Shown here piece by piece: positions 1 through 64,000 of a DNA stretch of 64,000 nt. Position 1 is the stretch's first letter, and every line of letters begins with the position of its first letter. The position numbers were made by a program, and so were the translations under genes. Below the pieces are notes generated by a model. It made no database searches. It saw only the letters and a list, made by a program, of their open reading frames with translations, and was not told the origin of the DNA. This DNA is from Hemiscyllium ocellatum (lineage: Eukaryota): positions 2,833,232 to 2,897,231 of the forward strand of contig NW_026867618.1 in assembly GCF_020745735.1 (NCBI RefSeq), in the 5' to 3' direction.

Positions 1-349
1 AAAGCACACCAGGTCAGAGGGCATCCAAGGAGAAGGAGAAACGATGTTTCGCACAAAATCCGATTACCAGCCATGAGGCTTCTCAGACGGGGGGGGGGGG
101 GGGGCTTTGGGTGGTGGTTCTTAGAGAAAAACAAACGGGAGATGGGTGGGGCTGTTGAAAAAACAGTTGAGAATGCGATATATAGATGAGGTTTCGGGAG
201 AAATTGACAGGTCGGTCACGTGGAATGAGGGTGAATGGACAAGTCAACATAGTGGTGCCAACTTAAATTCTTTGCCCCCCAGCCTACAAGTCTCATTACT
301 AATGAAACACTTCTGCCAGAAATAATGATTCTTCTCTCCTTGGATGCTA

Positions 350-560
350 GGTAAAACAGTGACTGCAGATGCTGGAAAACCGATTCTGGATTACAGTGAT
401 GCTGCAAAAGCACAGCCGTTCAGGCAGCATCCGCGGAGCAGAGAAGTCGACGTTTTGGGCAAAAGCCCTTCATCAGGAATACCGTTTCTTGGAAGCTGCC
501 TAAACTGCTGTGCGTTTTCAACACAACATTTTTCCTCCCACTATCCAATGATATGTAAGT
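350..560. mobile_element. Short partly palindromic element derived from a Penelope terminus, with a degenerate hammerhead core on the minus strand
   Basis: The minus strand at ~445-480 reads attcCTGATGAagggcttttgcccAAAAcgtcgac (GAAA changed to AAAA). Flanks match the terminal sequence of the Penelope copies at 26790-26920 and 49165-49293. Confidence 0.7.
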
Positions 561-2439
561 TAATTCGATTGACTTTGCTAATTTAAAAATACGGAGTAGT
601 TGGGGGTGGTTGTGCTAGCCATGGGAAAACTCACGATGAAGGGTGGCGGGTTGGTTTTGGATTGTATCCTTTTCATTGGATGACAGGGGAGGAGGGATGG
701 TTTTGGATCAGATAATGTTTGGAGGGTCAATGCAGGCTTGTTGAGTCGAATGGTCTGTTTCCATACTGTCAGGATTCTATGGGATTCTACAATACATATC
801 TATTGTTAGGTTTAACTATGAACACCATTAAGTGCAAAAATGTTTCTATGACGTTGGAATCGAGAATGATAGACGAACAAACTTCTTACTCAGTGAGTCT
901 GAATTTTTGTAATGCTCTGACATAAATTTTATTGTTAGGCTGTGAGTGTTTTCATAACCAAGTTTGTTCGATTATTGATGCTGGGTAAGATGCAACGTTA
1001 AGTGAAATAAGTAGAGAAACGTTTCAACTTAACATGATCATATTGAATGGAGGGATACAGTCAACGGCCTGAATGGCTCCGCTGTCATTTATTTCTTCGT
1101 CTACATTCCTCGTTCACATCCTGTTTCCCACAATGTTGTGATTTTTTTTACCATATACTTTACAATTTCATAAAACATACTTGTTTTCCCTGCCATTTGG
1201 GTTCCAAATGATCCTGCACCTTCTGTTCCCCAATTCAACAGACCTGATAGATGCAAATGAATCGGATGCAGTGATGCAGAAGAAGGTTTTCATTCAAATT
1301 CCGCCAATCATCAACATCAACTCCATGGAGGAAGCCATTATGTTCCTTAAAAGTTGCCAGAAACCTCTTGTCCTCAACTTTTCCAGAGGCGACACTAAGG
1401 TTGAGAGTGTTCTGAGCAATTTCATTGTGTGCATATAGAGAGCTACTCTGTACTGACAGAAGATCCTGCTGGAGCACCGAGCAGGAAGCTCTGTGTTGGC
1501 CCTGTGTGTATTCTACCAAAGCTGTCCTGCACTGCCATGTTGGCTCCATGACAAGTTCCACTGTGATCCCTGAGTTTGTTTACATCTTCGTTCAGGCCCC
1601 TGCTTGATTTCACAGCCCAGTGAATCTTACACAACCAGACAGATAGACAATGCTGCTGTCACAGCCTGTGCAATGTTTCGCTATAGTTCAGTCACTCCTG
1701 AATTAAATCTCTGTTGGTCAGTCCTTCCTATGCGATGTCTCTCTAATGGTCAATGTGTTCTGAGCGATGCCCCTCGATTGTCAGTGTATTCTGTATGAGA
1801 TCTCTCTGTTGGGCAACATCTTCCGTATTGTGTCGCATTATTAGACTCTTCATTAGTCATTCTGTCCTGAGTGCTTTCTCCCCAGCCCATGATGCAGTCA
1901 ATAGTGTCACTAGATCCTGATGTATCATCACTGATCCTTGCATCATCAAATTGCTCTCTCCTGCAGGCTCAAGTTGGAATGACCTCATATCCTGAACCTG
2001 AATGTGTCTCCCAGCTTCCTCAGGAGAAAAAGTAAACAGGCATCAACACGGAATGCCCTGAAAAACATGATGAACCCCAACTCAATCCCAATCGTTTCCA
2101 CGGCCATATCCCTCTGTTATCTCTTTTCTTCTCTTTCTCTCTTACACGTACCCTCTGTTCTTTCACTCTCTGTCTTCCTCGGCGAATCTGAATTTATAAA
2201 TCAGTCCCACGTTATCAGTCCCGACGTGTACGTCCTTCCATTTTCTCCGTTTCTCACCATTTTCCTGTAAGTCTGTCCTTGTCTTATTCCTCAAATTTTC
2301 TGAATATTTTACGTTCTCTTCTTACACCCTGTCTACATCTTATCTATTTAACATTCTCTGTTTCTGTCTCACTTACTCGTTGACCTTTCAATCTCCCACT
2401 GTCTATTAATCTGAGAATGTTTGTCAGAACCTGATTTCC

Positions 2440-2530
2440 CAAAGCCTGTTCATGGTCCGGCAACACCCTATTAAATTGAAGCTGGATGCGTGTGCTGAAG
2501 TCACCATCCTCTCAGATCACTTAGTGCAAC
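2440..2530 (+). mobile_element. Degenerate LTR-retrotransposon (Gypsy-like) aspartic protease fragment
   Basis: Translates as HPIKLKLDACAEVTILSD, resembling the KLDTGAxVT protease motif. Confidence 0.4.
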
Positions 2531-2589
2531 TGAAGGAGCACAAGCTGTACTCAATAGAGAGGAAAAACTGTAACGAGCAGATGTGATAG

Positions 2590-4150
2590 TCAGACAATTG
2601 GAAATGTGTCAGAAACTGAAATCGGCACTATTCAGTTTTGGAGGACCTTGTGTTGGGATTTCACGATCATTAATAATCCAGGACATGCCACATTGGTTGC
2701 AAGTTAGTATCACTCTGGGGTGTTTTTGAACAGACGGCCCTGTGGCGCAAGTACAGAGTTCATTGAAAGTGGAATCAGAGGTAGACATAGTAGAAAAGAA
2801 TGCATTTTGCATGTTTGACTTCATTGGTAAGAGTATTGACTAAAGGCTTTGGGACAACACTTTGTGGTTGTGGTGGACATTGGGGGGACCACTTTTAGAA
2901 TACTGCTTTATATTTCTGGTCCTTTTACTTTGGAACGAATTTTGTTTTCCGAAAAAGATTGTAGATCAAATTTACACGAATGTTCTTGGAACTGGAAGGT
3001 TTGAGTTGTATGGAGACGTTGGATAAGTAGCGACTTCTTTTTCCGGACAGTGTCAGAGGAGTGGTGGCATTATAGAATTGATACAGACATGAGTGGCACG
3101 GATAAAGTGAATAGCCAAGATCCTTTTCCCAGGGTAGGGAGTCCAAAACTGGAGTGTCTAGGTTAATGGTGCATGAGAAACGATTCAGAAGAGTCCTGAG
3201 AGATTATTTCCTTACAGAAATAGTCGTGCATGGATTGAAAGAGCTGCAAGAGGAAGTGGAAGCAGCGGGACATATACAGAGATAGGGAACTATTGGAGGG
3301 ATGTGGGTGAGGCGCGTGCAGATGGCATGAATTAACTGAAAAATGCCTTGTCAGTATGAACGAGATGGACAAAAGGGACTGTTTCCTTGTTGTATAACAC
3401 TTGCCCTGGGACTAGAAGAGAGCGACGAGTCCAGTAAAACATCAGTTGTTGAACGACAAACAGTAGGCCCTACAACAAGAACTGGTGCCTTTGTGCACTT
3501 CTTGCTGCAAGTAAATTAGGAGATGACGAAAAGCTAAATGGCGTTATGATCTTCATAGCAAGGGAATTCTACGACAGGACAAGGGATAAATTGCCACAAT
3601 TGTGCAGGGTCTTTTTGAGAACAAACCTGGAATATTGTATGCAGCTGTGGTCTATTTTTCAGTGGAAGGATGTTCTGATGATGGACGGAGAACAGAAAAG
3701 TTTTAATGGACAAATTATTGGAATGGCAGCACAGATATATGAAATGAGATTGGAACGGATAGGATTGTATTCAATGTGTTTAATTGATGATGAGGGTTTT
3801 CATGGAAAACTGCAAAATTCTAATGCGAGTATACAGGATTAAATCAGCAAGGATGTTGTGGAAAACTACAGACGATACATTAGCCAGTCACAGCCTAAAG
3901 ATAGATGTGGGCCACTTAGGACTGAGATAAGCAGAAATATCTTCATCCAGAGAGTGAAAAACTGTGGAAGTTTCTGCCACAGAAGGTCGCTGAAACCAAA
4001 ATATTGAATGTTTTCAACCTCGTGTTAAATGTTGTTCAAGTGATTTTATGGAAAGTGGCAACAGGGAACTGTGTTGGATGATCAGCCGTGAGCATGTTGA
4101 ATGGTGCAGCAGACTGGAAACTCCGAATGACTTACCTCTGCCCCTATTTT
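2590..4150 (+). mobile_element. Two degenerate CR1 LINE 3' fragments
   Basis: ORF 3546-3842 (LEYCMQLWS..KDVL..RLERIGLYS) matches the CR1 ORF2 C-terminus. Similar decayed text at 2770-3400. Confidence 0.75.
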
Positions 4151-4629
4151 CGGTGGTTTTTGTATTTCAAATCGTGAAGTGAGAAGGAGCAGAACACAAA
4201 AAAGGAAGAATTTGTTGGGATTACTAAATTGACTACATGGGCTTGAGCAACCATCCAAAGACTAGAAGTCCAGTTAACACAGTGCGGTATTCTCCAAATT
4301 TGTGTTGAATTGATGTCAGATTGAGAATTCCTGGAGTTGGTTGAGAACGTAAACCTTAAACGCCAAAAACATTTCATAGTCATAGGCAATGCACGATCTT
4401 TCGGCAGGAGCCTTGTCAGTCTTGTTATTTCATAAGATATGACCATGTATAACTGAGATGAAAACTGTCTTCACTGAGAGCATGATGATGATGTGGATTT
4501 CCCCTACACAGAAGGCTGCAGACGTCAAACCACTGTGAGAGAAATAGATGATTCTCTTGAAGCTTACTGTTTCCTGGGTTGTGTGGATCGTGTCACATTC
4601 TGGCAATGATTTAGAGGATTAACTATTCC

Positions 4630-5797
4630 ACTCTTTCCTCTGCCCCTCTCCCTCTGTGTACCTGTCCGTCTTCTTCTGTTTCTCTGATCCCCACTCTCTC
4701 ATGGTGTCTCTCACTCTCCGCTTCTTCCAGTTGTTTCATCGTCTTTCTTTTGTTTGTGTTGGCCCAATTACATTCGTCTTTATTTATCGATATTTATCTC
4801 TCTCTCTTCCACCTTGTCTCCATTTCCCACATTCTCTGTGCCCCTCTGTTTCTGTGGCTTGCTGCCGTCATGTTATCTTGCCTTTGCCTGCGTCTCTATT
4901 TCAGCGCTCTCTTCTCTGGACTCCATTCAAACTTGATTTCTTGCTATCTGTCTCTCAATACATGAAGCTGTCTCTTATTTTTTCCTGTTCTCGAAGGCTA
5001 ATTCTTCTGTTCTGACTCTCTCCAGGTTCCTCTTTGTCTTTCCCTGTCTGACTATACCTTTCTGAGCGCGTGTGCGCGCGCATGTGTGTCTGTGTGCGTG
5101 TGTCTCCCTCCCTTTTGACAATGCCTCTGTCTTTTCGTGTTTGCATCTCTCTCTCCAACCCCCATCTGACTGTCCCCGTGCTCTCTGCTGCTGTCCTTAT
5201 ATCTCTGCAAGATGTTAGTCTCGCTCTCTCTCCTTCGCATATGCTCCCCTCTGACTTTTCATCTGTCTCTGCCTCTTTGTCTTTGTGTCTCTCTTTCCAA
5301 AGTCCCTCCCTCTGACTCTAACTGTGACTCATGTTCTAGTTGGCTGTTTCTGTCTACGTCCGTGTCTCTCTCTCTCTATCTCGCTCTCTCTCTCTTTCTA
5401 ACTTGCTTCAGTCTCTGTGCATCTCTCTCTTGGCCTTTCTCCTATCTGACTGTGGTGCTGTCTCTGCATTATTACCTACCGACGTACTCAGTCCTTCTGC
5501 GAACCTTTGTCTCAGGATCAGGGTTTGTCAATCTGTGGTCCCTTCCAACTCTCTCCCTCCGCCGTTGTGTCTCACTCTGATTTCAATTTCTCTCTTGCCT
5601 GTTTTCCTTCTGCCTTTCTCGTATACCTCGCTATCTATGTCCGATCGGTCTGTGATTCTCTTCTCTCACACATTCTGGCTGTGTCCCTCAATCTCTCTCC
5701 AAATTCTGTACGCACGTTACCACTCTCTCTGGCCACTGTGTTGATCCTCATTCTTTCCGCAGTCTCTGTCTCTGTCTCTCTGTCTCTTTCCCTCTAG
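4630..5797. repeat. Degenerate (TC/TG)n polypyrimidine low-complexity tract
   Basis: About 1.2 kb of C/T-dominated sequence on the + strand, giving spurious Ser/Leu-rich ORFs. Confidence 0.9.
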
Positions 5798-6054
5798 ACA
5801 AGCAGCGTTTTAGACTTAGACATTTTGGATTCATGTTCCCTTCAGTGAGCTGCCACTTATATATTTTCAAATCAATGCTGTCTGTCCAAATGGTGAATGA
5901 AGAGTCGGAGCGAACCAGTAGAGGGTGGCTGCTCTTCCAATGAGAACATAGCGTAAATGGATCTCAATGCATTGCCCTTCAGAGGGATTGGTAAGACTAC
6001 CTCTTCAGACTCACACAACAGAGCAGTAAAAGCCGAGGCTCCAGCCACGGCAAG

Positions 6055-6058
<4 letters not shown>

Positions 6059-6107
<49 letters not shown>
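6059..6107. repeat. (CT)n microsatellite followed by a CA-rich tract to ~6250
   Basis: Perfect CT run seen directly. Confidence 0.97.
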
Positions 6108-6111
<4 letters not shown>

Positions 6112-6889
6112 ACACGACCACACACAGGCACAGAGTCAACCACACAAGCACTCACACTCACAGCATGTGCACAATCATACTTACACATACACATAGATAC
6201 ACTGAAACACACTTTCGTGCATGTACATACTCTCACAAAGATGCAGACACATGGGTGTACATGAACTGTTGAACTGGGTACCTGCTCTTTTGCTCAATTT
6301 TTCCGAGCAAACTGCCGGTCCAAACATGAATTATAAGAAGCTTGTTGCTGTGTTGCAATCATGCAGAAAGGCTACACAGTTGGATGGCTGGATCAAGAGA
6401 TTCGGGGTGAATGTGGCTGTTACTCATTCAGCACGCCTGAGATGGTGACTGCGTCTGTCCAAAGGAGCAAGTGCCGAGCTGGTATTGCAAGGATTCATCT
6501 GCTTTTGTGTTGAAAGTTCTCGACTCTGATTTTCTATCCGTCAGAGGCTCGAGTGGGATCCTATGTATTAAAAAGTGAAGATTAAGTAATAATGGGCATC
6601 GTTCTGAGTATTAATCGCGATTCATAGATGTCTTGCCATTTACGAGTAGAAATCTCATCAGTGTCACCAGGATTTGCTTGGTAAAGGCGACTTATTGATC
6701 TCAATGGCAAAAAAGGCCTCACTTAACACCTCACACTCTTCATCAAAATGACACACTCTTCTCGATTTTTGGAGTATTCGTGATCACATGAACCTCATAC
6801 AAGCAATCGACATTTTGTCAGTAATTTCCTTTTTCATGGTTTATTGACTTTGGAATCTGCATCAGTTTTGGCATGATGCATTAGTTAAT

Positions 6890-7100
6890 TATAGAGTCAC
6901 ACAAATATACAACACGGGAAGAGACGCCCTCCCGATATCATAAGTTCATCTCGTCCAATTTACCAACACTTGGCCCATATCCTTCTTCACACTTCCTATT
7001 CATTATCCATCCAGATGCCTTTTAAATGCTGTACTTGTACCAATTTCCACCACTTCATTTGGCAGATCATTCCGTACATGCACTACCTTTTGCATGAACA
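6890..7100 (-). mobile_element. 3' end of an older CR1 that resumes at ~9860-10135
   Basis: Collinear with the CR1 3' end at 35550-36035 once the 7103-9855 insert is removed. Confidence 0.7.
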
Positions 7101-7102
7101 AA

Positions 7103-9855
7103 GTAGACAATAGACAATAGGCACTAGACAATTGGTGCAGGAGTAGGCCATTCCGCCCTTCAAGCCAGCACCAGCATTCATTATGATCATGGCTGACCAT
7201 CCTCAATCTGTATCCTGTTCTTGCCTTATCCCAATAACCCTTGATTACACTATCCTTAAGATTTCGACACTAACCTTTCTTGAAAGCATCCAGAGACTTG
7301 TCCTCCACAGCCTTCTGCGGCAGAACATTACACACACACCACTCTCGGGGTGAAGAAATTTCTCGTCAACTCTTTTCTAAATGGCCTATCACTTACTTTT
7401 AAACTGTGTCATGCTTCCTGCCTCCAGAGTGTCAAATCCTTTAATAATTTTATACGTCTCAATCACATCCCCTCTCAGCCGTCTAAACTCAAGCGTATAC
7501 AAGCCCAGTCGCTCCAATCTTTCAACGTAAGATAGTCCCGCCATTCCAGGAATTGACCACGTGAACCTACGCTGCACTCCCTCAATAGCCAGAATGTCTT
7601 TCCTCAAATTTTGAGACCGAAACTGCACACAATATTCCAGGTGCAGTTTAACTGGGGTCCCGTACAGCTGCAGAAGGATCTCGTTGCTTTTATACTCAAT
7701 TCTGCTTGTTATGAATGCAAGCATGCTGTGAGCTTTCTTCACTGCCTGCTGTACCTGCATGCTTGCTTTCATTGATTGATGTACAAGAACACCTAGACCT
7801 CGTTGTACTGCCCTTTTACCTAACTTGACCCCATGTAGTTCGCAATCTGTCTTCCTGTTCTTGTCACCAATGTGGATAACCACACGTTTATCCACATTAA
7901 ACTGCATCTGCCATGCATCTGTCCACTCACCTCGCCTGTCAAGGTCACCCTATCATCTGCTAATATTCTCCTCACATTTTCCCCTGCCACTCAGCTTTGT
8001 ATCTTCAGCAAATTTGCTAATATTATTTTAACAACATCATCTATATCATTAATGTATTTTGTAAACAACAGCAGTCACAGCACTGATCCCGGCGTTACCG
8101 TACTTGTCACCGCCTGCCATTCTGAAAGGGAGCTGTTTAACACTACTCTTTGTTTCCTGTCAGTCAACAAATTTTCAATCCAAGTAAATATTTTGCCACC
8201 AATGCCATGCGCCCTAATTTTGCTCACTAGCGTCCTATGTGGGACTTTATCAAAGGCTTTCTGAAAGTCTAGGTACACTACATCCACTGGATCTCCCTTG
8301 TCCATCTTCAGAGTTACATGCTCAAAAAATTCCAGAAGACTAGTCAAGCATGATTTCCCCTTCATAATTCCATGCTGACTCTGATATACACTGTTCCTGC
8401 TCTCCAGATGTGTCGTAATTTCATCCTTTATAATTGACACTAGCATCGTTCCCTCCACTGAGGTTAGGCTAACTTGTCTATTATTCTCTGTTTTGTCTAT
8501 TCCTCCTTTTATAAAAAAGTGGGACAACATTAGCCACCCTCTAATCCGCAGGAACTGATCCTGAATCTATAGAACATTGGAAAATGATCACCAATGCATC
8601 CACGATATTTCGATCCACCTCCTTTAGAACACTGGGATGTAGACCATCAGGTGCCAGAGACTTATCAGCCTGCAGACCTAACAGTCTCTCCAACACTATT
8701 TCCTGGAAAATATAAATTCCCTTCAGATGATGTCCTTCAGCCACTATTACTTCTGGGAGATTGCTTGTGTCTTCCCCAGTGAACACTGAACTGAACTACC
8801 AAATCAACTATTCTGCCATTTCTTTGTTCCCCGTAATATCTTCACCCGTTTCTCTCCTCACGGGGCCCAATTTTAGTGTTAACAATTGTTTTTCCTTTCA
8901 CATACCTAACAAAGCTTTTACTATACTTCTTTATATTTTTGGCCAGTTTTCCTTCGTACCTTATTTTTTCTCTGCGTATTTCCTTCTTAGTAATCATCTG
9001 TTGTTCTTTGAAAGCTTCCCACACCTCCGTTTTCCCACTTACGATTGCTCTGTAATACTTTTCCTCTTTTGACTTTATATGCTTCTTAACTTCCCTCGTC
9101 AGCCACGTCACCACTGCCTCCTGTTAGGATCTTTCTTCCTTTGTGGAATGAACTGATTGTGCATCTTCTGCATTATACCCATAATTACCTTCTATTGTTG
9201 CTACACTGCCATCCCTGCTCGGGTATTGCACCATTGAACATTGGCCAGCTCCTCCCTCATAGCACCATATTTCACTTCTGATTGTACCCTCTCCCTTTCA
9301 AATTCCATCTTAAAGCCTCCTAATGTCTCCTTCACTTCGAGGTCCCTGATCAAATCCGTTTTGTCACGCAATACCAGATCCAGAATTGCCTTCTCTCTGC
9401 TAGGCTCCAGCACCAGCTCTTATAAGTGTCCCACTCGGAGTCACTCCACAAACTCAATTTCTTGGGGTCCAGTACCATCCTGATTCACCCAATCTACCTT
9501 CATGTTGAAATCCCCCGTAACAATTGTAGTAATATCTTTGTGACAAGCCAATTCCAGCTCCTTATTCAATTTACTCCCTCCATCCAGACTACTGTTTGGG
9601 GGCCTGTAGGTAACTCCCATAAGGGTCCTTCAGCCCTTAGAATTTCTCAGCTCTATCTATACTGACTCTCCATCCCCTGATTATAGGTCCTCCCACGCAA
9701 GGGACTGAATATCATTCCTTACCAACCGGGCCACCCCACACCCTCTGCCCATCAGTCTGTCCGCACGATAGCACGTACAGTCTTGACTATTCATTACTCA
9801 GTCCCCGTCCAAGTGAAGCTACGTCTCAGTTATCCCCACAACATTGTAACTGCAT
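7103..9855 (-). mobile_element. CR1 LINE, 5'-truncated ORF2 (endonuclease remnant and RT), with frameshifts and stops
   Basis: ORFs 9201-9413 (SREKAILDLVL), 8541-8786 (APDGLHPSVLKE), 8075-8530 (GKSCLTSLLEFF, VYLDFQKAFDKVPH) and 7389-7907 (LEYCVQF, LERLGLYTLEFRRLRGD). Short repeat tail (agacaat)n at the 3' end. Confidence 0.95.
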
Positions 9856-10369
9856 CACAGTCCCCTATTAAGGCTTTCCTGTATTACACTAATCTTATGT
9901 TCTCTGATCTAAACTCCACCTCACCGGGCAAAATGACTTAGTATGTTTATCCTAACTGATGTTTCATGATTTGTAAAGCTCTGTAAGGTCATCCTCAGAC
10001 TCCTACACTCCAGGGAAAGCAGCCCTAAGCAATTCACCCTCTACCTATATCTCAAACCTCCCAACCCTGACGACATCTGTATCAAAGTTTTCTAAAGCCT
10101 TTCAAAATTCACAGCATCATTTCGATTCGAGGGACATAAAGAAAGTGTACATTAGTGGCAATTGGTATCAGTACTGAAACCAGAGGACAAACAGATTCTC
10201 AGCACGAAATGAGACAGTCCATTACAGCATTTGGGGCCAGGAGCTTCGTCTTTCAGCGACATTGTAGGGAACACTTATCTCAGTCATCCTCTTCTTCTCT
10301 GGTCCATCTTTCACCTGCCTGGTGAGAACAACTCATTGAAGACTGCTGCGTGAGGATCAACTGATGAGA

Positions 10370-10530
10370 TGTGAGGGAGTGTGGTGCTGCATGAGTACAG
10401 CAGGTCAGGCAGCATCCAAGTAGCAGGAGAATCGAAGTTTTGCCTCAAAACCGTTCATCGACACTGCTGTGTTTTTCCAGCACTACACTCTCGTCTCTGA
10501 TCTCCAGCAACTGTGGCACTGACGTTCTGC
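10370..10530. mobile_element. Degenerate palindromic Penelope-terminus element
   Basis: gtgtggtgctg..cagcaggtcaggcagcatcc followed by the inverted ctgctgtgtttttccagcactacactc. Confidence 0.65.
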
Positions 10531-11159
10531 TCGTGGTTGAGATGTGCTTGATGGGAACGGCATTTTGAGACAACTTCTTTCTGTCCAAATCCTTATTATT
10601 TTGTCATATTCCTAATGGCAGGAACCATACACGAGGTTCTTTTGGTCAGTATGACCATGGGACAACTGAATCGGATACAGCCAAAATTGCAGGTTATGAT
10701 CTTTTGGATGCAAATGCTAGTGAGATGGGAAGCGACAATCAAAGGTATGCTATCATTGTTGTGGGAAGGAAGAGAACGTGGTGGTGAGGGCAGCAGCATC
10801 GGAAAACGTTGGGACATGGCTAAGGGCACTGTCAAAAAGCGGGGTACACTTTTTACCTTATATGTGGATTCCACTGGTGTTCATTGTCACCCCAACAGCT
10901 TATTTTATTTAATGTTATCGCATGTGCTCGTGCACAGTGAAAAGGCATGTTTTGTGTACAGTACATGCAGATCTTAACAGACTACAAAAAGTGCGACCAG
11001 AGTGAAGGAAACAATGGCTGCTGCGAGAGTGTGCAGAGGGAATCAGATTCACATTGCTTTTAAAATTAGAGAATTTCGTTGAGACGTCTAATAGTATCGG
11101 GGAAGAAGCTATTCTTGAATCTAAGCATGTGTGCATATAACGCATTTTAAATAATTGAG

Positions 11160-11950
11160 GTGGAAGTTGTCTTTGATTATGTCCGTGATGGACTGGGCTC
11201 TGTTCATGAATCTTTGAGAATTCTCCTAGTTTTACCAGGAGTTGCCCCTCCCCCCAAAATAAGAACGCTGTTATGCAATCCGAAAGAATACTTTCTATCT
11301 GCAGCCAAAGGATTATCAGCTGCAATTTCCACCACCTCCAGTGCGGAGCAACAATCATACACATATATATTCCCCTTCCCTGCCTTGTCAGCATTTTGCA
11401 GGGACCATGCCCCCATGGACACCGGGTTATCCTCTGATCCCAACCCATTCCCATCTCACTCCTCCCTACGAAATATCTGAGATCCCAGACTCCTTCCAGG
11501 CGAAGAAGCATTGTACCTGCAGTTCACACAGTCGAGAGTGTTGCATTCGCTGCTCACAGTGTGTTCTTCTTTACACCAGGGAGAGGAGACACAGATTGGG
11601 AGACTCGCTTGGCTGGGCGTCTACGTTTCGTGGGAATGAGCCCGACCTTCCGGTTTCCAGTCACTGCAACACATCACTGTGTCTCCAGACCAGCATCTCT
11701 GAGTGGGGGCGTGCAGCAGGGGTTCACGAGGCTCAGCAAGAAGAAAAGAACGAACTCATTTTCCGCTTGTGAACCCTGTAGTTCTCAATACTCAATATCA
11801 AAGTCAACAATTTCACTTCGTCAATACCTTCTCCAGTGTCCTTTCCCCACAGCTCAGGCCCTTGTCATGGCACGGGATGCTTCAGGCACAGCCAACCTCA
11901 TGATCAGCTTTTCTTTCTTCCTTCCTCACAACGGTCCATCCTTTTCTGTG
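11160..11950 (+). mobile_element. Degenerate Penelope-like element, GIY-YIG end
   Basis: ORF 11341-11772 reads CTCSSHSRECCIRCSQCVLLYTRERRHRLGD..ELIFRL, homologous to the GIY-YIG region at 49500-49900. Confidence 0.75.
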
Positions 11951-12159
11951 ACTAGCTGCTCTTCTCTACCTTTCTGGATTCAATCTCCAGCTATTACTCG
12001 AGTCAGAGTGAGAGTGAGTGTGTGTGTGAGGAAGAGAGAGACAGTGAGAGTGATAGTGAGACTGAAGTGAGACTGAGAGTGGGAAGATTTCGGGCAGATC
12101 CCATGGCAATGTGCAGAAATTTGGAGAATTTTTTTGCATTGACGGCTTATTGAAGAGTT

Positions 12160-13300
12160 TTTCATTAATGGAAAGGGTAGGTGATGGCAAAGTTACTGAT
12201 GTGATGCACATGGATTTCCAGAAGACTTATGAGGCACGTTACAAGTCATGGTGCAATTGGCAGAGATAGCATGGATACAGATTTGACTTGAATTATAGGA
12301 AAGAGACAGTAATGACGAACAGATATTTTTTTAGCCAGAGGAACTTTTGAAATGGCGTTCCACGGGGTTCAGTGTTGATACCAGGATGTTCCAAACAGGC
12401 GGATTGATAGAGTGGCAAAGTAAGGGGCCCTTGGACAATAGGGAAGTTATGAATTTCATCAAAACGGGGAAAATAAGCATATGTAAAATTTAGGAAGCTA
12501 AAATTCAACAGAGCAAGTGAGGAATATAAAGAAAAGGTAAAATCTCAAGCAGGCATTTAGAAGAGCAAGAAATAATCGTGAAATGACCTTGATTATTAGG
12601 GGTAAAGAGAGTCTTAAGACATTCTATACATACATTAAAATAAGTGGATATCTGGGGAGATGGTATGACCATTCATGGATAAGGGATGTAACGTGAGCTT
12701 GTAACAACCGTATGTGGGTGAGATCTTCAACGCTTATTTGAATCTGTATTCACCATGGCGAAGGCTATGGAAAATAACTACATTTGTGCAGAGCAAGCTG
12801 ATATGCTGCAGCATTTTGAGATGAAGAAAAAGTGGTGCTGTGTCTCTTGAAGAGTATTAAATTGAATAAATCCCAGGTTCTGATAATATCTACCAAGGCT
12901 ATTACGTGTGGCAATAAAGTGCAGGGGTGTTGACCATAATCAATGGCCACTGGAGAATTGCTGAGGACGAGGGAATGGATAATGTATTTTCTTCTGTTAG
13001 AGCTTGGGTTCAATGTTGGTTGCCACAAGAGAAGAACGTGGAGGCTTTGCAGAATAGGGTTTCCAGGATGCCATCCTACTTAAAGGATATGAGCAATAAA
13101 GAGGGGCTAGAAAATCTCATATTGATTTCTGTCGTGCAGCGGAAGCGGAGGAGAGACTTGATCGACGTCTGTACAATTGAGAGCAAGTTGACAGTGAAAA
13201 TGCTTTTCCCCATAATTCTTATGCCCAAAACTAAGGGTCATGCATTTAATGTGATATTGGATAAGTTCCAATATATGTGAGGTACACGTTTATTTTAATG
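12160..13300 (+). mobile_element. Highly decayed CR1 fragments
   Basis: Contains MDFQK..Y-like, GVPRGSVL and QCWLP..KNVEALQ remnants. Confidence 0.65.
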
Positions 13301-14749
13301 GTATTTGAATGAACACTCGGCGCAGCAGACACGCTGGTCTCTTCTATAATGTATGAATATACGTGATGACTCTGATGAAATCGCTGAAATACTCTGAAGC
13401 TCAAGTCAATGGCACTTGTTCGGAGGTATGCACGCTCATAAAGCTAGTACGTTCAAATAAATCGTTTGAGCTATAACCTGGCATTGTGTGATTTTTAACT
13501 TTGTCTTATTCCCCACGCACTGAGCAAATCTGCACCTCCCTCAAGCAAACCCCCAGACTGTAACCACCCGCTCCATGATGGTGACTCAGAACCGAAGAAC
13601 TGCAGATTAGAACAAGAGAGGAAGGTAGGAATGAGGTGCGGTAATTCAGCCCTTCGAGTGTGTTCCACCGGAAACATGTATGTCTCTTTTTTTAAATGTG
13701 TTAATCTATTCTTCCTGCACAGCACTCTGGGTGAATACGTTTTACAGATTCAAAATCATCCAAGATAATTACTTTCTTCTGCTCTCAATTTTGAACCTAG
13801 ATCCTCCGATACCAGGCTGTCTCAAAAGTGTGTACATATTTCCCACGTCTACTTTTCTAATCCGCTTCAGCACTTCATGCACCTCAGTCAGATCTCTCCC
13901 ATATTCGTCTGGACTCCAGCAAGTACAAGCCCAAGCTACTTAACTACTCCCTCTATTGAAGCCCTTTGTTGCCTGGAGTCAACCTGGTGAAACTCCTCTG
14001 AAATGCTTCCAGTGCCACCGCAGCATTTCTCCAGTATGGAGACCAAAACTAGATGCAATTGTTCAGGTCTGGAAACCAAACCGTATGTATTTGTAACTAT
14101 GTTACATTCCATTTCTAATCTTGCAATAAATCGGCAGGTTTCGTTTGTTTTTCCAATTAAGTGCTACATCTGAACGCCTGCTTTCCGCAATTAATGCAGG
14201 AAGACTACCAGGTAAGCCATTGTTCATGTACTTTGACTCTGTTTCCCATTTAAATCATAACTTTTTTTGGCCAAAAATGTGCAACCTCGCACTCAGCCTC
14301 GTCAGCTCGTCTGCCAATTTCTTCCCCACTCTCGTACTGTGTCAATATATATCTGTGAACATTGTCGGCTCTTTGAGTATCACTTCGGAGTTACCAACGT
14401 TGCTTTGTGTTTGGGGTCACAAACAGGCCAGATGAATTAAGAGTAGCAGTTCCCTTCCCTAACGTACTTTAATTAACTACTTGGGCTTTCCTTACAATCG
14501 ATCCATGGTCATCAGTATCTTAATTCAAGATGTTTTCTTAAACTCCAACAGCTGCCTTGGAAGGATCCAAACTCAAGTTCTTAGAACACTATGTGGTCTC
14601 CAGATTAACAATTGAGCGTTAATAAGACGAGCCCATCGCCTATCCGAATCCTGCGCAATGCAACCACTTTGTGCAGTATGATTTGTCCCAGTTTTGCCAG
14701 AATGTTATCGATTATATAATTGTGTAAAAGGGTAGAAGGGTTTGATATT

Positions 14750-15120
14750 TAATCAATACTTTGTGCTGAATGTACATTATAAATTTGCACAGATATTGTT
14801 ATACAAATATTGAATTACTCATCATCAAATGCCACCCTTTCTATCTATCACGGGGATTTACCACTGCTATACTAATTGCTGTGTACATACCGCCACAAGA
14901 GAAGATTAAGGAAGCTCTGGATCTGCTGTACTCCACTTTGAACACCTTGGAGATGGACTACCCCGAGATCCTGTTTGTTTTGGCTGGCGACTTCAAACAA
15001 GTCAATCAATGGAAAACATTACCCAAGTACTACTAGAACAGTACCGTCGACACCGGGGTCCGAACTTATTGGGGCACTGCTACACCACTGCAAAAGTTGC
15101 CAACAGCTGCATCTCCCGAC
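14750..15120 (+). mobile_element. Rex1/Babar-type LINE endonuclease fragment
   Basis: ORF 14770-15036 reads KCHPFYLSRGFTTAILIAVYIPP..LFVLAGDF. Confidence 0.8.
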
Positions 15121-16299
15121 TTCTTTTCGGGAAATCCGACCGGGCATTTTGACATCGATGATTTCTTCCCTCACCAAAGTCATTAGTCTGATCGTGCCTG
15201 TTTGTCCTAGTCGCCTCTACATTCTGCTCACTTTCTGATCTGCTGCCTTGGTTCCCAGCCTCCTGCATTATTAGTTTCAATCCATACACGGTGCTGTATG
15301 GAACCTCTCCACCAGGATGTTGGTGCCCTTTCAGTTGAGGTACAGCTCCTTTTATTATGGGTCCCTTCTGCCCTGGAAAAAATCCTAATGTTACAATAAT
15401 ATGAACCGCTCGCCCCTCACCAACAACTTAACCCCATTTGAAGCGACACAATCCTTCCATACCTGCCTCAAGTCCACGTGGCACAGGGTGTAATCTTGAG
15501 ATTTAAGTCACCAAGATACTGTTTTAAAACTCTGCACCCGGAACTCTGTTGAGAGTTACTTGTCACTCTTCCCGCTTGTGTCATTTGTATCAATGTGCAT
15601 TACAGATCGGGACTGCTTACCCTCCACATTGGCATCTTCTGAACATGCGCAGAAACATCCTTGTCCTTGGCACCTGGAATCCTGCTTCCGAATAGCTGCA
15701 ACATCTGCTTTATCTGCGCAGATATTGCCAGGCTTAGTGTGCTTTATCAACACGGATGTTGCCAGGTTTACTGAGCTTTTCCAGTAATTTCTCATGTTGT
15801 CATCATATATGACAGTTTATTGAGACAAAGTCTGTGCCGCACAGACTTGAAAAATCTAAATTTTAATTAGTTTTAAAATATCTAATTATTTGGTCATCCA
15901 AAACTGTCCAATTATTTATTTTTCAGTCCATTAACATCATATTGTTAATTTTTGCAAACGATGATCGAAAGAGATCTTTAACATCTCTTCTCACTTCAAT
16001 ACAATGACAGAGGACTATTCACAGACACGCATGCAGGCACACAGAAAGAATGACTTTGTCGAAGAATACGAGTTAAGATATAAACATTTCGAAATATAAA
16101 TAGAATTAAAAATTTAGGAAATGGAAGGATGCAAGAACTTGGCCTTATTCATCCTGGACCATATAAGACGTAGATGTGAACTTCATGGGCCGCTGAAAAC
16201 AATGATAATTCTGTAAGAATATCAAAAAGAAAATTATTCATCCGTCAGTTGGCATTACAGTAAATAGGATGCATAGGCATATTGGGAAGAAAAGAATGA

Positions 16300-17052
16300 C
16301 GAGAGAAAGTCTGGGGCTAATCGAAAAAAGTTGTGGAAAGTTTTGCGTGGAGTCTGAGGAGATAGGGAAAATGTAAAATGAATATGTTTCGACGATATAA
16401 ATGCGAGAGAAAAATACAACAATATTGCTGTGGAGAATACTGAGAACTAACTACCAGACAAGATGGGTTTGAAGTTCACAAGGAGGAGGTTTCAGCAATT
16501 CTGGATTGTGTGAACATAAATAATTCCCCGGGCCAGGTGGAATTTATACTTGCATTCCCTCGGAACCCAGGGCGGAGACTCGCAGAACCATTGGCTTTGA
16601 TATTTATGTCATGATTGACTACAGGAATAATGTCATGAGGCTGGAGGATAGCAAATGTCCGTTTTTTCAAGAAGCGGAGTAGAGACAACCCTACTATTTG
16701 TAGACCAGTGAGCCTTACTTCGGTTGTGGATAAGTTATTGGAAAAGTTTGTAAGAGCGAGGATTAATAATTGTCGAAGGAGGAACAAGTTGAATAGGGAG
16801 AAGTCAACTTGGGTTTTGTGAAGGGTATATCATGCCTCACAAACCTTACTGAGTTCTTTGATAAGTGACTAAACAGGTGGGTGAGGAGAAAGCAGTGTTT
16901 TTTGTGTGTCTGGATTTCAATACAGTTTTGATAAGCTTCATCACGCTGGAATATTGCAATAAATGCGGAGATATATCACTGAGTGCGACTTAGCAGCTTG
17001 GATCAGAACGTGGCTCGCTCGAAGAAGACACAGCGTGGTGTCTGATGGGAAA
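16300..17052 (+). mobile_element. CR1 LINE RT fragment
   Basis: RPVSLTSVVDKLLE, SCLTNLTEFF, LDFN..FDK and WIRTWL remnants with frameshifts. Confidence 0.85.
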
Positions 17053-17054
17053 TC

Positions 17055-17265
17055 AATGAGAAGACAGTGAGGTCTGCAGATTCTGGAGATCAGAGTTCAT
17101 ATTCTATTGCTGGTGACGCACATCAGGTCAGGCAGCATCCGAGGAGCATGAAAATCGACTTTTGGGGCCGCAGCGTTTCATCAGGAATGATTCCTGATGA
17201 AGGGCTCCGGCCTGAAACCTCGATTTTCCTGATCCTCGGATGCTGCCTAATCTGCTATGCTTTCG
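17055..17265. mobile_element. Palindromic Penelope-terminus element with hammerhead cores on both strands
   Basis: Centre ttcatcaggaat-g-attcctgatgaa (17177-17201). The + strand reads CTGATGAagggctccggcctGAAAcctc. Confidence 0.8.
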
Positions 17266-17329
17266 AGGTTCACTCTCTTCTTCTTCCTCTTGTCAAGAAC
17301 ATCAACTGCTTTAGTAAACCACGTGTCCA

Positions 17330-17830
17330 TGACCACACTCCCTCAGTAACACACTCTCTCTCACTGTCTTATTTCATCTGTCATTTTCATCCTGTCTATC
17401 TTGCACTTACTCAATCAAAGTCTCATTCACATGGCACTCTGATATTCACTTCCGCACGCTCACAAATGCGCACCCAGTTACACATGCGTTCCCTCGGTCT
17501 CAATCATTCATTTGTAGCCTCACTATGCCTCACAGTAATGGTGACTCCATCACACTCATTCCCTGACAGTCACACTCAATCCCTCACTGTCACACCGACT
17601 TTTTCCTGTCACACACGATCCTTCCCAGTCTCATTCAATTCCGCTTTATCATAACGACTCCTCACGATCCAACTCATTGCCTCACAGTCCCTCCGACTCC
17701 CTTACACACTCATTCTCTCACGGTCATTCTAACACACCCACAATCACACATCAATGCTGACAGCCTCACTCACTGCCTCATAGCCACACTGACACCTTCA
17801 CAGCCTCCCTCATTGTCCAGCCGAGTTCTT
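17330..17830. repeat. Degenerate CA/CT-rich (ctcacact-like) low-complexity tract
   Basis: Recurrent cactca/ctcaca words seen directly. Confidence 0.75.
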
Positions 17831-18670
17831 CACATTCGAGCTTACGTCCCGTCAAACTGACTTCCGCACCCTCACTCCATCACTGTTTTGCCCAACAATG
17901 GTGGATGAACCCATTGCCACTCTGTTCCTCCAGCAATGGCCTATGCATTCATCCTCGTTGTCTGTTCTCCGCACCAGCCTGCGAACTAATCACCGTTCTG
18001 TTTCCCGATGCACAGACCAGAGTACCATCCCCACTCTGCTCCCAAAGCAACAAACGGTGGTCCAATGGAATCAGTTGTATTCACAATGACCTGTTATTCC
18101 ACCCAAATTCTTTTGCCCTAGTAACAGACAATGCAATCAACACCCTTTACATCGAAGCAATGACAGTGCATTCAGGCACAACGTGTGTCCCCTCGCAAAG
18201 ATATTTGTCTCAAAATCCATTCTGTTCGTCCATCAGTTGTCTTCCACTCGCGTAAGACCATGTTTTCACACCTACTTGCGCCCATACCAACAGGTGAAAG
18301 AGGATTTGAGGATTCGTGGCATGAAGAAAGTGACAGTGACAAAGGTAGCGAAAATTGGGGGGAGGGTGGAGAGAGAGAGAGCACATGAGAGAGGGAGAAA
18401 GGGAGAATGGAAGACACATATATGGTTTGGGAGGGATGGATGAATTCAGCTGAAGGCACGTCCTGGTGGGTGACCTAGAAGTAACAATCAATCATAGAGT
18501 GAATTTAAACGCAGTTCTGAAGGGTGATGAACTCTTCTTTCGTGATGAACTCTCCCCCTGACCCATCCGCTTCTGTGAGGACCAGAACCTGGGGCCCAGT
18601 CTCAACTTGTTCAACGCAACGACAAACAACAGTATAGTTCACTCTGCTGCTTGGTATATTTAAATAACAA

Positions 18671-18676
18671 TTTATT
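18671..18676 (-). terminator. Candidate polyadenylation signal of GPR139-like gene 1
   Basis: AATAAA on the minus strand, about 225 nt past the stop codon at 18899. Confidence 0.45.
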
Positions 18677-18898
18677 AATTATAAATTGATTCCATAGATG
18701 CAATCTTTGTAATGGTGCCTTTTCTCAATGGCCTCTGAGTTGCGAGAAACATTGAAATGTGGCCTATAGTCCCCTGTGGGTTAAGGTTGGGGAAACAAAA
18801 GCACTACTTTCAGTCTGTTACCATAGCGACTGGCTGCTTCATTGTTGTAACATTCGACTGAAATGAGAAAATAGTGAATACATTGATGAATAAATGAT

Positions 18899-19794
18899 TC
18901 AGATTGATTGATGAATTTGGGTAAATGGATGTTTGAGCACATTCTTCAGCTGCTGTCTGAACCTCGTCTGGGTCACAGCATAAATCACGGTGTTTGTGCA
19001 GCAACTGAGGAGCTGCAGCATGAAGGCCAAATCCTGCACAAAGGGAGCCAGATTCATTGAGTCATAGCCCAACCACCACATCCGGTTCCATATAGAATAT
19101 ACCATTAATGTTGACCATAACAGGATGAAATTGGCGGAGATAACAAACAGTAAAATAATGGATTTCTTTCGATTTTTCATTTCTGTGTCACATTGAACCA
19201 CCCCATTGGTGTGAGCCCGGAGTCTTCTGCGGGCTCTGCTGGTCACTATGATGTGTCTGACTGTTAAAGCATTGAGTAACAGGATCAGGAGAAATGGGAG
19301 AGTTGGATTGAGAATGTGGTGGATGGTCTCGACTGTGACCCAGACACGGGAGTTATAAACAGCGACTGTTGCCTCGCAAAACCAGGGGGAGTTGTTCAGT
19401 ACATACTGAGGTGTGAGCATAAAATACCAGAAAATGTTCTTCAAACAACTTAACACGGTCACTGTTCCCAGAACCACAGTTGCCGTTTTCTTGCTGCAGT
19501 GTTTACTTTTCAGCTTTTGGCAACAAATGGCCACAAATCGATCAAAGGTGAAAGTAACGGTGAACCAGACAGAACAGTCAGTGACTGCATAAAGCAGGAC
19601 GGCATGGACATTACACAGGGGAATGTACCATATGATACCAAAGTGTTCATAATAAACAATGGGAATGTGTCTCAATATCAGGTCGAGGATAATGACCAGA
19701 AGATCCGCCACTGCCATAGATCCCAGGTAACGACTGACACATGGAGACAATCCACAATCTTTCCAAAGCAGGACATAGATCGTCACTGCGTTAA
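18899..19794 (-). CDS. GPR139-like class A orphan GPCR, gene 1, exon 2 (TM1 end to C-terminus)
   Basis: Acceptor ttttccttcctcacag at 19796-19795, phase 1. Open frame VNAVTIYVL..MAVADLL..FTFDRFVAIC..LPFLLILLLN..NFILLW..SCCTNTVIY to the stop. Hydrophobic TM segments present. Confidence 0.92.
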
Positions 19795-20379
19795 CTGTGA
19801 GGAAGGAAAATAAACAAATTACATGTCTGCCTGGAGGCAAAGTATACCGTTTTATGAAGGAATCGTCGAGATTTTCAAATGTATGACTGCATTCCAAGAA
19901 TGTTTGAAATAATTGGAGCTGAAATAACAAATTTTATGTTCTGAATTACTTACAGAAATGCGAAAAAAGCATAAGAATCCCTCCTTACAAAATGCATATA
20001 GCCACATCTTTACGAAGAATTGGTTTCCAGCACATTCCCACACATTCGATCACTTGGGAGCAGGCACCACTTTCTTTCCAGCTCCTAATATGTAGGAAGA
20101 AGACACTGCCATTGCGAGGAATTCCCTCCCAGCTTATTGAAGACAAGTGGAGAATGGAAATTTCTATATTTTACTCTCAATTGTGGTCTATCCTCTGTCG
20201 TGAAGAAATGTTAACCGAGGGAAAACATATTCACGCCTTTAATTGCCTGAGGGACTTCGAAGCAGTGTGTTCTTATTCTTGGTACTTGATCTCCTCCGTC
20301 TTGATCGTATCTTTTGTTCGAAGTACTGACAACTGACAGTTCACAAATAATTTCAGTTCCAGCATGCTTCAAGAATTCT

Positions 20380-21490
20380 CATTTACGGAATGTTCTGCAG
20401 AATATCGGTTGTAATTTTTCCAGTAAATGTCAGTTATCAAATGTTATGGAGAACTTCAGTTGTGGAATGTTCTGGGCAATGCCCCTAAGGGAATGTTCTG
20501 GGAAATGCCGGATGGAGAATGTTATATGTAATGTCAGTTATGGAATGTATAAGGGAATACCGGTTGGAGAATTTTCAAGAGAATATCGGTTTCAGAGTGT
20601 TACAGGGATTTGCAATTGATAATGTTCTGAGAAATGGAGTTTTTGGAATGTCTGTCATAGAATGTTCTAGGAATGCTGGTTGGAGAATGTTCCAGGGAAA
20701 GTCTATTACGGTTTACTAAAATGAGACTCGTTATGGAATGTCCTGGTGAATTTCGGTTGTACAGTGGTTAGCACTGCTGCCTCACAGCGCCAGGGACCTG
20801 GGTTCAATTCCCGCCTCAGGCGACTGACTGTGTGGAGTTTGCACGTTCTCCCCGTGTCTGCGTGGGTTTCCTCCGGGTGCTCCGGTTTCCTCCCACAGTC
20901 CAAAGATGTGCGGGGTCAGGTGAATTGGCCATGCTAAATTGCACGTAGTGTAAGGTAAGGGGTATGTGTAGGGGTATGGGTGGGTTGCGCTTCGGCGGGT
21001 CGGTGTGGACTTGTTGGGCCGAAGGGCCTGTTTCCACACTGTAAGTAATCTAATCTAATCTAAACGTTCTGGGAAATGTCAGTTATGGATTATTCCGTGA
21101 ATGCAGTTTGGAGAATGTCCCGGGGAATGACTATCATAGAATATTTCAGATTCCGTCTATTGTCGAATATTCTGGAGAATGTAGTTGACAGAATAATCTG
21201 AAGAACTTTGCTAATAGAATGATCCAGAGGTTCTAAGTAAAGAAATGTGTCGGAGGGTCACAGTTGTAAAATGTTGCGGGGAATGTCGGGGATACAATGC
21301 TACACTGAATGGAAGGGACAGAATGATCCAATGAATGTCAGTTACTGAAAGATGAGGAGAATGTCGTTAAAGAGTTTTCTGAAGAACGTCAGTAAGGAAC
21401 TTTCCACAAGAAAAGTAAGAGAATGTTCTGGACAATGATAGTTACAGAAGGTTCCAGGGAACATCGTTGTGGAATGTGTTAGATTCATAA
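20380..21490. repeat. Degenerate minisatellite, unit ~21-22 bp (gaatgttctgggaaatgtcagtta-like), interrupted by a SINE
   Basis: Recurrent gaatgtt/gaatgtc words at regular spacing on both sides of 20755-21063. Confidence 0.85.
20755..21063 (+). mobile_element. tRNA-derived V-SINE (HE1-like), near full length
   Basis: B box gggttcaattccc, V-domain gtgggtttcctccgggtgctccggtttcctcccacagtccaaag, CR1-like tail gggccgaagggcctgtttcc and (tctaa)n end. Confidence 0.92.
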
Positions 21491-22329
21491 ATATGCATTC
21501 ACAAAGGGCCTTACGTTCATGAAGTTTGGTGAAATCAACGTCGCCTCGCCAACCGAAATATTGCCGAAACATGACTCAACTGGTACACTGTACTCCAAAA
21601 CATAAAGGTTAAGGTAATGCTTTGATAGTTTGATGTCAGATCAGTTTGTATGATTTTACAATTTTACCTCTTAATCAGAGATCTTCCCCACCTCCTGTTC
21701 AGTTTTGAATAAAGACTATCAGCTGTAAAATGTCCTCAATATTATGTTCATTCTGGACATTTTTGTCTAATGTCATTTAATTCAATGTATGCATTGAGTG
21801 AATCAATCATTTCAGAGAATATAGCAAACACTCAGATACAAGGTCTTTCATTCAGCTTTATGAGGTATTATGACCAGCTCCGTTGTCATTTTTATTCATC
21901 ATTTTGTCTGTTCAGGAAACAGTCTGACGTCGTCGAACTCGCCGGATCAGATTTGATGAGTGATGGGTCATGACGTATCATCGCCATCCTGGTTTTCTCC
22001 TGCCCCACTGGAAGGACAGTCTCACCACAATTGGTGGTACCGAAAAGACAGTACAGAACGTAATTATCCTGCAAATTCTCAGCATTGATTTCAGAACACA
22101 AGACATTACATGGTAACAGGTCAAAGGTAGTCAAAAAAAATTCTGATGATGGACAACGACTGCATTCTGCAACATCTCTCAGTGATGTCTCAGTTTTCCT
22201 TGATTTTGAAAACAAATCTGAGTAAGCATTAAGGGTGGAAGGAACATAGAATGTAATCCTTGTGTGTATTTTCGTGTCTATTCCCAAGTGGGTCTCCTTA
22301 GGTCCATGCCTGAGAGAGCACGGTAACGT

Positions 22330-24860
22330 CTCTAATACAACACAGCCAAATAAAGGGAAGTGACATTTCGGGTAATAACCCTTCACCAGGAACAGTGGGA
22401 GAAAGTCTGTAGGGTGGTGCGATAAATGTGCTGGGGTGAGGGTTGGGGCAGGGGAAGAAGGTAGCAAAGTGTCAAATGGGTGAATGGGGGTGGGGATGGA
22501 GGTGATAGGTCTGAGGTGAAGGTGGGGGAAGGTAGCAAGGAGTACAGTAGGTGAATGGGGTGGGGACCGAAGTGATAGGTCAATGGGGAGGGTGGAGTGG
22601 ACACGTTGGAAGGGAGATTGGCTGGTAGGGCAGGTTATGAACACTGTGCTGAGCTCGAAGATTGGAACTGAGGAAAGGTGGAGGAGGCGAAATGAGGAAA
22701 TTGGTGAAGTGCAAATTGATGCCCTGGGGTTGAAGTGTTCCGACGTGGAAGATGAGGCGTTCTTCCTCCAGACGTCGGGTGGTGGACGGAGCCTGCATGT
22801 CCTCGGCAGAGTGGGAGAGGGACTTGAAATGTTGGGCCACGGGGCGGTAGGATTGATATAGTGCGGGTGGTCCGGAGATCTTCCATGAAACGTTCTGTGA
22901 TTAAACATCCAGTGTCCCCAGAGTAGAGGAGACAGCATCGGGAGCACAAGATACAACAAATGACATTGGTGGATGTGCAGGTCAAAGGCTGATGCATGTG
23001 GACGGCTCCTTTGGGGCTTTTGATGGCAATGAGGGCGAAGGTGCGGGCACAGGTTTTGCAATGCCTGTGGTGGCAGAGGACGGTGCCAGGATGGAAGGGT
23101 GTTTTGTTGGGTGGCGTGGACCTGACCAGGTATTCAGGAAGGGAACGGTATTTTTGGAAAGGGGAATGGGGTGGGGATCGAAATATATCTCTGGTAGTGG
23201 GACCCGTTTTAAGGTGGCGGAAATGTCGGTGGAAGATGTGGTTAATGTGAAGGTTGTTTTGGTGGAAAGTGAGGACGGGGAGGGTCTGTTCTTGTTACAG
23301 TTATAGGAATAGGCTTTGAGGGCGGGGGTGCGGGAAGTGGATGAGATGCATTGGAAGACATCTTCAACCACGTGAGAAGTGAAATTGCGATCTCTGAAGA
23401 AGGAGGCCATCTAGTGTGTTCTGTGGTGGGACTGGTCCCCATGGGAGCAAATACCGTGAAACGGAAGAGGTTGAAATATGGGATGGCATTTTTCAAAGAG
23501 GTAGGTTGGGAAGATGTGTACTCCAGGTAGCTATGAGAGTCGGTGTTATTGTACAAAATGTCAGTGTCAAGTCAGTCATCATTATTGGAGATGGAGAGAT
23601 TCAGGAATGGGAGAAAGGTGTCGGCGAAGGACGCGGTGAATTTGAGGTTGGGGTGGAATGTTTTGGTGAAATTGATGAACTGCTCTGCCTCCTCGCGTGA
23701 ACACGTGGTGTCACCGATGCAGTCATTACTGTATCGGAGGAAGAGGTGTGGTTTGGTGCCAGTGTAACTAAGGAAAATGGACTGTTCTGCGTAGCCTACA
23801 AAGAGACAGGCATAGCTTGGCCCAAACGGGTGCCCATGGCTATCCCTGGGTCAGGAGAAATTGGAAGAATTTGAAGCAGAAGTTGTTAAGGGTGTGGACC
23901 AGTACAGGCAAATGAATGAGAGTGCCAGTGAAAGGGTACATGGGGTGTTCGGGAGAGGAAGAAACGGAGGGCTTGGAGGCCCTAGTTGTAGAGGGTGGAG
24001 GTGTAGAGGGATTGGATGTCCTCGATGAAGATGAATTGGGGCGGGGAAACGGAAGTCCTGGAGGAGCAGGAAGGCATGGGTGATGTTTCGAAAGCATGTG
24101 GGAAGTTCCTGGACTAGGGTTTAGGACAGCATCGAGGTGGGTGCAGGTAAGTTCGGTGGAGCAGAAGCAGGCTGAGAGAATGAGTTGGCCAGGGTGGAGA
24201 GGCTTGTGGATCTTGGGAAGGCGGTAGAATCGGGTGGTTTGCTGTTCCCAGAATACGACGTTGGAAGCTGTGGGTGGGTGATCTCCTGGAATGATGAGGT
24301 TCTGTACGGTCTGGAAGATGATGGTTTTGTTATTGGAGTGGGGTCTTGGACGGGGGATATTCGGAGCAGTTGTCAATGGGTTGGAATATGGCTTCTGCGG
24401 TGCAGAGGTCAGTGTGCCACATTACCACTGCACCCCCTTTAACTGCTGCTTTAAAGATGAGGTTGGGATTGGAGCAGAGCGAGTCGATGGCTGCTCATCG
24501 TCGGGGTGAGAGGTTGCAATGGGGGAGGTGGGTACACAGATCGAGGCGGTTAATGTCTTGGCGGCAGTTGGAAATGAGGAAATCGAGGGCTGGTAATAGG
24601 CCAGAGCGGGGCGGAGGTGGGTGGGTGGATGGAGAACTATGGAGGCGAGTGACAGTGTGGCCAGAAATTAGCGGGATTCCTGATATCAATAGTAAACTCG
24701 CAGGTGGAGGCAGTGGAAGAATTGTTCGACGTCACGATGCGTATGAAATTCCTTGATGCATGGCCTGATGGGGATAAAGGTAAGGTCTTTGCTGAGGGCT
24801 GATATTTTGTCCTCAGTGAGCAAATAATGTGGATGCAGTGAAAGTTTAGCGCTCTGACCT
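22330..24860 (-). mobile_element. Penelope-like retroelement (RT and GIY-YIG), degenerate
   Basis: RFYRLPKIHKP, TDSHSYLEYTS, MASFFRDRNF, TCTSTNVICCILCSRCCLLYSGDT..ERFMEDL and EERLIFHVGTLQPQGIN. Terminal ttcCTGGTGAagggttattacccGAAAtgtc. Confidence 0.92.
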
Positions 24861-24869
24861 CCACACCGC

Positions 24870-26922
24870 TGAAGCCCGGCGCCAACTCGTAGACATCTCC
24901 TCCTACCATCCCCTCGAGCATGACCCCATCCCCATAACGAAACAATCGCTTCCCTGACTATGAAGAAGCAAAACACCTCAAGATAGCTGCCACCCATAAC
25001 TTCAAACCGTGTACCCCGGGAACCCTGTAACGCCTGATTCTACCTCCTACCCAACATCCACCAGCCTGACAACCCCGGCCGACCCATTGTGTCAGCCTGC
25101 TTCTACCCCAACGCACTCATGTCCACTTAACTTGATACTGTCCTATCCCCCGTAGTCCAGGAACTCCCCATATACGTCCTCCACATTCTCCAAGACTTCC
25201 GTATGGTTCTCAGCTATGTCTATCTTTTTGTCGGTTACGTAGAACAGTCCATTTTCAGTAGTTACACTGGCACCACCCACCACCTCTTCCTCCGCTACAT
25301 TGATGACTGCATCAGTGCCACATCGTGCTGCCACGAGGTGGATGATCAATTCATCAACTTTACCAATGCATTCCACTCCCATCTTAAATTCACCTGGATT
25401 ATCTCTGAACCCTCCCTCCCCTTCCTGGACCTCTGCATCTCTATTAGTGACGACAGACTTGACACTGACATTTTTTACAAACCCACCGACTCCCACAGCT
25501 ACCTGGATTGCATATGTTCCCACCCTACCTCCTGAAAAAATGCCATCTTGTATTCCCAAGTCCCCTGCCTTCTTCGGATCTGTTCCCAGGAGGACCAGTT
25601 CCAACACAAAACACTCCATATGGCCTTCTTTCGACATCGCATTTTTCCTTAACACGTGGTTGAAGATGCCCTCCAATGCATCTCACTCACATTCCGCACC
25701 TCCGCCCTCAAGCTCCACCACTCCAACCGTAACAAAGACAGAACCCCCAGGTCCACACTATCCACCTATCCAACCTTCGCATTAACCACACCATCCGCCG
25801 CCATTTCTGGAGCATCTAAACGTACCCCAGCACCAGAGATATATTTCCCTCCCCACCCCTTTCCGCTTTCCGCAAAGACAGTACTCAAAGTGGCTACCTG
25901 GTCAGGTCCATACCCCCCAACAACTCACCCTCCCATCTTAGCTCCTCCCCCACCTCCGCAATACTTTCAAATCTAGCATCCACACCGCCTCACCAACCAG
26001 AATCCAAGTAACCACCCACCACCTCGTCCTCCGCTACATTGATGACTGCATCAGTGCCACATCGTGCTGCCACGAGGTGGATGATCAATTCATCGACTTC
26101 ACCAATGCATTCCACTCCCACCTTAAATTCACCTGGATTATCTCTGAACCCTCCCTCCCCTTCCAATTCCATCAACGTTTCACCTGAAAATCCACCAATG
26201 GCATGTCTTGTATCCGTTGCTCCCGATGCAGTCTCCTCTACATTGGGGAGACTGGACGCCTCCTCGTAGAGCATTTCAGGGGACATCTCCAGGTCACACA
26301 CGCCAATCAACCTCACCGTCCTGTGTCCAAACATCTCAAATCCCCCTCCTACTCTGCCGAGGACCTGCAGATCCTATGCCTCCTCCATCGCTGCTTCCTC
26401 ACCAAACGCTGCCTGGAGGAGGAACATCTTATCTTCCGCCTGGGAACACTTCAACACCAGGGTATGAATGTGGACTTCACCGGTATCCCCATTTCCCCTC
26501 CCCCCACCTTACCTCATTTCCAACCTTCCAGTTCAGCACTGTCCTCATGACCTGTCCCACCTGCCAATCTGCCTTCAAACCTATTTACTCCATCCTCCAC
26601 TCTGAACTGTAACATCCATCCCCAAACCCATTCACCTATTCCACACTTTGCGGCATTTCCCCACCCACCTCCCTGACGTATCACGTTCATTACCACCTCT
26701 ACTCGCCCATTGTGCTCTTTGCTACTTTCTATCCAGCCCCCCGACACCCTCGCAATTTATCGCTCCACCCTGGAGGCTTCCTGTCGCTATTCCTGATGAG
26801 AGGCTTTTGCTTTAAACATCGATTTTCCTGTTCCTCAGATGCTGCATGACATGCTGTGCTTTTCCAGTATTACTCTGATCTAAACTCTGGATTCCAGCCT
26901 CTGCAGTCCTCAATTTTCCCTA
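24870..26922 (+). mobile_element. Penelope-like retroelement (RT and GIY-YIG), degenerate, with an internal duplication
   Basis: LFVGYVEQ, FLRYIDDC, LPFLDL, DIFYKPTDSHSYLD and CIRCSRCSLLYIGETGRLLVEHFRGHL..EEEHLIFRLGTLQ. Terminus attcctgatgagaggc at ~26790. Confidence 0.93.
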
Positions 26923-28330
26923 GACTATGGGAAGTGATGACTGAAACAACACGAGGGAAGTAATATCACCTACTTACTTGTCAGTGCTGTACCTGTCCCA
27001 AACAGTATCTTTCCCGGCACCCACCATGCAGTCCTGTCTGTGTGAAGTTCTCAGCTTCATATGAAAGATTAGTCTTTATTATTTTCATATAAGTAATTGA
27101 TTACAGTGACAGCGTCGTCATTTATTTTAATCCTTTCAAAGGTGTTAGGAAATAAAGCAAATGTGTTCTATCTAAATTTATGAATGACGCTAAGACAGAT
27201 AGGAACCTAAGTTACCCCGGAGTTGGAGAGCGTCTGAATGGATAATCAATGGACAATCTGGTAGCTGGACTATGACATGGGTAAATGTCAACCCGTGAAT
27301 GTTTCATGACGACAGGAATGCAATTACTGAAATGGAGAGAGTGAAAGTATCTTGTGGTACATTGTGTACTGGAGTGTTCACTCTGTCCCGTAAAACATGA
27401 GGGAACTGTTGCTCCATTTCCCATATGAGATGACGCTCCCTGACCGCAATGCTCTCGGTACGCATGGAATATTTTGGGGAGTTGGCGGTGGAGAATGGTG
27501 AGAGTGATGGTGTTTTGAGCCACGGACCATTGGGGTTATCAATATTCACGAAATTATCTTTTTTTTTTACTTCGGTGAGACACGAAGACGATGGGAATGG
27601 CTGATTGCTACCGACTGAAAAAGTAATGGTTGCTTCTGGGACAGGAGGTATTTCCCAGCGAGATGAATACTGTCACAATGCCAAACTAATGAAGTGCAAG
27701 AGTGTGTTCAACCAACGGAGGAACGAGGACATGCCGACTTGGCTGAATTGACTAGTTTCTAAAATACACAAGGTAAAATAATAGCATTGCACCAGATACC
27801 ATAAAGCTAGATGAGATACCAGTTTAACATTGAAAACTCTGCGGATATCGGGCAAGTGTAATGCTCAGTCCAACAGGGTAATCTGTCTTGGCTGCAGCTA
27901 GTCTACTTCAATGCATTGAGCTATAAACCTGAACTAAAACTCTGTACAGTGCACCAACCTGCATAGACCACTCCAAGCAATTCAACTACAAACATGGATG
28001 AGGTACCTGTCCGTTTTCGGAAGCGGTGCAGCAAAGAACAGTGAACTGATCTGAAAACCGACAGCAGTTACCAACACAGCATTTAATGTCTTCTAGGCTC
28101 CCTCCGCCCCTCTCACACCCAACCGCATTGCTCAGTGGCACTGTTTGTTCATTACACTGACTGAGGAAAATTGCAACATATTCTGGAAATGACAGGATGT
28201 GCCGCTTGCATTCATTTCCAGCTTCATATCTAGATTGTGCTATGACAAAGGGGGCTGTGCTGTGACAATATATGGCAAAGAGAGAGATGCGGGGAGAATC
28301 AGTTAAAATAAAAACAAAGAACAAAGCCTC

Positions 28331-28381
28331 AGAATATAGGCGACATGTCCATATTTCATCTGGACATGTCGCCTATATTCT
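28331..28381. repeat. Perfect 21-bp inverted repeat with a 9-nt loop
   Basis: agaatataggcgacatgtcca-tatttcatc-tggacatgtcgcctatattct. Confidence 0.95.
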
Positions 28382-30261
28382 CAGTATCTTTCTCCGAATG
28401 ATCCCTATCCATCGAGCTCGCACACCATAGACGTTATTCGCCATCACCTTCTCCATCAGCCGAACATAGGGAATCTTATCAAGCGCCTGACGGATGTTCA
28501 ACTGAAGCCATTCTCTCTGCAATCACTTCTTCAAATAATTTTATCAGTTTTGGAATCCTGACTTTTCCAGCACAAAACCATGTTTTCTATCAGTGATAAG
28601 CCCATTTTCATACAAATGGGAATAGATAATATCCCTCAGTATCTTTTCGCTTTGAAGAGTTTGTGCAATCGACAAAAAGGGTAAGGGTCCGGGAAATTGT
28701 CAAAGACGGATGCACTTCCATGTTTAACAATAACAAACTGAAACTATTCCAGTAACATTTTCAACACTGAACACCATTTCCTGCAGTTGAGGGGAATTTT
28801 GTGTGAGTCCTGATGTCCGGGACCATTTGTTCTGCAGCTTTGTAACAGGAAATGTGGTCAGCACACTCTTTGAATCATTGTGCTAAATCTTCGATCATTT
28901 GTCTCATTGTCAATTTCACTGTCTGTGATAGAAGTATCATCTATACGAGGACGATCTAGTTTTCTGGCGCTATCTTTCGATCTTATGTCAGTAGCTAACT
29001 ACCCATCAACATGGCAGCCCGCTGATTTAATGCCAGCCAGATTCTCCCACCACGGATGGTTGTCGGTAGTCGTTGTCGCCCGGATTAATCGGATATTCTC
29101 AGATTGTTTGTGCTGGAGGCTTGCTTAAAAGTCCAATGGACGATAATTGAACATTTCGTTTAAAACTTGCCCTGCACATTTTACTCGAACAGGGCAGAAA
29201 AGGAACAGTTACACCTCAATTTGTCGACAGCAGTACTCAGGCCCTGCCGGATGAGCTAGTACACAGGACGAACTTTCTCTTCCCACAGTAGGCCATACCA
29301 CCAGCCACACCAAGCAAACTCTGTGCTCACTAGCCAGCTCAGATTAGTATCTGCAACCTGAAGAAAAGTCCAGAAAAATAGGACAAGCATCAATAACCTT
29401 CCACGCTCTGTCACACTGTACCCTCTGCTCCCTCATATTCACTGCACATCTGTTATCCGCTAACCCCCTGAAAAGCTGAATGCTCCATCACTTACATTGC
29501 TGCATCTATCGCGTGAAGAATAACCGCAAAATTTAAAGAATGTTCCAAAGAATATCAATGACAGAATGTTCTGAAGAATGCCACTGTCTGGATGATGTTG
29601 ACTATAAAATGTTTCAGATAATGTCCAAACAATTCCCAAGTTTATGAAAATGTAAGTCTCACAGTGAAAAACACAGAAGCGGATTGAGCAGAGTTTTGCT
29701 TTGTTTTTCGAATCACATGCGATTAAGGTGCACCATGAGGTCATTCAGCCCTTCAAACTTGCTTCACCATTCAGTGAGATCGGGGATGATCGAATTGCGT
29801 TGCAAGGTACATGTTGCAGGAACGTTCGCTCAATCAACACTCCAGGTTCCTATCACTCACCGAACGAATTAGAGCACTTTTCATGTCGGTTTTCATTCAA
29901 ACATGTTTTTTGTACCCATTTCCAACGAAGGTTAACTCTCCAAGTAATGCATTCCATCAGCTTTATATTTTTATGGAATGGTAAGCACACTTAATGCACA
30001 CCAGCCAAAAAAAAGTCCACTTATTTCAGAGTTATTCGTATTCAATCATACTTCACATTTCTGTTTATTTCACGTGTTTTGCCCTATTACATTAAGCTAA
30101 AAACAACATCTCAATTTGTGTCTCTTACAAATCAATTTCTAGCAGAACTGTTTTGCACTGAGCTGTTCTTCTGGGCCCGTTAACTTTTTTGGAGCATCTC
30201 CAAAAGTTTGTATTGTGTTTTACATTTGACCATCTCTGTCTATCACGGTTACATAACCTCC

Positions 30262-30465
30262 CACTCAGTTGGCTGGACGGCAATTATGGTGATGCCGAGG
30301 GAGACTAAGAGCGTCGTTTCAATTCCCCCACTGACAGATGTCACCGCGAAGGGCTAGGTTTCTCAATCTGACTGCTCCTCCGTGGTGTGCGGATCCTCAG
30401 GTTGAACCTTTATTTCACTCTCTCTCGCTCTCTACTGAGAGAGGTCCCCATGGTCCTCTGTGTAC
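30262..30465 (+). mobile_element. Degenerate tRNA-derived SINE
   Basis: A-box-like ctcagttggc, B-box-like gtttcaattccc and a ctctct tail. Confidence 0.5.
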
Positions 30466-31089
30466 AGATTGGATTTATTCGATCACTGCCATAATTTTAC
30501 AATTTTCTCTGTATTAGCCATTTTTTCGATTGTATTCCTGGTGTTCTGATCATCCACAGTTCTGATCATTTTAGACCACGCATATTCCCTAACAGCATAT
30601 TGCTTTCTATTCCCTGATAATACTTAACACTTCATCAATCGTTCTGCCTATGCCACAAAAATATTAAACATCTCTCCCTCCAATGATCTCTGGAAAAGAG
30701 ATTTCGAAAGTCTCACAGCATTCTGAGAAAATAAGATGAATCTTCTCATTTGTTTAATAAATTGAAGATTTCCTTTTTAAAGTTACTTTGATTATACCCG
30801 CTAGCTGTACTTCAAATCAAAATTGTAGGGAGAGAATACTGCTACTACTGTATGCACTCTGACTAAGAACACATCTGGAAGGTTGTGTTTGAAGGCTTAT
30901 TTTGTAGTGTTTCCTGATAAAGGAAGTAATTAGCTTGCGTGGAGTTCAGAGATGTTTCACTTCTCTTAATACTTGAATTAAAGTCTTATATTCCGCTTTG
31001 AGTAAGAGATCATCTTACTGTGCCATCACTATTTTCAGGAAAATGAATCAAGTGGAAACCCAGTTGGTGCTAGCATTGTCAAAATTTGT

Positions 31090-31390
31090 TGTCATTTTCC
31101 TGGAATCGCTACAGCTTGGCTTAGGCCATTCTGTCCATCGAGTCCTCACCAAACTTCTGAAAAATTTCCCATCTCCCTTCATGCCCCTATATTTTCCCTG
31201 TAACCCTGCATTTCACATCGTTAACCAACCTAGCCTATACATGTTTGATTGGTGTTAAGATATTAGAGCACCAAAAGAAATCCAGCACAGACACAGTGGA
31301 GTGTGCACATTCCTCAAAGAATATCACTTGCGTTGGCCCACTTGCTTGGGCCTTTGTTATTATGAGGCAGCAGTACTCACCACAGACATA
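31090..31390 (-). mobile_element. Degenerate V-SINE
   Basis: Decayed reverse complement of the element at 20755-21063. Confidence 0.6.
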
Positions 31391-33869
31391 TCATGCTAAC
31401 TCAGTGAGTTCTAATTTTATTTGCTGCTGACGAAATAATTCTGTCTTAGTTGTCTCTGTCACGGAAACTGAACCTTTCTGAGCCCTTCATGATTGGCCAT
31501 TTCACCAAAATGATTGTATTGAAAATGTATTGTGACCATTGGAGGAGCAGGACTGAAAAAAACACAGCGGCATTTCCAAACACGTTCAGAACAGGGATGA
31601 GGAGAAATTTACGCAGTGGAAAAGCATTCAGTGGGAATTCTCATTTCCAGATGCTTTTGAAATTAGATTTTAAGGTTATCTCGAGCCTGGCTTTGCATGA
31701 TTTCCGGTCAATCAGTCAATCCCGTAGAATGAGATGTACACAGAAATGTGCAGCTTGGCCAAAATGAGATGTGCCACGTTTTTATATACTCGTTCAGTAG
31801 TGGTGACAAAGGATCGTTTGGATCTCTCGTGCTCCTCAGTACTATGTTCCCAAGGTCCACTCAGCCCTTCGGATCTGCTACACATGAGCAGATTGAGGAC
31901 CTTCAACAGTTCGATGTCTGTTTGCAAAACTCACTTGGAAAATCCAGGTTGGTACCTCACCCTGCTCCAATCCCTCTTTCTATTTTTTTCGGAGAAATTC
32001 TCCATGCAGAATTTGACATTGATTCTGAACATCTACCTTGTCAAGTCTCGACTGTGTCTTGTATTTTTCAGAAATATTACGTCTCATTCATTTCAGTTAC
32101 ATTGAATAATCGCTTTACTATTTCAGGCTTTTTAGTGATCATTCATTATTTTTATCTGCAGGAACAAGTCCAATGAAGCAAGATATTGACTTGATTCACC
32201 AGCATATTAACATTCTGTTTTATCCATAGGAACACCCCGCCCACTTTGAACTGCATTTTGTTTTGGAAATCCGCTCCATTAAACAATAGACAGCCTTGTG
32301 CTTTTCTCTGTGGTCAGGTCCAGAGTCTCACACTTTAATGTTACCACAAGTACAATCTGCCAGTCATTTTATCTATTCACTGATTTTACCTGTATTCTCT
32401 TTCAGATTCCTTCCGTCTGAGTGCTGGCCAAAGCAGTTTTTACCAGTTTAAATTCTTCCATTTGTGATTAAATACTCTCCTTGACACCTTCTGTGATAAA
32501 CAGGTGGTTTGTCTTCTTATTTAGGCCTTGTCTTTGAACAGAAACAACTATTTCTGAGCAATATGAAAACTCCCCTTATGCTTGTACAATTGTACATCAA
32601 CTGACTTCCACCACATCAATTTTTAGATTCCGCTTTAGAACACAGATCAGACAAAAAGCTGCAATCTGGACGCCAGGTTCTTGTCAATTACCCTTTTGGA
32701 GATTTCAAGTGTGGTTGAACATATGGTCAGCTGAGAGTGACTCCGTCCGACCAAGTTCTTGATTTTTTTTCCTCTATCAAGTGATCGACAGTTCTAACTG
32801 AGATGGACGTGATCTTCAGGTGTGAATTACGCATCTCCTATGATTCACTCCACAACCTTTCCTTCCTTTCGGAATTATAGAGGTCCCCTTGTCCGCATTT
32901 TCCATTGTCCTTGAAATCAGAAATAATCACTATCCGTAAATACCACCACCACCAGCAGGACTGGGCCATCATTCACAGCTGTCAACACCACTGCCTGCTG
33001 CCACTACCTCATATCATCAGCATTTTACAGAGGCCATTCCTTCTGTGACAACTTCCATCACCGTCAACACTTCCACATTCCTGCATAGCACCTTCCCATG
33101 AAGTTGCATAAGCCCCTTCACATTTTCAGTCCTCACTGTCCAAGACCACAAACACAATTCTGGGTGAATCAGAATTTCACTTGTACTCTTGCAAACCTGC
33201 TTCTCTTGTCGTTGCTGTGCACAACTGAGCCTCCTTTACATTGGCAAAGCCAAACAGAGCCTGATTTGAGAACTAGTTCAACTCTGTAGGAATAACCTTG
33301 ACCTTCTCATAACTTCCCGTTTCAATAAACGACATTCTTCTCAAGCTAAAATTACTTTTCTGGGCTGCTGCACTGTTCCATTGAAGTACAGGAGTAACCA
33401 TGGCCATATCCTGCACACAGGACTCAACTGGACTCACTCACTCATTTTCTGGACCAGCACATTTCCATCATGGATGCCCGGGATTAACCAGAACCACCTA
33501 CTTTACCAGGAAAAGAGGGCGACATGACGTCATGAAGGTGACATGTATTCAATTTCCCCCTCATGAGTAAAATCCTAGCAATTGTCAAAACCATTGAGAA
33601 TAAAATAAATTAATTTTAAGCAAGACCTGCATTTCAGCAGGAACTGAGATAACGCTGCAAGATCTGTTTAACATTCCTGCTGTCCCCGACTATTCCTTTC
33701 AACCTGAACGTTTCTGAATTCATCATATGGAGTGCATGGTGATCTCTATTGAATCAAGAGTTGATGAGGTCTGCCTACTGATCAGTAACTCCTAGTTCTT
33801 AAACGTGAAGCACCTCGTTATTTACTCTTTCTCGGACCCAGAACATGCCATCCCTCTGACCACCCATGC

Positions 33870-34540
33870 GAGTTGACATCCACCATTCTGACAGCAGTCT
33901 GTATCACACACCATGGGGAATTTGCAAAATTAAATATATGCCACTACAAATGCACTTTGTTAGGAATCAGGGAGGCGGATCCAATTATCCAATGGAAAAA
34001 GAAAATCAGAAATCTGGAGCGTAAAGTGACCTGGGATACTTTGTCCAAGATTCTCTGTAGATAAACTTGCTTGTTGGCACAGTAATTCGGAAGGCAGGAA
34101 TAATCGTCTCACTCATTTCCATCGCACGTGAATACAAACGCAATGACGTGCCTCTGTGGCTTTACAAGGCGCTGGTAAGATAACATTTCGAGTAGTGTGA
34201 GCAATTTTGGACTCCATACCGCGAGAAGGATGTGCTAGCCATGGAGTGGGTACCAGAGGAATTCACACGAATGATCCCATCAATGGAAGGCTTTACATAT
34301 GAGAAGCATCTGAGGATTCTGAGACTCCACTCAATGGAGATTAGTTGGATGAGGAGGGATGTCATTGAAACATAGCGAATGTCGAACAGCTTGATCAGGG
34401 TGGATGTTGGGAACATGTTTCGATTGTTATGATTGACTGGAACCGAATGGCACAGGCTTCGAGTAAAGGGAAACCGTTTAGAAACGATTCGTGGACAAAC
34501 TTCATCAGTGAATCTGTGGAATGAACTACCAGAGAGTTGA
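33870..34540 (+). mobile_element. Degenerate CR1 3' fragment
   Basis: LYKALVR*HFE*CEQFWTPYREKDVLAMEWVPEEFTRMIP-like text. Confidence 0.8.
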
Positions 34541-34559
34541 AAACTTTCCGAAATCGATG

Positions 34560-34770
34560 ATCGAGTTGCTGGATAAAAAAACAGAGATCAGGCGAATAAT
34601 AGGAGCAGGAGAGTTGATGTTTCGGATATAAATACTTCATCAGAAATGTGAAGGGCTTATATCCGAAACGTTGACTCTTCTGCTTCTCAGATGTAAAGCG
34701 ACCAGCTGTACTTTGCCAGAGCCACACTTTTCGATTCTAACTTTCCAGTATCTGCAGTATTCACTTTCTA
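34560..34770. mobile_element. Degenerate palindromic Penelope-terminus element
   Basis: gttgatgtttcggatataaatacttcatcagaaa followed by the inverted tgaagggcttatatccgaaacgttgac. Confidence 0.7.
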
Positions 34771-34779
34771 CGATTTGCT

Positions 34780-35160
34780 CAAAGACCTATCACCCATAAT
34801 TGAGCCGCCGAATGGCAAAATGTTTGCGTCTATGGATTACGGTCTTAAAGAGTTTTGAGATGGAACATCCCGAGGTTTTAATCATCCTCGGTTTCGACAT
34901 CAAACAGGCCAATCACAAGAGTGTACCACCAAAATACCACCAATACGTCTCATCTCCCAGAAGGAGGCTGAACATCCTTGAGCTTTGCTACAAGTCGTGA
35001 AAAGTTCCTGTCGCTCCAAAACCCTGTCCGCTCCTTGAAAAATCAGATTGCAATGCTGTGTTTCTCCTCCTTGCTTACAAACACAAGCTTAAATTTGAGT
35101 ATTCACTGCAGAACCTGGTCTAAGGCAGTGGAATAGTTTCTGCAGGATGGCTTGGAAGCT
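34780..35160 (+). mobile_element. Rex1/Babar LINE endonuclease fragment
   Basis: EHPEVLIILGFDIKQAN..PKYHQYVSSP, collinear with 14950-15120. Confidence 0.7.
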
Positions 35161-35549
35161 TCAGATTTGTCCAGAAGACCATAAGAAAATAAAACATAGA
35201 AACAGAAATTAGTCAATTCATCCCATGGAGTCTGCTACGCCATTCAATCATGGCTGACAAGTTTCTCAGCTCCATTGTCCCGCTTTCTCACCAAAAAACT
35301 CATTCCCTTGACAATCAAGAAGCTAACTATCTTAGTCTTAACTTTCCCCAACGCCCTGGCTTCCAGAAACATCCGTGGCAATGACTGTCATAGATTCACC
35401 AATCCCTGACTGAAGAAGTGCATCCCCTCTTCATTCTGGACTCTGTCCCCTCGTATCCTAGTTTCTCCTACCAATGGAAAATTATTCTCAACAGCCAATC
35501 TCTCCAGGTTGCAGTGTTCTGTATGTTTCAATTGGAGACCCCTGATACG

Positions 35550-38290
35550 TAGAGTTATAGAGATGTACAAGATGGAAACACACTCTTCGGCCCAACCCAT
35601 CCATGACGACCAGATATCCCAACCCAATCTTGTCACACCTGCCAGCGCCCGACCCGTATCCCTCCAAACCCTTCCTATTCAAATATCCATCCAAATGCCT
35701 CTTAAATGTCGCAATTCACCAGCCTTCAAAAATTCCTCAGGTACCTCTTTCCATGCACGCACCACCCTCTGAATGAAAATGTCATCCCTTAGGTCTCTTT
35801 TCTATATTTTCCCTCTCATCCTAAACCTATGCCCTCGAGATCTGGACGCACCAATCCCAGGGAAACGCCATTGCCTCTTTATCCTATCCATACCTCTCAT
35901 AATTTGTAAACATCTATCAGGTCACCCTCAGCCTCCGACGCACCAGGGACAACAGGCCCAGCCTGTGCAGCCGCTCTCTTTAGCTCAAATCTTCCAACCC
36001 TGACAACGTCCTTGTAAATCTTTTTATGAACCCCGTCAAGAGTTGAGAAGTGGCAGATAGAGTTCAACATGGGGAAATGCGAGGTAATGCATATTGGAAG
36101 GTCGAATTTGAAAGCTGAGTACAGGATTAAGGATAGGATTCCTGTCAGTATGGTGGAACAGAGGGATCTTGGTGTGCAAGTACATTGATCCATTAACATG
36201 GCTACTCAAGTGGACAGGGTTGTTAAGAAAGCATATGGTGTTTTGGCTTTCATGAACAGGGGGATTGAATTTTAGCGTCGTGAGATCTTGTTGCAGCTCT
36301 ATAAAACTTTGTTTAGATTGCAATTGAATTACTGCGTCCAGTTCTAGTCGCCATATTATAGGAAAGATGTGGATGCTTTGGAGAGGGTTCAGAGGTAGTT
36401 TACCAGGATGCTGCCTGGCCTGGAAGGCTTATCTTATGAAGAGAGGTTGACTCAGCTCGGACGCTTTTCATTGGAGAAAGGGAGGAGGAAAGCGGACCTA
36501 ATTGAGGTATACAACACAGTGACAGGCATAGATAAAGTCGATAGCCAGAGACTATTTCCTAGGGCAGAAATGGCCAACACGAGGGGCCATGGTTCTAAGC
36601 TGGTTGGAGGAAAGTATAGAAGGCATGTAAGAGGCGGGTTCTTTACACAGAGAGTTGTGAGTGCATGGAATGCGTTGCCAGTAGCAGTTGTGGAAGCAAG
36701 GTCACTGGGGAATTTAAGAGACTGCTGGACATGCATATGGTCACAGAAATTTGAGGGTGCACACATGAGGATCAATGGTCGGCACAACGTCATGGGCTGA
36801 AGGGCCTGTTCTGTGCTGTACTCTTCTTTGATCCATGTACTATGTTCTAACTTTCCGATATGAAAGAGACCAGAATTACACACAGTATTTCAACAGTGAC
36901 CTAACTAATGTCATGTACAGCCGCAACATGACCTCCCAGCACCTGTACTCAATAATCTGACCAATAACGGAAAGCATACCAACGCCTTCTTCGCTATCCT
37001 ATCTACCCGCGATAGCACTTTCAAGAGACCTACACTTCAAGGTCTCTTTGTTCAGCAACATTCGCTAGGACGTTACCATTAAGTGCATACGTCCAACTAA
37101 GATTTGCTTTCCTAAAATGGAGCACCTCGCATTTATCTGAATAAAACACCATCTGCTACTTCTCAGCCCACTGTCCCAACTAGTCCATATCTTGTTGTAT
37201 TCTGAGGTAAACCGCTTCGCTGTCCACTACACCTCCAATTTTGTTATCATCTGCAAACATACTACCTTTACCTCCTATACTCGCATCCAAATCATTTTTG
37301 TAAACAACAAAAAGAAGAGGACACAGTACCGATCTTTGTGGCACTCCATTGGTCACAGACTTCCAGTCTGAAAAGCAACCCTCCACCACCACCCTCTGTC
37401 TTCTACCTTTGAGCCCGTTATGTATCCAAATGGCTATTTCTCCCTGTATTCCATGAGATCTAACCTTGATAATCAATCTCCCATGGGGAATGTTGTCGAC
37501 CACCACTACTGATCCACCCTTATTAATTCTCCTGGTTACTTCTTCAATAACCCCAATCATGTTTGTGAGACATGAATTCCACGCACAAAGACATGTTGAC
37601 TATCCCTAATCAGTCCTTGCCTTTCCATGTAGATCCTGTCCCTCACGATTCCCTCCAACATCCTGCCCACCACAAAGGTCAGGTTCACCGGTTTATAGTT
37701 CCATGTCTTGTCTTTACCACCCTTCGTAAACAGTGCCACCACGTTTGCCAATCTCCAGTCATCCGGCACCGCCCCTGTGACTATCGACGATTCCAGTATC
37801 TCAGCAAGAGGCCCAGCAATCACTTCTCTGGTTTCGCACAGGGTTCTCAGGTAAACCTGATCAGATCCTGGGTATTTATCCAGCTTTACCCATTTCATGA
37901 CACTGCCTGCTCTGTAATCTGGACATTTCGAAAGATGTCACGTCCATTTCCCTAAATTCTATATCTTCCAAATCCTTTTCCACAATAACCACTGATGCAA
38001 AATATTCATTTTGTATATCCCCCATTATCTGTGGCACCACACAAAGGCCGCCTTGCTAATATATGAGGTGTAATATTCTCTCCCTCGTAACACTTTTGTC
38101 CGAAATATATGTATTAAAACCCTTTGGATTACCCTTAATTCTATTTGCCAAAGTTATCCCATGTCCCCTTTTTTGCCCTTCTGATTTCTCTCTTAAGTAT
38201 ACTCTTATTTCCTTTATAATCTTCTAAAGATTCACACGATCTATCCTGTCTATGCTTGACATATAAACCATTTTTTTTATTAACCATACC
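35550..38290 (-). mobile_element. CR1 LINE (host), interrupted at ~36036-36850
   Basis: ORFs 37557-37898 (VPDDWRLANVVALFTKGGK..NYKPVNLT) and 37180-37560 (GVPQRSVLCPLLF, MFADDNKIGG). 3' UTR at 35550. Confidence 0.92.
36036..36850 (+). mobile_element. Younger CR1 3' fragment nested in the opposite orientation
   Basis: ORF 36408-36800 (MLPGLEGLSYEERL..FFTQRVVSAWNALP) with a tatgttct tail. Confidence 0.92.
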
Positions 38291-39500
38291 TTCAATTTCT
38301 AATACTTCAAAATAACATCGAGTATAAATCCTGCATCCTTAACAAACGTTCCTAAATTGTTAAGCCTTTCATTATCGGGTTTATTCTCGTGAGGCTCCTG
38401 TGAAGACGCCCCAGTGGCAACAAACTGTTCTTGTGGCATGGGTCCCAAAACTGCACACAATGTTCCAATTGACGTCAGATCAGAGAGTTACGGAACCTCC
38501 GACGCACATCCCTTCTTTTATATGAAATTCCTCTCAAACTAAATGTAATAATTGCATTTATCATCCTGAACATTGACTTACGCTGGCAAGTGTAACTTGA
38601 ACAAATCCTGTAAAATAACTGTCAAGCCTCTATGCATTTCAGACTTGGGGAATTTCTCCCCATTGAGAAAAGAGTTTTTGAACCAAAGTTCATGACCTCA
38701 CACTTCTCTCTTACACTTTTCAAATCCTTCTGCACTCTCCCCGCCCCCACAATGCGAACTGCCCCTCGACTTTTTGTTTAATTTTCTGCAGACAGAACCT
38801 GAACGCACAGTTCCTGCCTGTAGATCGCTAATGCAGACAGTAAAAGGGTTTGGTCCCAAACCAAAGCTTTGTGGGCTAACATTCGTCTCCAACAGCCGTC
38901 CTGAGAACGTTCTTTTCCTTCTCACTCCTCATATTTTTGTCAGACAGCCAAGCCTCTGTTCAGACATTTTTCCTACTCTATAGTCTCCTGTACAACATCT
39001 TGTCAAAGGCCTTCTTTATGTCCATGTAATTAAGATGCATGGGCTCTCGTTTGTTTCATTGCTCCTTACTTCCTCAAAGAATTCTTGCAGATTATTCAGG
39101 CAAAACTGCCCCGAAACGAAACTTTTCTGACTTTGCCCTATTTTACCATCCACATCCTAGTATTTAGAAATTTCATCGTACACAATGGATTCTAAGATGT
39201 TACCCATGACCGAGGTTCGGCAAAACGGTCTATAATTTTCGGTTTTTTGCCTTAGTCATTTTTGAAAAACGTGTGTTGCATTAGCATTTCTGTCATTGCG
39301 CTCAGGCTGTCATCCTCATGGTGCCTGAAAGATCACCATTAGGGCATCCACTATCTCTTTGGCTATCTTCCTTAGACCTCTGAGATGTACACTATCTGGT
39401 CAAGCTAATTAATCCATCTTCAGGACATTCATTTTTTCGCGGCATCTTCTCCTTCCCCAGCACTCTCAGCTCTTCCCCCTCACCCTCTTGAAATTTTGGA
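38290..39500 (-). mobile_element. Decayed CR1 RT region
   Basis: VSPQSFGLGPNPFTVCISDL and a KAFDK-like remnant (ttgtcaaaggcc). Confidence 0.7.
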
Positions 39501-39854
39501 TAAAAGATATTCAATCATTCAGTGGCTAATCTGAAGGAGTATACCGCCATCATCAGGAAATATGTAGAGGTTGCATGCCAAAGAGGGCACTCTGTATATT
39601 CACCAGCCTGAAACCATGGATGAACCAGTATCTACGCAAGACTAAATGTGTTCATTCAATGCTGATGACTCGGACCTTCAGAAGAATTCCAGATACAACC
39701 TCGATAAGCCCATTAAAGATGCCAAGAGGCAACACTGGACTATGTTTGGGAATCAAGTTGACTGCGCGGAAACTTGTCGCTTTTAATATGACTAAAAAAT
39801 ATAAGGCTGAGCAAAATTTCTAACACAATTTCTCCCGGTGTGCACATATTATTG

Positions 39855-40200
39855 TAGAATCCCAGCTGTGTGGCAACAGGCCATTTGGCTTAACAAGTGC
39901 CCACCAACCCTGCAAAGAGTAACCTACCTGGATCCATTCCCTGACACTATTGCACTCGATTAACCCCATTAATGCACCTAGCCATTATGTCCATGAACAG
40001 TATGGGAAATCTATGATGTCCAATCCACCTAAACTGCATATAACTAGAATAGTGGGAGGAAACCGGATCACCCAGAGAAAACACACACAGACACAGACAA
40101 GTTGCGCAAAAGCCTTGCAGACAGTTGCCCTAAGCTGCAATGAAAGATAGATCCCTGCCACAATGAGGTAGCAGTTCTAACCACTGAATGATTATATTGC
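39855..40200 (-). mobile_element. Degenerate V-SINE
   Basis: gtgggaggaaaccggatcacccagagaaaac and gaggtagcagttctaaccactga (reverse of the SINE head). Confidence 0.8.
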
Positions 40201-40284
40201 CTGCTTGGTTGACACAGCAGGTAATTGCAAATTTGTCGCCTGTCCGAAAGGCATAATGCACTTATCTCACAGTCACCACCACAT

Positions 40285-41680
40285 AGAAAATAGAACACAG
40301 AACATAGAAAAATACAGTGCAGTACAGGCCCTTCTGCCCTCGATGTTGCGCCGATCTAAGCCCACCTAACCTACACTAGCCCACGTTCCTCCATATGCCT
40401 ATCCAATGCCCGTTTAAATGCCCATAAAGAGGGAGAGTCCACCACTGTTACTGGCAGGGCGTTCCATGAACTTACGACTCGCTGAGTAAAGAATCCACCC
40501 CTAACATCACTCATATACCTACCACCCGTTAATTTCAAGCTATGCCCCCCCCCCCCCGTAATAGCTGACTCCATACGTGGAAAAAGGTTCTCATGGTCAG
40601 CCCTATCTAAGCCCATAATCATCTTGTACACCTCCATCATGTCACGCCTAAACCTTCTTTTCTCCAATGAAAACAGCCCCAAGTGCCTCAGTCTTTCCTC
40701 ATATGATCTTCCTACCATACCAGGCAACATCCTGGTAAACTTCCTCTGCACTGGTTCCAGTGCCTCCACATCCTTCCTATTGCATGGCGACCAAAACTGC
40801 ACACAATAATCCAGATGCGGCCGCACCAGAGTTTTATACAACTGCAACATGACCTCAGGACTCCGGACCTCAGTTCCTCTACCAATAAAAGCCAGTACGC
40901 CATATGCCTTCTTCACAGCACTATTTACCTGGGTGGCAACTTTCAGAGATCTGTGTACATGGACACCAAGATCCCTCTGCTCATCCACACTACCAAGTAT
41001 TCGACCATTAGCCCAGTAATCCATCTTCTTGTTACTCTTACCAAAGTGAATCACTTCACACTTAGCTACATTGAACTCCATTTGCTTCCTTTCTGCCCAG
41101 CTCTGCAGCTTATCTATATCCCGCTGTAAGCTGCCACATCCTTCCTCAATGTCAACAACTCCACCGACTTTCGTATCATCAGCAAACTTGCTCACCGAAC
41201 CTTCTAACCCCTCCTCCAGGTCATTTATAAAAATAACAAACAGCAATGTTCCCAAAACAGATCCTTGCGAAACACCACTGGTAACTGCACTCCAAGATGA
41301 ACCTTTACCATCAACTACTACCCTCTGTCTTCTTCCAGCCAGCCAATTCCTAATATAAACCTCCCACTCATCCTCAATGCCATACCTCCGTATTTGTTGC
41401 AGTAGCCTACCATGGGGAACCTGATCAAACGCCTTACTAAAATCCATATACACCACAACTACCGCTTTACCATCGTCCACCTCCTTAGTCAGCTTCTCAA
41501 AGAATTCAGTAAGGTTTGTGAGGCACGACCTGCCCTTCACAAAACCATGCTGACTATCCTTGATCACATTATTCCTAAGCAGATGTTCATAAATCCTATC
41601 CCTTACAATTCTCTCTAAGACTTTGCCCACAACAGAGGTAAGACTCACTGGCCTATAGTTACTAGGGTTATCCCTACTCC
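40285..41680 (-). mobile_element. 5'-truncated CR1 LINE with an uninterrupted 425-codon RT frame
   Basis: ORF 40371-41648: SQHGFVKGRSCLTNL, YMDFSKAFD, GVSQGSVLG, KFADDTK. 3' tail (agaacat)n. Confidence 0.96.
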
Positions 41681-41743
41681 CACATACTTCAGACCAGCTT
41701 TTTTGTGAGTGAACTCAAGGAAAGCGAATGGCCCAAATGGATT

Positions 41744-41954
41744 GAGTAAAAAGTGAGGTCTGCAGATTCCGTAGATCAGAGCTGAAAAAGTGTTGCGGGT
41801 TAAAGCACAGCAGGTTAGGCAGCATCCAAGTAACAGGAAATTCGACGTTTCGGGCCAGAGCCCTTCCTGATGAAGGGCTCTGGCCCGAAACATCGAATTT
41901 CCTGTTCCTTGGATGCTGCCTAACCTGCTGTGCTTTAACCCGCAACACATTTTC
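41744..41954. mobile_element. Palindromic Penelope-derived element with a hammerhead core and a 14-bp TSD
   Basis: Arms 41784-41866 and 41872-41954 (83 bp, 3 mismatches). ggcccaaatggatt at 41730-41743 and 41955-41968. Confidence 0.92.
41864..41897 (+). ncRNA. Minimal type-I hammerhead ribozyme-like motif
   Basis: ttc-CTGATGA-a-gggc(tctg)gccc-GAAA-c-atc-gaa: conserved core, 4-bp stem II, 3-bp stem I and an AUC triplet. Stem III is vestigial. Confidence 0.6.
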
Positions 41955-43956
41955 GGCCCAAATGGATTCCCTGGCACAAGTGGGAATATTCACTAATATC
42001 TTTAACCTGTACTTGTTACAATCTGAAGTCCCCACCTGCTTCAAGAAGGCCAACATTATCCGGGTATCACACAAAACAAATACAACGTGTGCAATGACTT
42101 CCATTCTGTGGCTCTCACCTTCATAATTATGAAAAGCTTCACGAGATTACTTCTGGCTCATATCAAATCTAGCATGACTTGATCTCTTGCAATTTGTCGA
42201 CTGACCCAATAGGTTCAAGTTACATACCGTCTTTCTAGCTCTACACTTACTCACTGGAATATTATCTAAACCAATACAGCTGAGCTGTAGACAATCGGTG
42301 GAGTTAAATGCCGAGGAATTGCAATCATTAACAGTTTGTCGTGGACATTCCATGTCAATTCGACACCTAACAGGTCGCAACGAATGGACATAAAAAAGCT
42401 TAACTCAATGAATATTCGCTTGTCAGCCACTTTGATTCGTGTTGATCAGCGCTGCCGAATCAGCCCTCTGCAATTGCCTCTCTGGTATGTCATCTTACGC
42501 ATTTCAAACTCGATGATCATTTAGATACAAGCTTGTGAGCACCCCAGTCCTTCATAATGTTTTCCCAGACTTTCTGGTCTTTCCTTTTGAGCTTTCCACA
42601 AAGAATGCTATACTTAAGTAACATTTGCCAGGTGCACTTGCTCCATGTTAACTGTCAATGAATGTATTCTTCCCCACTACTTCAGAAAACGTTTTCCTTT
42701 TCTCAAGAACTTGAGTTTTGTTCAGTCCCAGAAAAGTTATCTGTTCCATCTCATGTCATATTTTTTTCTTACAAATTGTGTCTCAGTGTGTTCATTCAAA
42801 CTACATTCCAATTTCTGCTAACCACTATGTCCATTCCTTTCTGTTTTGATGAGAGTGGGAATAATGATCGTCCTTCCCGTCCGAAACTCATTTGAATCTT
42901 TTCGTCTACTGTTTTTAAAGGTTTTTGGAACCATAACTACTTCTAAATCTATGATTCTATGAAGAATATTGACTAAAGCCTAATTTTAATATTGTACCAA
43001 ACTGATGAACTAACTTCGGAGAAAAATTTAATTAATTTGAAATATTCTTTTGTTTATCTTGTGCGTCAAAAACTGCTGCTGATATTGAGGTTACAGAGGT
43101 ACTGTTGCTCCACTTGTGACGTTTCTACGCGCCCTATCTGCTGTCAGATATATTCTGCTGCATTAGCCATGGGCAACTATCAGTCATGTTGTGCAGTGAT
43201 GACTTGATTTGTCCAAGCCGTGACTGAGGGGCATTTCACCGACAGATGTGGTCACGTGCTTGTGAAGACGAACGAAAGGCTTTGCCAAACGTAATAACAA
43301 TATGTTTCAGTACACAGAGAAATGATGGATGGATGGGAGGTGAGTGTCAGTTCGGATACATTACGAGGAATATTGACTCAGAATTGCATCTTCAATTTTG
43401 AGGTTAGGAGTGTCATCAGCAGGTTATTGGTGACATTAAGATTGTATTTCATGGCTCCAGGTTCAAGTAGTAGATGGGATGAGCGAGTAAAAAATATTCT
43501 GGAGGTGTTAGTTGTTACAATTATGAATGGTCAGGATATGATTTCAGGAATCAGCTCATGGTTACAGGGATCATCACATCTAGAACTCATCTCACCGGCA
43601 GATGTTGCTGAGGCGTGGGATGGAGTCAGGGAAGGAAACCGAGTTTGCAAACAACACAGAAGATAGTGACCTTCAGGCTACAAATACTTAAATAACAAGA
43701 GCAGGGACGCAATGAATCATGATTCAAAGGTGAAATTTTAACGGTGAACACAGTGATCCCCGAGGGACAGTGTCAAAAGCAAAGAGGGAGAGTGTGGATG
43801 AACAATTTCACAGATGTGTTTAGTAGTGTTTTGTAGATTGAATAACTGGACTCGAAGCCTCAAGAATGTCAGTGGAAAAGAGGGTTAAGTAAATTTTAAA
43901 AACAGTAATACATTTAAACATGGGTAATAGAAATAATAATGGGCAGTGATACTTAC

Positions 43957-44137
43957 CAGGGACACCAACGATAGCCAGGATAGGATAATAAAAATGTTGA
44001 ACAATTAGAAGTGAAATATCGATCCGCTTTGACAATGACCATTGGTCGTAATATGTCGAAAGATACCACACAGCCTCAGATAAACCTTTGGCAATTGTTA
44101 GAACATTGCAATCGATCGTTCTCAGACTTTGATTCAT
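43957..44137 (-). CDS. GPR139-like GPCR gene 1, exon 1 (N-terminus and most of TM1)
   Basis: ATG at 44137. MNQSLRT..IVQHFYYPILAIVGVP followed by G|gtaagt, a phase-1 donor at 43956 compatible with the acceptor at 19795. NQS glycosylation sequon. Confidence 0.85.
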
Positions 44138-44559
44138 TTTCTGTACATTCACATCTCTTGTACTCAGACTCTGAGTTCTCCTCTCAATTTCTCTGGAGCT
44201 TTTGATGGTGTCGGTGATGGCCCCACTCTGACTGTGGGATCACTCATTGAATGGTATCAATGTATTATTAAAATATGGAAAATCTCCAGTGGGATAACTA
44301 GAATCCAGTGAGACTGACATTATTCACAGGCACTGAACAAACATTTTCAACTTACGTAATTATCACTTCACTTTCATATCACAATAATTGAGAACATTTT
44401 CTCAGCCTGGATGAAATGGATGTGTGTTGCTAAACGACCAAACATAAGCACTCCTAGGGATTTTTAGTCTTTCATCCTTATGTATGGGTGTAGTGCCAGG
44501 GATATGCAAGGTTGCGTATTTTCCAACCCATTTGGAAAATAAAACAAAGAAAAAATAAA

Positions 44560-45050
44560 TGACCAGCTGCATAAAGTGACTGCACAGTACAGTGGTTAGG
44601 CCACTTTTGTGACATTGCGTGGAGTTGTGCTCTGCTTCCTATCGGAAAGATGTGGAATTCGGAAGGGTATAGAAAAGAATATTGCCAGAGTTGATGGGTT
44701 TTTGCTCTTAGGAGAGTCTGAACAGGGTGGGGCAGTTTTGCTTGGAGTGTTGGTGGCTATAAACTTTTATAAATCCTCGGAGGGCAATGATGTGGTCCAC
44801 AGACACAGTCTTTTTGCTGGGAATGGCAAGTCGAGATCTGGACGGGAACGATTTAAAAGGGAACGTTGGGATAACTTTTATCATGCAGAGGATGGGGCAT
44901 ATATGAAGCCATTTGTCAGAGGAAGTCATTGCCACTGGGATAATTTTAAAATTTCACAATGCGTCTCGATGATTATATGAATAAGAAATGATTAACGCAA
45001 TATGTGCCAATTGCTGGAAGTTTGGACAGATCATAATAGTTATTGTTCTT
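44560..45050 (+). mobile_element. Decayed CR1 3' fragment
   Basis: VVRPLL*HCVELCSASYRKDVE-like text. Confidence 0.65.
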
Positions 45051-45499
45051 TGACTTTGTGTAATCCTGATCCTAGTTTTAAGAGAGATGTTACATTTGTT
45101 TTCACAATGTTCAGACATCATTCAGAGTATTGAGACTGCCGCGCAATGACTATAAAAAGCAACTTTGCCCCCATGTGCCTGGAACGGACGGATAAGAGGA
45201 GGTCATTCAGCCCACTGTCGCCTATTACTGTACCAGCTGAACATACAGAAACTTGGAATGTTGCTAAATATTATTAAGGTAATATTGGAAAGATAAGGAA
45301 GAGATAATGCAGCTGCATGAGGTCTTTGTGAGACCGTACCTGGAGTACATAATCTTAGCGTGTTAGAGACCTACAGGTCATAGATAGAGCCTTTGGCCCA
45401 AGTATGCTGTATTATTTGCACTTTTTATAACTAAGAAGGAAGAGAGAATCACCTGATACAAGTTAAGGTTTATTCATAATGCGGGGGTTGATGTGTCAT

Positions 45500-45980
45500 G
45501 TACATGTATCGACCCGGTTACGTTTAGTGTCTTGAGTCTACCACACAAGAATAAGAGGAGGCCGTTCAGCGCATTGAGAGTGTTACACGGGAAAAGGTGT
45601 GTTCCTTTAATCCTGTTAATGGGAAGAGGAAGAAGTCATTCAGCCTGTCGAGTCTATTACATGGGCACATGAGAAGATCATTCAGCCTCTCGTGCCTGTG
45701 ACATCGGTATTGCAGGAGGGCATTCCGCCTACCTGCAATTATATTGCAACAGGAAATCATTTCGCTTCCCAAAATGTGAAACAGGAACACAGCCTGCCAA
45801 CTCAACCTCTTGAGCCGAGTATGTGGAACAGGAAGAAGGTATTCAGCCTCTCCAGTCTTTTACACACAGTAAGAAGGATGCCATTTGGTGTCTTCAGCAT
45901 GTTTCAGAAGGGCAGGAGGAAGCTTTCCAGTCGATCTAGTCTGTTGCACTGCAACATGAGGAGGCCATTCAGTTTCCCAA
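45500..45980. repeat. Degenerate tandem repeat, period ~42-43 bp
   Basis: Recurrent gaggaggccattcagcc..gagtctgttacac-like units. Confidence 0.8.
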
Positions 45981-46689
45981 ATATTTCTCATGCATAGCCA
46001 CTCAGATTGCTTGCTTAATTACAGGTAAAAGCGATCAAATACATTCTTCAAGTTCTGATGATATTTCGCAGAAAAAAATGAAAAGCATTCACTCAATAGA
46101 AGCTGTAAGGAGAAGAAGCAATTCAGTTCATCAATTCCATTGCACAGCATCAGGAGGAGCAATGTGAGCCTGTTACTCAGCAGTGGGAGGACAACATCCC
46201 TTTTCAACAACCGAAGGCACCAAAACTACTCTGGATTGTTACAACCAAAGTCCTAAGGCCAGTGAGCCTCCATGGTCTTGTTTACAAGGAACTCAATGAG
46301 GATGCTCATTCCCTACTAGAAAAGACGTAGAATTGGCTTGTCACAAACAGATGTAAATGAATAACTTGCATGAGCAGCTTATTTAATTCTGCTCCTCCGT
46401 TCCAGACAACTCTCTGATCCGTTTCATTTATTGGTCACGTTTTAGACCAAAATACTTCAGTAACAATCACTATGACTCATCCAAAGTGGATCATCGAAAG
46501 CCTCTGGTTGACCCGAATGTGCACAGTGGTTTGCAGCACGACAATCTGGAAATTACTGCCAGATTTGTCAAAAAACTCAATATCAGGACCAAGTCAAACA
46601 GCAGTTAACATCATGTTCGAAGACTGTCTGAATCAAAAACACTTCATCATGTTTTCCATAGAATGCAATCAATACTCCGTGGAACTGGA

Positions 46690-46975
46690 CATCCAGCTCA
46701 ACAGTTCATACTGACCCTCCAAAGAGCATCCCACACAGATCCATTTCCCGACCTGCTGCCCTGCATTTCTCATGCTTACCTCAGCTAATCTACACACCCA
46801 TTAACATGCCGTGCTATTTAGCATGGCCAATATACCTATCCTTTGCATTTCTTTGGACGGTAGGAAGGAAACAGAGCACCCGGTAGAAGCCCCACTGAGA
46901 CACAGGGAGAGCATGCAATACCCACACAATTGCTGGAGGCTGGAATTGAAAGGGGTCCCTTGCCACGTCATGTGA
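46690..46975 (-). mobile_element. Degenerate V-SINE
   Basis: tttagcatggccaat..ggaaggaaacagagcacccggtagaagccc. Confidence 0.75.
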
Positions 46976-48404
46976 CAGAATACACCATCAGGAGAGAGAC
47001 AAGTGTTCAGTCGGCAGGCGTAGAACAACTTACCAGTGTGTCAAAGTTGCTGACAACACTGTGTACCAAATGAAGCAATGAGCAGGACAACACTAAATGA
47101 AAGGAAGAAAAAGCTACGTTTTGTTTTTGTTGTTTCAGCTCTTTTTAAGAGTGGAAGCCGGTTCAACACAAAAGGACAGAAAAGGATGCAGGACAGTACA
47201 GGGCAATGGGCAACTATTCAATGGATAACAAACTGCAAATATATGGGGTAGACAGTGAAATGCGACTAGCTGAAGGGTTTAGACTGTGGAAGGTCCAATC
47301 ATAAGACTGAGAACATAAAATAGAGGCACTGCCACATCAGCTGAAGTGGTCAATTAGACCACGGCCTCAATCCGCCTCATAGACCCAAAACCCAGATACT
47401 ACGAAAGCCAGATGAAATAATTATTCAGCACGGAAGACTGCTCAGATTTGCCCAGTGTTTTAATAAATACAACAGACAATCTATCCAGAGTGGATCACTG
47501 TGGCAATGAGACCAGTGCATTGATCTGAAAACTAAATAGCTGTCCAATGTAACGTGCTTGCACAGCACAAGAATGTGTGAATAAAAAAAAAAGATGAGAT
47601 ACTACACCATCTCAGGAGCTGCAGCAATCGCACCACTGCATTGTTTGAGAAACACACACCAGACACATTTTTAGCACCGGAAGATGTGTGGCCCAAGCAA
47701 GTGCATTGGTCAATAAACCTCGACTAGATAGCTGACCAGCACTGGGAAGTATGCAGCATCCAGCAGTATCGCTCTGTGATGTCCTGGATCTGGGAGAATT
47801 CGAGGGCGGCTCTGTGGGGGCTGATTGTTTTAAATTGAACTGACTTTGAACATGGCCTGTACATTTGACAAGAGCCAGTGTAGTGAGAGGATCAATTTGT
47901 GTTTGAGTCTGACTGGCTATGTACAGGGAATGGTTGATATGAGAGGAGAGATGAAGCTTCAATTTACATCTAACCACGTGCTGAAACTGTTCTGGGATTA
48001 TTTGTAATGAATGAACTGAATTGGATTGAATTTATTGTCACGTGTACCGAGGCAAAGTGAAAAGCTTTATCTTGCGAGCAATACAGGCAGAGCACAGCGT
48101 TGAATAACATAGATAAGTAAATAATGTGCAAATAACAGCAATAAACCAAAATACAGGTACAGGCAAATGTTAACAGTTTGTGAGTTCATTCAGTATTCAT
48201 AAGAACAATGCAGAAAGAGATAATAATCTGTACTTTAAACAGTGCGATATCTATCCTTCGCCTGTTAATGTGACAGATCAAGTGATTATTTAATATTTAC
48301 CTGATGTTAACCGTGTTCTAAAAATGTTAATATGGCCTTCAAACCGTAACAAGCTGTATAATCTATCTGTCCTGTGAGTGATTGACGAATGGGAGAAATT
48401 AAGG

Positions 48405-48515
48405 TTGGAGCTGAAAAATGTGTAGCTGGAAAAGCACAGCAGGTCAGGCAATTTATGCCCGAAACGTCGATTCTCCAGTTCTTTGATGCTGCCTGACCTG
48501 CTGCGCTTTTCAAGT
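48405..48515. mobile_element. Internally deleted palindromic Penelope-terminus element
   Basis: gaaaagcacagcaggtcaggca ... tgcctgacctgctgcgcttttc, with tatgcccgaaacgtcga in between. Confidence 0.8.
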
Positions 48516-48519
48516 GACT

Positions 48520-48900
48520 GACTAATGGCAATGTTGATGGAGATTGAATGTGCATCGAAACTTATATTGGGGCTGTTCTAGGAATATTTGATGGGGATGA
48601 ATGCAAGGATGCTTTAGTTTACATCGGACGCCGTGCTGTATTTTTCCAAGGAGTGTTTGATGGGGATACAACGCACAGACCTTTACTGTAGCTTAAAACT
48701 GTAAAATAAACGCAGTTTATGTTCTCGTAAGAAGAGTAGCGGATGATTGACTTTCAATTTGAAAGAGTAGAAGCTGAACATAACCTTGGGTTTGAAAAAC
48801 ACGGCGTCACTGGCTGCTCGACTCTATAACTAACACGGCATTGTACTTGCCCTGAAGGACTTAATGGGGTTTGATGCAGAATGAGCTCGTCTCTCTGTCG
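48520..48900. repeat. Degenerate satellite, period ~70 bp
   Basis: ggaatatttgatggggat (~48581) and ggagtgtttgatggggat (~48650), plus further decayed units. Confidence 0.65.
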
Positions 48901-48904
48901 ACTA

Positions 48905-49140
48905 AATTAGATTACTTACAGTTACGAAATAGGCCATTCGGCCCAACAATTCCCAACGACCCTCCAAAGAGTAATCCACCCAGACCCGTCCCCCTACATT
49001 TACCCCTGACAAATGCCCGTTACACTGATCAATTTAGCATGGCCAATTCACCTGACCCACAAATTATTGGATTGTGGGAGGAAACCAGAGCACATGGACA
49101 GGCACAGAGAGAATGCACAAACTCGACACAGAGAGACAAC
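48905..49140 (-). mobile_element. V-SINE fragment
   Basis: ttagattagattacttacag tail, aatttagcatggccaattcacctgacc and tgtgggaggaaaccagagcac. Confidence 0.85.
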
Positions 49141-49164
49141 CGAGATGGAGAATTGAACTGTTGT

Positions 49165-50310
49165 GGAGAAAGTGAAGACTGCAGATGTTGGAGATCAGAG
49201 CTGAAAATGTGTTGCTGGAAAAGCGCAGCAGGTCAGGCAGCATCCAAGGAGCAGGAGAATTCACGTTTCGGGCATAAGCCCTTCTTCAGGAATGACGAAA
49301 GTGTGTCCAGCAGGCTAAGATAAAAGGTCGGGAGGGGGGACTTGGGGGAGGGGCGTTGGAGATGCGATAGGTGGAAGGAGGTCAAGGTGAGGGTGATAGG
49401 CCGCAGTGGGTTGGGGGCGGAGAGGTCAGGAAGAAGACTGCAGGTAAGGAAGGCGGTGCTGAGTTCGAGGGATTTGACTGAGACAAGGTGGGGGGACGGG
49501 AAATGAGGAAACTGGAGAAATCTGAGTTCATCCCTTCTGGTTGGAGGGTTCCTAGGCGGAAGATGAGGCACTCTTCCTCCAACCGTCATGTTGCTATGGT
49601 CTGGCGATGGAGGAGTCCAATGACCTGCATGTGCTTGATGGAGTGGGAGGGGGAGTTGAAGTGTTGAGCCACGGGGTGTTTGGTTGGTTGGTCCGGGTGT
49701 CCCAGAGGTGTTCTCCGAAACGTTCCGCAAGTAGATAGCCTGTCTCACCAAAATACAGGATTCCACATCGGGTGCAGCAGATGCAATAAATGATGTGTGT
49801 GGAGGCGCAGGTGAATTTATGGCGGATATGGAAGAATCCCTTGGGGCCTTGGAGAGAAGTAAGGGAGGAGGTGTGGGCGCAAGTTTTGCATTTCTTGCGG
49901 TTGCAGGGGAAGGTGCCGGGAGTGGAGGTTGGGTTGTTGGAGGGTTGTGGACCTGACGAGGGAGGCACGGAGGGAGTGGTCTTTTCGGAACGCTGATAGG
50001 GGAGGGGAGGGAAATATATCCCTGGTGGTGGGGTCCGATTGGTGGTGGCGGAAATGACGACGGATGATACGCTGTATTTGGGGGTTGGTGGGATGGTAGG
50101 TGAGGACCAGTGGGGTTCTGGCTGATGGCGGTGGGAGGGGCGGGGCTCAATCGCGGAGGAGCGGGAAGTGGAGGAGATGCGGTGAAGGGTATCGTCGATC
50201 ACATCTGGGGGGAAATTGCGGTCTTTGAAGAAGGAGGCCATCTGGGTTGTACGGTACTGGAACTGGTCCTCATGGGAGCAGATGCGGCAGAGCGGAAGGA
50301 ATTGGGAATA
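49165..50310 (-). mobile_element. Penelope-like element, 3' part (thumb, Cys-rich linker, GIY-YIG, terminal hammerhead)
   Basis: CNRKKCKTCAH..FTCASTHIIYCICCTRCGILYFGETG..ERFGEHL and EEECLIFRLGTLQP. Terminus attcCTGAAGAagggcttatgcccGAAAcgtg at 49293-49257. Confidence 0.95.
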
Positions 50311-50559
50311 TGTTGTTCACGTATAAATAAAAAGGGCTCTCAATTCCTTTTAATCTTTGTAACAAACCAATCTAATAATAACCAGGAGAGTTTTATGACC
50401 CCTCTGGAACAAGTCAAAGACAGTATCCTTGAGAAAAGGAACAGCTTTTAGGAAAAAAAAGGAACCAGATTTGTGACACTTCCTTGCTCACATCTTGTAT
50501 ATGAGAACATAATAAGCAAGCCTGGATTGCCACATCTTGCCATTCTGAAGGGTGTAAGT

Positions 50560-51680
50560 CCTGCTAAGATTTGCTTTTGCAAAATGCAGCACCTCGCATT
50601 TATCTGAAACAAACTCCATCTGCCACTTCTCAGCTCACTGGACTATCTGGACAAGATCCTGTTGTAATCAGAGCTAACCCCCTTCGCATTCCACTCCACC
50701 TTCAATTTTCGTTTCATCTGCAAACTTACTAACTGTATATGGACCTCAGTAAGGCGGTCGACAATGTTCTCCATGGGAGACTGGTTAGCTGGATTAGGTC
50801 TGATGAAATACACTGAGAACCAGCCATTTGGACATATGACTGGCTCAAAGGTAGAAGACAGAGGGTGGTGGTGGAGGGTCGTTTTTCAGATTGTGACCTG
50901 TGACCAGTGGAGTTCCACAAGGATCAGTGATGTGTCCCCTACTATTTGTAATTTATATAATGATTTGGATGAGAGTGTAAGAGGTATCGATAGTAAGTTT
51001 GCAGATGACACCAAAATTGGAAGTGTAGTGGACAGCAAAGAAGGTTACCTCAGATTACAACAGGATCTTCATCAGATGGGCCAATTGGCTGAGAAGTGGC
51101 AGATGGAGTTTAATTCAGATAAATGCGTGGTGCTACATTTTGGGAAAACACATCTTAGCAGAACTTATACACCTAATGGTAAAGTTCTAGCGCTGTTGCT
51201 GAACAAAGAGATCTTGGAGTGCAGCTTCATTACTTCTTGAAAATGGAGTTGCAGGTAGATCAAATAGTGAAGAATGTGTCTGGTATGCTTTCCTTTATTG
51301 GTCAGAGTATTGAGCACAGAGATGGATGATCATGTTGTGGCTGTAGAGGACATTGGTTCGACCACTTTTGGAATATTGCGTGCAATTATGGTCTCCTTTC
51401 TATCGGAAAAATGTTGTGAAACTTGAAAGGATTCAAAAAAGATTTACAAAGCTGTTACTGAGGGTGGTACCAGTATGGAAAGAGCTGCCAAAGGAAGTGG
51501 TGGAGGCTAGTATAACTGCAATATTTAAAATGTGTCTGGATGGGTATACGAAGAGGAAGAGTTTGGAGGGATATGCGCTGGGTGCTGGCAGGTGGAACTA
51601 GATTGGGTGGGATATCTGGTCGACATGTACTGGTTAGACGGAATGTTCAGTTTCTGTGCTGTACATCTCTATGACTCTCT
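50560..51680 (+). mobile_element. CR1 3' part preceded by an inverted copy of its RT segment
   Basis: ORF 50764-51240 (KFADDTKIG, KWQMEFN). 50563-50731 is the reverse complement of ~50991-51159. Confidence 0.9.
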
Positions 51681-51714
51681 GACGTCCCCTTCCAGCTGAC
51701 TGTTCCTGAAGCTC

Positions 51715-52250
51715 TCATTCCGTCTCTCTTTCTCTCTTCCCGTCTCTATCGCTTTTCCACCCGTCACCTGTGGCATGGGGCATTGAATAGGGCATCAGTC
51801 AAAAGACATTAACATGAAGTGATAGTGAGTTATCAAGAAGTCTAGTGGCATTCTGTGATTCATTGCAGGTGGATTTGTACATAAATAAGTAACAATGTTC
51901 TGCTCTCTGTCACATTACCCGGGTTCTCTCTTTAAACCTCTCGCTAATCGTAGAGTTTATTACAACACTGGGACAGGACAGGAAAATAAAGTAAATCAAC
52001 ATTGACCTTCGTATGCAAACTTCGAAATGTGAATTGATGACTTTTACAATGTGTCCAATATAATGGACATTGTTCTGAGTAACTCACCTCAAACTTGGCC
52101 CACTGACACTGCACAGAGAATGTTTTACCCAAGGTCCGTCCCTTAATCCACACCCTGACTTTACCCCTTTCAGTTTTCTCCGAGCAGGTAAGCACCGGGT
52201 GTTTGATTCTGGGAGAGGACATTTTGCCTTCCAATCTTCACCTGCAAATC
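51715..52250 (+). pseudogene. Relic duplicate of the deaminase intron and exon-2 start
   Basis: Collinear with ~53118-53645. After the acceptor at 52173 it reads FLRAGKHRVFDSGRGHFAF, versus FRFAAWHQATDYGRKHFAF. Confidence 0.85.
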
Positions 52251-52470
52251 GTACCCATGGGAGCTAACCAGGACTTCTGCTTAATTACTGGGCAAGCACC
52301 ACCTAGGACGATCGACAGACATTTTCTGTTTGCCGACATGTGTGTCCCTGTATATCTTTCATTCTCTTGCCGATAATGTATGAATTGAACAAGTTGTTGT
52401 TTTCATCCTTTTCAGATTTTTTTCTGTGTTTTCCATGCAGTACGGTTAAAGGGTGCTGACAAATCTCAAA

Positions 52471-52568
52471 ATGCGGACACTCTGCCTGTTCCTGTTGGTG
52501 CTGCTCACAATCGCCATGTCAGATGCGGCTGTACTGGATAACCGTGCCTTGGCTCTCATTGTCCATTG
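52471..52568 (+). CDS. Secreted deaminase (SNAD-like), first coding exon: signal peptide
   Basis: aaaATG context. MRTLCLFLLVLLTIAMSDA-AVLDNRALALIVH, then TG|gtaagt, a phase-2 donor in frame with the acceptor at 53566. An upstream acceptor (ttccatgcag, 52440) suggests a 5' UTR exon. Confidence 0.82.
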
Positions 52569-53566
52569 GTAAGTGTCAGTGAAACAGATCTTACCTGACC
52601 ATCTCTGTAAGCTGGGGGCTTTACTAAATCTGAGGTCAAGTCAGAGCCTGGTTGCCTGGAGCAGGCTGGTAATAAATGGAGAGGAATTGGCAGGTATAGG
52701 GAATGCTCTGTAGCTGTAGGAAATAAGTCTAAAACGATTAACCAGGACTCTCATTATTCCCAGAGGAAGGGACTTCCAGGGAAACTATTACCAGATTTCC
52801 CGGGATCATATCTCTAACAGTGAAATCGATAGCACCCGCTGACCCTGAAATAAAGTAGAGAGTGAAATATATCGGAGTGAGCTTTGAAGAGAAAGTCGAA
52901 ATCCCCAACACAGGCAACATTTTACTGTTTGCTGAATCTTCACTCACCTCTCAGTTTCCCTTTGTATCCCTCTGCCTCCTTTGCTATTATTCCCATTTCC
53001 TGTCAGTCTGCAAGTCTTTTGTTCTGTTTGTCTCTGTATGCTCCAAACATTATTCCGGTTAACAATTCTTCCAGGATTCTCCCGACATCCAGCTCCCACT
53101 GATTGCACCTGTAGCTCTCATTCTCTCTCTCTCTTTCTCTCTCCCCGTCTCTATTTATTTCAAACCATCCCGTGTATCATGCGGCATCAAGTAGTGCATC
53201 AGTCAAAGTAACTTAAAATGAAGTTACTGCGTGTTATCAAGAAGGCTTGTGGCATTCTCTGATCCATTGCAGGAGGATTTGTACAAAAATAAGTAACTTA
53301 GTTCTGTTCTCTGTCAATTACCCTGATTCTCTCTTTAAACCTTTCACTGATCCCAGAATTTACTACAACACTAGGATACAAAGTGAATCAACATTGACCT
53401 TGCCATGCAATTACTTGAAAAGTGAATTGCAGGGTTTCATGTTTTCTTTAATATGATGGGCGTTGTTCCAAGTAACTCATCTCAAACTGTGCCTACTGAC
53501 ACTACAAAGAGAATGTTTTACCCAAAGGCTGTTCCTTGACACACACCCTGACTTTATCTCTTTCAG

Positions 53567-54200
53567 TTTCCGCTTTGCAGCTTGGCACCAGGCGACCGAT
53601 TATGGGAGAAAACACTTCGCCTTCCTGTTGGCTTTACCTGCTTCCCAGTGCAGAAAGAATAACAGAGATGTATTCTTGAACTTCAGGGTATTATTGCATT
53701 TTTTCATTACCGACGATGTGAACATTTTCCTTAACTACTCAGGTGGAAAATACCTCGCTGTCTTCCAGAACAGCGTCAGTCGTTGCCCAGAAAGTAAATT
53801 GCTGAACCCCGCCCAGATCAACGGGAACCGCACCGCGGCTCAGCTTTTCCAAACTCTGCTGAATAACAGAACACAGCGCAATAACCAGCCAGTGGGCTGT
53901 ATCATTCTCTACACCACCTACAGCCCATGTCTAGATCACTGTTTCAGTAACAAGGGGAATTTTGAGATCATCCCTGCCTTGCAAAGTTCCCCATTTTGGG
54001 TCATATGGACTGAACCAGACATTCACAAGTATTTTGTTTTCAGTTAAATATTTACCAATGATGCAGATCAGAACCGACACCAGGAAATCCGGGAAAAGCT
54101 GGCTGCAGTGAAGAATACCGAGTTAAATATCAGAAGGTGTGATGGAGAATACCCATTAAGGTGTAGAGAATGTTCCGCACCGGAATACTATCGATCAGAC
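53567..54200 (+). pseudogene. Secreted novel AID/APOBEC-like deaminase (SNAD1-like) catalytic exon with an in-frame TAA at 54045-54047
   Basis: HFAFLLALPASQC, CPESKLL (HxE position), GCIILYTTYSPCLDHC, KYFVFS*IFTND, then IRRC..CREC after the stop. This motif order matches SNAD-family deaminases. Confidence 0.78.
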
Positions 54201-54209
54201 TTAAAATTG

Positions 54210-55200
54210 GCGAGTCCTCTACAGATACAGGCAGGTCATTCCATGCCCTTACTACTCTCTGAATAAAGAATCTATCTCTGATATCTGGCCTATATGTATC
54301 ACCCCTCAGTTTAAACGATGCCCCCTTGTGCTAGCAATTACCATCCAGGGAAAACGGCTCTCACTGTCTGCCCTATCTATTACCCTGATTATCTTGTGTG
54401 CCTCTGTCAAGTCCCCTTTTAACCTTCTTCTCTCTAAGGAAAACAGCATTAAGTCCCTCAGCCTTCTTCATAAGAACTTCCTTCCGTACCACGCAACATC
54501 CTGACAAATATCCTCTACATCATTTCCAAAGCATCCACATCCTTCGTATCATGCAGTGAGCAGAACTGTGTGCAGTACTCCATGTGTGGCCACACCGGAG
54601 TTTTTTTACAGCTGAAACATGACCTCATGGCTCCAAAACTCAATCCCTCTATTAATAAAAGCTAACACACGTATGCCATGTCAACAACCCATCAACCTGG
54701 GCGGAAACTTTCAACGCTCTAACATGGACACTGAGATCGCTCTGCTCATTCACACGACCAAGAATCTTACAATTAACTGAGTACTCTGCATTTCTGTTAC
54801 GCCTTCTAGAGTGGATCACCTCTCACTTTGCCGCATTAACCTCCATTTGTCACCTCTCAGCCCAGCTCTGCAGCCTTCTATTTCTCACTGTAACAGACAT
54901 CATTTGGGCACTATCTGCACCTCCACCAACATTAATGGCCTCCGCAAATGTACTAACCTAGGCTTCTACATTCTCATCCACATCATTTATAAAACTGATC
55001 AGCAGCAGTGGCATCAAAACAGATCCTTGCAGTACACCACTAGTAACTGAACTCCAGGATGCAACAATTCCCATCAACCACCACCCTCTGTCTTCTAACA
55101 GCCAATTAATAATCCAAACTGCTAGATCACCCTCAATTCCATACCTCCGTATTTTCTGTGATAGCCAACTGTGGAGAATCTTATCAAACGCCTTTCTGAA
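54210..55200 (-). mobile_element. CR1 3' part inserted at the 3' end of the deaminase
   Basis: Collinear with the CR1 at 40440-41430. Confidence 0.88.
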
Positions 55201-55369
55201 ATTGAGATGTTTGACAACAATATTTGAAAAGTTTCGGAAAAGATTTTCAAGGATGCTGCCAGGGTTGGAAGGTTTGACCTATGGGGAGAGGCTGAATAGA
55301 CTGTATTCAATGTGATCTAACCTTGCTACACAGTCTATGGCTTAGCAATAGAGGAACCTTGTCGAACAC

Positions 55370-56044
55370 TGTTGTGGAGAAAATATAGAGAACCACCAGA
55401 AGGCGCAGAGAGTTCTTCAAGAAGTCGGCCTTTCATTTGCAAACAAAAACCGTGACACCGAGAAAGCTGATTCTCAAAAGCCCACCGACCTCAGGCTCCG
55501 TGGAGTTTTATTTTTTTAAATCACGTTTCTGTTAGCTTATCAGCATGTCCAACTGCATTAATCAAGTATCTCACTCTGGATACACAATAAACCAGTGCTG
55601 TCAGTTCCCATTATCACCTAAGTTGCACATTCTACTTAATGTTATTCTAATGTCACCGTTAGATATTTATTGGTAACTCTGCTACAGTGATCTTCAATTG
55701 CAGACTAACCTATCATGATAGATATTTAAGTATTCCATCTGTTACAATAGTCCCCTATCTCAAGCTCACTCTAGTAACGATTAATTAGCTATTTTAATGT
55801 CATGTCCCAAATATTTATAGTCCCAATCCTGTCATAATAACATTTAACAGAGAAACTTGCTTTATGACTTGGGTTATCTCATCTTGCCATAACGACCTTT
55901 CAGCCTTAACCTTACTCTGCTAATTGCTGTAAGAATGTTCCACTCTGGTTATCCCATCCTGCCCCTGCCTTCCACAGAATACAGATGCCAGTGGTCTTCC
56001 TGCTTTAACCCTTCTCATGCTTTCATGTTCTTTATTTTCCATAT
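55370..56044 (-). repeat. Putative 3' LTR of an endogenous retrovirus
   Basis: The + strand starts TGTTGTGGAGAAAATA and ends TATTTTCCATA (imperfect terminal inverted repeat). It abuts a polypurine tract AAAGGGGGGAA (minus, 56054-56044) downstream of env. Confidence 0.65.
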
Positions 56045-56384
56045 TCCCCCCTTTGAGACATACTGGTCTCACCCATGGAAAGAAGACGATAAGCTTAGCC
56101 TCTCTTGTGCCCAATACCAGAAATATAGATCCCAACATGGACAAAATAATTTTCAGAGTCTGAAATTTTAGGGGTACTTTCTCCATTCCTGAGTTCCGTT
56201 GGGCCAAAAAACCTCCAATAACCAGAACAGGATAAAAGACCCAAGATCCCTCACAATCTTGGACCCGCACCCCGTTCTTCACAAGTATCATCGACGTCCC
56301 CACGTGGACATATTCATTGCACTGTGGCAGTTGTTAGATCATAACCATCTTACAGTGGGGTTCCACCTGAGGAGTAAAATTTTG

Positions 56385-57900
56385 CCTAGGTATCTGAAAT
56401 GACCACAAGTTGCCGTGCAGTGACGCGAACTAAAAAGAACTTCATGAAAGGTAGAGCACAACAAAAGATGAAGGCAACAACAAGCAAAACTGCACCTACA
56501 GTAAGTCGAATCTTGACAAACCATGCTCCCAAGGACCCTAAAATATTATTCAGCCAATCAAAAACCTGATTACCAAACCCTGCATTGTTTTTATTTTTAT
56601 CTCCCTTCTTAGATTGTTTAGATTTTCCATTGCTTCAGTCAAAGATCCCCCAAGGCTAGTGTTGTTAGTTATAAAGGTACAGCAATATTCCACAAACATC
56701 ACACAAACTTCGCCTTTTTTCTTCTTTTGTCCAATCTAAGGCCTTTCTGTTTTGTCATGTCATTTTAGTGGTGAGCATCCAATTGTTCTCCGAAGGCCAC
56801 AACGGCAAGATCAGTATAATTGGTAAATCTCTGTTTTTTGTAATAAATGCAATTAATCCAGTCAGCATTCTTGCTAATCCCCATCATTGGGATACGAGCT
56901 TCCCTGCCCGCGGCAAACTCATTGCGGGCCTTAAACTCATTAGGATTACCTCTTGGCTATCCGATACTATCAATCTGAATTGTCGGATCAGGGACATACC
57001 GTCGCTTAGTTCGGCGACTGTGACGTAGCGTCAAGCTGCGTGTGGCGATATAACTACCTTGTGTCGGAGCATTGCACTGGCAAAGCTGCCACTCCAGTCA
57101 GTGGGCAGCGTCATGCACAACCCTACTTTCTTACCTCACCCAGTAAGTATCTGTCAGTGGGACACGTTGAGAATATAAAACAGCCCCAAATATGGTGTCC
57201 ACCTCCATTTGAATCGTCCTCCCTCAAAGATCCATAAAGCAGCCTGCTAGTGTGGAGACATTTCACTTAAAGCTTTCAAAACTCAACACTTCCCGTTTCC
57301 TGAAAGCAGCCTCGGGAAACGTGTAATTAGTCTGACTGGTGAACCACGATATATCAACACGACCGTTGGAGTTGCTACCAGCCCACGTCATTCTACTGAC
57401 AGAATGTGGTGGCCTGAAGTAGCAGGCACCAAATGGTGGCAAGGGAATTGCCTGTAAGTTTAAGAATCATTCGGGAAAAGGGGCCGGCTAGAGCGCTGCA
57501 AACACCATTCTGTACAGATGCTCAAGTTTAAGGGTACATGGACAACATAGTATGAGGGGGTTAACTTAGTACACAAGAAGCAGTCCTGTCTAGCCATGAC
57601 TACGACCGTGTATTTTGCCCATTGATACCAGTGATTGTCACGGGCGCGTACCCATGCTTGGGCAGCAAACTAACCCTGGCATTACCAGTCCATGTCTGCA
57701 TTGTTAATGGTCTGCAAGTCTGATTATTCAGGCCTGGCATCAGAGAGGTGGTTATCAGGGGCATACCCCGTGTCGTCCCCATCCATGCTTCCAGGAGGAC
57801 TGTTCTTGACATCTCCATAAGTATCATTTCTGGAATGGTCAGGATTCCAAAGAACTTCACATGTACCTTGTTCAGAACCCTGTGGTGTACTAGCCTCCTG
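56385..57900 (-). pseudogene. env: ERV envelope (gamma-type), disrupted
   Basis: CFLC (CxxC, 57582-57571), furin site RRTKR (~57016-57002), IDSIG*PRGNPNEFKARNE, KNADWINCIYY..QRFTNYT, ISD *QNRKALDW, CVMFVEYCC (CX6CC) and TM VGAVLLVVAFIFCCALPF. Confidence 0.92.
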
Positions 57901-57906
57901 TGTGCC

Positions 57907-59300
57907 CTACCCGTGTACATGTTTTTCAGCCTTAACTCCACTTACCTCAGTGTTCGAGTTAATTTTTGCTGGTGAGAGAGCTTTAGTACAATGATTAAGG
58001 TGGTACCATATGTGTCGTCCTTCCACTTGCATGGCGGTAGATGATGCCTTCATCACGAAGAAAGATCTCTCACTCCTCGACTCATTTATAAATCTTCGAA
58101 AAACCCGCACGTATACCCAATACCCGGGCTTACTAGGTCCTTCCTCGCTGACAGCTGTCAGTTCCCTTTGTATTTCCAGCAGGTGGTTAGTCTCATTTGT
58201 CATAGGTTGCTTCTGCGTACATTGCTTAAGTTCTGAGTTTAACTGCTCCAAGCTAGACCATTTGTATGGGGCTCTCCACCTGGGCACTGGCATAGGTCTA
58301 CCTGTGTGCATCTCAAGCGGTGTGAGCATCTCATGTAGTGTTAGATTGTAAAGCCAGCAGCAGCACATCAATCCAATTAAGGTTGGTGCTTGCGCAGATC
58401 TTGTTTAATTTGGCTGTCAATGTCCCATGAATTCTTTCCACTATACCCTGTGACTGGGGATGATATACGCATCCAAACCCCTGCTTGATTTTCAAAGAAT
58501 GCAGCATCAAATTAACTGCGTTCTGAATCAGCTCATTCTCTGAGCTGTTATCCGACGGTATACCAACCCTTGAGATATCTTCATTCGTCATAAATGTTAC
58601 TACTGTCCCAGCTCCTGCTTTCAACCTTATTTCCACTGTTCCAGTTGATTTCACTCTCCCCCCCATCTGTATCATGTTGCCACTACAAATTGCCTGGTAC
58701 TGTATCCAATTGCTCATTACCATATTGATCATCTTCCTCCACTGTCACTGGCATGCTCCGCTGGATTGTTACCTTGGCTTCCTTTGGATTCCCTGTCAAG
58801 TTGCAGCACACTAGTGTTTTTATATAGCTGCCATCCCTGGGTTCCCAAAGTCCTGTCGTGAGCATATACATTCCCTAATTGTTTCTCCATGCCTGGCCAC
58901 AGTGCCAATATCTTTAGATTGATATCCCTTATTTACCAGTAAGGCTACATGCAGTGCAGAGCCTGGGACACTCTATCAGTTTGGCAATAATGGATTTCTC
59001 TGTATTTGCAGGATCACTTCCTGCTTCCCTAATAACATTGCTTCACTTCTCCCAATTTGTGGAGCACTGTCTTTCTCCTGCCACTGTCTTTCTAACACCT
59101 CATCCTGAGATTCATCAAATATCTCTGTGTCGTCCAGCTCCGACGTAGGTGGTCTTGCTTTGGTCAACATCGTAAACACCTCTGCTTCCCACATCACGCA
59201 ATGTCTTGAATATCACTTGCTGTATCCACTATCCAATAAACATGAACATCTTTAACTTCGGGCATCATTAATTGTACATTGGCCTTTTCTACGACCGAGT
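57907..59300 (-). pseudogene. pol: ERV pol remnant (integrase and upstream fragments)
   Basis: GIPSDN, YHPQSQGIVERIHGTLTAKLNKIC, LTPLEMHTGRPMP and KPGYWVYVR. Many frameshifts and deletions. Confidence 0.88.
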
Positions 59301-59559
59301 CCTGCTATGTGCACTCCAAACTTACTTCTAACTGTCAGCTATGTTTATTTGAACTGTTTGTGAGTATTTATGAGACCATCTCCTTTGCTTCTAATTGAGA
59401 CGGGTTAGTGAATTTGCTGAGTTTGAAGGAACTATAAAAGAGCAGAGGGAAATACTTACCCACAGTAAGGAAGGTAATAAGTAGAAGCATGTCAGCGTAC
59501 TTCACATTCAAATGCTTATATGTGCTGTGTGTTAGTGGTAAGGCTGGTTGGTGGGATGA

Positions 59560-60380
59560 ACAGAGGGGAAGTTTAGGGATGATAAGTAAGTTTGATGATA
59601 CAAATATTCACAGGGTGATTGGCAATGAGGAAGTAAATCTCAGGTTACAGATAGAAACAGACAAATTTGTCAGTTGGGCATGTGAGTGGTAGATGAAATT
59701 TAACTTTGATAAACGTGAGATGATGCTTCTTGCCAGGAGGCACAAGACAAGACAGTACTCAATGAGTGGTGGGATACTTGGAAGCTCAGAGGAAATAAAG
59801 ATCCCTCAGTGTGGCAGAAGTGGTTAATAGTTCACTGAAAAAGATATCTTTACCAGCAGGGATTTCCTGTCGGTGCTCTGGAGGACTTTGGTTCAATCAC
59901 AATTGGAGTTTTGTCTGCAGTTCTAGTCACTGTACGATAAGAAGGATGTGATTGCATTAGACAGGGTGCACAAAGACATTCGTGAAAATGTTGCTGGGAG
60001 AGTAGCAGTTTAGTTGTGAAGACAGATTCTGGATAAGATCGAATTGCGATCTTACGAGTGGAGACAAGAGGATAAGACTATGAGGGGCATCTACTGGGGG
60101 ATCTAAAGCAGTTTTTCCCCTTCTCTGAAGATCCAATAGAATGTGGCCCATTTTCTAGCTGAAAGCTCAAGGTTCAAAGGGAAGATGACACCCAGAGGAC
60201 GATCGCTTGAGTTGGCCATCTTCAAAATCTTTAAAAAGTACTTGAATGACAATCAAGACAAAGGAGTAAGTTTTGAAATGGGACTCGCATAGTTTAAAAT
60301 GTAATTTTCGAGTTACAAACGCGATGGATCGATGAGTCCATCTGTCCCATATGATGTCATCATTCAATGATTTGTAAGTT
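59560..60380 (+). mobile_element. Decayed CR1 RT and 3' fragment
   Basis: MISKFDDTNI..WACEW*MKFN and KKDVIALDRVH. Confidence 0.8.
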
Positions 60381-60404
60381 AAATTTCTGGATTAGTTTAT
60401 ATTT

Positions 60405-60520
60405 TTAGATTAGATTAGACGATTTACGGTGTGGAAACAGGCCCTACGGCCCAACAAGTCCACACCGAGCATCCGAATGGCAACCCACCTAAACTACGGG
60501 CAATTTAGCATGGCCAAGTC
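60405..60520 (-). mobile_element. V-SINE 3' fragment
   Basis: ttagattagattag..gtgtggaaacaggccctacggcccaacaagtccacaccga. Confidence 0.85.
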
Positions 60521-61005
60521 ATCTTCGTTTTGAAGAAATATTAACTCGTGTACGTTCTAGCTATTATGGTGGTTACTACGAACTTCTGGTTCTGATTCAG
60601 AGAATTCATTCACAGATAGATTTTGCCATACGAGTTGCAAAAGTTAATTAAAAGGGATGCAACAATATATTCATGTTGAGTAGAACACCTCTCAACGAAC
60701 TCCACAACGAGAGGCATTGAATGAGCGAATAGCCTTAGCAAGAACAAGCGTACTCAGTGAAAGAAGTGCAAAAAATATATATTTTGGGACTAATTGCGAG
60801 AGAAATAAAGCAAGTCTTGTTGTTTGAAGACCACCTGCACTTCGCATTTGAGACCCAAGAGATCCAATTAATTCAGAAATTGGGCTATTCAAATTGACTT
60901 AGTGAAAAACATCATTAAATTGTACCTGTTGGGATAATTTGGTTGTTGAAAATGATTAAAACGTTGAAAGTGTCATCATAATTTTCCAGTGGATATACCA
61001 CACAA

Positions 61006-61011
61006 TATAAA
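61006..61011 (+). promoter_or_regulatory. Candidate TATA box of GPR139-like gene 2
   Basis: TATAAA 107 nt upstream of the ATG at 61113. Confidence 0.4.
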
Positions 61012-61112
61012 GTAAAGTCTCTGAAACTGTATTACCTCCAATTCGAAATATTTCTCCAATTCCGACAGATTAATAGTTGCAGCAAAGGAGAGTCAGTGCC
61101 AAAAACAATAAA

Positions 61113-61179
61113 ATGCATCTTCCAAGGCAAATGGCCAAAAAAGTTTACTACACCATGATTGCTGTTGTTGGAGCTCCTG
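61113..61179 (+). pseudogene. GPR139-like GPCR gene 2, exon 1
   Basis: MHLPRQMAKKVYYTMIAVVGAP followed by G|gtaatt, a phase-1 donor at the same intron position as in gene 1. Confidence 0.85.
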
Positions 61180-62049
61180 GTAATTCTTGGAACCACTCAT
61201 GTTGTACATATCGCTGTATCTTTCAATTAGAATTATTCGTAATGTGGGTTTCTATTCAAAGAGGAACAAGTAACCCCAGTGTTCAAGTGTTACTGGGAGC
61301 ATCACGCAAAGTAAAATTGTACTGAGTGTGGATTACGAACTGGAAGGGAACAGTTTGCCACAGTGGCTTTGTGTATGTAGGAGTATCTATAAATATAGAA
61401 TTTAACCGTTTGTGATTAACCGAATTCAAGTGAATACCTGACTACGTTCATAACGGGAACTATAATTTGACTGTAAATGTGGAATGCTTCTTTCATAATA
61501 CATTTCTAATTTCTGATGTGTTCACTGATGAAATTATCCTGGTAGATTGTAAATACGATTTCTCTATACTTTTCCTATTCATGTACCTGTCCAAACGTCT
61601 TTTGATTATTACATCTGTACGGGTATTTATTAATTCCTGCGGCAGTTCATTACAAAACTAAACCTTCTGTGTGAAACAGTTGCCCATCAAGAGTCTCTGA
61701 ATCGGTGTTTTACTGATTCCGGGTGGTTTTTTTTTGTGTGAGTGTTTTGTTATGGGTAACTACAGCTAGACAGAGTAAACTGTCAAGCAAAATAAATGCC
61801 TTCTCCCGACCCACCACTCCACCGCCCCCAAAAAGACGTATTGGCTCCCTGGTCGTGTTTTTGAGATTAATTTTCTGCCCATGTGATTCTGTTTGTCTTT
61901 TGAAAGTGCAAGTTGTTTCACTTGAGAGAAGCTACTGTAGTGGTTCTCATGACATTGTACAGAACAAAAAGAAACCTGAGTTCTAAAATTCAACATTAAT
62001 CTAGAAAATTCAATTAATCATTTCAAATCTATTTTCTTTCATCTTACAG

Positions 62050-62930
62050 TTAGTCTGGTGGCAATTACATTCTTATCTCGGAGCAAGTGTGGCCTTTCAA
62101 CATGTTCCACTCGCTATCTCGTAGCAATGGCAGTGTCTGATCTACTGTTCATTATTTTTGATATCATATTTGTTCAGTTTGTTTACTATTATTATCCGCC
62201 GTCTTTTCTGGACATCACTCCTGTTTGTAGTGTTCTCCACGTTCTGAGCTGCTTTACTGTTGATTGCTCTGTCTCGTTCACGGCTGCTTTTACATTTGAT
62301 TGATTTGTAGCAATTTGTATTCATCAGATGAAATCTCAGTATTGCACAGCGAAAACAGCAATGAGAGCTCTAGCAACAATCTGCATTTCCTTCTCTTTAA
62401 AGAATATTCCAATTTATTTCATATTTGAATCCGGATGGATAATTAATAACATTCCATGGTACTGTTACATAAAAGACAGTTATTATGACAATGTACATTG
62501 GGTGAGTTTTACATACATTGAAATGTTTTTCACACCATTTCTCCCATTTATTTTTATTGCCTTCCTCAACATTCTGACCGTCAGACACACCTTTGAGGCA
62601 GTTAAGGCACGTAAAGGACTGAGGGGTCAGAGAAAAACAGAGATTGACCCAGAGATAGATAGCAGAAAGAACTCTGTGATTTTACTCTATGCCATATCGG
62701 CCGATTTTATCCTTCTCTGGTTTGTGTATATTTTGTATATGTTCAATTTTGGTTATTACATGGATGATTTTGATCTCTTTGAACAAGTTGCATATATGCT
62801 GCAGAACCTAAGTTGCTGCACAAATGCACTTATTTATGTGATGACGCAGAAAAACTTTAGAGACCAGTTAAAGTATGCCGTGAAATATCCAGTTATAAAA
62901 ACAATTCAATTGATGAATAAATCCAAGTGA
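62050..62930 (+). pseudogene. GPR139-like GPCR gene 2, exon 2, with a nonsense codon in the DRF motif
   Basis: Acceptor ttctttcatcttacag at 62049. Reads VSLVAITFLSRSKCGLS..MAVSDLL..FTFD*FVAIC (TGA at 62301-62303), and the same frame continues to SCCTNALIY and the stop at 62930. Confidence 0.9.
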
Positions 62931-64000
62931 CTGAGAGCCAATATGAGATGCAGCAGATAATGGAACGAGATGTCCGCGTGAAGAATGAACGAAATGGAAA
63001 GAGGAGAAGCAACAGGATTTTGTTGTATTTTCGAATAAGAAAGAAATGACTCCATCCAAGTAGCAACACGGAAGAGACTAGAGGAACAAAGTCAAAGTAA
63101 ACTGTTGGTAGCAATGAGCAGCAGAATACAGAAAGCTAAACAAAAAAGCCCAAATCGAAACAGGAATGATACATGCCTCAGAAAAAAAATCTCCCAAGCA
63201 ATCACTGCACAGCAAGGGGACCAGAAACAATAATGAACTATTTGGTGAATGTATCGTCATTTACTGCATTTCGGAGTGGGAAACTGTTTCTCACAGAACT
63301 TTCGGATCCACACATCTGGACAAATTACAAAAACATGAGAGACTTCCAATTAAAAAGACTAAATAGCATACTGTATAAAATGTTTTTAAATCATAAATGT
63401 GTTTCCAGGGATACTTTGTTTCCATTCAGTTCCCTCGGCTTGATCCAGATATCAGTTCCTTCCTTTGTTTATATTTCTCATGATTCATGTAATCTGAGAC
63501 AGAGGACCGGAAAAATGTTGCTGTATGATCTCATCCTTTTTTTAGGTATTTATCTATGAGAGGTAATTTCCTCAAATTCCAGGAGCAGTAATTACTGTTT
63601 TCTAATCTGTTGCATTGTTTTGGAAATTTTGGGGAAAAGAACTATTTGAATAAAAATGACACTTTTGAAGAAAGACAGAGAGACAAAGCCAAGAACCTCG
63701 TGCTCAAGGTATTAAAGGAGAAAGAAACCGACGCAACTGTTTGACATACCTCTTTCAGAGAAGTATCTTTGGACATCGAAGTGTGTCTATGAAGAAATTA
63801 ACCAACAGTCGAATTCCAAGATGAACTTGAAGGAACCTGCGAGAGAGAGCTCGCAGTACAGGAGCAGCTCAGTTTTTAAAATATTTCAAGTGAAAACTTA
63901 CAGTCCGTTTTTAGGAAGTCTGCAATCGTGAATAGAGTGGATTCTTTGTGATGATATGTTTATTGAGTTCTGCTTCTTGATTAAATTTAAAAATACATAT

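Follow-up and report, generated by a model that had tools for sequence, protein, structure and literature searches.

A probable SNAD1 pseudogene in the shark Hemiscyllium ocellatum and the Cys-x-Glu motif of its family

The window analysed here, a stretch of 64,000 nucleotides of Hemiscyllium ocellatum DNA, contains a copy of SNAD1, a family of AID/APOBEC-like deaminases, at 52471-54267 on the forward strand. We consider it very probable (about 0.88) that this is a real two-exon SNAD1 gene copy that died through a nonsense codon and a separate 2-bp deletion. Direct reading of the sequence confirmed that the copy has two exons and one phase-2 intron, arranged as follows:

52230..52470, + strand: conserved promoter-proximal region and 5'UTR (alignment with the regions upstream of two Chiloscyllium punctatum SNAD1 genes)
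52471..52568, + strand: exon 1, 98 nt, with the start codon, the signal peptide and the first two bases of the junction codon
52569..53566, + strand: phase-2 intron, GTAAGT to a pyrimidine tract plus CAG (intron of the C. punctatum gene L001 at the same position)
53567..54044, + strand: still-open part of exon 2, the deaminase core from strand 1 to strand 4 (Pfam SNAD1, E 4.4e-12)
54045..54047, + strand: first lesion, a nonsense change of AAA (Lys) to TAA (DNA and protein alignments; AAA in all three C. punctatum copies)
54048..54204, + strand: formerly coding rest of exon 2, with helix 4, strands 5-7 and the Cys cluster (DNA alignment)
54205..54267, + strand: 3'UTR, with a poly(A) signal AATAAA at 54262-67 (same AATAAA context downstream of the L001 stop)

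Exon 1 starts with the ATG at 52471, encodes MRTLCLFLLVLLTIAMSDAAVLDNRALALIVH plus TG and ends at 52568. Its signal peptide, which the first-pass annotation had recognised, consists of MR, a 13-residue hydrophobic core (TLCLFLLVLLTIA, mean Kyte-Doolittle hydropathy 2.9) and SDA followed by A, and is likely cleaved after SDA. Exon 1 is near-identical to that of intact homologues, so the N-terminal signal peptide expected of a SNAD1 protein is present. The promoter-proximal region and exon 1 together have 94% mean column identity to two C. punctatum genes, L001 and L002. The splice donor is G/GTAAGT at 52569 (slash, exon boundary); at the 3' end of the intron a pyrimidine tract is followed by the acceptor CAG at 53564-66, and exon 2 begins at 53567. 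L001, which is the annotated gene for the intact relative P0005, also has an exon 1 of 98 nt, the same donor as the window (CG/GTAAGT in L001) and the same acceptor and phase. The window intron aligns to that of L001 inside a 2.4-kb match of 89% identity, and collinearity continues into about 7.5 kb of flanking sequence downstream, at about 87.5%. Because the structure is identical to that of an annotated gene, the two-exon reading, in which 52471-52568 is spliced in phase 2 to 53567 as first proposed, is not due to chance. The junction codon is TG/T (Cys) in the window and CG/T (Arg) in L002, so that the window's junction Cys is a C-to-T change at a CpG and not ancestral.

All the motifs previously listed for the second exon were found there: CPE at 53784-53792, SPCLDHC at 53922-53942 (PCLDHC at 53925-42), three N-glycosylation sequons (NYS at 53733, NRT at 53826 and NRT at 53865) and the RRC..CxxC cluster. 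This cluster, read as RRC..C-RE-C, is in the same frame but 3' of the in-frame TAA at 54045-47. The copy therefore retains the zinc/catalytic motif of SNAD1, [C/H]xE at helix 2 with PCxnC after strand 3. To the Pfam SNAD1 profile (PF18744), the open part of exon 2 scored 46.8 bits (E 4.4e-12; profile positions 17-145 of 213), above the curated cut-off of 25 bits, which upholds the proposed SNAD-like, AID/APOBEC-type family. Weaker Pfam matches, to SNAD2 and NAD1, covered the PCxxC region. A protein search returned seven SNAD1-domain proteins of H. ocellatum, C. punctatum and Stegostoma tigrinum at 61-82% identity, and the open part of exon 2 is 75-82% identical to the bamboo and epaulette shark proteins. 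When the three coding pieces were compared with the 64-kb window by tblastn, no second coding copy was detected.

The stop at 54045-47 had been noticed in the first-pass annotation, which missed a second lesion. The stop replaces the Lys within FVFS-K-IF. In the second lesion, two bases of the TGC codon for the last conserved Cys have been lost between 54189 and 54190; the window reads TACT--ATCGA where L001 and L002 have TACTGCATCGA, and the frame was checked by hand. Neither the nonsense change nor the frameshift is present in the DNA alignment of the three C. punctatum copies. Owing to the deletion, the ancestral stop (TAA at 54202-04) is no longer read in frame. What follows APEY, 21 residues translated from 3'UTR in the wrong frame, runs to a TAA inside the AATAAA at 54262-67. 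Because the frame is shifted past the ancestral stop, the apparent C-terminal tail is 3'UTR read-through. We also considered that the in-frame stop lies inside an unannotated intron; this was rejected since the same stretch is coding (YFVFSK) in all annotated relatives.

The TAA and the frameshift leave no intact SNAD1 reading frame. SNAD1 proteins have a four-Cys cluster at strands 5-7 (C, CxxC, C), of which three Cys remain in the window copy, all 3' of the stop, and the 2-bp deletion has removed the fourth. On these grounds the copy was filed as a SNAD1 pseudogene. Compared with SNAD1 (PF18744), it differs by the premature stop, the frameshift, the lost fourth cluster Cys and an Arg>Cys change at the splice junction, and is a dead member of the family and not a functional variant. 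The two lesions, both read from a single assembly, are the main evidence for this assignment.

Codon analyses covered the window and the three C. punctatum copies. Nei-Gojobori dN/dS was 1.05 for the window versus L001 and 1.01 versus L002, whereas the C. punctatum copies gave values of 0.56-0.74 when compared with each other. This excess is suggestive of a pseudogene but not decisive, because dN/dS is high throughout this fast-evolving family. The changes unique to the window copy comprise 16 non-synonymous and 2 synonymous ones, and the radical substitutions include G>W, G>V, R>W, D>V and C>F. Among them are the Arg>Cys at the splice junction and a Cys>Phe where 7/7 close homologues have Cys. 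These data also bear on the reading that the gene is functional and that the stop and the 2-bp deletion are assembly or sequencing errors, or a rare or segregating null allele. Such a gene would account for the intact promoter, splice sites, signal peptide and zinc motif, and the copy is only about 11-13% diverged from the intact C. punctatum copies. We nevertheless regard it as improbable, given two independent lesions within 150 bp, the radical window-only changes at conserved positions (Arg>Cys at the junction, Gly>Trp, Cys>Phe) and the 16 to 2 ratio of unique non-synonymous to synonymous changes.

To see what the lesions remove, an AlphaFold2 model of P0005 was built with a 30-sequence alignment (mean pLDDT 81.6, pTM 0.84). 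In its first half the model has a strand (51-57), two short helices, a strand (95-98), the CPE opening a helix (107-112) and a helix (123-138). The second half has a strand (142-151), P153-C154...C158, a strand (186-193), a helix (201-215) and two strands (219-225 and 231-234). The short helices, 58-62 and 84-88, lie between strands 51-57 and 95-98 as in SNAD1, and the segment matching them is kept in the window, though diverged. A Foldseek search of the PDB with the model gave 50 top matches that were all APOBEC3, AID or APOBEC1 chains, with weak scores (E at least 3e-3, TM about 0.3). Among the Swiss-Prot AlphaFold models, APOBEC4, APOBEC3C and AID were matched. VIA-align gave Z 7.8 over 134-145 residues to APOBEC3B and APOBEC3A, a value to be read with caution as Z under 8 can reflect a common arrangement, with RibD and dCMP deaminases close behind. 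For this reason the fold assignment rests jointly on the Pfam match, the motifs and the consistent identity of the structural matches. The family profile searched against PDB sequences gave no deaminase, only chance matches, and SNAD1 has no solved relative detectable by sequence. The predicted structure is deaminase-like and of the helix-4 type, as in AID/APOBEC and TadA, in keeping with the fold expected from the earlier annotation. Mapped onto the model, the stop of the window copy falls just after strand 4, and helix 4, strand 5 and the C-terminal Cys hairpin are lost.

Intact SNAD1 members are proteins of about 245 residues, with the signal peptide in exon 1 and a helix-4-type deaminase domain in exon 2. 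Their zinc site would combine the Cys-x-Glu that opens helix 2 with the P-C-x3-C that follows strand 3, and further on lies a C-terminal hairpin with four Cys in which disulfides are probable. The motif, the modelled fold and plasma proteomics make it probable that intact paralogues are released into plasma as zinc-dependent deaminases, which may use a three-Cys zinc site with the conserved Glu as proton shuttle. The window copy keeps the promoter region, the splice sites, the signal peptide and the zinc motif, but a full domain would be impossible. The nonsense codon would end the product after strand 4, with helix 4, strand 5 and the Cys cluster gone, and the 2-bp deletion abolishes the last Cys codon and the original stop. 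If transcribed, the message would be expected to evade nonsense-mediated decay, as its stop lies in the final exon, and to yield a 192-residue fragment that lacks one strand of the core as well as the disulfide hairpin. Secretion of such a truncated product is conceivable, but most likely nothing useful results from the copy.

Escape from nonsense-mediated decay, together with the intact upstream parts of the gene, could be taken to mean that the 192-residue product, comprising the signal peptide, strands 1-4 and the zinc motif, has taken on a new function that does not involve catalysis, such as that of a decoy or binding protein. We think this very unlikely. The model topology argues that stable folding is unlikely without helix 4, the core-sheet strand 5 and the disulfide hairpin; the region 3' of the stop has decayed further by frameshift, as expected for a dead gene; and this truncated form is not conserved in any other truncated copy.

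Of the retrieved SNAD1 proteins, 43 include the motif region, and all 43 have Cys-x-Glu and the full CxE..PCx3C pattern. The seven close homologues all have SRCPE, and the three C. punctatum genes have the same CPE codons as the window copy, TGC CCA GAA. When 1.84 billion representatives were searched exhaustively with HMMER, 16 proteins were obtained at E <= 1e-3, and every SNAD1 among them has C-[STPA]-E followed by PCx3C 40-55 residues later. In the 30-sequence alignment, C106, E108, G143, C144, C154, C158, C224 and C232 (P0005 numbering) are invariant. The motif set covers sharks of five orders, sturgeons, gar, bowfin, arowana, a sucker and a newt. The sharks are Stegostoma, Heterodontus, Mustelus, Scyliorhinus, Pristiophorus and Heptranchias; the ray-finned fishes are Acipenser, Huso, Lepisosteus, Amia, Scleropages and Xyrauchen; and the amphibian is Pleurodeles. 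Scleropages and Xyrauchen are the only teleosts in the set, with carp and zebrafish outside it, and a word-indexed search seeded with the Xyrauchen protein gave no further teleost SNAD1s. Since the Cys columns are invariant among the 30 SNAD1s, the first-ligand Cys is ancestral to SNAD1 and under constraint, and neither specific to one paralogue nor a product of decay.

The first-pass annotation had started from the premise that SNADs use HxE, and had taken the Cys as a mark of a special shark paralogue in which Cys had replaced His as the first ligand, whether to give a new three-Cys variant or through decay after gene death. It is true that the window copy carries CPE and is broken. However, when the intact relatives were checked for HxE, the opposite was found: CPE or CxE is present in all of them, in cartilaginous fishes, ray-finned fishes and the amphibian, and TGC CCA GAA is shared by the three C. 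punctatum genes. The premise is wrong for SNAD1, the copy-specific novelty falls with it, and we give a His-to-Cys change in this paralogue almost no credence.

Two kinds of known enzyme invite comparison. As in the tetrameric free-cytidine (CDD-like) deaminases, the first zinc ligand of SNAD1 is Cys, so a three-Cys zinc site is predicted. In CDD-like enzymes, strands 4 and 5 form a direct hairpin, as described by Krishnan et al. (PMC5889660). In contrast to this description, the two strands (186-193 and 219-225) are separated by helix 201-215 in the SNAD1 model. The direct hairpin is absent from the P0005 model, which is predicted to be of the helix-4 type and not CDD-like, and the suggested link of CxE to free-cytidine deaminases does not hold on this model. 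No sequence match to the CDD-like family was obtained in the Pfam search of exon 2 or with the family profile against PDB sequences. The classical AID/APOBEC proteins (APOBEC3A/B/G/H, AID, APOBEC1 and APOBEC4) are the best structural matches of modelled P0005, with which they share the order of strands and helices and zinc motifs at the same topological places, at 7-15% sequence identity. They differ in being intracellular and in having His-x-Glu. The spacing between the two motifs is about 25-30 residues in the classical members and 44 here, and helices 5 and 6 form their C-terminus where SNAD1 has a predicted disulfide hairpin. In the classical members, the His of the active site stacks on the target base. 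It is possible, though doubtful, that the SNAD1 clade as a whole forms a branch of the AID/APOBEC superfamily with a three-Cys zinc site. If so, given the role of the His, the invariant Cys could mean that the substrate is held differently or is a different one.

SNAD1-4 were defined by Krishnan et al. in 2018, when SNAD1 was traced back only to bony vertebrates (PMC5889660). Two SNAD1 proteins were then detected by mass spectrometry in nurse shark plasma, as reported in 2022 (PMC9207270), and public annotations of related sharks predict SNAD1 genes as uncharacterised proteins. Shark SNAD1 was therefore already known, and the window locus adds one dead copy. In a 2024 review-type study of fish SNAD1, the protein is described with two Cys, one His and an HxE motif (PMC11004436). 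A His ligand is thus given in two papers, for active AID/APOBEC-like deaminases generally and for SNAD1 itself (PMC11004436). The text of PMC5889660, PMC9207270 and PMC11004436 does not mention a Cys first ligand, which the figures may show. The sequences retrieved here disagree with the His description of SNAD1. This would be a modest correction rather than a discovery, because the figures may show the Cys and because carp and zebrafish are outside our set.

Beside the gene, blastn revealed a further piece of SNAD1 sequence:

51696..52232, + strand: decayed relic of another SNAD1 copy, consisting of the 3' half of the intron and the first ~58 nt of exon 2 (blastn)

The relic is non-coding and abuts the promoter region of the window gene. 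It has 76% identity to the intron/exon 2 boundary of L001 by blastn, and was also compared by alignment with the intron of the window gene itself. In L001 and L002, the place upstream of 52230 is occupied by a CT-rich repeat instead, with faint similarity only in the last ~60 nt. The relic is probably a leftover of unequal duplication. Elsewhere in the window, the ORFs at 18902-19930 (-) and 62328-62927 (+) encode rhodopsin-family receptors (Pfam 7tm_1, E 1.7e-16 and 4.4e-7), the former being a full-length single-exon candidate GPCR gene. Retroelement remains lie at 40374-41648 (-), 50764-51237 (+) and 57910-58371 (-), and comprise two reverse-transcriptase ORFs and one ORF with an MLV-integrase C-terminal domain.

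Several observations concern other members of the family. In H. ocellatum, three places encode the protein P0002. In C. punctatum, P0004 and P0003 look damaged: P0004 has PCLDHR (the second Cys of PCxxxC changed to Arg) and an early end at 204 aa, and P0003 carries SLC instead of SPC. The SNAD1-like proteins P0019 and P0043 of Xyrauchen texanus, a cypriniform sucker, are 76% identical over 250 residues to P0044 of the sturgeon Acipenser ruthenus. So high an identity between such distant fishes is unexpected in a fast-evolving family, and one of the assemblies may hold contaminating or misassigned sequence. The SNAD1s of Amia, Xyrauchen, Acipenser and Lepisosteus (P0013, P0019 and P0043-P0045) have an extra Cys-rich C-terminal tail of ~110 residues with many CxxC repeats, which is absent from the shark proteins.

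Together, these results suggest that the SNAD1 family of bamboo-type sharks undergoes birth-and-death turnover by duplication and loss, and the window locus illustrates this turnover in a rapidly duplicating immune-type family. Bench work on SNAD1 would be better served by an intact paralogue than by the window copy. A by-product at the level of the family is that every SNAD1 sampled, from shark to newt, has Cys-x-Glu, compared with the His of the literature. For the first biochemistry or structure of SNAD1, including active-site mutants, zinc stoichiometry and substrate modelling, a three-Cys site may therefore serve as the starting point.
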